A stretch of 64,000 nucleotides of DNA from Eledone cirrhosa (taxonomy: Eukaryota), in contig OZ024744.1 of the NCBI GenBank assembly GCA_964016885.1, positions 61,690,001 to 61,754,000 on the forward strand. The letters are read 5' to 3'. Both the position numbers and the translations under genes were made by a program. Below, in pieces: positions 1 through 64,000 of this stretch (the stretch's first letter is position 1; every line of letters starts with the position of its first letter). The notes beneath the pieces are model-generated. The model saw nothing but the letters and a program-made list of their open reading frames with translations. It was not told the origin of the DNA and made no database searches.

Positions 1-429
1 AGAAAGTTAGTTATTCCTTAAATTCCCATCAAATTCTTGATTATTTTCAGAAAGAATTAAAAATAAAAGGCAGTGTCTTTCATTAAGCACCAAACTAACA
101 ATGAGAAAGTTAGTTACCCCTCCAAATTCTTGATTAATTTCAAAATTAATGGAAAATTATAGGCACTGTCTTTTTTTATGTAACACAATTTATTAGTTAT
201 ATATTAAATAACGTTACAAATAGGAGTGAAATATAAACACATGATATATACAAAGCATATAAATAAATTTACAGTAGAATAACATAACAAATGTGTTTTA
301 AATATATACATAAATAACATTACAAATGCGTAAATAACATTATTAATTGCTCGCGATTCTTTCAGAAGGATATATTCCTTTAATGTTGCAATATTAAAGA
401 AAATGTAAAAGAAGGGGTGAACAACGGAG

Positions 430-1990
430 TCACCACCAGAGCAAAAGACAGCAGCGTAGCGAGGTGTACCGGGCAACCTCGCTAATGATTTTTGAGGTAA
501 GCCAACACATTCGCAGCGTGACCTCGGATGATGGCCAGGCTGATGCGCTGGAACAACTAAGCGCCCTCGCGAGATTCGCCAGTTGCCTCTATTAGACAAG
601 CCGCCAGTGAAGAGAGGAAACTAGCAGTCAGCGGCCCGACTCCCCCAAATGTCTCGAAAGCCACAGGCTGGAAAATGTAGCTGGTCGACAGATCACAGTA
701 TTTGAGGGTCTTACTCCGCTCGTCTGCGGAAACTGTGGCTCTCGCCCTAACCGCAGCATCCAGGATGTGGGAAGAAGCAAAAGAATCACTAACAGTGACG
801 TCCCAGACAAGGCCTCTTGACCAGGGGCACAGGGTAAGGCCGTCAGGTCTTTTGCCGTCACTGCTGGATAACTCAGATGGTTCCAACATTGAGGGGATGT
901 TCGCCCGGGCCAAAGCTCTCTTGAGAATGAGGTTTAGCTCCGTGTGACGCGCGAAGCGGTCGGAATTCAGGTGGCAAGAAAGACCATGGAGGCCTGTAGA
1001 GTCGAGGAGTTTGCCGCATCGACACCTCAAACCCATGCAGATGTCAGCTCCCACTCAGGGCGATGGAGACACGAAGTTCGCCCAGGCTGAGTAGGCCACC
1101 AACGTTGGTCACCTGAGTATTTGGCGCTGGCAGAGAGTAAGCGGCACCTTGCAAACTAATCCGACTGGATGAAGAGGGAGTTGAAGGTGGCCCTCAAACT
1201 TATGCTGTCCCAAGTTCTCTGACTTCGACTGTCCTCCACCTTCTCAGGAAGAGACAAACCCAACTCACTCCATTGCTGGAGAGCTTCACCCAACTCCCTG
1301 TTGGAACTAGTCCATGTTGGAGAGGAGAGGATGCTGCTCACCAGGGTGGAGGAAAGGAAGCAGGGGAGAGAGGGACGAACACTTACGAAGACCAAGACCG
1401 CCAAATCGCTTGGGCAACGCAGCCTGATAGCGGGACTCTGGAGAGAGTCTAACATTGACCAGGCACTCGAGTCTCTCGAAGATTAGGTCGTCGAAGCGTT
1501 GGAGGCAGGACGGAAATCTGTGAGAGGGGCTGACCCTGAGCAGATACAGAAGCTTAGCAATAGACAGGTAGTTCCTGAGTATGAAGAAACCTTGATGGGG
1601 TTCGATAACTTCGATATTCCTCAGCAGCTGCCCAAGGCCAACCATCTTCGATTGGAAGATTGGCTTGAAGGCCAGGTCTGTGATTGGAGCTCCTAAGGAT
1701 CACCAAGCCGACGAGGGTGGGACCGCGATGGAAGGGAAAGACTCAGTGAATAGGTTGATTAGCTGTTGGTATTGAGAAGCCGGGTGGTTGAGAATCCAGA
1801 GCTCACATTTGGAGCTACTGACCTGGAGACCCCGGCGGCCAAGCTCCTCAACCATTTTGTTGGCAGTGGCGAGAACCATATCCGGAGTTCCCCCAAACAA
1901 GCGTCGTCGAGGTACCAGACATTGAGGTCCAACTCACCCTCCCCCCCCCCCCCATTTTGGCGACGTCATCAATGCCCAATGCAAACAGAG
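430..1990 (-). mobile_element. CRE-clade non-LTR retrotransposon, decayed 3' portion (RT + restriction-like endonuclease)
   Basis: Frameshifted ORF pieces GPALFALGIDDVAK, YLDDA-like, QAALPKRFGGLG, CRCG..DSTGLHGLSC and DGKRPDGLTL..LVWDVT..KTLKY..FQPVAFETFG (PD-(D/E)xK REL domain); GC-rich island in AT-rich DNA. Confidence 0.85.
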
Positions 1991-2298
1991 CGGGCCCTAT
2001 TATTTTCAAATAATTTTGAAAATAACAGAATTTTGAGGTATTTAGTAACATAACTTACAGTGAATCCAGTGAAAAGAAGCTGCAGAAGAGGAAGAAAAAA
2101 AACCCTGGACAGATATGCTGAGAGCTTATCTCAAAAGATTGAACTTCACAGTGGAGACGACAAAGGAATGTAATGAGTGGAAGTAGGTTGTGCTGGAGAA
2201 GACCTGTCCAACCTAAGCAAGCATGGAAAAGCAGACATAAAATGATGATGATTATATATATATATATAAGATCAAAAGATGGTTAAAAGAGTTCCAAG

Positions 2299-2369
2299 TA
2301 TTTTATTATGCGCATTTCAAAAACAAATATCATCATGAGATGATATCTGCGTTTTCATCAGATAAAATA
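2299..2369 (-). ncRNA. Minimal type I hammerhead ribozyme
   Basis: Minus strand TATTTTAT-CTGATGA-[stem II CAGATATCATC/GATGATATTTG]-GAAA-T-GCGC-A-TA^ATAAAATA: perfect 8-bp stem I, palindromic loop 3. Confidence 0.85.
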
Positions 2370-2846
2370 GGGATACATGATATGAAGGTTAAAAAACACT
2401 TGTGAATAGTGAAATTTTAAATCAACATATGAAAAATAATTTAAGATTGATGTGTGATATTGGGAAAAGGTGAGGGGGGTTGGGGGTTGGAAAGGGTAAG
2501 GAAGAGGAGGAGATGAGAGTAAAGTATAAGAAGGAAGGATGAAAGAGGAGGAGAGATGGGTGATAGAGAGAGGGAGATAGCCTTTACAACTGAGAAAAAT
2601 ATATATTGTCTCACAGAGAGAAGTTAAAAAGCCGTTGGAAGATAATAGATAATTTAAAAGAATTTGAAATTAAAAGTTGATGAAGAGAAAAAGGGGTTAA
2701 GAATAATATTAAATTAAGGTTTGTATATTGAAGGATTTAATATGTGCGAGGAAAAGAAATTGTTAATATGTATTATTAAAATAAAAATATTAATGTTATT
2801 AAGGATATAATATTGTGCTACAATAAAACTCACCTCCTACACACAC

Positions 2847-2898
<52 letters not shown>

Positions 2899-2901
<3 letters not shown>

Positions 2902-3246
2902 TTGTCCCCCAGTATTCGAGGGGGTTACATTCCTAGGGTACTTGTGAAGAGTGAAAAACTGTGATTATTGGATGTGGTCCAATGCCTATAAATGTCAAAA
3001 TATAACATAAAATATAATAAAAAAAGGTTTGTTTTTTGCGAAGGGGCGTCTAATAATCTGGAAAATACGGTACATTGTTATTGATAATTTAGTGTTAAAA
3101 CATATATATTGCCACGAAAAAAAGCCATATAAAATTGTGATTCCGCGAATATGTGGTGGTTTACACGAACAATTGTTAGTTAGGTTCTAAGGAAAATTCC
3201 GCAAATAACCGGGACCACGAATGCCGGGGGGGGGGGGGGGGTTACA

Positions 3247-3250
<4 letters not shown>
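2899..3250. mobile_element. Tc1/mariner (pogo/Tigger-like) MITE
   Basis: TA|CAGTTGTCCCCC...GGGGTTACACTG|TA termini; related copies at 23110-23432 and 33214-33541. Confidence 0.7.
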
Positions 3251-3315
<65 letters not shown>

Positions 3316-3845
3316 TGTATGTATAGTATATTTGGCAATATACCGTATGTTTAATTAAAAACATTTAGAAGACCATTCGCTATCAGTTTTAAAGTAGTGA
3401 CTGAGTCACTTACTTATTTTTGGCAAAGGCAGGGAGAGAAGCTGACAGCTGTTTCTCGCTGTTTGGCATTTATGAAAGCCACGCACTCACCTGCCTTTGC
3501 CGAGAATTTTAGAAGCTGGATTCTTATAGAATTCCAGTAATAATCAGGAACTGATTACACAGAGCGATTGCCGGGCTAGTGAAAATTAGGTATTAGTATT
3601 GGTGATCTGAAATAGCGATGTATATATGAATGTATATATGAATATATTTGTATAGTATGTATGTATAGTATACCGTATGTATATACACATATGCCTTTAT
3701 ATATTTCTATATATTTTTTATATATTATTTTTCTTACTCTTTTTTATATATTTTTTCTCATGTATATTTCCTGTTATTTCTCCAGCCTCACTTCCAATTT
3801 TTAACAGATTTTAAATCTCATTTCATATTTTCTATCCATAACATC

Positions 3846-3911
3846 TCTGTCTGATGAACGAGCCAGACATATATTAATATTGTCTAGGATCCAGAAACCT
3901 TTGGTAATGGA
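3846..3911 (+). ncRNA. Hammerhead ribozyme-like motif (PLE pseudo-LTR remnant)
   Basis: TCTGT-CTGATGA-[AGACA..TGTCT stem]-GAAA-CC-TTT-GG-TA^ATGGA; stem I is weak (two G-U pairs). Confidence 0.55.
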
Positions 3912-3931
3912 ATATATATTGTGTTGTTCAC

Positions 3932-3993
<62 letters not shown>

Positions 3994-4104
3994 ATTATAA
4001 TAAATGAAAGACAGTTACTTTAAACCATCCCAATTTATTTTATTATATGCATTTCGAAGATGCAAGGCTTATAACAATAAATTGGGATGGTTTAAAGTAA
4101 CTGT

Positions 4105-4188
4105 CTTTCCGTGTATTACTGGTACTTTATTTTATCGACCCCGTAAGGATGAAAGGCAAAGTTAACCTTAACGCGATTTGAACTCAGA
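4105..4188 (-). mobile_element. SINE family A fragment
   Basis: ggtactttattttatcgaccccgtaaggatgaaaggcaaagttaacc..gatttgaactcaga, shared with the full copy at 17090-17278. Confidence 0.75.
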
Positions 4189-4494
4189 TATTATAATAAT
4201 TAAAAACAAATAACGAAACGAAATTAAATTTCGTTTCGTTTGTAACTCACTTTCGTATGACTGACGCTTAAACAATTAAGTTAAAAATGTACATCCACAT
4301 ATGTATACTGAAATACTAGTATGCATATGAATACACACACGTATACATATGTAGATGTACCGATTTTTTCACTGGTCACTTTACTGTGAGTGACCAGCTA
4401 TTCTGTATGTAAACACACAGACAAACCGGTTTTTAGAGTCATACTGGTTTTTGAGGAAACACCTTTCCTCTATTCTCCAGAAAGCCAGACAAGG

Positions 4495-4539
4495 AATATT
4501 GAACTAGTTTCGTTGTTGTTACAACTCATCAGCAATATT
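4495..4539 (-). ncRNA. Minimal type I hammerhead ribozyme (array unit 1)
   Basis: Minus strand AATATTG-CTGATGA-GTTGT-AACA-ACAAC-GAAA-CTAG-TT^CAATATT. Confidence 0.85.
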
Positions 4540-4960
4540 TACCTATCTTCCGGCCTTTCTAGAGAATCGTAAAAGCACATATCGTTATATGCTTTTTCTA
4601 TGAAAATTAGTAGTGGGCAGACTAATTTGCATAGAGCGTGAGTACGTACCGGTTCAACGGAGACGATAAAAACAAATAACGAAACGAAATTAAATTTCGT
4701 TTCGTTTGTAACTCACTTTCGTATGACTGACGCTTAAACAATTAAGTTAAAAATGTACATCCACATATGTATACTGAAATACTAGTATGCATATGAATAC
4801 ACACACGTATACATATGTAGATGTACCGATTTTTTCACTGGTCACTTTACTGTGAGTGACCAGCTATTCTGTATGTAAACACACAGACAAACCGGTTTTT
4901 AGAGTCATACTGGTTTTTGAGGAAACACCTTTCCTCTATTCTCCAGAAAGCCAGACAAGG

Positions 4961-5005
4961 AATATTGAACTAGTTTCGTTGTTGTTACAACTCATCAGCA
5001 ATATT
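4961..5005 (-). ncRNA. Minimal type I hammerhead ribozyme (array unit 2)
   Basis: Same sequence as unit 1, offset 466 bp. Confidence 0.85.
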
Positions 5006-5426
5006 TACCTATCTTCCGGCCTTTCTAGAGAATCGTAAAAGCACATATCGTTATATGCTTTTTCTATGAAAATTAGTAGTGGGCAGACTAATTTGCATAG
5101 AGCGTGAGTACGTACCGGTTCAACGGAGACGATAAAAACAAATAACGAAACGAAATTAAATTTCGTTTCGTTTGTAACTCACTTTCGTATGACTGACGCT
5201 TAAACAATTAAGTTAAAAATGTACATCCACATATGTATACTGAAATACTAGTATGCATATGAATACACACACGTATACATATGTAGATGTACCGATTTTT
5301 TCACTGGTCACTTTACTGTGAGTGACCAGCTATTCTGTATGTAAACACACAGACAAACCGGTTTTTAGAGTCATACTGGTTTTTGAGGAAACACCTTTCC
5401 TCTATTCTCCAGAAAGCCAGACAAGG

Positions 5427-5471
5427 AATATTGAACTAGTTTCGTTGTTGTTACAACTCATCAGCAATATT
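5427..5471 (-). ncRNA. Minimal type I hammerhead ribozyme (array unit 3)
   Basis: Same sequence as unit 1, offset 932 bp. Confidence 0.85.
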
Positions 5472-5988
5472 TACCTATCTTCCGGCCTTTCTAGAGAATC
5501 GTAAAAGCACATATCGTTATATGCTTTTTCTATGAAAATTAGTAGTGGGCAGACTAATTTGCATAGAGCGTGAGTACGTACCGGTTCAACGGAGACGATA
5601 AAAACAAATAACGAAACGAAATTAAATTTCGTTTCGTTTGTAACTCACTTTCGTATGACTGACGCTTAAACAATTAAGTTAAAAATGTACATCCACATAT
5701 GTATACTGAAATACTAGTATGCATATGAATACACACACGTATACATATGTAGATGTACCGATTTTTTCACTGGTCACTTTACTGTGAGTGACCAGCTATT
5801 CTGTATGTAAACACACAGACAAACCGGTTTTTAGAGTCATACTGGTTTTTGAGGAAACACCTTTCCTCTATTCTCCAGAAAGCCAGACAAGGAATATTGA
5901 ACTAGTTTCGAAATTTAATTTCGAAATTTAATTTCGTTTCGTTATTTGTTTTTATCGTCTCCGTTGAACCGGTACGTACTCACGCTCT

Positions 5989-5996
5989 ATGCAAAT
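5989..5996 (+). promoter_or_regulatory. Octamer motif ATGCAAAT upstream of hammerhead (also at 4625-4632 and equivalent positions on the minus strand)
   Basis: Perfect octamer 92 nt 5' of CTGATGA; same relative position in two related families. Promoter function is inferred. Confidence 0.5.
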
Positions 5997-6081
5997 TAGT
6001 CTGCCCACTACTAATTTTCATAGAAAAAGCATATAACGATATGTGCTTTTACGATTCTCTAGAAAGGCCGGAAGATAGGTA

Positions 6082-6126
6082 AATATTGCTGATGAGTTGT
6101 AACAACAACGAAACTAGTTCAATATT
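6082..6126 (+). ncRNA. Minimal type I hammerhead ribozyme (inverted unit)
   Basis: AATATTG-CTGATGA-GTTGT-AACA-ACAAC-GAAA-CTAG-TT^CAATATT; 7-bp stem I, 5-bp stem II. Confidence 0.85.
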
Positions 6127-6347
6127 CCTTGTCTGGCTTTCTGGAGAATAGAGGAAAGGTGTTTCCTCAAAAACCAGTATGACTCTAAAAACCGGTTTGT
6201 CTGTGTGTTTACATACAGAATAGCTGGTCACTCACAGTAAAGTGACCAGTGAAAAAATCGGTACATCTACATATGTATACGTGTGTGTATTCATATGCAT
6301 ACTAGTATTTCAGTATACATATGTGGATGTACATTTTTAACTTAATT

Positions 6348-6448
6348 ATTATAATAATTGTTTCTACTTTTGGCACAAGGCCTGCAATTACCAATGTACT
6401 GGGTAATTGCTGGCCTTGTGCCAAAAGTAGAAACAATTATTATAATAA
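6348..6448. repeat. Fold-back of two SINE A 3' tails
   Basis: ataataattgtttctacttttggcacaaggcc...ggccttgtgccaaaagtagaaacaattattat. Confidence 0.8.
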
Positions 6449-6589
6449 AACTCTGGTTAAACATATACTGTTGAGTGTTTGAAATCTGTTATATATAAGT
6501 CAGCTCATTCTAAATCAACTAACTCTTTTTCATTAAACAAATATATATATATACAAAATTGAACGTTTTTTTTAGCTGAACAGGTATAA

Positions 6590-6760
6590 ATTAATTGTTT
6601 CTACTTTTGGCAGAAGGCCAGCAATTATGCCAGTGCTTACTGGTGCTTTATTTTATCGATTCCGTAAGGATGAAAAGTAAAGTTAACCGTGACAGGATTT
6701 GAATTCAGAACGTAAATGGCCATAACTCTATATTGCAAAGCATGGTGTCTGACGGGTATA
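6590..6760 (-). mobile_element. SINE family A copy
   Basis: Colinear with 17090-17278. Confidence 0.75.
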
Positions 6761-7049
6761 AATCAATGTTTTGTCTTTCATCTCTTACTCCTTTGGACAG
6801 CATTTGGCTTATGTTAGACGATGTGGCCTTGGATAGACCAGCAGTACCACTGCCCAAGTCCATCTCAAAGGCCGATGACTGTGAAGTTCTGTGTCTTTCG
6901 TTTGTATTTTTTTTTTTTAAATAATTTTTTAACATTTCCTCTTAAAAAATTGTTTTTCGTTTTGGTTTGTCTCCATTCGTTGTCTTGTCCTTTCTTTGTT
7001 AATTTTCTTAAGTTTACACGAATGAACCTGTTATTTTTCTCTCAAAACA

Positions 7050-7226
7050 TTTTTTCCAATTCCACCCTGTCCGTCCCTTCAAGCTATCTAATTTCTCATT
7101 CTTTCTTCTGATGAAGGACTAACGTCCAAAACGTTAAGACCTTCTTCCTGCTATTTCAAGCGTTAACCTAATATATTCCTTCCATATACTCTACCGATTG
7201 TGTTATTATTTCTGTTTACCTTTTAC

Positions 7227-7232
<6 letters not shown>
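7050..7232 (+). mobile_element. PLE pseudo-LTR remnant with decayed hammerhead
   Basis: TCTT-CTGATGA-AGGAC-TAAC-GTCC-(A)AAA-CG-TT^AAGA at 7104-7139 (G12>A); near-identical block at about 36110-36295, diverged at 43688-43815. Confidence 0.65.
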
Positions 7233-7313
<81 letters not shown>

Positions 7314-7439
7314 GATAAATCTACCAAAATATACGGTAGTGTCCAATCCGTATGAAGAACTCAATGTAATCCAAATATCATGAAAAGAGAAGATGCATTC
7401 AACAATTTTCGATGAAGATCATAGGAAAACAGAGTCAAG

Positions 7440-10250
7440 ATAAATTAATAAAAACAATGAAATAAAAACAAAGAACAAGTTTCTTATATTTAAAAATTCA
7501 TCATTTTACGATCGTTTCTGGGATGTATATGTGTGTTGGTATGTATATCATATAGATCTATGTAAAAATATTACAAATTATCAGAGGAAATATACATACC
7601 TTCACATATACATGCCGTCCTCAGAAATGATGGGATATGTTTATTGAAAAAAACCCCAACAAGATTCAATATAAAAGGTCTGTTTGGGAACAGGTTTTGA
7701 ATTGACCAATAGAAAAGTAGTTAGAGGTCAAGTTGATAGAATAGCAGTAGTAGAAATTTAATTTAGGGATAGAGGAGTGCAGACTTATGTTTTGAATCAA
7801 AAGAGGTCAAGCCAAGACGATAGTGAAGTGTACACGAACATTTGATGTTATTAAAGAATAATGTTAAAAACGAAGGAAAATAAAATTTTAGGGTAGGGGT
7901 ATTAGTGAGAAATACCAATCTTATTTAAGCTACAAGGAATCTAGATACATAACAAGAAATTAAATTAATTTATAGGTATACTTATAGGTATTAATTTTAG
8001 GAAAAGAGAGCTGTAAGAGGGAAATAAAATTTTGAAGTTCTCTGTAGTAAAGTACTAATTATAGGTTAACTAAATTTAAAAAAAACAATTATAATAATTT
8101 GTAAAATATAAGAGTAAGGTGTATATTAATTAGGTTTATAATATTTGAAGGTTCTTCTAATTCTATGATTGCAAGATATAATTAATTCCTGTCGCTTATT
8201 TAATAGGATATCCTTAGCTTTCATGATTTCAAAAAGTTCCTGGGAGTATAACCTACACTCGTATCTGCTATTTTGATAAGGGGTGGCCCTTTTGAGCATG
8301 CTCCAGGTCAGGTTGTAATCGATATTCTTCTTTCTATAATTATTAATTGTTTCAGCCAAGTATTGGCTAATGCGGCATTTTTAAAACTATGTTTGTGGGT
8401 ATTAAATATTACTTTAAATTGGTTAGACGTAGCTCCTATATATATGAATAAGTGGAGTCCTTAGTGCCAATTTTACATTTATAGACTATGTTATTAATAA
8501 AACAATTTCCCTTTAATGAGCAATTTCTTTTGATTCTACAGTTACAACCATTCGTGAATATTATATCAGGGGAGTTAGTCAAATTTGGTGTGGAGTTTGC
8601 TCGACTTGTTATAGATGAAGGAGATGGTGGTTTGTTGCGTTTTCTTTTAGTATTAGGTTGGTTTGATGTGTTGGTGGTATATTTGTGTTTTTATTTACAC
8701 TTATATGCGTTGTATGCACTTATATTCTGTTGTATATTTTTGGTAGTGGGGTAGGAAAATTTGACAGTTGATCTATTTAAAATTTGATGGTATTTATGGT
8801 TTGGTGGGAAGTTTTTCTCTAGGATAGCAAAGAATATTTTAGGGGTATTGTCTTTAATTTATAAATTAAATGGAGCATTATACCAAGTAACCCGTCTATT
8901 ACGGTTTCGATATTGTTTTTTATATTTATACGATGTATCAGGATGTTTACTAAGAGAGTTACTATTAGTGACTTTATTATATATATGTTTAATTAGATTA
9001 ACTGATTTAGGTGTTTTAGTCTGATTACTAGGAATTTTGTTAGTAATGTTGTTAACATATATTGGAGTATTAGGATGAATGGTTTTTTGAAAGTCATTAT
9101 ATTTTATGTGAGAAAAGGTAGGTAGAGAAATTAAGTTTTAGGTTGGTATTTTTGGGTGTAGTATGAGTGACATTTAGGTGTGGGTTTTTCATTTGGTGGC
9201 TGTTGGTAATATTGGGTTGTATGTTTGAAGTATTGTTGGTGCAAGGTATATAGACTAATTTGTTTTTGTGGCCGCTTCTAGCTAAAGCTTCGTTATAAAA
9301 GGGCGTATTTTTATCGAATACATCCTGGTTAGATGAAAGGTTAGAGATTCTGAGTGAGATGTTATATGCTAGGTTTTTAAGGATAGATCTAGGGTGATTG
9401 GATTGTGAGTGTATGTAATGTAACTTTTGGTTAGGTTTATGGTAAGGTTGGTAGATACCCGTAGATAGGTCTAAAGTTATATCTAGGAAATTGACTATTT
9501 TACTGGTGCTTTCAAATGTAATAGTGAAATTGTAATAGTCTTTGAGGAAAGTTCTAATAAGTCTTTTATTTCTTTCAATTTCTGATAGGCTAAGATTAGT
9601 GGAAAGAAGAAGACAGTCATCACGATATAAACCACCTTTAAGGTGGGGAAAAGATGAATTAATGTTAAATAGAAGAAAGAGGCCCACAAGATCGGTAATT
9701 TGGGCGGAATCACTAGAGCCCATAGTTATGTCGAAGAGATTACTATATGTATTTCTGGTCCAGTATTCCTTCTGAAACTCCAGTAGTGTTTGTCTAGCGT
9801 GCGTGATAATATTAATATCATCCATAGTTAAGTTTGATCTATTTTTGACAAATATCAAAGCTTTGTTCGGGAGTATGGGTGATATAGAGGACTAATAAGC
9901 ATCTATATCAAATTGTAGAAATGAAGCAGATGATTTATTTCTAATATTAGTAAACCAGTTAATTACTTGGGATGTGTTTTCCCAGAGTGGTAAGTTAACG
10001 TGTTTTCTTAATTGTGGGATAATTCTATCTAACGTTTTTTTTACTAATGATGCCAATGTCTGATTTGGAAGGGCATATAAGTCTTATAGAAGGATTAGAG
10101 TTAAAGTTAGATTTGTGATCTTTCAGGTTAAAGTGTGGTTTTTTCAGTGCCAAAGGTTCAGTTCTGTCTTCAATATTGATTTTATTTACTATGTTGTATG
10201 TTTTGTTGTTGATATTGGTAAGAGCAGCATTATTTGTTTTTTTTATAATG
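7440..10250 (-). mobile_element. Penelope-like element (RT + C-terminal GIY-YIG endonuclease + pseudo-LTR), 5'-truncated and frameshifted; Hydra-clade-like
   Basis: LKDHK..NPSIRLICPSKSDIG; MGSSDSAQITDLVGL..GLYRDDCL..VNFLDITLDL..SNHP; RRVTWYNAPF..NRSTVKFSY; CNCRIKRNC..IVY..YIGAT; LLNKRQELIISCNH; hammerhead in 3' UTR. Clade assignment is tentative. Confidence 0.88.
7501..7630 (-). ncRNA. Type I hammerhead with long stem II (PLE pseudo-LTR)
   Basis: Minus strand TCATTT-CTGAGGA-[about 99 nt, ATGTATATGTG..CACATATACAT arms]-GAAA-C-GATC-G-TA^AAATGA. Confidence 0.75.
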
Positions 10251-10274
10251 AACTCAGGAAAAATTATAACTAAA

Positions 10275-11455
10275 CAGAAATACATATAGTAATCTCTTCG
10301 ACATAACTATGGGCTCTAGTGATTCCGCCCAAATTACCGATCTTGTGGGCCTCTTTCTTCTATTTAACATTAATTCATCTTTTCCCCGCCTTAAAAGTGG
10401 TTTATATCGTGATGACTGTCTTCTTCTTTCCACTAATCTAAGCCTATCAGAAATTGAAATAAATAAAAAACTTATTAGAACTTTCCTCAAAGACTATTAC
10501 AATTTCACTATTACATTTGAAAGCACCAGTAAAATAGTCAATTTCCTAGATATAACTTTAGACCTATCTACGGGTATCTACCAACCGTACCATAAACCTA
10601 ACCAAAACTTACATTACATACACTCACCAATCCAATCACCCTAGATCTTTTTGAAATCATGAAAGCTAAGGATATCCTATTAAATAAGCGACAGGAATTA
10701 ATTATATCTTGCAATCATAGAATTAGAAGAACCTTCAAATATTATAAACCTAATTAATATACACCTTACTCTTATATTTTACAAATTATTATAATTGTTT
10801 TTTTTAATTTAGTTAACCTATAATGAGTACTTTACTACAGAGAACTTCAAAATTTTATTTCCCTCTTACAGCTCTCTTTTCCTAAAATTAATACCTATAA
10901 GTATACCTATAAATTAATTTAATTTCCTGTTATGTATCTAGATTCCTTGTAGTTTAAATAAGATTGGTATTTCTCACTAATACCCTTCTCCTAAAATTTT
11001 ATTTTCCTTCGTTTTTAACATTATTCTTTAATAACATCAAATTTTCGTGTACCCTTCACTATCGTCTTGGCTTGACCTCTTTTCACCCCCGAAGTATTCT
11101 TTTCATTCGAAACATAAGTCTGCACTCCTCTACCCCTAAATTAAATTTCTACTACTGCTATTCTATCAACTTGACCTCTAACTACTTTTCTATTGGTCAA
11201 TTCAAAACCTGTTCCCAAACAGTCCTTTTATATTAAATTTTTGTTGTTTTTTTTTCAATAAACACATCTCATCATTTCTGAAGACGGCATGTGAAGGTAT
11301 GTATATTTCCTCTAATAATTTGTAATATTTTTACATGGATCTATATGATATACATACCAACACACATATACATCCCAGAAACGATCGTAAAATGATGATT
11401 TTTTTAATATAAGGAACTTGTTCTTTGTTTTTATTTCATTGTTTTTATTAATTTA
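10275..11455 (+). mobile_element. Inverted, internally deleted copy of the same PLE (RT fragment joined to 3' pseudo-LTR)
   Basis: 10277-10648 is the reverse complement of about 9385-9755; 10650-11455 is the reverse complement of about 7440-8235; hammerhead at 11271-11396 (CTGAAGA...GAAACGATCGTA). Confidence 0.9.
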
Positions 11456-11467
11456 TATATATATATA

Positions 11468-11745
11468 TAGAAGTGGTTACACAACAGTTAGTTCACCATA
11501 CCGAGAACAATTGTTTCACCTTAACGGATCTTCAGCTCGGGAGGTATATGGTTATAGGAACAGGAAGGACAACCGTTGTCCTTCCTGTTCCTATAACCAT
11601 ACACATCCCGAGCTGAAGATCCGCGAAAGTGAAACAATTGTTCTCGGTATGGTGAACTAACTGTTGTGTAACCACTTCTACCTAACTCGTCCCTTGGACT
11701 GAGTGCTCTACCACTACGGATATTACCCTCCAGTGTTCCACCACT
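11468..11745. ncRNA. About 210-bp palindrome carrying two divergent minimal hammerheads (11501-11540 minus, 11608-11647 plus)
   Basis: CCGAG-CTGAAGA-short stem II-GAAA-C-AATT-G-TT^CTCGG on each arm; centre about 11574; flanked by (TA)n. Confidence 0.75.
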
Positions 11746-11938
11746 ATATATATATATATATATAGTAAGGTGTATTATTGGTTGTGTAAAACGGTCCAAT
11801 AAATTTGTTAACAATATTAAGTTCTCCACGCTTTTGTATATCTCCAATTCCATTCAAGGGAACAGCTAGATGATGTAAAACGGAGTATAAGTATCAAAAT
11901 GAAAATCTGAAGGCAAGGTAAAATTCCAATCATTTTAA

Positions 11939-12007
11939 TCACGACAGATGTTTCAATAAGTGATAGATCGATCGTAATGATCAATTATCACTGATCTCAT
12001 CAGGTGA
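11939..12007 (-). ncRNA. Type I hammerhead ribozyme
   Basis: Minus strand TCAC-CTGATGA-[AGTGATA..GATC..GATC..TATCACT stem II]-GAAA-C-ATCT-G-TC^GTGA. Confidence 0.75.
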
Positions 12008-13044
12008 AAATGAATTGTCTTCAAATTCTTGATATGAAAATTAGGGAGAAAATTAGCAATGTTCACTCACAGAGTTTATTCCCTCATATGAAGATTCAGT
12101 AGTCAGAAATACGGCGACTGCTATCAGCTTCAGTTAGGGTTATAAAACTGTCAAATCTTCATAGCTGCGAAGGACGCTGGACATTAATCAGATCTGTAGA
12201 AATACAGTCGGTCACAGTTAATGTGAGTGGGTACACACACACACTCAACACCCAGACTCACCGGTTCGAGGTCAAAGAAAAAAAAAATATATATATATAC
12301 ACATATCAACACAGCATCAAACCTGTAGAACTATAGAAGGTCACAATTAGTGTGAGTGGGTACACACACACTCTCACACACACCGAAGCGATGTCATAGA
12401 AAAAAACAACAAATATAAGAATAAGAATATACCAACACAGCATTCACCGAAAGTTCGTTTACAAAACAACAAATGCTACATTGGTCAAATCTCAATTTGA
12501 CGATGTAAATTGGAAATATTGGGTTAACCACAGCCCCCCCCCCCCCCCACACACACACACAAGCAAGTAAGTTCAGTTCAGTGTTCTGTTATACATGTAT
12601 AGATTGAATTGTAACATCCGTATCTCCAAGTGTAAGTTATGGTATATACACATCCGTATCGTCCGAAAAAGTGTATGTCAGGTATATACACATCCATGTG
12701 AAGAGCAAGCAATCAGCTCATATCGAACTCAGTATGTACCGCTGTCCCATTGAGAGTCTGAGTCACCAAAAACCGTGCGTGCAAGAATATATATATAAAT
12801 ATTTGCTCTACGGTTCTTATATATTTGATATATATTTATCCTTATCGAGCCCTCTTTGGATTTTAGTCTTCAAATTTATTATTATTACTATATATATATA
12901 TATATATATATATGTAAAAGTTCTATTTAAATTGTTGGGATACAACAAGCAAATATTTTTATAACTGATATAAAGCACTCAACAAATATTTGGAGTAAAA
13001 ATAGGATATTAACAAATGGAAACTATATTTATAAAACCATATTT

Positions 13045-13107
13045 ATTTCATTATACATATTTCAAGGACACCAAGTTAAATTATGGTGTGCTTTCATCAG
13101 ATAAAAT
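13045..13107 (-). ncRNA. Minimal type I hammerhead ribozyme
   Basis: Minus strand ATTTTAT-CTGATGA-AAG.ACACCA..TGGTGT.CTT-GAAA-TATGTA-TA^ATGAAAT. Confidence 0.8.
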
Positions 13108-13607
13108 ATAATATAGATCAGTTTTATAAATAAATATTGACATACCCTTAAAGAATGCAACCATTGCTGTTGGAATATATAAAAAAGAAAAGAGGAATAA
13201 CGGAAAAAGGGAGGGAAGAAGTGGGGAGTGTTAAAGGGAACGGGGGGGGGGGGGGGTAAAGAAAAAGGAAAAAAAAAGAAAAAAAGAAAAAGAAGGAAAC
13301 ACCAAATAGAGGGGAATAAAAAAAAACTGTTGTTTTCAAATGCTAGATAAAATAAATTAAATCTATTCACTTAAACAATTGAATATCGCTTGTATTTTAT
13401 TAGGTTTTAGCTATTTATACTTTTATATTATATCTAGATTATTCAGTATAGATTAGCAATCACATATTTAATTTAATTATAAATTTATATAATTTAATTT
13501 AACTCATTATAGATTATTATAATTTTTAATTTTAAGGGAAGATTTTCAATAAATATTTTGTTATAACTTTAAAAGAATTAATCTTTAAAGCGTATTTAAA
13601 TAATTAT

Positions 13608-14467
13608 TAAACGGAAAAAATGAAACGAAATTTCATTTCCCACTCTTAGTACAGCTGCTTCTTAAATATAAGTATGTACATACATATATGTATACAGACG
13701 TACAGTAGTACGATTAACCCACTCGATATGCAAATTGGGCTACACAACCGTTAATATGCATAAGGTAAGTATATACGTTCAACAATCTGACAGGAAGGTA
13801 TACATTGCTGACGATAGCTAATAAGCGTGAAACTAGTACAGCGTTCCTGTGTCAGTGTTGAACAAACGAGCAACGATCGTTGCTAGACACTACGGCTTAA
13901 TACGGGATGTTTGTTTACGAACACACCGGGCATTATAATAAATGTTCGGTGAATCCATACGTACATATATATATGTGTGCATGTATGTATATATATATAC
14001 ATACTACTGTACGTCTGTATACATATATGTATGCACGTGTACATACTTATATTTAAGTAACAGCCGTACTAAGAGTGGAAAATGAAATTTTGTTTCATTT
14101 TTTCCGTTTATCGTTTTCGGTGCACCCGGCCGATTAAACCACTCGATATGCAAATTGGGCTACTCAGCCGTTAATATGCATAAGGTAAGTATATACGTTC
14201 AACAATCTGGCAGGAAGGTATACGTTGCTGACGATAGCTAATAAGCTTGAAACTAGTACAGCGTTCCTTTGTCAGTGTTGAACAAACGAGCAACGATGGT
14301 TGCTAGACACTACGGCTTAATACGGTATGTTTGTTTACAAACACACCGAGCATTATAATAAATGTTCGGTGAATCCATACGTACATATATATATGTGTGC
14401 ATGTATGTATATATATATATACATACTATTGTACGTCTGTATACATATATGTATGTACGTGTACATA

Positions 14468-14472
<5 letters not shown>
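13608..14472 (+). repeat. 420-bp tandem unit (about 1.8 copies) preceded by an inverted fragment; second hammerhead-bearing retrozyme-like family
   Basis: Units start 13711 and 14131; octamers at 13728 and 14148; hammerheads at 13802-13844 and 14222-14264 (AC[A/G]TTG-CTGACGA-TAGCT-AATA-AGC[G/T]T-GAAA-CTAG-TA^CAGCGT); 13608-13710 is an inverted unit tail; ends in (TA)n. Confidence 0.88.
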
Positions 14473-14532
<60 letters not shown>

Positions 14533-14587
14533 CGTTTCTGAATTTGTTTAGCAAGATTCTTTATCTGAAATCGTGTGTTGAAACCGA

Positions 14588-14836
14588 TATTGTTATACTT
14601 TGGGAGGGTCATGTTGCCAATAAGAAACACACGCACCAGTTGCTTTCACAGAACTATGACTATATATAAGAACTATGACTATATATAAACAACTATCTGG
14701 TTGTGGACCCAACCAACCAACCAGAAATTTATAAATTTATAAATTTATTATAAATTTATTATAATAAATTGAAGTGAAAGCAACTGGTGCGTGTGTTTCT
14801 TATTGGCAACATGACCCTCCCAAAGTATAACAATAT
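14588..14836. repeat. Inverted repeat with about 62-bp arms between (TA)n tracts
   Basis: atattgttatactttgggagggtcatgttgcc...gctttcac / gtgaaagc...ggcaacatgaccctcccaaagtataacaatat. Confidence 0.85.
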
Positions 14837-15549
14837 ATATATATATAGCTGAAAACTCTGCGTTAATCACTATACTTTAGACAATGTATCTACTTGACAA
14901 TAAATTCTTCGATATATGTTACAGTAAGTACTTCAGAAATTTTACATACCGAAAATATTGACACTGCGATATGTAATTTTTGTTAAAGATTACATATAAG
15001 AAAAAATTCAACAGTGTATATTTTTCTTTCGCGGGCCTAGTCAATCCTTTAATTTTGTTTTCTTAAAATTCAGAATTTTAGTAATGTAACACATTTAAAA
15101 CATTTATAAAATTTATAAAATTAATATAAATAACCATCAACTTTTAAAAACTTAAAATTTTGATTCTTCACCCTAAAATAACATAAATTAAATACTTTGA
15201 AACTTAACCGCTAAGTCCATATGGGGAAAATTTTCTTTGCATAAATTACTCCCCTTTATCTCTCCCTCTCTTTAATTATCTCTCGGTTGCCTTCATAAAC
15301 TGTAATAAAATTATATTTCCAGAGACGTCTTCCTCTATATTCCTAATTTGTAGTATCCCACATTTTAAAATCTCTATAACCGTTACATTAAAGCAACGTT
15401 TTCCTTACTCACACATTCTCTATTGAATCTATTACGTTTTCGCATTTTCTCATTATTAGGGTATAAATGTTGAGTTTTCTCATAGGTTAATCACTACCTT
15501 GATTAAATCTTAACCATTTAACATCTCAGGGTATGTCATGTATCATTAT

Positions 15550-15602
15550 ATTTTGTCTGATGAGGACGTTCTGTTGTACCTCTGAAATATGTATAATAAA
15601 AT
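15550..15602 (+). ncRNA. Minimal type I hammerhead ribozyme
   Basis: ATTTTGT-CTGATGA-[stem II]-GAAA-TATGTA-TA^ATAAAAT; stem II imperfect. Confidence 0.65.
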
Positions 15603-17066
15603 TTAATTGATCAAAAGAACATCTATTTTATTAATATTTGTATTTTAATATTATATATATATATATATAACGTAGATTACGTGTCGCTGGAGATATTAAT
15701 ATAGTTATCGATTCAGAAGGCAATGTCGAAAACGACATAATCCATTATAACAAAAATCCCCCTTTATTTGTTGTACAAATATAGAATCGAAATAACAAGA
15801 GAGGGTTGAGTAAGTCTTCACATCATGTTGGCTGCATATTCCAGTGGAGATGTGAAAGAATGGTGGCATATCAAATGTCGGACGTCTTGATGCTACCAGG
15901 TCGTTCAGTTAACTCTGTCTCTCTACCCTGTCAGCCAACTTTGTCTCTGGTCCAAGTAGTCCAGCAACTTGTCTCGATCCGTTGAGGGCCTTGATTGGCT
16001 CCACTTCAGCCAATTTATCTCTGTGACACCATTCTTCCGCCAAAGGAAAATACATTTAATTCTGTTCACTACATACATACTTATATATAAATACATATAT
16101 ATATATACATACTTATATATAAATACATATACTCCTATTCATAAATGTCCATATATATATATATATACAATGGTGCAGTGCTAAAAAAATAAAGGAGGGA
16201 AAACATTTAAAAAGTATTATAGAGATGCTGGTGGGTGTATGAGGGAATGCAGCAAATCTATATAGTTGTGAGTTGTAAGTTCTGTGGAGAAAAGGGGTGA
16301 AAAAAAACAGTTGGCTATGGGCTGGAACCAACATGGGGACAATAACAATGCCTGACTGATCAGCAGATAGGTTTAATCAATCTGTGTAACAATTGATTGG
16401 TCAGTGGTCTTTGTGTTTGGGACATCACTTTTCACTTTGGACAAAAAGAATTAGAATTACGGAAATAAAAAGACAATTTTAAATTTGATTTATTTGAAAT
16501 AGTAACAAAACATTATTCCCCACTATTCCCAAAAGTAGGGAACATCATTCCCACAGCTCTACACTGCTGCGCAATATACTACAAATGTACTTTTTCTTTT
16601 AAATTAAAATACCATGTAGCTGCCAAATAGAACATGTTCAGTTGTGTGTGTGTAAGCTGTCTGCACTGTCATCAAAAATAGGTAATGTATAATCTTAATC
16701 ACCAATTTAAAAAAAAAACATGGAGATGAAATATTCTGACCTTGAATAAATTCACAACACACCTGAGTAATTTTACAACATACAGGTTATTGGAAACTTG
16801 TGTAAGGTTAAAAGCACTACGGAATAAAAATAAGTGAAAACAACATTCTGTTTGCATATATTTGTTTTGTTCTTAACTTCAAGTAAAAACCAAGCAGTAT
16901 TAATGAAATAATTATAATAAGCGATTGCAGTCATGGCTGTATGGCTAAGTAGTTTGGTTTGCAACCACTGTGTGGGCAAGTATCTTCTACTATAGCTGTG
17001 GGTTGACCAATGTCTTATAGGTGAAACTTGATAGACAGAAACTGTAGAAGCCAAGCATATATATAT

Positions 17067-17656
17067 ATGTAAGTATGGGTTTGAATAATAATAATTGTTT
17101 CTACTTTTGGCACAAGGCCAGCAATTACCCAGTGTATTACTGGTACTTTATTTTATCGACCCCGTAAGGATGAAAGGCAAAGTTAACCTCGGCGGGATTT
17201 GAACTCAGAATGGCAAGGGCCGTAACTCCATGCGTCAAAGCATGGCGTCCGACCTTCTACCGATACTACCAATCTACCGGTTTGAATAATAATAATAATA
17301 TTTGATTAGTTTGCAAGCAAACGGCCTTACTAAGCTATGCTCTGTGTTGATGGCTATTGCCATTCATTTGTTCAACAGTAGCATCGAGGGACAATCAACA
17401 TGCTTCTGTGTCATTACTCTTCATCATGACTGTATACCTCTCTGCTACTTGATTAAACTGTTGAAAATATATAGTATTTTCTAAAATATACATCGACTAA
17501 TTAGCCTCATTTGCATACTGAGCAATTTTACAGCTGGCCTTGCCGAAAATTAAAAACAAAATTAGAATTTGATTTCTCGCACTAGCATAGCAGATTACAT
17601 AAATGTAAGTATGAGTTTGGAAAATGTTAATAATATTCGATTCGTTTGCAAGCAAA
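17067..17656 (-). repeat. Decayed about 335-bp retrozyme-like monomer with terminal redundancy (third family), interrupted by a SINE
   Basis: Direct repeat taataatatt.gatt.gtttgcaagcaaa at 17293 and 17628; octamer at 17509-17516; mutated hammerhead ACAGTC-(A)TGATGA-..-GAA(G)-CATG-TT^GATTGT at 17391-17433. Confidence 0.65.
17090..17278 (-). mobile_element. tRNA-related SINE family A, full-length with TSD
   Basis: B-box-like GAGTTCAAATCC on minus strand, (TTA)n tail, duplicated target GGTTTGAATAAT at 17078 and 17279. Confidence 0.85.
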
Positions 17657-17729
17657 TATTATTCCAAGGTTGCTAGACTGAGAGGTGGCAGTGTGGATGA
17701 GCTCACACTGCTTAAAAATGCTCCTCATG

Positions 17730-20390
17730 CCATGCACCTCAAATAACCTCTGGCATCCAAGTTCAACTCCTGGCCTTCTTGTGTGGCTTAATGTGTAAGC
17801 CCAGCAGAACTGACTTTATCCATATGCATGACATATCTAAAGCAACATAATCTTCTCTTTTGTTCACTACATCTAATTCCTCTTATATCCAACTCAGTTC
17901 ATCTACATCCCATTGTTGATACACTCTAACATTGTACATCTACATGTTTGCTTTATTTCTCTCTAGCCCCTACATATCCTCTATTTTTATACCCTATGTC
18001 TCACTGCCATGCAACATCACACTTCTCACACAGGCATCATACAATCTACCCTTTGCTCATAGAGAAAATCCCTTTATCAACAGAGGTAGTGGCTTTCTTA
18101 AACTTTTCCAGCCTGTTCTCCAAGCTACTATTCTTTGGGAGCAATCCCCTCCACTACTAATTTGGAAATAAAGCCACTTCTATAGCACATTCCTGGGATT
18201 GGAAAATGTTTATTTCACTGCTGCTCTTACTACACATTAATCCTGTGCATCTTCCATATGCAAAGTCTGTATTTTATGTTAACTTGTCAACAATCCCACT
18301 ACACCTCTTGTATACCTATACCTTACATTAAGTACATCATATAGAATTTGTACATATTGTGCTTGATGGGATCTAAGTCTTGTTTTCTTTCCTACTTACT
18401 AAAACTTTAGTCTTTCCTAAGTTTACTCTGAGCTCTTTGGATTCTAAGTTCTGTTTTCATAACAGGAATTTTTTCTGAAGCTCTTCCATTGATTCAATTA
18501 TAAGAACCAGGTCATCAGCATACAAAAGTTTCTATGAATATCCAGTCTTAAACTACATAATTTTGGCCTATAATAAACAAAAGTAGGCCAAGGACTGAGC
18601 CCTGATGAGCACCTACTTGCACATTGAAGTCATCACTAAACTCACTACCTACTCTAATTTTACTGAAAGTACCACTGTACATGGCTTGCATTACACTCAC
18701 AAATCATTCTTATACACCTAGTTTGCTTAAGGACCACCAGATAACAGATACTCTGTCAAAAGCCTTCTCAAAATCATTGAAAGTTATATATAGCAGTTTA
18801 CACTTAGCTAGAAACTTCTCTCGTAGTCATATCACTAAGGAGAAGATATCTGTGGTTCTCCTAGATGCAAAAACCAAATTGCACCACATTTAATTTGACT
18901 CTTTCCCTAATTAGTTGTGCTAACACTTTCTCTCACTTTCATAATTGGTTTCATGCCTCTGCTGTTTCTCCTTTCTAGAGCATCACCTTTTCCCTTGTAA
19001 CAATTAATGATTATACTGCTATACCAGTCATTAGGTATGATACCATCATATATTGCCTGATTGAAAATGAAAGTGAATAGCTCAAGTCTTATTTAATCAG
19101 ATCATTTCAGCATCATAGTAACTATCTCTGACAGTCCAGTAGCCTTACCATTTTTCATATTTCTGATTGCTTCATTGACCTTATAACTGTTGAGTCTATT
19201 GGAGGTAATCCTGCCTCCCTCCACTCTTTTTTCATATTCATCAACTTCCCATTGTAGAATTTCCAGGCCTCTTTTTTCTGAACATCAGTGTCTGTGTCAT
19301 TCTGAGCACACTTCTCCCCAAGACATTTTAATTCACTGTCATTTTCTTGTATATGAGACTGTTCTTGTCTCAGGCTGTCATCCACCTGATTGAGATCAGG
19401 TTCCAGGGCCCACTGTGAGGAGGTTGGCAACTTTAGCCCCTTGATTCACCATGACACACTGCTTTACATTGTTGAACACCTCATATCATTGATCTTCGAG
19501 TTGTATCACATTAGCAAACCTTTTTTTTTTGCTCCTCTCTGTGCTAAGTAACCCTGTCATCTAGTTTCCCTTTTAGTTACTTAGTATTGCTCTTTACTGC
19601 ACCCCTTTTTTTCCCAAAGAAACTTCCAGTTGTCCCTTATGTCATATGTATTTATCATTCCCTCCCTCTTATATTTGCATTGCGTAAAGCTTTTCCGAGC
19701 CTACATGTAACAGAAGGTCTTTTAGTTTCCATACTCCCCTACTCGAAATTTATGTTTGGAAAAAACTTAATTAACCATTTGTCTATCACATTTTCTAATG
19801 AGTATGAAGTCAATCTGGCTTACATATTCATCTGATTGGTAAGTGATCAAATGATTGGCATGTTTCCTGATGTTAGTGTTATAAATGGTTAGGTCATTTT
19901 TATCACAGAATTCTAGATGCCTTTATCCTTCTTCACTCCTCGAGCTATATCTAAAGCCACCATGCACTCCATTGTGGTAGCCATCTTAGTGTTTCCCAAC
20001 ATGCCATTGATGTCACCCACCAGGATAATGAGGTCTCTGTCATATGTTATTGAAGCAGTCTTTCTGTTCTCTACTTAGTTCTAATTGTGGTGCAATTCTA
20101 TTGCTTATGACTATTCAGAGCCATATAATTCTGTTATTTATTCTAACTATCCCCATTTACTTTGTCTATCCATTTTTTATATAGTAAAATGCAAGAAATA
20201 CCTACCTCATTATCATTTCCTCTCCACAAGAACTTGTATCTAAACTGTTTGCCTGTGAGGAGTCTGGCTGATGAAGTTTTCCATCTCATCTTTTGCACAT
20301 AGCACACATCTACTTATCTCCCTTCAAATATCCCCACAATTTCACTCAATCTCTTTTTCAGTATGACAACATTAAGTGTAGAAGCCATGG
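17730..20390 (-). mobile_element. RTE/BovB LINE, heavily decayed
   Basis: Reverse strand retains APE start (TLNVV), VQVGAHQGSVL and LLYADDLVL motifs homologous to the 48575-51610 copy; many stops. Confidence 0.85.
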
Positions 20391-21614
20391 GAATTCCTTT
20401 GTGGTTGGTTCATATTTTAGTATTAGCTCCCTGTATCTGAAAGGGAATATGTGATTGACAATTGAGGAGCTCTTTGAACTCGGCTAGTCCAGCCACCCCC
20501 CTACCAAGTGCAGCACTAACATGATTAGTGTCAGCAATGTTCATGCAATTATCTTTAATACATACACGCAATCACACACATGTATACAATTTATTTCAAA
20601 TAACAATGACTTCTACAAGACTAACTGCTAATAGTAGGATTAATGGAGGTGGTGGTGGTAGTGTTTGTGGCTGTGGTAAGGAGGGGAAGGTGAAGACTGT
20701 AGTTTTCTTTTATTGAACTAAAATTTAGATTTTTTTTAAAATAATCAGTTATTTAATGCATGCACTTTAGTTCAATTAGCTGTCATCTGCTAAACTGAAC
20801 CTTTTGCAAAGAACTCAGGTTCCAGTTAGATTAATTTATTCAATGACAATAAAGTACACAGTGAAACATGTAATAGGATAGGGATTTACCACAACCAGAA
20901 TTTAGTCACAGACAGTTCTATGTTGTAGACTCTAGGCTAGGAAATTAACTGGTCTTTTTGTTAGGGTAATAAAGCAATGTATAAAGAGAAGTATTAAATT
21001 AATGGCATAGATTATGATAATGATAATTAATGTTATAATGATTAAATTGATGCAATGATGTAGTAAACAAATATATACCAGAGTAATTATTGTGTCTTAA
21101 TTTACAACAACCCTGGAATTTCCACAAGTCCAAATGATAATAATAATAATATTAAAACAATGTTGTCTCTGAATGAGACAAAGTGAGATTGTATTTGAAT
21201 ATATATAAAAATGAGAAAACTCATCATTAGAACAGCTGTTAAAACAGCTAAATGCTGTCAAAGACAGCGATAGGCAAAGGTGCTTCAGACGACAGGTCAA
21301 CCAGCAGTCAGTGGTCAACAGAGAGACAATTCACAAGGTGGGTGACAAGCAGATGAAATATAGAAAAGATTGAAAGAAGGGGAGGACAAGGAGCAGTGTG
21401 TTGGTGCACAGAAGTGACTGGAAGAGGAAATAAAGAAAGGTGATGTATAAGACAAGTTTATACACACACATCTTCACTCCCATCTGCTCTGAAACTAGAA
21501 AATGGTTTCGCACTTTGCTGGTTTGAGAGCTGATGAGGGTGAAGATGCGTGCATGTAAACTTGTCCTACACATCTCCTTTCCCAAAATACAGTAGTAGTC
21601 TCAATGTGTGCAAG

Positions 21615-22225
21615 GTACGATGTGGCCACCAGGCCAGACTTGGCTCATATTGAGACCACTCTGTAATACAGATCCTTTATGGCTTGGCAGGCTATTTTAT
21701 GAGTAAAGGCTTGGTGTGGCCAACTGGCCTAACCTTCCTCATAGTGGGACCACCCATTTCCCAAATTATGGTTCTGATCTGTGCAGGGTACCAACTTGGC
21801 CGGAATCTCCTCATAACAGCGCCACCCAGGGCTCTACTATGAGTAAGTGTGGCCAACTGGTTGGACCTCCCTCATAATGGACCGACCAAGCACCCAAATC
21901 ACAGCAACAGTCCCGATATTATGCAAGGTATGGTGTGGCCATCTGGCCTCACTTTCAATTAACACAGCTTCACTATGTGTAAAACTTGGCACGGCCAACT
22001 GGCCAGAGCTCCCTCATAGTGGGACCATCCAGCTCCCAAACTATGGCTCTGCTGTGAGCAGAATATGGTGCGGCCAACTGGCCTGACCCTGACCATAACA
22101 GTGCCATCCAGTTCTGCACTATAAATCTGGATGCGGCTCCCAAACTATAGTTCTGCTGTGAGCAGGTTATGTTGTATCCAACTGTCCTGTTCCTCACCAT
22201 AACAGTGCCATCCAGCTCCACATTG
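21615..22225. repeat. Degenerate GC-rich minisatellite, about 60-80-bp units
   Basis: Recurring GTGGCCAACTGGCC...CCTCATAGTGGGACCA..CCCAAACTATGG. Confidence 0.7.
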
Positions 22226-22229
22226 TAAA

Positions 22230-22662
22230 TATGGTTTGGCAATATTGGTAGAGGGTTGGACGCCATGCATTGCAGCATAGAGTTACGACCCTTATGGTCT
22301 GAGTTTAAATTCTGTCGAGGTTAACTTTGCCTTTCATCCTTACAGGGTCGATAAAGTACCAGTAATGCACTAGGATAATTGTTGGCCTTGTGCCAAATGT
22401 AGAAACAATTATTTGTACCTTACGGGGTCACTAAAATAAAGCACCAGTAATGCACTGGAAATTGCTGGCCTTGTGCCAAAAGTAGAAACAATTATTTGTA
22501 CCTTATGGGGTCACTAAAATAAAGCACCAGTAATGCACTGGAAATTGCTGGTCTTGTGCCAAAAGTAGAAACAATTATTTGTACCTTATGGGGTCACTAA
22601 AATAAAGTACCAGTAATGCACTGGAAATTGCTGGTCTTGTGCCAAAAGTAGAAACAATTATT
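22230..22662 (+). mobile_element. SINE family A with tandemly amplified about 84-bp 3' end
   Basis: Head with B-box-like GAGTTTAAATTC, then four copies of ccttac/tggggtc..ccagtaatgcact..tgtgccaaa.gtagaaacaattatt. Confidence 0.85.
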
Positions 22663-22699
22663 TTGTACTGTTGTGGAAAGTTGTAAGCCTAATTAATAA

Positions 22700-22850
22700 A
22701 GTGTTCCTCAATTTCCAAATCCACAATTCCAATGAGGAGTGGCTGCATGAAATAGCAATCCTTGCTCCCAAAACATCAGTGAATGCCATCAACAAAATTT
22801 CTCACAAATGATCCCTTGAGGCAGCCAGACCTATCAATCTATCAATCTAA
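22700..22850 (+). mobile_element. Helitron helicase fragment
   Basis: Translates VF..NEEWLHEIAILAPK..VNAIN, matching the Pif1-like WLxERAILAPKN motif. Confidence 0.6.
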
Positions 22851-23109
22851 AAACATTGTATATATAGAAGCTCTGTAAATGTTTTATAATTTTCGTTGAA
22901 TACTTTTTACTATTATTTTCTTTATTACTTTCTGTTTCTTCTAATTAATTTTTTTAAAATTACGTTATGTGATATCTAAATACCTTTTAACGTCTTTTAT
23001 TCTAAGAAAAACGGACATTACGACAGATGACAATAGGTGCCTTATGAATAGATATGAACACAGTACCGGCCGGGGTGAAGGCCGAAAGTCCACCAGTATA
23101 TATACATAT

Positions 23110-23432
23110 ACAGTTGTCCCCCCCGGCAGGGGTTACGTTCCTAGAGCACCCGCGAAGAGTGGAGAACCGGGAATATTGGACGTGGTCCATTAAAATGCCT
23201 ATAAACGTCAAAACATAACATAAAATATAGGCCAGCAAATATGGTATATTGTTATTAATAATTTAGCGTTAAAAAGCGCGAAAACATATGTATTGCCACG
23301 AAAAAGCCATTAAAAAATTGCGGAAGATATTTACGATTCCGCGAATATGCGGTGGTTTCCACCAACAATTATTAGTTAGCTTCTAAGGAAAATTCCGCGA
23401 ATAATCGCGACTGCGAATACCGGGGTACACTG
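23110..23432. mobile_element. Tc1/mariner (pogo/Tigger-like) MITE
   Basis: TA|CAGTTGTCCCCCCGG...CCGGGGTACACTG|TA; homologous to 2899-3250. Confidence 0.75.
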
Positions 23433-23996
23433 TATATACATGACGCTTCGACGACCTTTTTTAATTTATTTATATATACATACAATGACATTCAGCACAA
23501 TTTCCATCTACTTAATTTTACTCACAAGATATCACACAGCAACAGTAAAAATGAACTTAAAGCTTCATGGTAGCAAAGCAAACACTAACTGCATGTCCAT
23601 ACCTGGACCTAATGTGTGTGTGTGTGGGGGGGGGGGGGTATGTCTGTGCGTTTATGTGTTTGTGTGTGTGTGTGAGTGTGTCTGGATATGTCTTTGCGTT
23701 TGTGCGTCTTTGCGTTTGTGTGCCTGTGCGTTTGTTTGTGTGTGCATGTGTGTATGCGTGTTGCTTTAGTGGTTTCAAAACACAAATCTTTTTCTTTTCT
23801 TTTCTTTCCTGCCCCCCCCCCCCCCCCCCTTTTTTTTTTTTACAATACTTTATGATATTTATAAAGTATTGTAAATCTACTGTGAATCACAGCTTGTATG
23901 ACAATTGCATGTCACAGTTCACTGAGCCAAAGCATGTCTTTTGTTCATATTTTCTCTTTAGTTTTTATCATTTGTTTATTGCTTCAGTTATTGACG

Positions 23997-24065
23997 TTCT
24001 TCTTCTTCTTCTTCTTCTTCTTCTTCTTCTTCTTCTTCTTCTTCTACTACTACTACTACTACTAC

Positions 24066-24097
<32 letters not shown>

Positions 24098-24165
24098 CTT
24101 CTTCTTCTTCTTCTTCTTCTTCTTCTTCTTCTTCTTCTTCTTCTTCTTCTTCTTCTTCTTCTTCT
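23997..24165. repeat. (CTT)n/(CTA)n microsatellite
   Basis: Direct reading. Confidence 0.98.
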
Positions 24166-25337
24166 CTACACGTGAAGTCAGTGTGTGTATGTGTACTTAT
24201 ATGGGTGTTGGTATGTATGAGTGTTTGTGTATATGTGCTTGTATGAGTGTTTGTGTGTATGCGTGTTTGTGTGTATGTAAATTAGTGTGCATGTTAGTGT
24301 ACGTGTATTTTTCTTGTTCTATCAGTATATATGGGTATTTGTAAGTGTATGCATATATACATGTGTATGTGTGTTAGTGTAATTATGCGTGTAAGTATGT
24401 ATATATGCATGTGTGCGCTTATGTGCGAATAAGTGTGTAAAATTCAAACAAACAAACGAAAAAAAAAGAAGAAAAACTCTCATCCTCTCAAAAGAAATGA
24501 ATGGAATGCATCGAAGTGAGAAATATGAGTGTTAAAAGTTAAAAACCAACTGAGCTAAGATGGCTATTATTATTTGGAATAAATTCACTGAGTTGTATCG
24601 TCTGCTCTTTTCATAGTTATTTATAGAAAACTGCGTCATGCCAATCATTACTGTCGCTACAGTCGTACAGATGATCGGTAATGGATTCTGAACTTCAAGG
24701 AGACGGTTTCAGTTCCTACCAAACACACAGTAAACCTCAGCCAGTACATCAACATCATCATCAGCATCATCACCGTTATCATTATCATCATCTTCATCAT
24801 CGTCATTATCATCAATGCTGTCATGATCCTTGTCATTGCCGTCATCGTCATCACCACCATCTTCTTCGCCCTTATCCTCACCAGCATTGTCATCATATAT
24901 ATATAATATATAATATAATATATATATATAACAAAATAAGATGCTGAGGTTACATATATCGTTTAATCATAATAATTATTTCCACGGTCCTCCATGCAAT
25001 CGAGATGTCTTTCATGCATTTGCTGTTGATTATGAGAACGGTATCTTCAGATGAAGATCGATATATTTGATATGTTGCTGGCAGGAAAACACACATCCTT
25101 ATGCCTGTGCGCCCATCATACATATGAGTTCCTTGAAGGGTTTGTCAGCCGTCGCGTTTGTTAGAAAAAGCTATCAACGAAAACAGACGAAAAGAACGAA
25201 GAACTGTGTGCAGCCACAACCCAGTAGACAGTTGAAGGTCATGCTGCTAATAAAAACACACACACCTGTTCGTTTTCACTTCAATTTTACAAAATTCTGG
25301 TTGGCTGGTTCAATAACCGGATAGTAGTTTATTTATT

Positions 25338-25378
25338 GTCAAAACTCTTTTGTCACACATTGTGACCTCCTCAGTGAC
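25338..25378 (-). ncRNA. Decayed hammerhead-like motif (related copy at 63380-63422, plus)
   Basis: Minus strand GTCA-CTGAGGA-GGTCAC-AATGT-GTGAC-(A)AAA-GAGT-TT^TGAC; GAAA mutated. Confidence 0.45.
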
Positions 25379-25977
25379 TGATTTGTTATTTTGTGTCTCT
25401 CTTTTGTTCTATCCTACACCATCTTGTTTTTGAGTGTTGTGTGCTATATATATATATATACATATATATCATCATTTTTTCATGTTTGTATGAGTTGGAC
25501 AGATCCTCTTTGACATTGTTTGACATTGTATCTTACACTGGTTGCACTCCTTTGTTATCTTCTTTGTGATGTTCAATATCCTGATATCAGCTTTCATTAT
25601 TCCTTTGCATGTTTTTTGTAGTTTTCCTCATCTTCAAGTACCTTCCACTTGGATCTCCTGGCACTAGCAGAGATAATAGCTTTCTGAACTTATTCTGACT
25701 ACTATGCTTGAAGAGCACCCACATGAACTGCTAATTAGGCATAAATTCATTCCCAGATAATACAGTGGTGAATTGGCAGAAGCATTAGAGCATCAGATAA
25801 AATCACCATAATAATATTCAACCACTATAAATAAGTCGAGAAAATTCAGGTAAAGTACATATATGCACCCCTGTTCACATTTTTCTGACTCCAGGAGTAC
25901 ATTATCTAACCTCCAAACTATTATTTATAGTGATCAACTATTATTATGGTCATTTGTGTTGGGATGCACACATTTCA

Positions 25978-25979
<2 letters not shown>

Positions 25980-26069
<90 letters not shown>
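25980..26069. repeat. (CA)n microsatellite
   Basis: Direct reading. Confidence 0.98.
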
Positions 26070-26074
<5 letters not shown>

Positions 26075-26079
26075 CCATA

Positions 26080-26532
26080 TGTAGTTGACGGATGAGAGAA
26101 AAGAGTACCCAGTACAGAAGTAGAGTTTAAATATTTATAACAAGACATTGGATATTTATTTACGAAGATTGAGCTGAGTAGAGCTGAATAGCTAACATGC
26201 CAAGAGAGATGAAACAATGAATTAAGGATTTCAGAAGACACGGTCCACTGGCTGAAGGGTTGCCAGGCCGTGGTTAAGTTGTTGTGTTACATGTTAGCTC
26301 GTGATTTCACAACGAAAGAAGTTAGGTGTTTACCTTTTCACAGACAGGAAGCGAGAGAGTATACCTTCGGCGGAACACTCCTGGCTTTTCACCAGGCAGC
26401 CGACAGGTGAAAAGAGAGGGAGATAGCTTTCAGCTCTCTCCTTTTATAGTTCCCTGGACGGAAGTCACAAAGAAGGTTCTGCAACCTCAACGGGAAGTAA
26501 CTCCAGCTACTTCTTGTCTAGTGTGCGCTACA
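26080..26532 (-). mobile_element. Probable solo LTR
   Basis: TGTAG...CTACA inverted termini; TATAAAAG (about 26445) and AATAAA (about 26157) in correct order on minus strand; no clear TSD. Confidence 0.5.
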
Positions 26533-26567
26533 TATTCATTTTATTAAGGCTAAATAGTGTAGTCTTG

Positions 26568-27365
26568 TTACTTTGGAGTTTAAAACTGGCTGTCCATGGG
26601 AACTTCTCTATGCAGTTGATTTGGTCCTTATAGCCAAATCCATAAAAAAACTATAGAAACAGAATTTGGAATCAAAAGGTCTGAGAGTATAGTTAGCCAA
26701 AACTAAAGTGCTAGTGAGTAGGAAAGAAAAGACCCTGATCCCTTCAGGGAAGTGGCCTTGCTCCACACATAGAAAAGGAGTAGGCATAAACTCCATACGG
26801 TGTACACAATATAAATCTTGGGTATACAAGAGATGTAGTGAGATAATGAGTAGATTTTGTATGTAGAAGATGCACAGAGGTAATCAAAGGGAAGAGGAGC
26901 ATCAGTGATATAAACCTTTTCCAGTCAGAGGAAGGGTCCATAGAAGTGGTTGATAGCTTCTGTTATCTAGATGACTTGATTAGCGGCAGCGGAGGGTGCT
27001 CTCAGAGCGCCTTCCCATGCGCACAGACTGAAACATACATCTTGTAGGCACCTCTTAACCACTATACCCACCCTTCCACCTCTGTTCACACCACCCTTAA
27101 ACTGTAAAATGTTTGTGTTGGCATTACAACAAAAAGCATCCAGCCCACACTGTAAATTGGTCGTGTAGGAGCCACGACAAAAAGCACCCAGCACACATTG
27201 TATGTGATTGGCGTTAGGAAGGGCATCCAGCCATAGAAACCAAGCCAGAAACAGTTTTGTATGCGCAAGACATGGTCACCTGACCCAACTTGCCTCAAAC
27301 GGAACAACCCATCTAACCCATGCTAGCGTGGAAAATGGGCGTTAAACGATGATGATGATGGTGAT
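26568..27365 (+). mobile_element. RTE fragment with 3' module (tandem repeats, Meta-like domain, (GAT)n tail)
   Basis: FKTGCPWELLYA-like and PSGKWPCS motifs, then ggcacctcttaacc..ttggcgttaggaagggcatccagcc..cccatgctagcgtggaaaatgggcgttaaacgatgatg. Confidence 0.75.
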
Positions 27366-27884
27366 TCACACACACCACATTAACATACACAATTATACAT
27401 ATCGATCATCAGATGTCTAACTTTGCTTTCTTCCACTCGAAGAAATCGACGGTGTTCAGACCTGGAAGGTTGATGGGCTCTGTCAAATTTAAAATGCCAT
27501 AAGATACAATGTATGTCAGAACAGCGTCACTAAGGCCTTAACAGAAATTGAGGGTCCATGGAAGTGATACAGACATTGACAAGAAGCCGACAGGCTGGTG
27601 GAATTAAATTGTCACTCTCACCGTAAGAAATACAGTGAGCCAGTTAGTTATTTGTCGCAAACTTGTAACCAATGACCAAGTACCATATAACATAAATTAT
27701 GTTGACCGCATAATATGGGGGTCATTTTGGAGACTAAATTTCACAATCATTTGCCCTTCCTGGCGTTCACCTTTTATGGCATGCAGGGATACGGACGGTG
27801 AATCTATTTATACCGGATGACACAGTCACAATTATTTAATTAATGTTAGAATCTATTTATTTTATTGTTATTGCTTTCTAATAA

Positions 27885-28325
27885 CAGAGGACTACAGATC
27901 AAAAACATCCTCTTTTCCGCCATGTGCCATCCAAAAGCCGCCTTAAATCCAGGTTTCCTAAAGAGCGTCACGTCCCTTGGAACATCAAGCATAAGTAGTG
28001 AAAGAGTTACTCACTGGGAAGAAAAGCTTGATAACCTCCAATCAGTAACAACAATGGAGTTAAATGCGAGCGAGGCACTTTACCTGGAGCAGATACAAAC
28101 TATGCAGACTAAGATCTGGTGTGGGACGTGCGAAAGTCACTCTTCCAAAATAGGGATATTTAAAGGATGGTGACGTTGTGTGTGACTGCGGTATCGAACC
28201 ACAGACTACACAGCACCTGATATGCATGCTTGACAGAGTTTAATGAGAAAGGACAATGTGTTCAGCTGTGGCAGAACCACATCTAGCCAAATTTTGTAAC
28301 TGATACTCTTGTGGATACGACAAGA
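27885..28325 (+). mobile_element. 3' fragment of an Ingi/Vingi-like LINE (second copy about 31020-31325)
   Basis: KHPLFRH..SRLKSR and (LN)RLRSGVG..K..CDCGIEPQTTQHLIC zinc-knuckle motif; clade tentative. Confidence 0.55.
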
Positions 28326-30224
28326 AAAAAAAGAAGAAATTATTCTTACTCTTTCCCACAATATTACTAAAATATATATCAATCAACATGCTATAACCTA
28401 GAGCGCTGAACAGAAATAAAATCACAGAAAAACTCACATTTTTTTGGCTTGAATTTAAATGTTTTCAGTGTTACTTTTTTCTCTCTTACATCTTTATATA
28501 TGTTTCCACTTTTAAAAATAAATTATTCTTTTTTATGGTGTTTACATGAAATATGACGTTTTCTCCTGTGACATTCCACTCTCAATTCCCATAGATACAC
28601 CAGCAGACAAAACCCCGCCGAACAAAAACCCCACATTGTAAAAAATCAAATCAAATCTATTTATGGATTTTAATAGCAAACATAAAATGTGATTTACCCG
28701 ATAAAGAATAAACTAATATTATATAATCCATCCGAGTTTTATCCAGTGAGGGATTTTGTCCACTGTGTTTTTGTTTGGTTGTGTTTTTGTCATGGACTTA
28801 AACCTACCACTAGTCAACTGATAAACCTCCATGTGATGGCTCGACTTGCTAGAAATAGCAAAATAGACTGATACATTACATATTAAAGTTGTAACTCTGA
28901 ATTCATTATGTCTTAACCAAATGCTGGAATGTCCGTTGGATAAGGAATATCAAAAATTGAACTCAGGGAAAATATCTCAGAGGAGTGTTTTGAATGTAAA
29001 ATACGAATAAATGATGGAGTCTTATATATATAATATTGTGAATTAGAAAAAAATTGATTAAATTAAATGATCTGGGAAATATGTTGAGAAATTAGCCAGC
29101 ATATGAATTTGCTTCATTTTGATCTTGGTGCTATCGTTTTATGAAGAGGCATAGCTTAAACATGGAAATGATTGAACAGAAGATGAAAGGGAGGAAATAA
29201 TTACAATTCTTAAAATGCAAAGGAAAACTGTTCTGTTTCCCATATAGGATTATTACTTCAGGGTGTTTGGTAACACTTTTGATATCAAACCACATGAATC
29301 TGTCTCTGGTTTTATGACATAAATCTGTTTGATTAAAAATATTTATATTTATTTAAAGACTTTCCATAATTCCATGTAACAGCCTTTGTTAAGCTATGTT
29401 TCAAACACCGGCTTAATAATGAGAAAGTTAGTTATATTGCTAAATCTCTTTAACAAAAATCTTAATTATTTTCAATAATGATTTGAAAACATTTCATTCA
29501 AAATATGGTAACGACAATAGCATAACTGTATGTGGGTAGGGGATCAGCCCAGGGCGACACTTTTAAAAGAAGTCGCTATACAATATTGATATTTTGTGGT
29601 GAAGCCGAGTGGTGAAAAACTCGAGCTGACCTGGGAGGCACACGTTCTAGTTACGAAAGGGTTAAAAGTTTATTTGAGTGGGGTTTAATGATTTGACACA
29701 TACCAGCAACTGATTAAGTAGACAGGAAGAAAATTCCTCGCGTAGTCAAGCTCACTGTTGACAAATTCTTTTTTTTTTTTTCAAGTAAGGAAATGAAAAC
29801 TAAAACTGGTGAACGCTTCGATTTCAACTTCTGCAAGAAATGAAGACTGAACAAAAGTATTGGCACATTTCATTTTTAGAGCGAATAATTAAACTTTTTT
29901 TTTCTGATGCTGCAATACAATGATACTGAATTTTATTCTTCATTAACCAAAAACTGATAAAGAAATCAAAGAAATTTGGTCTGCAACATCACATATTCAA
30001 TGGTCCGCAGACAGGATGAAATGAAACTGTGGGCCATAGTTTGCAGATTGATGGTCTAGATAACAGCAGTGATTGATCTGTTAAACATATTTAATAGGCA
30101 ATAAACAAAACAGTATTTAGCCATCTGTGACACTCTTTTGAAACACATTACACATTAACCCTTTTATTAGTATATTTCTATTGAAAGACTGCCTGTAATT
30201 TTCAAAACATTAAAAAAATCATTT

Positions 30225-30380
30225 CTTCCAGCCTGTAGCGTTCGAGACGTTTGGAGGAGCTGGGCTGCTGACAGCGAAGTTCTTGTCATCGTTGGCGGTT
30301 TGCGTTACTGATGTGTCAGGTGATGCCCCTGAGGGTGTTTAGCTGTTCCAGCGCTTTAGCCTCTCCGTCATCTGTTGCAA
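30225..30380 (+). mobile_element. CRE-clade 3' fragment
   Basis: Translates FQPVAFETFGGAGLL...LFQRFSLSVI, homologous to the end of the 430-1990 element; followed by a SINE A fragment (30378-30500, minus). Confidence 0.75.
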
Positions 30381-31977
30381 TAATTGTTTCTACTTTTGGC
30401 ACAAGGCCAGCAATTATCCCAGTGCATTACTGGTACTTTATTTTATCGACCCCGTAAGGATGAAAGGCAAAGTTAACCTCGGCAGGATTTGAACTCAGAC
30501 CATAAAGAGCCGATACTGCCAATCCACTGTAATAATGTTGCCATTATGTTGGCTTGCCTAAAAAAAATATTAGAGGGAGGTTCCGGCACTCTTGTGGTGT
30601 GTGACCGGTTGACATTTAGTGTTGATTTAATATTTTTATTTCGTTTTGATTGTATATTTTTGTGTATTATATTTATGAGGTCCCTAGCAATAATTAATTG
30701 GTTAAATGTATGATTGGTTGACTTATGTTCCCGACGTTACAAGACGGACTAAGCGCTAAGAAAGAAGCATCCTCCTATAAATGCCAGAATTCTCATTACT
30801 AATATAGCCTATAAATTTAGTCACATTTGAAAAGTATGAACACTATAAAACGGGAAATTATGAATCATAGAATCAGGGATAAGTTAGGAATACAACTAAT
30901 TCTTTTATGTTTGTGTTTGGTATATAGCATAACAAAGGTCTAGCGAAAGTTTATGATGGAAGATTTTCAAATAAAACACTTTTGTATCATAAAACCACGG
31001 GCAGTTTCAGGTGTTTGATACAGATGAAAAACATCCTCTTTTCGGCCATGTGCCAGCCAAAAGCCGCCTTAAATCCAAGTTTCCTAAAAAGCGTCACGTC
31101 CCCTGGAACATCAAGCATAAGAAGTGAAAGAGTTACTCGTTGGGAAGAAAAACTTGACAACCTCCAATCAGTAACAACAATGGAGTTAAATGCGAGCGAG
31201 GCACTTTACCTGGAGCAGATACAAACTATGCAGTGAGGAAATGCCTAAACAGACTAAGATCTGGTGTTGGATGTGCAAAAGTCACTCTTGCAAAATGAGG
31301 ATATTATGTGACTGCGGCATCAAACCACTGTCTTTTCGGGTGGGTGAGAGATGTCTTCTCTTGTGAAAATGGGTATAGCTTTCATTATGTAAAATATCCC
31401 CATTTTGCCTTATTTCTTCCCGTTTTGGGACACTTTTTTCCATGGTACTCCCCGTTTGGGTTTTAGAGATTGGCAGGTCTGTTTTAGAGATGTATAAATA
31501 TTGTTGATGCACAACTATTTTCTTCTAAATTAGATTTCTTTTAAAAAATAAAATATATCTTTAATAATATTCTTTTACGTTTTTTTTTTATCCAACCATT
31601 AGGCTGATGTCATGCTAGGACACTGCCTTGAAGATATTTAGTCTATCATCTCGTCCCTAGTGCTTATTTTATCAGGTCTGGTAAGGTCCTAAGCTTTGAG
31701 GACCCCTGTTAAAAAAATTTACACCAGAAGCTCTCACAAAAACTTGCCGTTACATACACACGTGCATGCATACAATGTAGACACAAGACGCGGCGTCACT
31801 AAGTTTAAAATATATTTGCCCGTTAAAACGATATAAATAAATCACACTGAAAATTATTTCGAGACCTCTGCAGATTGTGAAACTCTAAGCTGAAGTTCTG
31901 GTGCGTATTTTATAGATCTCTTTTATTGTCGAATTATAAATATATTCATAAATCGTCAAAAATGTTTCCCCTTTTAG

Positions 31978-32153
31978 AGACCTGTCAACTCTCCTCGTCC
32001 GACGGGGGAGATCTCCCCATCGCCCAGTTTTTGTGAAAATGGGTGTATAGCTTTCATTCTGTAAAACCTCCCCATTTTGCCTCATTTCTCCCCGTTTTGG
32101 GGCAACTCTTTTCATGGTACTCCCCGTTCGGGTTTTTAGTGGTTGGCAGGTCT
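31978..32153. mobile_element. Short MITE (partial second copy about 31335-31480)
   Basis: TIRs AGACCTGTCAAC / GTTGGCAGGTCT. Confidence 0.6.
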
Positions 32154-33213
32154 TCCTTTATTTATTTATTTATTTATTTATTTATTTTCTTCAAAATATA
32201 CTTCGCTAATTATAGGATCTGTCACATCGGCTGTAGCGACATTCGAGGCGGGAAATACAGTAATCCGTTGTCAGTAGACCACAGTCGAGTCAAGTTGACA
32301 GAAAAATAACAAAGAAGCCGGCATGCAGATCAACTTCAAGTGTGAGAAAAAATCAGAATTTACTTGATTCTATTTAAAACAGACAATTAAAAAAATCGAG
32401 AAGGTGAGTTACACCTCAACACACACAAACAAATATTTATATATATATGTGCGTGTATGTATTATATATATATATATATTCCCACACGAACAAACAATTG
32501 ACATTAAAAAATACAAAAAAATACATCGAATAACAAAACAGCAACTGTCATTGTCGTTACTGATATCTTCTCACGAAGATAAAAACGAAGCTCTATAAAC
32601 GACTTCAACAGTATAAAAAACGACAACCAAGACCAACGAGGGAGCCTCTATGCAATTTCTCAAACTGCTAAAACTAGCTGCCAAACCTCCCTCAAAATAC
32701 TACCGATTTGAAAAAAAAAAAAAAGCGAAGGATACATTGAATAAGATAATTCTGAATATACCTCTGAAAAAGACACAGAGAATGCTTTTGATCATGTCTT
32801 CCCAATGACAGTTAACCTAGTCCCAACAACAACAACCACGAATATTCAATGAACTAACGAGATAACCTCTACATTGTTGCTCCATCCTCTAGAAATAGAA
32901 GCTAAATCTCCTTCCCATCACACCTTACCATATTTTCGTTGGCTTTGATGGAGAGGCTTTTGGTTATTTGATCATCAGAACGTATAAGTGGCTAAGCATT
33001 CCACAGACATGTATACCCTTAACATAGTTCTTGGGGAAATTCAGAGATACAAGCCAACAGACAAGAAAATGACACTTGCCCAAGAAACCACAAAGAGGAA
33101 TTGAACCCAGCACCTAATAGCTGCGAAACGAACTCCTTCCTTAACCATTTGGTTATGCTGCAACATATTGATAGAGATAATTCATTAATCAAATGAAAGT
33201 TCAAACAATAATA

Positions 33214-33541
33214 TAGTGTACCCCTAGCATTCGCGATCCCGGTTATTCGTGGGATTTTCCTTAGAACCTAACTAATAATTATTATGGAAACCACCGCATA
33301 TTCGCGGAATCATAAATATCGTCCGCGATTTTTTATGGCGTTTTTCGTGGCAATATATATATTTTTAACGCTAAATTATTAATATATATACCGTATTTGC
33401 CGGCTTATTGAACGCCCCCTTTAAATTATATTTTGACGTTTATAGGCATTTTTATGGACCACATCACGTCCAATATTCGCTGTTTTTCTAGGCTCTTCAC
33501 TCTAGGAACGTAACCTCTGCGAATACCGGGGGTCAAATGTA
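33214..33541. mobile_element. Tc1/mariner (pogo/Tigger-like) MITE, opposite orientation
   Basis: Reverse complement of the 23110-23432 family. Confidence 0.7.
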
Positions 33542-33856
33542 TTCTAAAAAGAAAAGACACATTGGACGTGGATATAAAAAAAGTGGTAGGATGGTGACGA
33601 GCAGAAACCTTTGCTCAATCAGAGATGACAGTTGGCTATGAAACTGTTAGTTAAAAAATGCTTTTTTTTTTACTGTGACAATGCTGGGCTATTGCTTTAG
33701 TTGATTATATCAACTCCAGTACTTATTTTTCAAGCCTGATATTTTATCGCAAGCATTAAACAAACACAGACATGGGCACACACACACAATATATATATAT
33801 ATTGACGCTGTGGTAGTATGGAGTGTAGACCTCTATAAGGCTGAGGCCCTCTACAA

Positions 33857-34179
33857 TAGGGGTTCTCAACCTTTTTTCGCTGTGGACCACCAAAATAAGT
33901 AATTTTTTCCTGTGGACCACCTAAACTTTTAAATCTTTTGTAATAGAACTGCTACTTATAAGCATCAGTAGATGTTTTTTTTCAATGAATTAGAAAATGC
34001 TATTATCATGTCGCAGTGCCTAAAAATCTACGCAAATAAACAGCTGAAGTACTTATGTGAAGAATAAGAACAGCGCTTTAAGTCAAATGCATGGATCAAA
34101 AAAGAATCTGCTATTGAACATTTTCTGTGGACCACCTGAATTTTCCTGTGGTCCACATGGACCAGGTTGAGATCCCCTG
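33857..34179. mobile_element. hAT (Charlie-like) MITE
   Basis: TIRs TAGGGGTTCTCAACCT / AGGTTGAGATCCCCTG with 8-bp TSD CTCTACAA (33849-33856, 34180-34187). Confidence 0.85.
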
Positions 34180-34199
34180 CTCTACAAGACTGAGGCCCT

Positions 34200-35857
34200 C
34201 CGACAACTTCATGATACTCTATTTTACCGCCCTTTATCCTCCGACCCCACTCCTGGCTTCCAATAACTCGTGTCCTCCACCATTAACCAGCTCATTTCCT
34301 CCTCTTTCCTACCCCCTCAGCCACCAACCTTATAGTATACACCCCTCACACACCCACTATCTACTTCCTCCCCAAAGTATGCAAATCAAATAATCCCGGC
34401 CCTCCTATCGTTTCCACTTGGAATACTTAGATACCCTCCTTGCCCTGTTAGTCGTCAACCTCCCCTCCCACATCCACAACGTCAATCATGCCCTTAGATT
34501 CTTTTGCTCCTCCTTCCCTCCTGGCCCCTCTTGCCTTCTCTTTACCCTGGACATCATCTCTCTCTATACCGTCATCCCTCATAATGACGGCCTCCATGCT
34601 CTCCAACACTTTTTAGACTTACACCAGAACTACCACTCTTCTCTGTCTGGCTGAGCTTGTTTTGACCCTCAATGGGTTTTCTATTTCCAGTGAGTTTTAC
34701 CAGCAGATCAATGGGGTAGTGATTGGAGCCAGAATAGATCCCAACTATGCCAACTTGTTTGTTGGCTACGTTGAAACCCAGAACTCCCAGTCCAGTACGT
34801 TGGAGCTACTCCTGAGCTATACAGTCGTTATATTGACGACTGTATTGGCACCACCTCTCTATCACATGAACAGCTCGACCGCTTTCTATCTTTTGTCGAA
34901 TCTTCTCATCCTGATCTCACCTTCTCCGATTCTTCTGTCCCTTTTCTCAATATCTCTCTATTTATCAATCACTCACATGACACCCTCTCTAATTCCATCT
35001 TCTATAAACCGACTGACTCCCACTCTTATCTCGACTTCACCTCCTAACATCCCACCCACACCAAACACCCCATACCCTACTCCCAATTCTTCCATCTTCA
35101 TTGGCTCTGTAGCCAGGACCATGATTTTGAAACCCCACCTTCACATGGCCTCCCACTTTATCCAGCGTAGATATCCCTCCACCCTGATCCAAGCTGCTCT
35201 CACCCGCACCTGTGAAACTGACCGTACCACTGCTGTCTCACTCCCCCAGCGCCCTCCCCAACACCTCCTCTCTCACTTGCCACTCCATCACCCTACCTCT
35301 CCGGCGACATATTCTCTGCTCTTTCCGCACCCTCTCTCTGACCCCCGTCACTTCTCACTTTTTTCCTAACCTTCCTATCACCGCATTTAAGCGCGCCCGT
35401 AATCTCTACGACCTCCTGGTATGCAGTTCCTTCTCATCCTCCACCCGGCTCTCATTTTTGTTCTCATCCCCGCTGTAACGCTTGTCCTTTCATCTCCACC
35501 CTCAGCACTCTCACAGGCCCTAACGGGTCATTCTGTATCTGCTACTCTTTCACCTGCACATCTACCCACATCTATGCCCTTTGGTGTTCCCTTTGCAGAT
35601 CTTTTTAAATCGGACAAATCAGACACCATTTAATGGACCGTTTTGCTGAGCATTTGAGGGACATACGACTCGGTATGGAGACTCCTGTCACCCGTCATTT
35701 TCATTCCCCAGGTAACTCTTCCCTACATGTCTCGGTCCTTGATGTCCTTTTACATCACAGATCACAGGCTTCGGACACCAGGACTGAAAAGAGTCTGATT
35801 TACCGCCTTGGATCCTGTTTCCCTAATAGACTCAACTCCCCTTCCCAATTTCTTTAA
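34200..35857 (+). mobile_element. Penelope-like element (Neptune-like), decayed RT + GIY-YIG
   Basis: LDIISLYTVIPHNDGL, YQQINGVVIGA..PNYANLFVGYVE, RYIDDC, FYKPTDSH, DRFAEHLRDIR..PVTRHF; C-rich sense strand; decayed hammerhead downstream at 36166-36201. Confidence 0.85.
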
Positions 35858-36314
35858 TTTTACACATATATGTTCGTGCTTCCTTCTCTACCCCTTAACC
35901 CCCCCCCCCCCCCCCCTGTCCGTTATCACATGTGCTTGTACATTCACCCCTAGATTTCTATGGCTCTCTTATGGTCAGAAACATATACTCTTACAGCTGA
36001 TACAGATCAACAAAATATGCACTCACACCTCTACTTTTCCCTTCACAGATCTGTATACAGTTTTCCAAGAAATGGCAGCATGAATAGACCTTTTATTTTT
36101 CTCTAAAATCTTTTTTAATGATTCCGTCCTGCCCATCCCTTCAAGCTATCTAATTTCTCATTCTTTCTTCTGATGAAGGACTAGTGTCCAAAACGTTAAG
36201 AGCCTCTTCCTGCTATTTCAAGCGTAAAACTAATATATTCCTTCTATATACTGTACCGATTGTGTTGTTATTTCTGTTTACCTTTTACATTCATATATAT
36301 ACACATCTCACATC

Positions 36315-39222
36315 TCAGGGTTGCCACACTTAATGTTGGCACTGTGGTGAGATAGTGGAGATGCTAGAGAGAAGAGATGTGGATATGTGCTGCATGCAAG
36401 AGGTGAGATGGAGAGGTGCCTCTGCAAGACTAATCACAGGCAAACAGCTTAGCTATAAGATTCTCTGGGTAAGAAACGATGATGAGTTAGGTATGGTAGG
36501 CATTCTACTGGCCAAAAGTGGATTGACAAGACAATAGAGGTAGTTAGAGTAAGTAATAGAATCATCAAGATTAAATTAGTTTTAGGAAATAGACTGCTGA
36601 CAATTCTCTCTACCTATGCTCTCCAAGCGGGACTAGGTAAAGAAGAGAAGGACCGCTTTTATGAGTGACTTCTATAAACAAACATAGTGACAGAGGACAG
36701 AGACCTAGGCATACTAGCAAGTGACTTCAATGGTCATGTTGGACAGCTCCACTGGGGTACATGGTGGTCATGGTTATGGCTCCAGAAACAAAAAAAGTAA
36801 GGCTTCTTGAATGTTGTGATGCAAGTGAACTAACCATTTGCAACACTAACTTCAGGAAACCTGCCAATCACCTAATGACCTACCAATCAGGTGAACACAT
36901 AAGCCAAATTGACTTCTTGCTAGTTAGGCAACGAGACAGACAGATGATTACAAATACTAAGACATACCCTGGAGAAGAATGCATCCTCCAACATAAGTTA
37001 GCTGTTAGTAACATCTCAATAAACAGGAGGCAGAATGAGACACACAGGAAGGTATGGAAAAGGAAGGTCTGGAAGCTAAAAGACCTTTCACTTAAATATA
37101 GGTTTAGGAAAGCCCTATGAGATGTGTATGATGAAAGAGAAGACGAATTAGATTTATATGATATAGACAACAACTGGAAGTTCTTGCGTGACAACCTACT
37201 GCATGCAACTAAAGAGACTTGTGACTGGAGCAGCATGGTAGATAGAGCCATTAAAGACAAAAGACAAGCATGTAAGGATTGGAAAAATGGGGTGAGTAGA
37301 GATCGGTACTCAGCTGCTAAAAGAGAGCCTAGATGTACAAAGCATGCAGGGAAGCTGAGAGTTGGAGGTTTATTAATGTTTTGCAACAAGAAGATCAGAG
37401 ATGTACGGTGTTCCACATTGCAAGGCAGTGTGTCAGTGTAAATCAGGATGTTGTTGGAGATAAGTGTGTCTGAAATGATGTTGGTGTACTTAGCATCACT
37501 GATGATCAGAAAAAGGAGGCCTGGAAATGTCATTATGAGAGACTGATGAATGTTGAGAATGAATGGGAGAGAAACTACTCCCAGCAGACCCAACGGAGGG
37601 ACCAGCTATTAAGGTTGATGACTATAGGATCAAAGAAGCAATTAAAGAAATGAAAAGTGGTAAGGCCGCTGGACCGTCAGTCGCTGAGATGTTCAAAACA
37701 TCAAGAGAAGTAGGAATTAAACTGGTTGCACGCATAATGAATCAAGTAACATATGGCAGAGTCATCCCAAAAATTGGTATAGCAGTATACTTGTTAATTG
37801 TTACAAATGTAAAGGGGATACTCTGGAGAATAGCAATTATAAGGGCATAAAACTGATGGATCAGGTTATGAAAGTGACTGAAAGAGTGCTAGCACAACTA
37901 ATTGGAGAAAGAGTAAAATTAGATGAGATAGTTTGGTTTTGTACCCAGGAAAAGTAAAACAGATGCTCTCTTCTTAGTGAGACAACTGCAAGAAGAATAA
38001 ACCACTATATTTAACTTTTGTTGACGTAGAGAAGGTATTTGATAGAGTACCCCGATCTGTCATCTGGTGGTCCCTAAGGAAACTAGGTGTAAAGGAATGA
38101 CTTGTGAGGACAGTGCAAGCAATGTACAGAGGAGCTATCAGTAAAGTGAGAGTAGGAATGGAGTTTAGTGAGGAATTCCAGATACAAGTAGGAGTACATC
38201 AGGGTTCGGTCCTCAGCCCACATCCATTCATTATAGTTCTCCAAGCCTCAACAGAGGGGTTTAAGATTGGCTGCACATGGGAACTTCTCTATGTTGATGA
38301 TCTGGTACTTATAGCAGAATCAGTAGAGGAGCTAGAGAATAAATTCTGGCTGTGGAAACAACAGTTGGAATCAAGGGGACAGAGTGAACCTAGCAAAGAC
38401 TAAAGAGTTGATAAGTGGGAAAGAAAAGACTCTGATTCCATCAGGAAAATGGCCATGTTCGATATGTAGAAAAGGAGTTGGCACAAACTCTATAGAATGT
38501 ACACAATGCAGATCTTGGGTACACGAGGTTCAGTGGGATAGCAGGCAAGCTAACAGGAAAGGAAAACTTCATATGTACTAGATGTTCAGGGGAAATTGAT
38601 AGTAGAAGTGTCAGTAATAGGCACATTTTCAAATGCAAGTAGGATCTATAGAGGTGGTTGATAGCTTCCAATATCAAATTATCTAGGGAGGAGGATTCTC
38701 TGAGGCCATAATATCTGGAATAAGGACAGGATGGAAGAAGCTTAAGGAGCTGCTGCTTCTGTTGACAATGAAGGGTTTCTCTCTGCGGACAAATGGTCAG
38801 TTGTATAATGCCTGTGTAAGATGTGCGATGCTGCATGGTAGTGAGACATGGACAGAAACTGCAGAGGATATGTGAAGACTGGAGAGAAATGCAGCAAGCA
38901 TGCTCCAATGGATGTGCAATATCAGTGTGCGTGAATGACCAAGCATGGACGAGTTTAGAGGGAAATTGTGTATAAGGGGGATAAACTGTAGTGTGCGGGA
39001 AAGATGATTGCATTGATATGACCATGTGATGCACATGACTGATGACCACTGAGTGAAGAAGTGCCAAGTAATCCCAGTGGAAGGAAGACCATGGCAAACA
39101 GAGGCAGAGGTGGTGAGAGCTGACCTCAGATCGCTGAGAGGGACCGTGATGGATGGAGAGTTGTTGTGCCGAAGAGGACCCGTCCCACACTTGTAAGCAG
39201 GGAAACGTGGACGTAAAATGAT
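36315..39222 (+). mobile_element. RTE/BovB LINE, near full-length, decayed (APE + RT)
   Basis: CMQEVRW, DFNGHVG, SQIDFLLV, GVHQGSVLSP, LLYVDDL, PSGKWPC, MLHGSETW; 3' tail cccgtcccac..ggacgtaaaatga. Confidence 0.92.
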
Positions 39223-39827
39223 ATATATATAAATACACCAACATAGACATATGAGGGAGTCCAACCAATACCACTTTTTCTCAATGAAGGAATTAATAAA
39301 AGTCAATTAGTCAGAGCATAATAGAGTTATAGCTGGAAAAAGTAAACATTATTGCTCCCTTATGGTTGAGTAAACAATTTGGCTGAATTGGACTGCTTCT
39401 TCTAGCAACCCTGTTACTTGCCATTGTCCACCTACTGCTGCCCTTCTATTGATTGTAAATGCCCTAATAATTTTGCAGTCAGGACATCGAAGTAAATTGG
39501 TAAATATTTTCATCTTGTTTACTTTTCCCAAATATAATTTAATTATACACATATATCATCATCAACATCATTATCATCACTGTTTAACATCCATTTTTAC
39601 CACACTAACATGTGTTAGACAAGTTGTCCTGTTGTGAGATAGGCCAGGTCAGGTGACCATGTCTTGCTCATACAGAACTGAGTTTGGCTTGGTTTCCACA
39701 GCTTGAATGTCTTTAACACCAACCATATTTAGTACTGGGTGTTTTTTGTCAAAACACAAGACACCAACACGGCCATATTTACATTGTGGGCTAGGTGCTT
39801 TTTGTAGTGACACCTACACAACTACTA

Positions 39828-40930
39828 TACATAAAAAATGTAGTGGGATCACAAGAAAGCTTTCTATGAACATAGATTTTATATGTGGCCGATGCTCAGG
39901 TGCAGTAGGTAGCAAGTGCCCACTGGATTCTAGCTCCTTCAACTACCTAGATGGTTCTATAGAAATAGTAGACACTTTCCATTACCTGGGTGACAAAATC
40001 AGCAGTGGTGGAGGGTGTTCTGAAAGTACAGTAGCCAGAGTTAGAATTGGATGGAAAAAGATCAGAGAGCTAATACTGCTGTTGGCCACAAAAGGTTTTT
40101 CTAAAAATGAAAGGCAGATTGTATGATGCCTGTATACGAACAGCAATGTTACATGGCAGTGAGACCTGGGCATTGTGTGCAGAGGATCTGTACATATTGG
40201 AAAGGAACGAAGCATGCATGCTCCGATGTATGTGTAATAGTAATATACACGAATGGCAAAATGTAAACAAACTAAGTGAGAAATTAGGAATAAAAGGGAT
40301 CAGATTCAGTTTACTTGATAGGAGATTACGTTGGTATGGTAATGTGATGCGTATGAAGGACGACGACTGTTGTATAAAAAAGTGCAGGGCAATCAAAATT
40401 GATGGAAGGTACAGAGTAAGTAGACCTAGAAAAACCTGGGACAAGGTGATAAAAACTGACCTTGCACATTTACACCTCTTTAAGACAATGTCACTAGATT
40501 TGGGCTATGCAGTAATACAGAAGACCTGCCTTCCCTTACGTACAAACTTAAACCCACAGTCAGTAGGCACCTCTTAACCAACTATACACCCCACACCACA
40601 CCCATACTCCATCCTCCCACTTCCTCCTACACCACCGTTTCTCTGTAAAGTTATGTTGGTACCACAGAAGATCCAGTCCATACTGTAAAGTGGTCATGTA
40701 GGTGTCACAATAAAAAGCATCCAGTCTACACTGTAAAGTGGTTGTGTAGGAGACATGGTATAAAAGCTTCCAGTCCATACTGTACATGTGGTTGGTGTTA
40801 GGAAGGGAATCCAGCCAGAAACAGTTCTATACAAACGAGACACGGTCACCCAACCAATCTTGCCTCAAGCGGGTCAAACCTGTCAAATCCATGCTAGCGT
40901 GGAAGATGGATGTTAAACGATGATGATGAT
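39828..40930 (+). mobile_element. 5'-truncated RTE with 3' repeat/Meta-like module
   Basis: KGRLYDACIRTAMLHGSETW..RLRWYG..RPRKTW, then the same 3' module as 51640-52035. Confidence 0.88.
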
Positions 40931-40950
40931 GTAGATATATATATATATAT

Positions 40951-42144
40951 TAGCTGGCCTGTCCGGCTGGTGCCCGGCTAGGTATACCGGCATTTTATCT
41001 TTTCAGGATTCCAGTGCAAAGATACCGCACGCCCTTTCAAGTGTGTGTGTGTGTGTGGGGGGGGGGGGGGTAAGGTGCTCTGATGTTGGGTTTGAATAAT
41101 TTTTAGGATTCCCCAGTTCAGCAGCCAGTACATTAAAGAAAATTGATAGTTACAACAATAAAGGCTGAACAGAGAAATTTTTTAACAAACTTTACAATAA
41201 TTTGTACAACCATAATGGAAATTCCAAGTAACAGAAAATACATAAATTACATTGTTAGAGCCTCAGAGTATACAATATTTTTTGTTCGGCCCTCGGGAGC
41301 AAAGATGAAGAGATTGTTTGGTGAGCTCACCCTAGAGCATCCTACATACAATTGACCATGTGAGAAGCATGGTTTTCCAAGATGAAGGCCAGCCACTCTT
41401 AGGGTTTGACCCTGAGCTTTGTTTGTGGTAATGGCAAAGCTTAGTCTCTCTGTTGCTCTAGTAACATTTTTCCTTCTAGAAAATCTGATCTTGTGGCCAG
41501 GGTGGGACTTTTGGGTGGCATATTGGCAGTAACAATGACGATAAGCCGTCTGAGCTTTCATGAAATAAATACGTTTGTTTATATTTTGTTTTTGTGTATG
41601 CAAAAATATCTGTACACGAATATATAATTATATATATATATTCAAATAACAGATTAAAGTTTAAGCAAAGATTTTCTGCTTTCACCCTTAACGGGATCTT
41701 CTGAAACTAAAAAAATCAATCTATGAACTCAGGGGTAAATATTTCGAAAAACGTTGCAACCGAAGGAAAACAGGAAGACAATACTTTGGTTCGTGAAGAC
41801 AGACAGATATTATAAACATGCGACGTTATAGCTATGTATCTAATGCAGACAGCCACACATACAGAGACATATTATAGCTATGTATCTATCTAAAAAAGAC
41901 AGACTAAGAAAGAGAGGGGAATGTCGTATAACTGGAAGTGTGACATTTGAAAATTTTAAAGAAGTGAATATTTAAATAAACAATGAAATATCTTTAATCT
42001 TTTAACGAAATTTAGAAGACAAAAATACCCTCACTTTCTTACTTGGAAAAAGTTACATCTATGGTGCAAATTTGGTGCTGTTTGGTCCAGCCGCTTGGCG
42101 AAAAGTTTGTTAGATACATACGGCCGTCAGCTTTATAATATAGA
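40951..42144 (-). mobile_element. Internally deleted Helitron with Pif1 helicase C-terminus
   Basis: FAITTNKAQGQTL..GLHL..PCFSHGQLYVGCSRV..TKNIVY (41247-41460); minus-strand 5' TCTATATTATAAAG and 3' GC hairpin followed by CTA(A). Confidence 0.85.
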
Positions 42145-42539
42145 TATATCATCATTATCATCATCATCATCATCATCATTTAATGTCTATTTTTCCATGC
42201 TTGCATGTGTTAGACTGGTTGTCATTTTATGAGACAAGTCATGTCCAGAAATCACATTTTGCTCATACAGATCTGTATTTGACTTGTTTTCAATGGCTGG
42301 ATACCCTTCCTAATGCCAGCCACATTTACAGTATGGACTGGGTGCATTTTGTTGTGTTACCAACACGACCTCTTTATAGTATGGACTGGATGGTTTTTGC
42401 CATGGTACCAAAACGACCACTTTACAGTGTTGACTGGGGTCTGGGATATTCATAGTTACACCTTCTGTTTACCCGTGCTTGGTTGAATTTCTTCACTTTG
42501 ACATTCAGAACACTGGGCACAAATCATATCACATCTATC

Positions 42540-43030
42540 GGCCAGCTATGGGATGCTATGTTTTAATTAGTTGGATCCCTCCTCGCCATTCTAGTTCTGA
42601 GTCAAACCTTCGTCGCTGGCCAAAAAGGATGTTGCATGTCATGGCAAGCCTGCTGCTGGGAAATGGATGGAGAAAAATACTGACATGTTAACAAGCCTGA
42701 AGCTGTGTTACGTCATGGTGTCTTGGGTGTGGAGCCATATTGTTTGTGCTCACAATGTACCAAATATTGCAAAAAGACACCACATACTGCTGCTCATTTC
42801 CGATGAGAAAATAATGAGGAGCAGCCGCAGATGGCACGCAATAGACTGAATAATGAGAAGAAAACAAATGGGGGAAAAAAAGACGAGAAAAGGGCTGCCA
42901 CACGCACGCAAATATACCTGCTGCTCTCCTCCTCCTCCTCCTCAGCAAAGAAGAGAAAAAGAAAAGTGACAAAGAAGACCAAAGTATGCAGCACTTCTTG
43001 TGGAAGCCCTCGTGCCTCACCACCTTCTCT
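42540..43030 (+). mobile_element. Decayed piggyBac-like transposase C-terminal fragment
   Basis: GCYVL..HSS...RRWPKRM resembles the GGVD.LD..YS..RRWP motif; KTKVCSTSCGSP resembles the Cys-rich tail. Confidence 0.45.
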
Positions 43031-43299
43031 CGCCTGTCAAAACTACTGAGGATTGACGACAACAGCAACACAACTAACCTTCCACCGCTGCCCACCAAAA
43101 GAGGAAAAGAAAACAAAATAAATGATGCAAACTGGCCACCCAACTGACACTCAGATGTTGAGTCTAACTCAATGCTACAGTCCCATACGGATTCATCACT
43201 TTGTGTACAGACATGCTGTGACTAACTGTCCCTGCCCTGTCTCTCCGCAAGCAGAGCTGCAGTGAGAAAGGACAGATGACAATGACAACACACACACAG

Positions 43300-43512
43300 C
43301 TTGACTGACCTAGTCTTTGGAGCTAATCCTTCTTCCGATGGTACGGATCTATTTTGGCCACTTCCTTTACCTACATTGACGCTATCGACGAGAGGCTGTA
43401 CACCTTGGAGACCTGCTGTGAATGGTAGGTATGAATGAACTCGAGAGCTGTGAATCGTTAAGGACTCAAATTTTCCAGGGCTGCCAAGAGCGGACCAGAT
43501 GCCACCCGAGAT
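43300..43512 (-). pseudogene. Decayed 28S rRNA fragment
   Basis: gagctaatccttcttccga..tacggatct..acttcctttacctacattg..gagaggctgtacaccttggagacctgctg is the reverse complement of a conserved LSU rRNA segment, with many substitutions. Confidence 0.85.
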
Positions 43513-43568
<56 letters not shown>

Positions 43569-43840
43569 AAGATATATGGATATATGTTTAACTAAGCACA
43601 CACATGCTTTCTCTCAAAATAAAATATTGTTTCAAATTCTTTCTCTTCCTCTTGTCTATCTTTCTATAAATTTTATCTTTCATTATATCTTCTGATGAAA
43701 CTAATATCCAAAACGTCAAGACTCTTTTCCTACTACATCAAACATTAAACTAATATATATCTTCATTGTATTGTATTGTTTTCTTGTATTTTTTAGCCCT
43801 TTACTTTTTCAAATGTATATATATATATATATATATATAT

Positions 43841-44866
43841 ATTTAATACAATAACAGAGATAGTTTAAAGCTAAACTCCGACTGGTAACCATCTCACTCA
43901 ACAAACATTAGGTTATATTAAAATATAAACCCAATTTAAGTGTTTGGGGTGCTAACAATATGTATAATGTGGAAAAACCAGTTGTATTATTTTATGAGAT
44001 ATAATTAAAGTTAAAGTATATCTCTCTTTCCAAACAATTGTTTCATTATAAGTTTTCTACAAGTTTGGGAGAATGTTTCCAGTTTATGTAGAAGCCTAAT
44101 ATATATTCATGTAAGAATATATTTAGGTGGGCACTTATAAATCATCAGTGGAAGCCCATTAAACATTGATATAAGAAAACAATTTCTTACCGCTGTCAAA
44201 AATCATGTCCGTAAAGTTGTTCTCTCTCACCTCGAATGACCGCCAAATTTGAAATTCCAGCAGTTTTTGACTGAGGAAGTATCATAGCGACACGAAGCGG
44301 GAAGGGGAGACAACCCACGATCCACGAAATGAGGAAAAAAAATAATATACACGCGGGTTAATTAGTTTTTTTGAAAACATTATCAATCCAACGTGTTTAA
44401 GAACTCAATTGAAAATAAAAAAATAAATATATGCTTGTATAAATTACACACGCATATAGATATTTTCTTAGGCTAAATCAGAAGTTGTACCCGAATAAGA
44501 ACCGCTTCTCATAACCGCAGTAAATGCAGAAAGTTATGCTATAAAGGGCAAATGGGAATATAATTCTCCGGCCGAATTATTAAGAGTAAAATATAAAACA
44601 CACGCGGGTTAATTAGTTATTCCAAAACCAATATTAATTCCTCGTGTAAAGAACTCAATTAATAAAAGAAAATAAATACATATATGCGTGTAATTATATA
44701 CGTAGGCATATATATATATTTTCCTAGGCTAAAAAACAGAGAAGTTACAACCAAAAAAAGCCGCAATATTTCACAACAGTAATAAATACGGAAAGTCAAA
44801 TTCATAAGGTACCTGGAAATAAACACCTCTGGCCAATCAAGAGTAAATATTTAATACAATAACAGA
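43841..44866. repeat. About 1-kb non-coding element with 18-bp terminal direct repeats and two internal about 250-bp tandem units, inside (TA)n
   Basis: ATTTAATACAATAACAGA at 43841 and 44849; ACACGCGGGTTAATTAG at about 44349 and 44600. Confidence 0.75.
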
Positions 44867-45124
44867 TATATATATATATATATATATAGTTATTTAATAA
44901 ACAACATAAGATAATTAATTCATTTAGCACTGGTAAAGGTATTAATTATCTTATGTTGTTTATTACATAACTATATATATAGTTATGTAATAAACAACAT
45001 AAGATAATTAATTCATTTACCACTGGTAAATGAATTAATTATCTTATGTTGTTTATTACATAAAAAGCTCTGTAGCCTACATAGAGCACTCTCTTTTCCT
45101 TTACCTTTCCTATGGAAATACTTC

Positions 45125-46550
<1,426 letters not shown>

Positions 46551-46551
46551 A

Positions 46552-47455
46552 AAGAGAAGCCCAGGTCTTACTACCATGTAACATTGCTGTTTGTATGCAC
46601 GCATCATACAGTCTGCCTTTCATTTTGAGGGAAAAGCCTTTTGCAGCGAGCAGTGGTAGTAGCTCCCTGAACTTCTTCCATCTCGTTCTTCTCCTGGTTA
46701 CTGTACTTTCAGAACACCCATTTCCGCTGCTAATTTGGTCACCTAGGTAGCAGAAACTGTCTACTGTTTCTACCAAGCCCTCCCAGAGTTTGGTGGTACT
46801 TGTTTCCTGTGGCTGTTTGCTGCTTACTGTCCTGCTACATGTAAAGCCTACATTCTTAACTAAGCTTCCTGAGATCCCACTGTGTACCCATAGTTTGCAT
46901 TTGGGGCAGAGGATGGAATTCTTACCTACACCTTTCCTACATACTGAGCAAGGCCATTTCCCTGAGGGGATCTGGGTTCTGTTTTCTCTTCTACTTACGG
47001 CGACCATAGTCTTTGACAGGTTGACTTTGAGACCCCTTCTTTCTCGTCCCTGCTTCCATGTTTGGAATTTCTTCTTTAGTTCCACCATAGATTCAGCTAT
47101 AAGTGTAAGATCATCCACATACAGAAGTTTCCATGGGCATCCGGTCTTAAACTCCTCTGTTATAGCCTGCAATACTATAATAAACAGGAGAGGACTAAGA
47201 ACAGAGCCCTGGTGGACCCCAACCTATACGCTAAATTCCTCGCTATAGTCATTGCTAACCCTAACTTTGCTGACTGCTCCCCTATACATGGCTTGTACAG
47301 CTTTCACAAGCCATTCATCCACTCCTAGTTTTCTAAAAGCCCACCAGATTATAGCACGGAGGACTCTGTCAAAGGCTTTTCCAGATCGACAAATACCAGG
47401 TAGAGCAGCTTACTTTTAGCTAGGTACTTTTCCTGTAATTGCCTCACAAGGAATA
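46552..47455 (-). mobile_element. RTE/BovB RT fragment, opposite orientation
   Basis: ORF 46357-47172: FKTGCPWKLLYVDDL..PSGKWPC..MLHGSKTW. Confidence 0.9.
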
Positions 47456-47759
47456 TATATATATATATCAAAATTATACAAACAAACTAATTGAAGAGGA
47501 GAGATAAGAGATTAGTTATGACAATGCTATGCCAGTAGTGAGGGGGACAGTATCGTCAATGCGTATTAGATGCAAGACAAGCGAACAATGTGAATAAACC
47601 AGAGAAATGATGTCAAGCAAAAAACTGTATAAGTAGAGCTTTAATATAGAAATTAAATGTTAGAGAAAACAATACCAAATTCTTGAACAATTCTATTTAA
47701 TTTCTCTCTCTCTCTCTTTCTCTCTCTCACTCTCTCTCTTTCTCTCTCTCACCCTCTCC

Positions 47760-47799
<40 letters not shown>

Positions 47800-47800
<1 letters not shown>

Positions 47801-48011
47801 AACGGAAAAAAATGAAACAATATTTCATTTCCCACTCTTAGTACGGCTGTTACTTAAATATAAGTATGTACACGTACACACATATATGCATACCGACGTA
47901 CAGTAGTATGTATACATATATATACATACATGCACACATATATATATGCACGTATGGATTCACCGAATATTTATTATAATGCTCGGTGTGTTTGTAAACA
48001 AACATCCCGTA
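47800..48011 (-). repeat. Partial copy of the 420-bp retrozyme-like family (no hammerhead)
   Basis: Reverse complement of about 13900-14108; flanked by (TA)n. Confidence 0.88.
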
Positions 48012-48026
48012 TATATATATATATAT

Positions 48027-48372
48027 GGAGGCACATGGCTTAGTGGTTAGAGCATTGGCCTTGCAATCGAAAGGTTGTGAGTTCAATTCTCAGACCGGGT
48101 GATGTGTTGTTTCCTTGAGCAAGACACTTTATTTCACATTGCTCCAGTTTACTCAGTTGTACAAATGAGATGATAGGGACTGGGTTCCCTATCATTCCAC
48201 TGCAAAGTGGACGTGTAGGCGCCACGGCAAAAAAAGCACCCAGCACTCACTGTAAATGAGGTTGGTGTTAGGAAGGGCATCCAGCTGTAAAAATCAAGCC
48301 AGAATTAGTTCCTGTCCCACCCTTGCAAGCAGGGAAAAAGCGGATGTAAAATGAAATGATGAAAATGAAATG
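48027..48372 (+). mobile_element. tRNA-derived SINE family B (V-like and Meta-like central domains, RTE 3' tail)
   Basis: A box TGGCTTAGTGG, B box GAGTTCAATTC, tccttgagcaagacactt, gttggtgttaggaagggcatccagc, tail shared with RTE at 39180-39220; copies at 52363-52700 (plus) and 58635-58982 (minus). Confidence 0.88.
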
Positions 48373-48574
48373 ATAACAATGAGGGTCTGGTAAGATACCA
48401 GAATAGTAGAGTGGGTAATATGAAAAGATTCAGGACTCCAACGACTGAGCTCCGGTCATTTTGACAGCTAGGTCCTAATAGATATAGCTGTTCAAACGTC
48501 CAGAGCTTAGCCATCGGGGTCCTGAATCGTTTCATATATATATATGAATACAAGGACCCCTCTTTATTTCAGAC

Positions 48575-51500
48575 ACGGATGACCAACATAATTCCGTCTC
48601 CCACACCCCTCCCTGCCCCTCCCATCCATCCCACCCTCCCAACTTCAGAGTTGGTACCATGAACGTAGGCACATTAAAAGGTTGCTCAAATGAGGTTGTA
48701 GAGATGCTTGAATGTAAAGAAGTTGATGTTTGTTGTATTCATCATGGGTAAAAAACGATGCTATAAACTTTTCTGCGTGGGAAATGGCAACGGACTGGGT
48801 GGTGTAGGAATTATGTTAGCTGAAAAATGGGTAGATAAGGTGATTGATGTAAATAGAGTGAATGACAGAATAATCAAAATAAGACTAGTTCTAAATAGAA
48901 CTACTGTGTCAATAATATCCGCTTATGCACCCCAATCTGGTCTACTTGGCGTTATAAAGGACAGGTTCTATGAGATGCACACTACCTCCCAAATAACCGA
49001 CAGCAACTACCTAATTATTGGTGGCGATCTAAATGGTCACGTTGGACAACATAGTGATGGCTATGATGGAATCCATGGAGGCTATGGGGTTGGAAGTAGA
49101 AATGAGGAGGGCTTCAAGATCCTGGAATTCTGTGACGCAAATAACCTAACTATCTGTAACACAAACTTCAAAAAACGTGAAAACCACTTGATCACCTATA
49201 GATCAGGGGAACACGCCAGCCAGGTAGATTATATCCTTACTAGAAGATGGGACAAAGTGTCTGTTGTAAACACTAAATCCCTCTCCCGTGAAGAATGCAC
49301 CTCCCAATATAGCCTAGTAGTTAGTGACCTCATAGTCAGGATTAGACGTACTCGACGACAGAGGAGGCCTACCTTGAGGAGAAGAATATGGAAGTTGAAG
49401 GACCCCACACCCAGTGAACAAATTTAAAAGCTTATTACTTGATGCCTTTGACAATAAGGAAGAGCAATTAGAGACATGCAATATAGAGGAACAGTGGCAA
49501 TTCTTGAAAGTGAACCTGCTGAAAGCAACAGATGAAATCTGTGGCTGGAGCAGACCTATTGGCAGGAAGAGAGTAACTTGGTGGTGGAACAGTAAGGTGG
49601 AGGAGACAATCAAGGCCAAAAAGCAGGCTTGGAAAGTATGACAGGATGGGGGAAGTAGAGAGCACTATCAAGTGGCCAGGAGAGAAGCTAGGAGACAAGT
49701 GCACCTTGCAAGAAGGGAAGCAGAGGTTAGAAAGTTCAAGCATGTTCTACAACGTGAGGACCAAAAACGTGAGGTGTTCAGGATTTCTAGACAATGTGTC
49801 AAGGAAAACTGTGATATTGTTGGGGAGAAGTGTGTCCGTAATGATAATGGTGTACTTGCCCTCACTGATGCTGATAAGAAGATAGCCTGGAAGTGTCACT
49901 ATGAGAGACTATTAAATGAGGAGAATAAATGGGAAAAAGATAGTCTGCCCCAAATCGATCCAATAGAGGGATCAGCGGTGCAAGTTAAAGGTAGTATAAT
50001 AAGTAAGGCAGTCAAAGATATGAAGACAGGCAAGGCAGCTGGGCCTTCGGAAATATTTGCTGAGATGTTGAAGGTATCTGGAATGGTAGGACATACTATG
50101 GTCACTCGTATAGTTAACCAAGTATTACAGAATTGGGTCATACCAAAAGACTGGCGTAGCTTCATCATCATTAACTGCTACAAGAATAAAGGGGATGCTC
50201 TAGAGGCATTAAGTTAGTTGACCAGGTCATGAAGGTCACAGAAAGAGTTATAGCGTAACTAATCAGAGAGCGAATTGATCTAGATGAAATGCAGTTTGGG
50301 TTTGTATCAGGTAAAAGTACCACAGATGCTCTTTTCCTTGTACGACAACAGGAGAAGTACCTAGCTAAAAGTAAACCCCTCTACTTAGTTTTTGTAGACC
50401 TGGAGAAAGCCTTTGACAGAGTCCCCTGCTCCATTATCTGGTGGGCTCTTAGAAAACTAGGTGTAGATGAATGACTTGTGAGAGCTATACAAACCATGTA
50501 TAAAGAAAGAGTCAGTAAGGTTAGAATTAACAACGAATATAGTGAAGAATTTAGTGTAAAAGTTGGTGTTCAACAAGGCTCTGTCCTTAGCCCCCTCCTA
50601 TTTATTATTGCTCTTCAGGCTATAACAGAGGAGTTCAAGACCAGCTGCCCATGGGAACTCCTATACGCAGATGATCTAACGCTCATAGCTGAATCAATGA
50701 CTGAATTAGAGAAGAAATTCCAAACATGGAAGCATGGCCTAGAATCAAAAAGCCTTAAAGTTAACTTGTCTAAGACTAAAGTTCTAGTTTGTAGAAAGGA
50801 AAATAGGGCACAGGTGCCCTCAGGGAAATGGCCATGCTCAGTGTGTAGGAAAGGAGTAAGCAGAAATTCCATTTTATGTCCCAAACGCAAAGTATGGGTA
50901 CATAAAAGATGTAGTGGGATCACAGGTAAACTATCTAAGAATGTAGACTTTATATGTGGCCGATGCTCAGGTGCAATAAGTAGCAAGTGTCCACAGGATA
51001 CTAGCTCCTTCTATTGCCCAGATGGTTCTATAGAAATAGTAGACACTTTCCGTTACCTGCGGTAACGAAATCAGTAGTGGCGGAGGGTGCTCAGAAAGTA
51101 CAGTAACCAGAGTAAAAACGGGATGGAAAAAGTTCAGAGCTTATACCGCTGTTGGCCACAAAAGGTTTCTCTCTAAAAATGAAAGGCAGATTGTGTGATG
51201 CCTGTATACGAACAGCAATGCTGCATGGCAGTGAGACATGGGCATTACGTGCAGAGGACCTGCGCAGACTGGAAAGGAACGAAGCATGCATGCTCCGTTG
51301 GATGTGTAATAGTAATACAGGTGAACGGCAAAGCATAAATGAACTAAGGGAGAAATTAGGAATAAGAGGGATCAGATGCTCTTTACTTGAGAGAAGACTA
51401 CGTTGGTATGGTCACGTGATGCGCATGAAAGATGACAGCTGTATAAAAAAGTGCAGGGCGATCAAAATTGATGGTAGTTACGGAGTAGGTAGACCCAGAA

Positions 51501-52035
51501 AAATCTGGGACAATCTGATAAATTCCGACCTTACACACTTGCACCTCTCTGAGACAATGTTACTGGACTGAGATCTTTGGCGCTACGCAGTAATACAGAA
51601 GACCCGCCTTGCCTATGTACAAAGCGAAACCTACACTCAGTAGGCACCTCTTAACCAAATATACACCCCAATCCACTACCCCTACCCTATCCTCCCACTC
51701 TCACCAACACCACCCTCTCTCTGTAAAGTTGGTACCACAACATCCAGTCCAAATAAATGAGAAAATGAGATCGAGATTGTGTAGGTGTCACAACAAAAAA
51801 CACACAGTCCACGCTGTAATGTGGCCGTGTAGGTAACACGGTAAAAAGTTCCCAGTTCCACACTGTAAATGTGGTTGGTGTTAGGAAGGGCATCCGGCCG
51901 TAGAAAACCTGCCAGTTAGTCCTATATGAGCGAGACACTGTCACCCGACCAATCTTGCCTCAAGTGGGACAACTCCCATCTAACCCATGCTAGCATGGAA
52001 GATGGACGTTAAACGAAGCTGATAATGATGATGAT
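48575..52035 (+). mobile_element. RTE/BovB LINE, near full-length with few disablements, plus 3' module
   Basis: GTMNVGTL, ISAYAPQ, GGDLNGHVG, SQVDYIL (APE); FVDLEKAFDRV, GVQQGSVLSP, LLYADDL (RT); C-rich PHD-like insert WPCSVC..WVHKRC; (GAT)n tail. Confidence 0.95.
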
Positions 52036-52362
52036 GTTATATATATAGCAGAGTTTTGTAGCTTGCTTGAAGCATTGTTTAATAGGAAACACAAATTTAA
52101 GTTTGAAGACCAAAACAATGCGTATGAAGAATGTTAAATTACCAAGATAAATCTGTTTCTATACAAGCAAGTCAATCCGATCAATTTTTAAGTCTCTCAT
52201 AAGGTTACTCCCTTGATAATGGGTTTTTAAACCTGAAAATATTTGGGATTGTTAAATTTGCTAAGGTAAGATTCTTTTGTTATCTTGGAAATTTATCATT
52301 CTTCATATGCATTGTTTTGGTCTTCAAAATTTAAATATATATATATATACACATATAAATAT

Positions 52363-52700
52363 AGGCACATGGCTTAGTGGTTACAGCATTGGCCTTGCAA
52401 TCGAAAGGTTGTGAGTTCAATTCTCAGACCGGGTGATGTGTTGTTTCCTTGAGCAAGACACTTTATTTCACATTGCTCCAGTTTACTCAGCTGTAGAAAT
52501 GAGATGATAGGGACTGGGGTCCCTATCATTCCACTGTAAAGTGGTCGTGGAGGTGCCACGGCAAAAAAGCACCCAGCACTCGCTGTAAATGAGGTTGGTG
52601 TTAGGAAGGGCATCCAGCTGTAGAAATCAAGCCAGAATCAGTTCCCGTCCCACCCTTGCAAGCAGGGAAAAGTGGACGTAAAATGAAATGATGATGAATG
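52363..52700 (+). mobile_element. SINE family B copy
   Basis: Near-identical to 48027-48372. Confidence 0.88.
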
Positions 52701-53819
52701 ATGATATATATCGTATGAGCAAGGCATGGTCAGCCGACCGGACACTGCCCACAATAGGACAACCCGTCTAACCCATGCTAGCGTGGAAGAACGGACGTAA
52801 AATGGTGATGATGATGATGATGATGATGATGATATATATATATGCTTATATGTTTGAGTGTGTGTGTCTAACAAATTTGACTCAGAAGGAATTGATTGGT
52901 CAACCCAAAGCTTTATTAGAAGACACTTGCTCACTCGTCCATGGTGCCATGCAGTTAGAATGATCTTGAAACCACCACGTGGTTGCAAAGTGAGCTCCTT
53001 AACCACACAGCTATGTCTGAGCCAGAATATATTTTTAATTCTATTAAAAAAAGAAAAAAAAGAAAAAAAAACAAAAAATTACCACAGCACACGACTAACT
53101 CCTCAACCATACTGGAAATTGAGATGTGTTATGGCAGGGCCAGGGTTTGGGAGTAGGGGGAGGTGTGCAGTGTCTTTTCTTTCATTCTTGTTAGTAACCC
53201 TGTTGTCCCTCCTCTCCATCACACCACCCCACTCCATGCCATGTGTTATATTGTGTTCACATCCCATTGACATAGTTACCCACTTCCTTTCATGAGCAAC
53301 AAACAATTTTCCTTAAAAGAAAGAAAGCATTCATTTTTTTGTAGGAGACTTTCTTCCTTTTGTGGCGGTAGTGGTGGTGGGAGTGGTGGTAGTGGTGGTA
53401 GTGGTAGTAGTGGGGGGTGAGGTTAGGTAGCTGGGTGGGTGTGGTGCAAATGCGAGCAGGGTGGGGATGGGGGTGGAGCAGTATCTTCAAAGGCTTTCTT
53501 CACCCTCCCTCCAGGAGTAAAGTGTGGAAGCAGGTTGGGTGTATGGTAAGGCTGGTGAGGATTGATTGGTTTGATAGCCTACTTGGTTCAGATAACAATC
53601 CCTTATCCCCACCCAGATTCAAATGTCAATTACCTGAAAGGAGGAGTGTGGTGGAGGAGGTCAATACATCTCTTTTTCTTCCTTAAATTATAATGATAAT
53701 AAAATAATGAAATTAATAATAATAATAACAACGTTGCTGGTGATGTTAATAAGGAGGAGGAAGGTCATCATCGTCATCATCATCATCATCACCATCATCA
53801 GTATTATCATCGTAATAAT

Positions 53820-54020
53820 ATAGGTCTCTAATTTAAGCACAAGGAAAGAGGAAAGTCGATTAATTCAACCCCAGTTCTTTACTGGTATATCATTTTATCA
53901 ACCTCTGAAGGATGAAAGACAAAGTTAACCTCGGTGGGATTTGAACTTGGAATGACAAGGGCCATAACTCTATGCATCAAAGCATGGCGTCTGACCCTCT
54001 ACCGACACTGCCAATTCACA
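53820..54020 (-). mobile_element. SINE family A-related copy
   Basis: aaggatgaaagacaaagttaacctcggtgggatttgaac..gggccataactc. Confidence 0.7.
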
Positions 54021-54021
54021 T

Positions 54022-55405
54022 AATAATAATAATAAGGATTTCTTTATTGGCCACAAGAGCCTACATATAGGGGACAATACAAAGACAGGGAGACAGTGGT
54101 TTTTTTTTTTACAAAATAATCGTGTAAGCAGTGTATAAAACAATAACAATGAGCAATAAAATTTCAACAATATAAATTTCTGAAGAGGGGTGGAAGGAGA
54201 ACCACCCAGGGGCGCCTCAGGTACCCCACTAATCCTGAACCACCCGATGCTTTGAAAATACCCGGGAAGGACACCCCTCTCCTCCTCAGACCAACCAGCC
54301 TAAAAGCGCATCATGCTCAGAGCAAGCCCATTCACATGAACCATTCTTGAAACATTCACCCACATTTTAGCAAATATATTGGAGGACAGCACTACTCTCT
54401 CTACCCTCACCTTTATTTCCAAGAGAAACTTGAAAAGTTGTTGAGGGATTGACTGAAGAGAAAAGTGTCTTCAGTCCTTTCAACCTGGTCCATCACACAA
54501 CCTCTTTTGCTATGGCCATCAAACAGAGGAAAATTACCTACCCTTCCCGGTCAATAGGTGGTGGGGCGATCTTCACTACGGACTCAGTTGATAGCCGGAT
54601 CCATCCTACATGCGACCACAGCTGTTTGACATAACTCCACAAGTCAGCAATGCACTGACACTGGACAAGTGCATGCAGAACAGTTTCATTGTTCTTTGTG
54701 CATCTCAGGCAGGCGTCTCTAGCAGCACTTCCATGTCTGTAGAATTTACCTTGAACTGGCAGTTCCATTGACAGCATTGCCCACCTGGTGGAGGACAGTG
54801 AGCACCTGGGAACATTCCAGATGCCAGACACCCAGTCTCGATCTCTTCTTGATCCAGAACTACAGTTCAGTCGAAGAGACAAGCTATGGAAAGGTCTATC
54901 TCACAAATGGCGACCACACCTGTTCGCCATTTAAGAATATCTGAAGATGCCATGGCCTCAATGCATTTTTGCACATCATCAGCCACGGCATGCCCAGCAC
55001 TCTGCATAGCGGGTGCTGGCAGTAGATGGACTGCCTCACCTATGGAACCTGTCCCTTCTACAAAAAGTGGAGGAGTAGACTTCCAATTTGGTGAGGAGTT
55101 AATGAGGACAAGGCACAATGGTCAGGCAGTAGTAGATGACAGACATGATGTACACGTTCACCACTTCCACTTGACCTTTCTGAGATAGCTTTCTTTCAGC
55201 CCATTTCTTAGTGAGAGTGGCAACCCTGCTTGTTACCTCATCCCAGTTTTTATCCACCTGGAGGTCTGGTCGAAACCAGACCCCCAAGCAACTTCACCGT
55301 GGAAATTGAGGTCTTCAACGCCATCTTGGTGATGTCATCAGCATATGCCAACACAGCCCTTCCACAACCCGATTTGAGTGGGATTCCCTGCAACATCTCC
55401 AGTAG
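54022..55405 (-). mobile_element. Tx1/L1-clade LINE 3' fragment
   Basis: SAYADDIT, LGVWF, RKLSQKGQVEVVNVYIMSVIYY, CLRCTKNNETVLHALVQC (zf-RVT), (TTA)n tail. Confidence 0.82.
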
Positions 55406-55851
55406 AGATGTGTGTGTGTTGTGTGTATTTGTGTAATTTAATTAAGTCAGTACCATTATGACACAAACCCAAGGAACTTAGAGTGGACATTTATATGTTA
55501 AATAGTGAGAAAAATGATTTCATGTGTGTAGAAATTTGATTTTCCAGCCTCAGACCAATGCATTAGTTTCTGCGACACCATCTGCTAGTCGCAGTCCAAA
55601 TGGAACTACCAAGCACAGGAATTAGTTAATGTTATCAAATAATTGGCTATGAGTTGCGTCCTAAGCGGGGAATTAACTGCCTCTAGAACAGGTCAGTTAT
55701 CAACACACTGCTCTGATGTAGCCATTGCAGTAGTAAACTTAACCTTTAATGTCATGTGACTTGACACCGAAGGGGAGGTAAGCTAGTTCATAAAGGACAT
55801 GTTGGCATATATACAAATTGAAAAGATGAAAGTAATTTATATATATATATA

Positions 55852-56217
55852 CTAGCAGATGTACCCGGTGTTGCTCGGGAAATGAATGACAGCCTGAATT
55901 GTTCAAGGTCGTTTATGGCTTAGCTAGCAATTTCTGAGTGCATGTCAGCTTATGTCAGCTAATTGGCTAGCCAATGAGAAGTCGCCTCAATAGCACGTGC
56001 CAAATCGGCCTAGTCCTTCAAAAGTTAAAAGGAGCCTAGTATTTGTACACAGACAGATACACACACGAAATCAATTTTTCGGCCCTGGCATATAAGCAAC
56101 ATGTGTGCCAAATTTGGTTGAAATCGGCCTAGTACTTCAAAAGTTAAAAGGAGCCTAGTATTTGTACACAGACAGACAGACACACACACACACAGACATG
56201 CTTTTATATATATAGAT
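55852..56217 (-). mobile_element. Non-autonomous Helitron
   Basis: Minus-strand 5' TCTATATATATAAAAGC, 3' hairpin CCCGAGCAACACCGGG followed by CTAG|T; internal about 120-bp duplication. Confidence 0.8.
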
Positions 56218-56561
56218 ATATACAATAACAAAAAAGTACCCAGTCCATCCTGTAAGATGGTTATGTTGGTGACACAAGAAAAAAGCACCCACTCCACTGT
56301 GTTTGATAGTCATTTTGGTGCCATGTTATAAAGTACCCAGTCCACATTAATGTTGTTGGTGGTAGGAAAGGCAGCCAGTAGTAGAAACCAAGTCAAAATA
56401 CAGATTTGACTTGTCTCATAATGTGACAACTTGTCTAATCCATGCATGGAAAAATTGACATTAAATGGTGATGATGATGATGTATGTCTATATATACATA
56501 TAGATGTATGTCTTTGTATATATATATATAAAGAAAATGAGAATAAAGAAAAAATAATTAC

Positions 56562-56956
56562 TTTCCAAATAGAATCGAGAGGATTTGGTCCATTTAAAGC
56601 CAGTTTAGAAAGTCCTAGAACAACTTTTTCAAACTTCTCTACTTCTATCACAAATTTATCGAGAGTTTCTTTGTCTTGGTAGGATCTTGTTTCTGAGCGA
56701 GTTTCATAGCATTGTTTTTTATGGCCTCTTCCTTTTGCTGTTGAATTTCTTGAGGAGTAAGCACTTTAGGGGTAAGCACTGTGTCCGGTATTGTTGTCTC
56801 GCGGACACTTTCATGACTAGAAGACAGAATGTCATCCAGTGACGAAACAGTTGATCCAGACCACTGACGACTTAGTTCGGGGAGATTAAGGATATGTGCA
56901 GAGCCTTGTGTTACTGGTTGAAATTGAGATGTGGTCACAGACGGCTTGAAAGTGTG
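56562..56956 (-). pseudogene. PTPN23: Isolated, frameshifted exon of a PTPN23/HD-PTP-like gene (end of Pro-rich region into PTP domain N-terminus)
   Basis: Joining two frames gives SLDDILSSSHES..VLTPKVLT..QDP/YQDKETLDKFVIEVEKFEKVVLGLSKLALNGPNPLDSIWK followed by a GTAATT donor; resembles PTPN23 DLLSSSPES..DPY..LDTVWR (recalled, not searched). Confidence 0.7.
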
Positions 56957-57255
56957 TTCAAAATATTAATAAATGAAAAATATATATTTTATTATACATA
57001 TTTCAAAGGTACAATGGTGTTTCAGTACGTTTTCATCAGATAAAATGTATATGAGAGATTGGATATGCGACATACCGCTACGGTTTTGATTATTCAATTC
57101 CATATTTTATCCGATGAAAATGTATTTAAACACCATTGTACCTTTGAAATATGTATAATCAAATATATATTTTGGTTATGAGAATATTTTTCATTTATTA
57201 ATATTTTGAATAATATTAAATACTCCAGAAAAATGTCTGTCGAGTGCTTCTAATA
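56957..57255. ncRNA. Inverted pair of minimal hammerheads (56986-57046 minus, intact core; 57104-57164 plus, CCGATGA mutant)
   Basis: ATTTTAT-CTGATGA...GAAA-TATGTA-TA^ATAAAAT; arms are reverse complements. Confidence 0.75.
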
Positions 57256-57306
57256 TATTGTAAAATTGTATTCGTTGAATAATCAACGAACCATATAAAC
57301 TTTGGT

Positions 57307-57338
<32 letters not shown>

Positions 57339-58107
57339 TAAAAGATGAAATTTGGCTATTACCTCTAGCAGATAGAGTGACCATGTAGAGAGCGACAGTT
57401 TCCATATATCAAATTTCACTCACAAAGCATTGATTGACCAAAGGTTATAGTAGAAGACACTTGTCCAAGGTGCTACACAGTGGAAGTGAACCAAAAACGA
57501 CTTGGTTGCAAAGTGAGCTTCTTAAATACATGGCCATGCCTGTGCATAAAGTTTTATTCAACCTGGTTGATACCACCAAACACTTTAAAACAAACAATTT
57601 TGTATCATAGAACCAGAGCTAGTTTTCAAGCTGTTTGGTGGTATCAACCAGGTTGAATAAAACTTTATGCACAAAAACCCTTCATCATAATTCTATGTAA
57701 GAACTTTTGTTAAATTATGTTCCAGACACCAACTTAATAATGAGATAGATAGTTATACTACTAAATCTCTCCAAATTCTTGATTGTTTTTAAAATAATTT
57801 GAAAACTATAGACAGTGTCTTTCACTAGAAATATGGTAATGATAGTGTTAAATAAAGAATTGTTGCAAAATTTCTAGTCATTACTTATTATTTCAGTAAC
57901 CTAGTGACCAAGTGGACATCACATGATCGCTTGAGTGTATTAAATAGTCAAGAGTCTCAATTGCCTAAGTCTTGTAGGGAATATCTCTACAAATGCTACT
58001 CAATAAAATTTCAAAGGACTGATGAGAAATATTTTTGTTGTTTCATTTTTTCTTATTCTTTAATTCAACTATAATTACAAGATACTTTATATATATATAT
58101 GTATGTA

Positions 58108-58143
<36 letters not shown>

Positions 58144-58634
58144 TGTATTTATGTATGTATCTAAATATATATATATATGTATATATATATGTATATATAT
58201 ATATATATGTGTGTATATATATATATATTTAGATACATATATATATATACACACACACATATATATATATATTATTTTAATGATTTAGTCATGAGGGGGT
58301 AGCAGAAGGATGGAGCATGACCTTTACACATCCCCACTCCAGCTTCTTAAACTGGTAAGATTGATGTAGTTGGTGACCAGCATGAACATCTCCACATCCA
58401 AAGTATGGAGGAGAGAGAACATGGATGTATCGTTAAGGAGTTTACTTTGTAACTACATAGTACCAGGTTCAGTCCTGCTGTAACTTTAGTTATCCATTCA
58501 TTAGCAAAATGGGGTGAGCTCAGCAGTCGTCAGGCAATAACTATTTACAATAGAATACACTTAGGTTTCCCAACTTTTGAATACTTAACTGAACATCATT
58601 TTACTAGTCTAAATTGGTAATCCCAAGCTATATA

Positions 58635-58982
58635 TCATCATCATCATCATTTCATTTTACGTCCGCTTTTTCCCTGCTTGCAAGGGTGGGACGGGAACTG
58701 ATTCTGGCTTGATTTCTACAGCTGGATGCCCTTCCTAACACCAACCTCATTTACAGTGAGTGCTGGGTGCTTTTTTGCCGTGGCACCTCCACAACCACTT
58801 TGCAGTGGAATGATAGGGACCCCAGTCCCTATCATCTCATTTCTACAGCTGAGTAAACTGGAGTAATGTGAAATAAAGTGTCTTGCTCAAGGAAACAACA
58901 CATCACTCAGTCTGAGAATTGAACTCACAACCTTTTGATTGCAAGGTCAATGCTCTAACCACTGGTTAGAGCATTGGCCTTG
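58635..58982 (-). mobile_element. SINE family B copy
   Basis: Reverse complement of 48027-48372. Confidence 0.88.
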
Positions 58983-58984
58983 CT

Positions 58985-59310
58985 TATATGTGTGTATGTG
59001 TGTATGTATGTATGTGTGTATGTATGTATGTGTGTATGTATGTATGTGTGTATGTATGTATGTATGTATGTATGTATGTATGTATGTGTGTGTGTATGTA
59101 TGTGTGTATGTATGCATGTATGTATGTATGTGTGTATGTATATATATATATGCTTATATGTGTGTATGTGTGTATGTATGTGTGTATGTGTGTATGTATG
59201 TATGTGTGTATGTATGTGTGTATGTATATATATATATATATGCTTATATGTGTGTATGTGTGTATGTATGTGTGTATGTATGTGTGTATGTATGTATGTA
59301 TGTATGTATG
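58985..59310. repeat. Compound (TATG/TG)n microsatellite
   Basis: Direct reading. Confidence 0.95.
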
Positions 59311-59524
59311 TTCTGGTTTTATAATTTCACAAAGTTTTACCAATAGAGAGAGAGTCGGTTTCTAACATAGACACAAGACTCTCTCATTGGAATTTACACA
59401 ACATCAACTAGGTAGATATGTATGTATGCATGCATGTGTAGATATGGATGTTATTGTATGTGTGGATGTGTATATTTTGAGTTGTATGTGTGCATGTGTA
59501 TATGCTTTGTATCTGTACATGTGT

Positions 59525-60662
59525 ATATGCAGTTATTAGATGCAAAATATTTGGAATGTTTTACATATTTTTACTGATCCATTAATGGATTGCACTTGTA
59601 ATTTCCTAACTAGTTGTGTTCTTTCTGTTCCTGTGAACCCTAGCTTCTCAAGATTTGTATTGAGGCAGTTACTAAAATACCCCAATGCCCCAATAATCAC
59701 AGGTATAAATCTGAAGGTGTAATCATCAGTTCTGCATAAATATTCTCCTTTTCACTGATCTTTGATATTATATTGGCATCTGCTGGGCAGCTAATTTCCA
59801 CTACTGTGCATGCTTTCTTCTCCCTGTCCCATATAATATCTGGTCTGTTATGCCTGCATTTTATTGGGGTTTTTACTGGAACATCCACCAGTACTCTTTC
59901 ATATTATATACATGGATGTCTTCCACATTGCTGTAGCTTTTAATGTGTTTATTATCGGGGCTATCTTTTTTACGAACTGCATTGTACAGTGATTTGGCCA
60001 CTACATCATGCCTCATAGGTAGATAGTACTGCGATGACATCTTTGGACAGCTGCTGATGACATGTTATCACATCTAGGAGTTTTGCCTGCATCCCTATCT
60101 CTTTTGTGAATCAGGTATTTCGTGTTAATCTCCTGTTCTTGGATTGCAAAAGCATATCCTTCAAAGTGGGAGCCAATATAGCGGTTGTTGTTCCAAGATA
60201 GACTACTTTCCTTATCTATATTACTGTCACTCTGGAGCTTCCTGGCAACACATGCATGATTTTTTTGCTGATAAGCATACAGTTTTTCACCCATGGTTTT
60301 TCACTCACTCTGCGGTACTGCTGAGCAACTTCCCTGGGTGTGAGTTTTTGATTATCAGAGAGTGAGTTTTTGATTTCAAGGAGTTCCTTCCCAACTCTCA
60401 TGATCTTATCTGTCTCATGCAGATAGACTTACTCGAGAGACGGGCTCCTATTCTTCGAGGTTTGTAGATGTTGTTGGAGGGATATGATGCGACATTCAAA
60501 TACTGTCTGGACTGATGTTAGGCCTCTGCCTCCCTGTTTACGTTTCAAGTAAAGGCGGTCTATGTCACTGATGATGTGGAAGTTTCTGGTGTTGTTTAGT
60601 ATTTTTCGAGTTCTAACATCAACTGCTCGGATTTCGTCTATGGTCCAATTGAGTATTCCAAA
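59525..60662 (-). mobile_element. R4/Dong-like REL-endonuclease non-LTR retrotransposon, 3' part
   Basis: FGILNW..DVRTRKIL..DIDRLYLKRKQGGRGL, FAIQEQEINTK, HNRPDII.DREKK..VVEISCP.D.NI..K.SEK...Y. Confidence 0.85.
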
Positions 60663-60784
60663 CATACATATATACATATGTATGTATATATATATACATA
60701 TGTGTGTGTGTATATATATATGTATATATATTATAAAGTGAAATTACAGGCCAAAAATGTTCAATTTCCATAATTATTTATTTA

Positions 60785-61305
60785 TGCAAACACTACACAT
60801 TTCAGTGGCCAGGTTGCATAAGAACCTGGTGCCATCTTCAGGTTAAATTGCGTAATAGATGTATACCAACAGAATGATGGTAAACTTAAGGAAACAAGCA
60901 AACAAAAAACAGAGAAGAAAGAAAGTGTGTTTATGTTTTTGACTCAGAGGCGGTGAGGTATGATAAAAACATAAACACACTTTTTTCTTGTTTTTTGTTT
61001 GTTTGCTTCCTTAAGTCTTTAGTATTTACATTACTCTATATTTACTATTATATTTCCACAGTAAAGGCTTTATCTTACATAATATCTCACATAACATTGA
61101 ATCTATGAGATTTTGATATTATTTATTTTGAGAACAATACCTTAACATAAGTATAAGAGGCCAATTACACCCTGTTTGAGCAGAAAGAGGTGAGAGAAAT
61201 GCTAAAGGGTTAAAGTTTACCATCATTCCGTTGGTATACATCTATTATGCAATTTACAGCTGATGAGGTCACCAGGTTCTTATGCAACGTGGTCACTGAA
61301 AGGTG
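60785..61305. ncRNA. Inverted pair of hammerhead-like motifs (about 60785-60855 minus; 61250-61305 plus) around a long hairpin
   Basis: CTGA[A/T]GA-..CCAGGTT.....AACCTGG..-GAAA on both arms; internal fold-back about 60886-61015. Confidence 0.6.
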
Positions 61306-61639
61306 TGTGTGTATGTGTGTTTTTCTCTCTCATCTCTTACCTACTCCTCACTAGTTAGTTGTTATCCTGATTTTTGTATTCTATACATATATGAGTGTGG
61401 CAGACAGCAGTGGAGACTGTTTATGTATTCTATTAGTTTTGTTCTTGTGTCTTTATATTGTTCTTCATCATTATGTTGTCATGTCGTTATTATTCCATTC
61501 ATGCTTTCTATTTAGTTTTGGTCGAAATTTGTTTGTCATCTTATGTGTTAGAGCATTGCTTCTGTCCTGTGTGTAGTAATGATTTTTATTTTATTTTTGG
61601 TGGATGAAGTGTTGCACCCAACCGCACACCCCAATTATA

Positions 61640-62560
61640 GATACCTATACTTATCATAGAACTCTAGTTAGAAATCATTAGTAATAAAACAGACCCACCA
61701 GTCACATTATGCCAAACCCATGGCCTCAAAGTACCTGATCTATTGAAACTCAGCCATTTCGGATAATGTAAAAGTCAACATAGTGATTGCAGACTTTGTA
61801 AGAGTGATGAAGAATGTGTCCTGCATGTGTGACCCAAAAGAATTAGAGAGACACATACAACACTTCATCCATTGCATGCAGTTCTCTGGTTACAATCAAA
61901 GAGACAGGATCAGGGTGTATAAAAGAATCAGGACTAAATGGCTGAATATGAAAATTATGTGAATGGGACTTGCTCTATGTATAGGAACAAATTTTGGAAT
62001 AGGATAGCGAGAGCCAAGAAGAAGATAAATGAGGCCAACTCTTGGTATGTAATGTTCATCAATGCTACCTCCAGAGGCGAACTAGCATACAGATTTAGAA
62101 GGGCTCTGGACAAATTAAAATTAAATATTAAAATAGAAAAACCAGATATTCCCATAGAAGCCTTGATTAGTAGAATGTACCCTTTCAAAAAAAGCCCATG
62201 CACTAATAGAAAATGTATAGTCTGCAAATTAAACCCACAGCTTAACTGTAAAACTAGGAACGTAGTATATAGCATAAGATTCATGGAGAAACAGTGTAGG
62301 AATAGGAACACAACATATATAGGTGAGATGGCCCATAGTATAGGAGAAAGAACACTGGCAAGAACTCAATGGTGAGAAAACCTCATCAGTACTCCATCAC
62401 ATGCCAGGATGGAACATGGAGCATCACTAAAGAATACTGAAATATAAATTATATCTAAACACAGAACAGACACAATGCTCTAACAAATTACTGAGGTGAC
62501 AATCATAAACAAATTTCAACCAAGACTAAATAGAAAGCATGAACAGATTAGTAACATCTA
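61640..62560 (+). mobile_element. Penelope-like element 3' fragment (RT thumb + GIY-YIG)
   Basis: YAKPMASK..SA, PCTNRKCIVC..NCKTRNVVYSI..C..YIGEMAHSIGER, FQPRLNRK. Confidence 0.8.
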
Positions 62561-63034
62561 TAAAGACAAATAAAGACACACAAGAACAAAACTAATAAGA
62601 TGAATAAACATACTCCACCCCCACAACCACCACACATAGAGATAGAACAAATAACCAACTAGTGACATATTGGAAAGAAAGAAGAGAAGGAAAATAAATA
62701 AATGTATAAATCATCATCATCATCATCATCATCATCTTCACCATTTTACATCAATGTTTCCACGCTAGCATGGGTTAGACAGGTTGTCCTGTTGTGGGCA
62801 ATACCCGGTCAAGTGACCATGTCTTGCTCATACAGAAGTGATTTTAGCTTGATTTCTACAGCTGGATGCCCTTCTTAACACCAACCTCATTTAAAGTGAG
62901 TACTGGGTGCTTTTTTGCTGTGGCGCCTACACGACCACTTTGCAGTGGGAGGGGCATGGGGGCATATTGTCTATATGCATATTGTATACAAGCTTCAGCT
63001 TGTACCCGTGGGAAGTCAGGTCATCTGTATTACT

Positions 63035-63760
63035 GCGTAATGTCAGAGGTCTCGGTCCTGTGGCGTCATCTTTGAGAGGTGCAATTGGGCAAGGTCAGCT
63101 TTTATCACCTCATCCCAGGTCTTCTTGGGTCTCCCCACTCCAAAGTTTCCATCGACTTCTAGTGCTCTGCACCTTTTTATGCAGCTGTCATCCTTCATAC
63201 ACATCACATGTCCATACCAACACAACCTCCTCTCCTGCACACACCATTTGATTCCTCTTATGCTCAGTCTCTCTCTCAATATATAAATAAACAAACACAC
63301 ACACTTGGATATAATGCATGTGCAGACAAGATGATGTAAAACAGAAAAAAAGAGAAGTCACAAAGTAACAACAAAAGAAGTCATTGGGGAGGTCACAGTA
63401 TGTGTAACAAAAGAGCTTTGACAAATAAACAACTATCCAGTTATAAGTAGCTTCCTGAACTTTTTCCATCCCATTTTCACTCTGGCTACTATACATTCAG
63501 AACACCCACCTTCACTGTTAATTTGGTCACCTTGGTAACAGAAACTATCAGCTACTTCTACAGAGCCCTCACTACTTATTTCTCCTGTGCATCGACTACA
63601 TACAAAAACTATCATTCTTTGCTAGCCTGCCTGTGATCCAACTACATCTCTGGTGTACCCATAATTTTTGGAAAATGGTATGGAATTTCTACCTACTCTT
63701 TTGTTGCACCCTGAACTAGGCCATTTCTATGATGGAATTCGGGCCCTGTTTTCCTTTCTA
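63035..63760 (-). mobile_element. RTE fragments interrupted by a small insertion
   Basis: ERRLCWYGHVM..GRPKKTWDEV; DSFCYQGD..GGCSECIVARV..GWKKFR. Confidence 0.8.
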
Positions 63761-64000
63761 CATAGAGTCTCAATTCTATGTCATCTCCTTTGTGAGGTTT
63801 ATTTGTGCACTGTCAGCATTTATCACTACATCCCAAGCTTTCCTAGGTCCTCGTCTTCCATAGTTTCCATCAATTTTGAGTATCCTGTACCTTTTTATAC
63901 ATTATCTGATGTGCTCCGAGGAAACTAAGCATATATGAATGGCTTTTGAAGGCAGTACAAGCCATGTATAGAGGAGAAGTCAACAAGGTTAGTGTAGTGA

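What the first reader, a model, noticed from the sequence alone, without database searches (positions are those of the whole stretch)
4201..17656. Three divergent families share one layout: hairpin, octamer, GGTA-containing motif, minimal hammerhead
Seen: the 466-, 420- and about 335-bp units differ in sequence but keep the same order. An AT-rich hairpin (GAAATTTAATTTC / GAAATTTTGTTTC / AAATCAAATTCTAATTTT) is followed by a perfect ATGCAAAT (5989, 13728, 14148, 17509-17516 minus). Then 72-92 nt later comes AGGTA and a hammerhead whose loop 3 is a 4-nt palindrome (CTAG, CTAG, CATG). Stems I and II differ in sequence yet still pair, which amounts to covariation. Established: newt satellite 2, a hammerhead tandem repeat, is transcribed from an snRNA-type promoter with an octamer. 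Inference: these units carry an internal snRNA-like promoter, so they would be self-transcribing and self-cleaving. That would be a deep or convergent parallel to the amphibian system in an invertebrate.
Basis: partly seen in the sequence, partly recalled or inferred. Interest (0 to 1): 0.85.

Follow-up and report, generated by a model that had tools for sequence, protein, structure and literature searches.

The report
Self-cutting repeats carry snRNA-type promoter
These are copies of an abundant, protein-free repeat of a known kind (a retrozyme) whose units each hold a predicted self-cutting RNA and, just ahead of it, a conserved block built from the host's own small-nuclear-RNA promoter motifs, which likely lets the repeat transcribe itself before Penelope-type enzymes likely paste it elsewhere.

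Summary
The layout is real, with corrections. The three units are related families of non-LTR retrozymes; 38,107 such hammerheads lie in the genome, 28,989 matches with a perfect octamer upstream. The hammerhead is canonical type I, not minimal: AGGTA is its stem I bulge. The window's third copy is decayed. Across five families 41-76% alike, two found without selecting for the octamer, TATGCAAAT is the longest invariant run, followed by a PSE-like word at +16 and TATA at +42/43. The host has this octamer at -76 to -79 in 7 of 9 Pol III genes and in 0 of 19 Pol II snRNA promoters, yet the PSE-to-TATA spacing is the Pol II one, so the promoter looks hybrid and the polymerase is unresolved. The hairpin belongs to a Penelope-type tail: insertions are head-to-head, end at two fixed sites and favour (TA)n. 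Transcription and cleavage are untested; no RNA run was listed. Internal promoters are reported for newt and schistosome repeats, so this is a new variant of a known kind. The scan noted the same system four times elsewhere in this genome.

The parts
4201..6347 (.). Family A insertion: head-to-head arms, 4201-5910 (-, 3.7 units, ends at site E2) and 5922-6347 (+, ends at site E1)
4190..4200 (+). 11-bp target-site duplication, left copy (right copy 6348-6358)
4213..4239 (-). Tail hairpin of A (repeats at 4679, 5145, 5611), followed by T5 and end site E2
5989..5996 (+). Octamer of A (also 5557-5564, 5091-5098, 4625-4632 on -)
6005..6036 (+). PSE-like CCAC at +16 and TATAA at +43; start site predicted near 6061
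   Evidence: start site inferred from host geometry
6077..6129 (+). Type I hammerhead of A, predicted cut after 6119 (GUU); also 5424-5476, 4958-5010, 4492-4544 on -
13608..14474 (.). Family B insertion: arm 13608-13716 (-, E2) and arm 13713-14474 (+, 1.8 units, E1) running into (TA)n
13728..13775 (+). Promoter-like block of B, first unit (octamer 13728, +16 word mutated, TATATA 13770)
13796..13848 (+). Hammerhead of B, first unit
14080..14100 (+). Tail hairpin of B with T6 (inverted copy 13618-13638)
14148..14195 (+). Promoter-like block of B, second unit (octamer 14148, TCAG 14164, TATATA 14190)
14216..14268 (+). Hammerhead of B, second unit, predicted GUA cut
17284..17656 (-). Old family C copy, about 1.1 units, 79-88% to its best relatives
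17558..17575 (-). Weak tail hairpin of C, followed by T4/T5/T4
17466..17516 (-). Promoter-like block of C (octamer 17516-17509, TATATA at +43)
17387..17439 (-). Decayed hammerhead of C (core substitutions)
7311..11455 (.). Context, not part of the units: decayed Penelope-like element, head-to-head arms between (TA)n tracts; RT-like fragment 9097-9891 (-)

Best explanation
These units are non-LTR retrozymes of one superfamily whose conserved octamer-PSE-like-TATA block likely works as an internal snRNA-type promoter, whose transcripts are predicted to be cut by the hammerheads into unit-length and likely circular RNAs, and which a Penelope-like reverse transcriptase likely copies into AT-rich DNA. 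Steps: (1) shown: the block is conserved and matches host snRNA-class promoter words; inferred: it starts transcription about 73 nt after the octamer, at the 5' edge of hammerhead stem I. (2) Inferred: the polymerase reads through the tail and the next unit's promoter, so the promoter gets into the RNA; I favour Pol II over Pol III about 60:40, because PSE-to-TATA spacing is the host Pol II value and T5-T7 runs persist in the path. (3) Predicted from structure and from other animals: successive hammerheads cut, probably as dimers since helix III is very short, and a host ligase closes the monomer. (4) Shown: insertions have two opposed arms ending at two fixed sites 37-74 nt apart, mostly in (TA)n, with scattered 5' ends; inferred: both target strands prime reverse transcription at the two tail sites and roll round a circular template. 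New copies of more than one unit rebuild a promoter upstream of a hammerhead.
For: TATGCAAAT is the longest invariant run (9) in a five-family alignment with 21% background invariance. D and E came from an octamer-blind pattern and carry it. Host: octamer at -76 to -79 in U6 x3, U6atac, MRP, tRNA-Sec x2 (7 of 9 Pol III-class genes, two with one mismatch), 0 of 19 U1/U2/U4/U5/U12 promoters, which have YCAG at -55 to -58. Family C scores 18.4 bits on the host Pol II PSE-TATA matrix at +16, above all 141,572 background windows; A and B' score 23.4 and 20.7 on the Pol III octamer matrix (host 13.9-24.9). Octamer upstream of 77 of 134 short-helix-III hammerheads and 0 of 48 long-helix-III ones in held loci. 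E1+E2 ends in 26 of 28 (A) and 16 of 24 (B) two-armed insertions, never E2+E2; tail as the span between two RT start sites: PMC11167929; inverted arms, tail and (TA)n bias: PMC8557442. Arm 5' ends within 8 nt of the cut site: 1 of 52 and 0 of 32. Intact 817-aa Penelope-like ORFs exist in the genome.
Against: No transcript, start site, cleavage or circle was observed. Octamer-to-TATA is 42-43 nt in A-D against 46-49 in host genes. A, B and E score poorly on the Pol II matrix; B, C and E match the Pol III matrix little beyond the 8-mer. The units lack the host's -91 AATTAAAT and distal TTACCTCCCTT words. In B the octamer is not better kept than flanks (233 of 240, 97.1% against 98.5%). C shows 0 of 26 E1+E2 insertions. 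The one Penelope family examined shares no tail sequence with the units. Some short-helix hammerhead families lack the octamer. Eight of nine predicted Xenopus retrozymes did not cleave in vitro (bioRxiv 2026.07.22.740005).
Confidence: 0.68

Rival explanations
1. Same system, but a U6-type (type 3) Pol III gene: the RNA mostly runs from the hammerhead to the T-run in the tail, and rare read-through gives the unit-length circles.
For: The proximal octamer is found only in host Pol III genes (7 of 9 against 0 of 19). A and B' match beyond the 8-mer. E has the host 47-49 nt spacing. No run of four or more T lies between the predicted start and 16 nt before E1 in any of five units (1,124 nt; about 5.9 expected by base shuffles, 1.9 by dinucleotide shuffles). 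Schistosome repeats use Pol III (PMC2220036 passage).
Against: Every propagated copy must be read through T5-T7 and several T4 runs; B's E2 lies about 9 nt beyond its T6. PSE-to-TATA is 26-28 nt against 32-33 in 7SK and RNase P genes. The T-run deficit is not significant by dinucleotide shuffles, the boundaries were set after seeing the data, and the families are related.
Confidence: 0.27
2. The block is not a working promoter: the units are transcribed by read-through from host genes or Penelope promoters, and the octamer is kept for another role (chromatin protein site, RNA structure) or inherited from a young common ancestor.
For: No expression data; spacing fits neither host class exactly; three of the five aligned families were chosen because they had the octamer; no excess conservation among B copies.
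Against: Families are only 41-76% alike yet keep 9 of 9 bases, more than either half of the catalytic core; three separate words keep host-like spacing while TATA-to-hammerhead distance varies freely (core at +80 to +100); the orientation is the host's.
Confidence: 0.17
3. Ordinary satellite DNA spread by recombination, with chance or dead hammerhead-like motifs.
For: Arrays of about 31 units exist; only A reaches an Rfam hammerhead model, below its gathering score (37.7 against 52 bits).
Against: Dispersed copies on many chromosomes at 96-100% identity, fixed paired 3' ends, an 11-bp target duplication and compensatory stems.
Confidence: 0.03

Closest known systems
Metazoan non-LTR retrozymes (Cervera and de la Pena 2020, PMC7229834; abstract, passages, parts 2 and 4 of 6 read; supplement unreadable)
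   Same: Non-coding tandem units of a few hundred bp, GC under 50%, one type I hammerhead each, long target duplication; Penelope proposed as partner.
   Different: No promoter described in the text read (0 occurrences of octamer); 466-484-bp units are at or above the 150-450 range; helix III resembles the amphibian weak form; direct Penelope-type scars shown here.
Newt satellite 2 (Coats, Zhang and Epstein 1994; paper not held; known from a passage in PMC2220036; the octamer detail is recalled)
   Same: Hammerhead tandem repeat with an internal snRNA-type promoter; very short helix III with palindromic loop.
   Different: There Pol II was shown; here the octamer is the host's Pol III-gene word and the polymerase is open. 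Common descent not tested.
Schistosome hammerhead satellite (Ferbeyre 1998; not held; passage in PMC2220036)
   Same: Invertebrate hammerhead repeat with an internal promoter; GGUA bulge in stem I (recalled).
   Different: Pol III promoter of another kind (A/B box, recalled); here octamer, PSE-like word and TATA.
Penelope-like elements and their non-autonomous derivatives (PMC8557442 passages; PMC11167929 passages and half of the main text; bioRxiv 2026.07.22.740005 parts 1-3 of 5)
   Same: Inverted arms, tail on one end only, AT-rich targets, two RT start sites.
   Different: No ORF; canonical rather than minimal hammerhead; tail of 37-74 nt; no sequence shared with the Penelope family examined.
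Host type 3 Pol III and Pol II snRNA promoters (derived here)
   Same: Octamer with T/G-A-G extension, YCAG word, TATA-like word.
   Different: No host gene examined has all three in this arrangement.

Membership tests
Non-LTR retrozyme | Tandem non-coding units of about 150-450 bp, low GC | tested here: met
   333-484 bp, GC 0.36-0.45; two families slightly above the range
Non-LTR retrozyme | Type I hammerhead in each unit | tested here: met
   window's C copy decayed
Non-LTR retrozyme | Dispersed insertions with long target duplication | tested here: met
   11 bp in the window; unreadable where the target is (TA)n
Non-LTR retrozyme | Self-cleavage and circular RNA in vivo | not testable with these tools
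   no RNA run listed
Canonical type I hammerhead | Core CUGANGA/GAAA, stems I-III, stem I bulge and 6-nt loop 2 ending in A | tested here: met
   Rfam HH9 E 1.3e-6 for A only, under the gathering score
Minimal (Penelope-type) hammerhead | No stem I bulge or loop-loop contact | tested here: not met
   invariant GGTA bulge and extended stem I
Penelope-mobilised element | Inverted arms, tail at one end, two fixed 3' ends | tested here: met
   A 26 of 28, B 16 of 24 two-armed insertions; D 7 of 20, C 0 of 26 complete insertions
Penelope-mobilised element | 3' sequence shared with an autonomous partner | tested here: inconclusive
   none with the one family examined, six loci; other families not examined
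Host type 3 Pol III promoter | Proximal TATGCAAAT(T/G)AG | tested here: met
Host type 3 Pol III promoter | TATA 46-49 nt after the octamer | tested here: not met
   42-43 in A-D; 47-49 only in old E copies
Host type 3 Pol III promoter | T-run-free body closed by oligo(T) | tested here: inconclusive
Host Pol II snRNA promoter | YCAG word about 24-28 nt before a TATA-like word | tested here: inconclusive
   spacing fits; matrix score strong for C, modest for D and B', weak for A, B, E
Host Pol II snRNA promoter | AATTAAAT near -91 and distal TTACCTCCCTT | tested here: not met
   absent from five units
Newt satellite 2 promoter | Functional octamer and PSE driving Pol II | not testable with these tools
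   paper not held; needs experiments

The most novel reading that the evidence does not exclude
A retrozyme superfamily has built a compact chimeric promoter found in no host gene examined: the octamer module of U6-class genes fused to the PSE-TATA geometry of U1/U2-class genes, carried inside a circular RNA. Tens of thousands of snRNA-type promoters have been scattered over the genome this way, and such a promoter may be the ancestral or repeatedly evolved engine of animal retrozymes from cephalopods to newts.
Probability: 0.3. Interest if true: 0.8.

Novelty: new variant of a known kind. Interest (0 to 1): 0.56.

Why it matters
How retrozymes reach their very high RNA levels, and what copies them, are open points in the retrozyme papers read. 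This locus set gives a concrete promoter to mutate, a predicted start site, two reverse-transcription start sites and evidence for a template without a fixed 5' end, so both questions become testable. It also yields the host's own U6-class and U1-class promoter grammar, useful for guide-RNA expression in this animal group, and a natural test of what sets polymerase choice at snRNA promoters.

Tried and rejected
Rfam at gathering thresholds found no hammerhead in the window. No RNA holder was listed; contigs of four runs of unrecorded kind cover family A, one closing on itself at unit length, which tandem DNA also gives, so no evidence on expression. Pfam named neither the RT fragment nor the 817-aa ORF; the Penelope label rests on atlas look-alikes and motifs read by eye. 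A metagenome scan for the same hammerhead gave 3 loci, none with an upstream octamer; too few and of unknown origin to test generality. The family E search returned mostly an unrelated repeat and only 2 further listed relatives were used. Seven of the eight U6atac hits and one U6 locus looked like promoterless retrocopies and were left out of the promoter set; two U1 loci have a distal reverse octamer near -400, taken as chance. Rejected: octamer as a vertebrate-like distal enhancer (host has none there); hairpin as promoter part; site E2 as a plain Pol III end (lies beyond the T-run in B); pile-up of 5' ends at the cut or start site. Paper searches found no description of this promoter in invertebrate retrozymes; most subscription papers and the three original papers were not available, and unseen supplements could hold relevant sequences.
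Full report
Observation. The window holds three repeat insertions. Family A (4201-6347) is a 3.7-unit array of a 466-bp unit on the minus strand joined head to head to a plus-strand arm, flanked by an 11-bp duplication. Family B (13608-14474) has the same two-armed form with a 420-bp unit. Family C (17284-17656, minus) is an old copy of about 1.1 units. The hammerheads align without gaps over 53 nt, with invariant GGTA bulge and core, and stems that covary (24 double changes against 11.1 shuffled; rows related). A matches Rfam HH9 at E 1.3e-6, below the gathering score; B and C match no hammerhead model. AGGTA is thus part of a canonical type I ribozyme. Helix III is two pairs closing two bases, or one pair with a palindromic tetraloop, the weak form that needs dimers in amphibians (PMC7229834). 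The window's C copy has core substitutions and is probably dead.

Abundance and kinship. A and B are young (best copies 96-100%), C older (79-88%). An octamer-blind pattern found further families: D (333 bp, 20 copies aligned) and old E copies, both with the octamer; B' is a subfamily with 8 more bases after TATA. Other families found the same way lack it. A, B, B', C and D are 41-76% alike; of 285 gap-free columns 75 are invariant, and the longest run is TATGCAAAT (9), then ATATA (5), then the two core halves (4 each). Among copies the octamer is kept at 190 of 197 in C (25 of 30 loci, five duplicates dropped) against 90.7%, 159 of 160 in D against 96.1%, and 233 of 240 in B against 98.5%: modest support in two, none in the third, as expected of neutral decay.

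Host promoters. Upstream regions of host genes were fetched. All 19 distinct U1, U2, U4, U5 and U12 promoters lack an octamer near -77; the 18 tabulated have YCA(G/A) at -55 to -58 and a TATA-like word near -30. Seven of nine Pol III-class genes (three U6 types, U6atac, MRP, two tRNA-Sec) have the octamer at -76 to -79, five perfect, with TATA at -30; 7SK and RNase P have TCAG at -63 and -66 instead. The MRP word equals family C over 14 bases. In the repeats the octamer is followed by YCA(G/C) at +16 and TATA at +42/43 (A-D), or at +20/21 and +47 to +49 (E). So PSE-to-TATA stays 26-28 nt, the host Pol II value (32-33 in 7SK and RNase P), while the octamer is the host Pol III word. On matrices from these small sets C fits the Pol II model (18.4 bits at +16, above 141,572 background windows), D and B' modestly, A, B and E poorly; A and B' fit the Pol III model best. 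The predicted start, +72/73, falls at the 5' edge of stem I, and in C and D on the same AGC-A context as most U1 genes. Element sequence and spacing bear on polymerase choice in insects (PMC1761439, abstract and passages). Bodies lack runs of four T, which hints at Pol III but is not significant by dinucleotide shuffles; T5-T7 in the tail must be read through for the promoter to enter the RNA, which favours Pol II (inference).

Mobilisation. Of two-armed insertions 26 of 28 (A; 43 complete clusters) and 16 of 24 (B; 46 clusters) have one arm ending at each site and none has E2 twice; D 7 of 20 and C 0 of 26 complete insertions. Flanks are (TA)n-like in 25 of 40 (A) and 40 of 50 (B). This is the inverted, one-tailed form of Penelope-like elements (PMC8557442 passages), where the tail is the span between two RT start sites and both target strands are extended (PMC11167929). 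Arm 5' ends are scattered, 1 of 52 and 0 of 32 within 8 nt of the cut site and none near the predicted start, and arms cross up to ten cut sites; a circular template explains this most simply, though uncut multimers with random drop-off would too. Loci were chosen for holding a near-full unit. A decayed Penelope-like element lies in the window and intact 817-aa relatives exist, but this family shares no tail sequence with the units, so the partner is unidentified.

Comparison and verdict. By structure these are non-LTR retrozymes (PMC7229834); a Penelope origin is argued in a 2026 preprint, with no promoter analysis in the main text read. Internal promoters are reported for newt satellite 2 (snRNA type, Pol II) and a schistosome repeat (Pol III) (PMC2220036 passage; originals not held). 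Searches found no account of an octamer-PSE-TATA block in invertebrate retrozymes. Four earlier notes of this scan describe the same system elsewhere in this genome; they agree but are not independent support. Transcription, polymerase, cleavage and circles are inferred. Verdict: real, a new variant of a known kind, interest 0.56.

Noticed in passing
L091-L149, L157, L238-L260 (host ncRNA genes): Host snRNA promoter grammar: Pol II genes have AATTAAAT near -91, YCAG at -57 and a TATA-like word at -30; most Pol III genes an octamer at -77; many of both a distal TTACCTCCCTT near -260. The RNase P RNA gene has a stand-alone TCAG plus TATA promoter with the distal word doubled.
   Followed up: partly
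window 7311-11455: Decayed Penelope-like element with head-to-head arms, (TA)n flanks and a one-sided tail of about 130 nt; at least 145 relatives, several with intact 817-aa ORFs.
   Followed up: partly
window 15557(+), 13100(-), 12003(-), 2361(-), 57039(-), 7053(+): Long-helix-III, Penelope-type hammerheads without an octamer; the one near 7053 has AAAA in place of GAAA.
   Followed up: partly
window 4006-4199, 6358-6443, 6590-6770, 17089-17283, 22351-22668: Very abundant SINE-like repeat with a long hairpin head; family A inserted into one copy; an 83-bp tandem of it at 22351; one copy interrupts a U6 promoter (L141).
   Followed up: no
L071, L194, L233, L305, L336, L348; window 14530-14840: Another short-helix hammerhead family with no octamer; one copy sits beside a Penelope-like ORF fragment (L305); the window holds what look like remnants.
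   Followed up: no
window 42465-42517 (-): 53-nt fragment of 28S rRNA.
   Followed up: no
G000:C1:5738327-5752443: Family A array of about 31 units plus an inverted arm.
   Followed up: no
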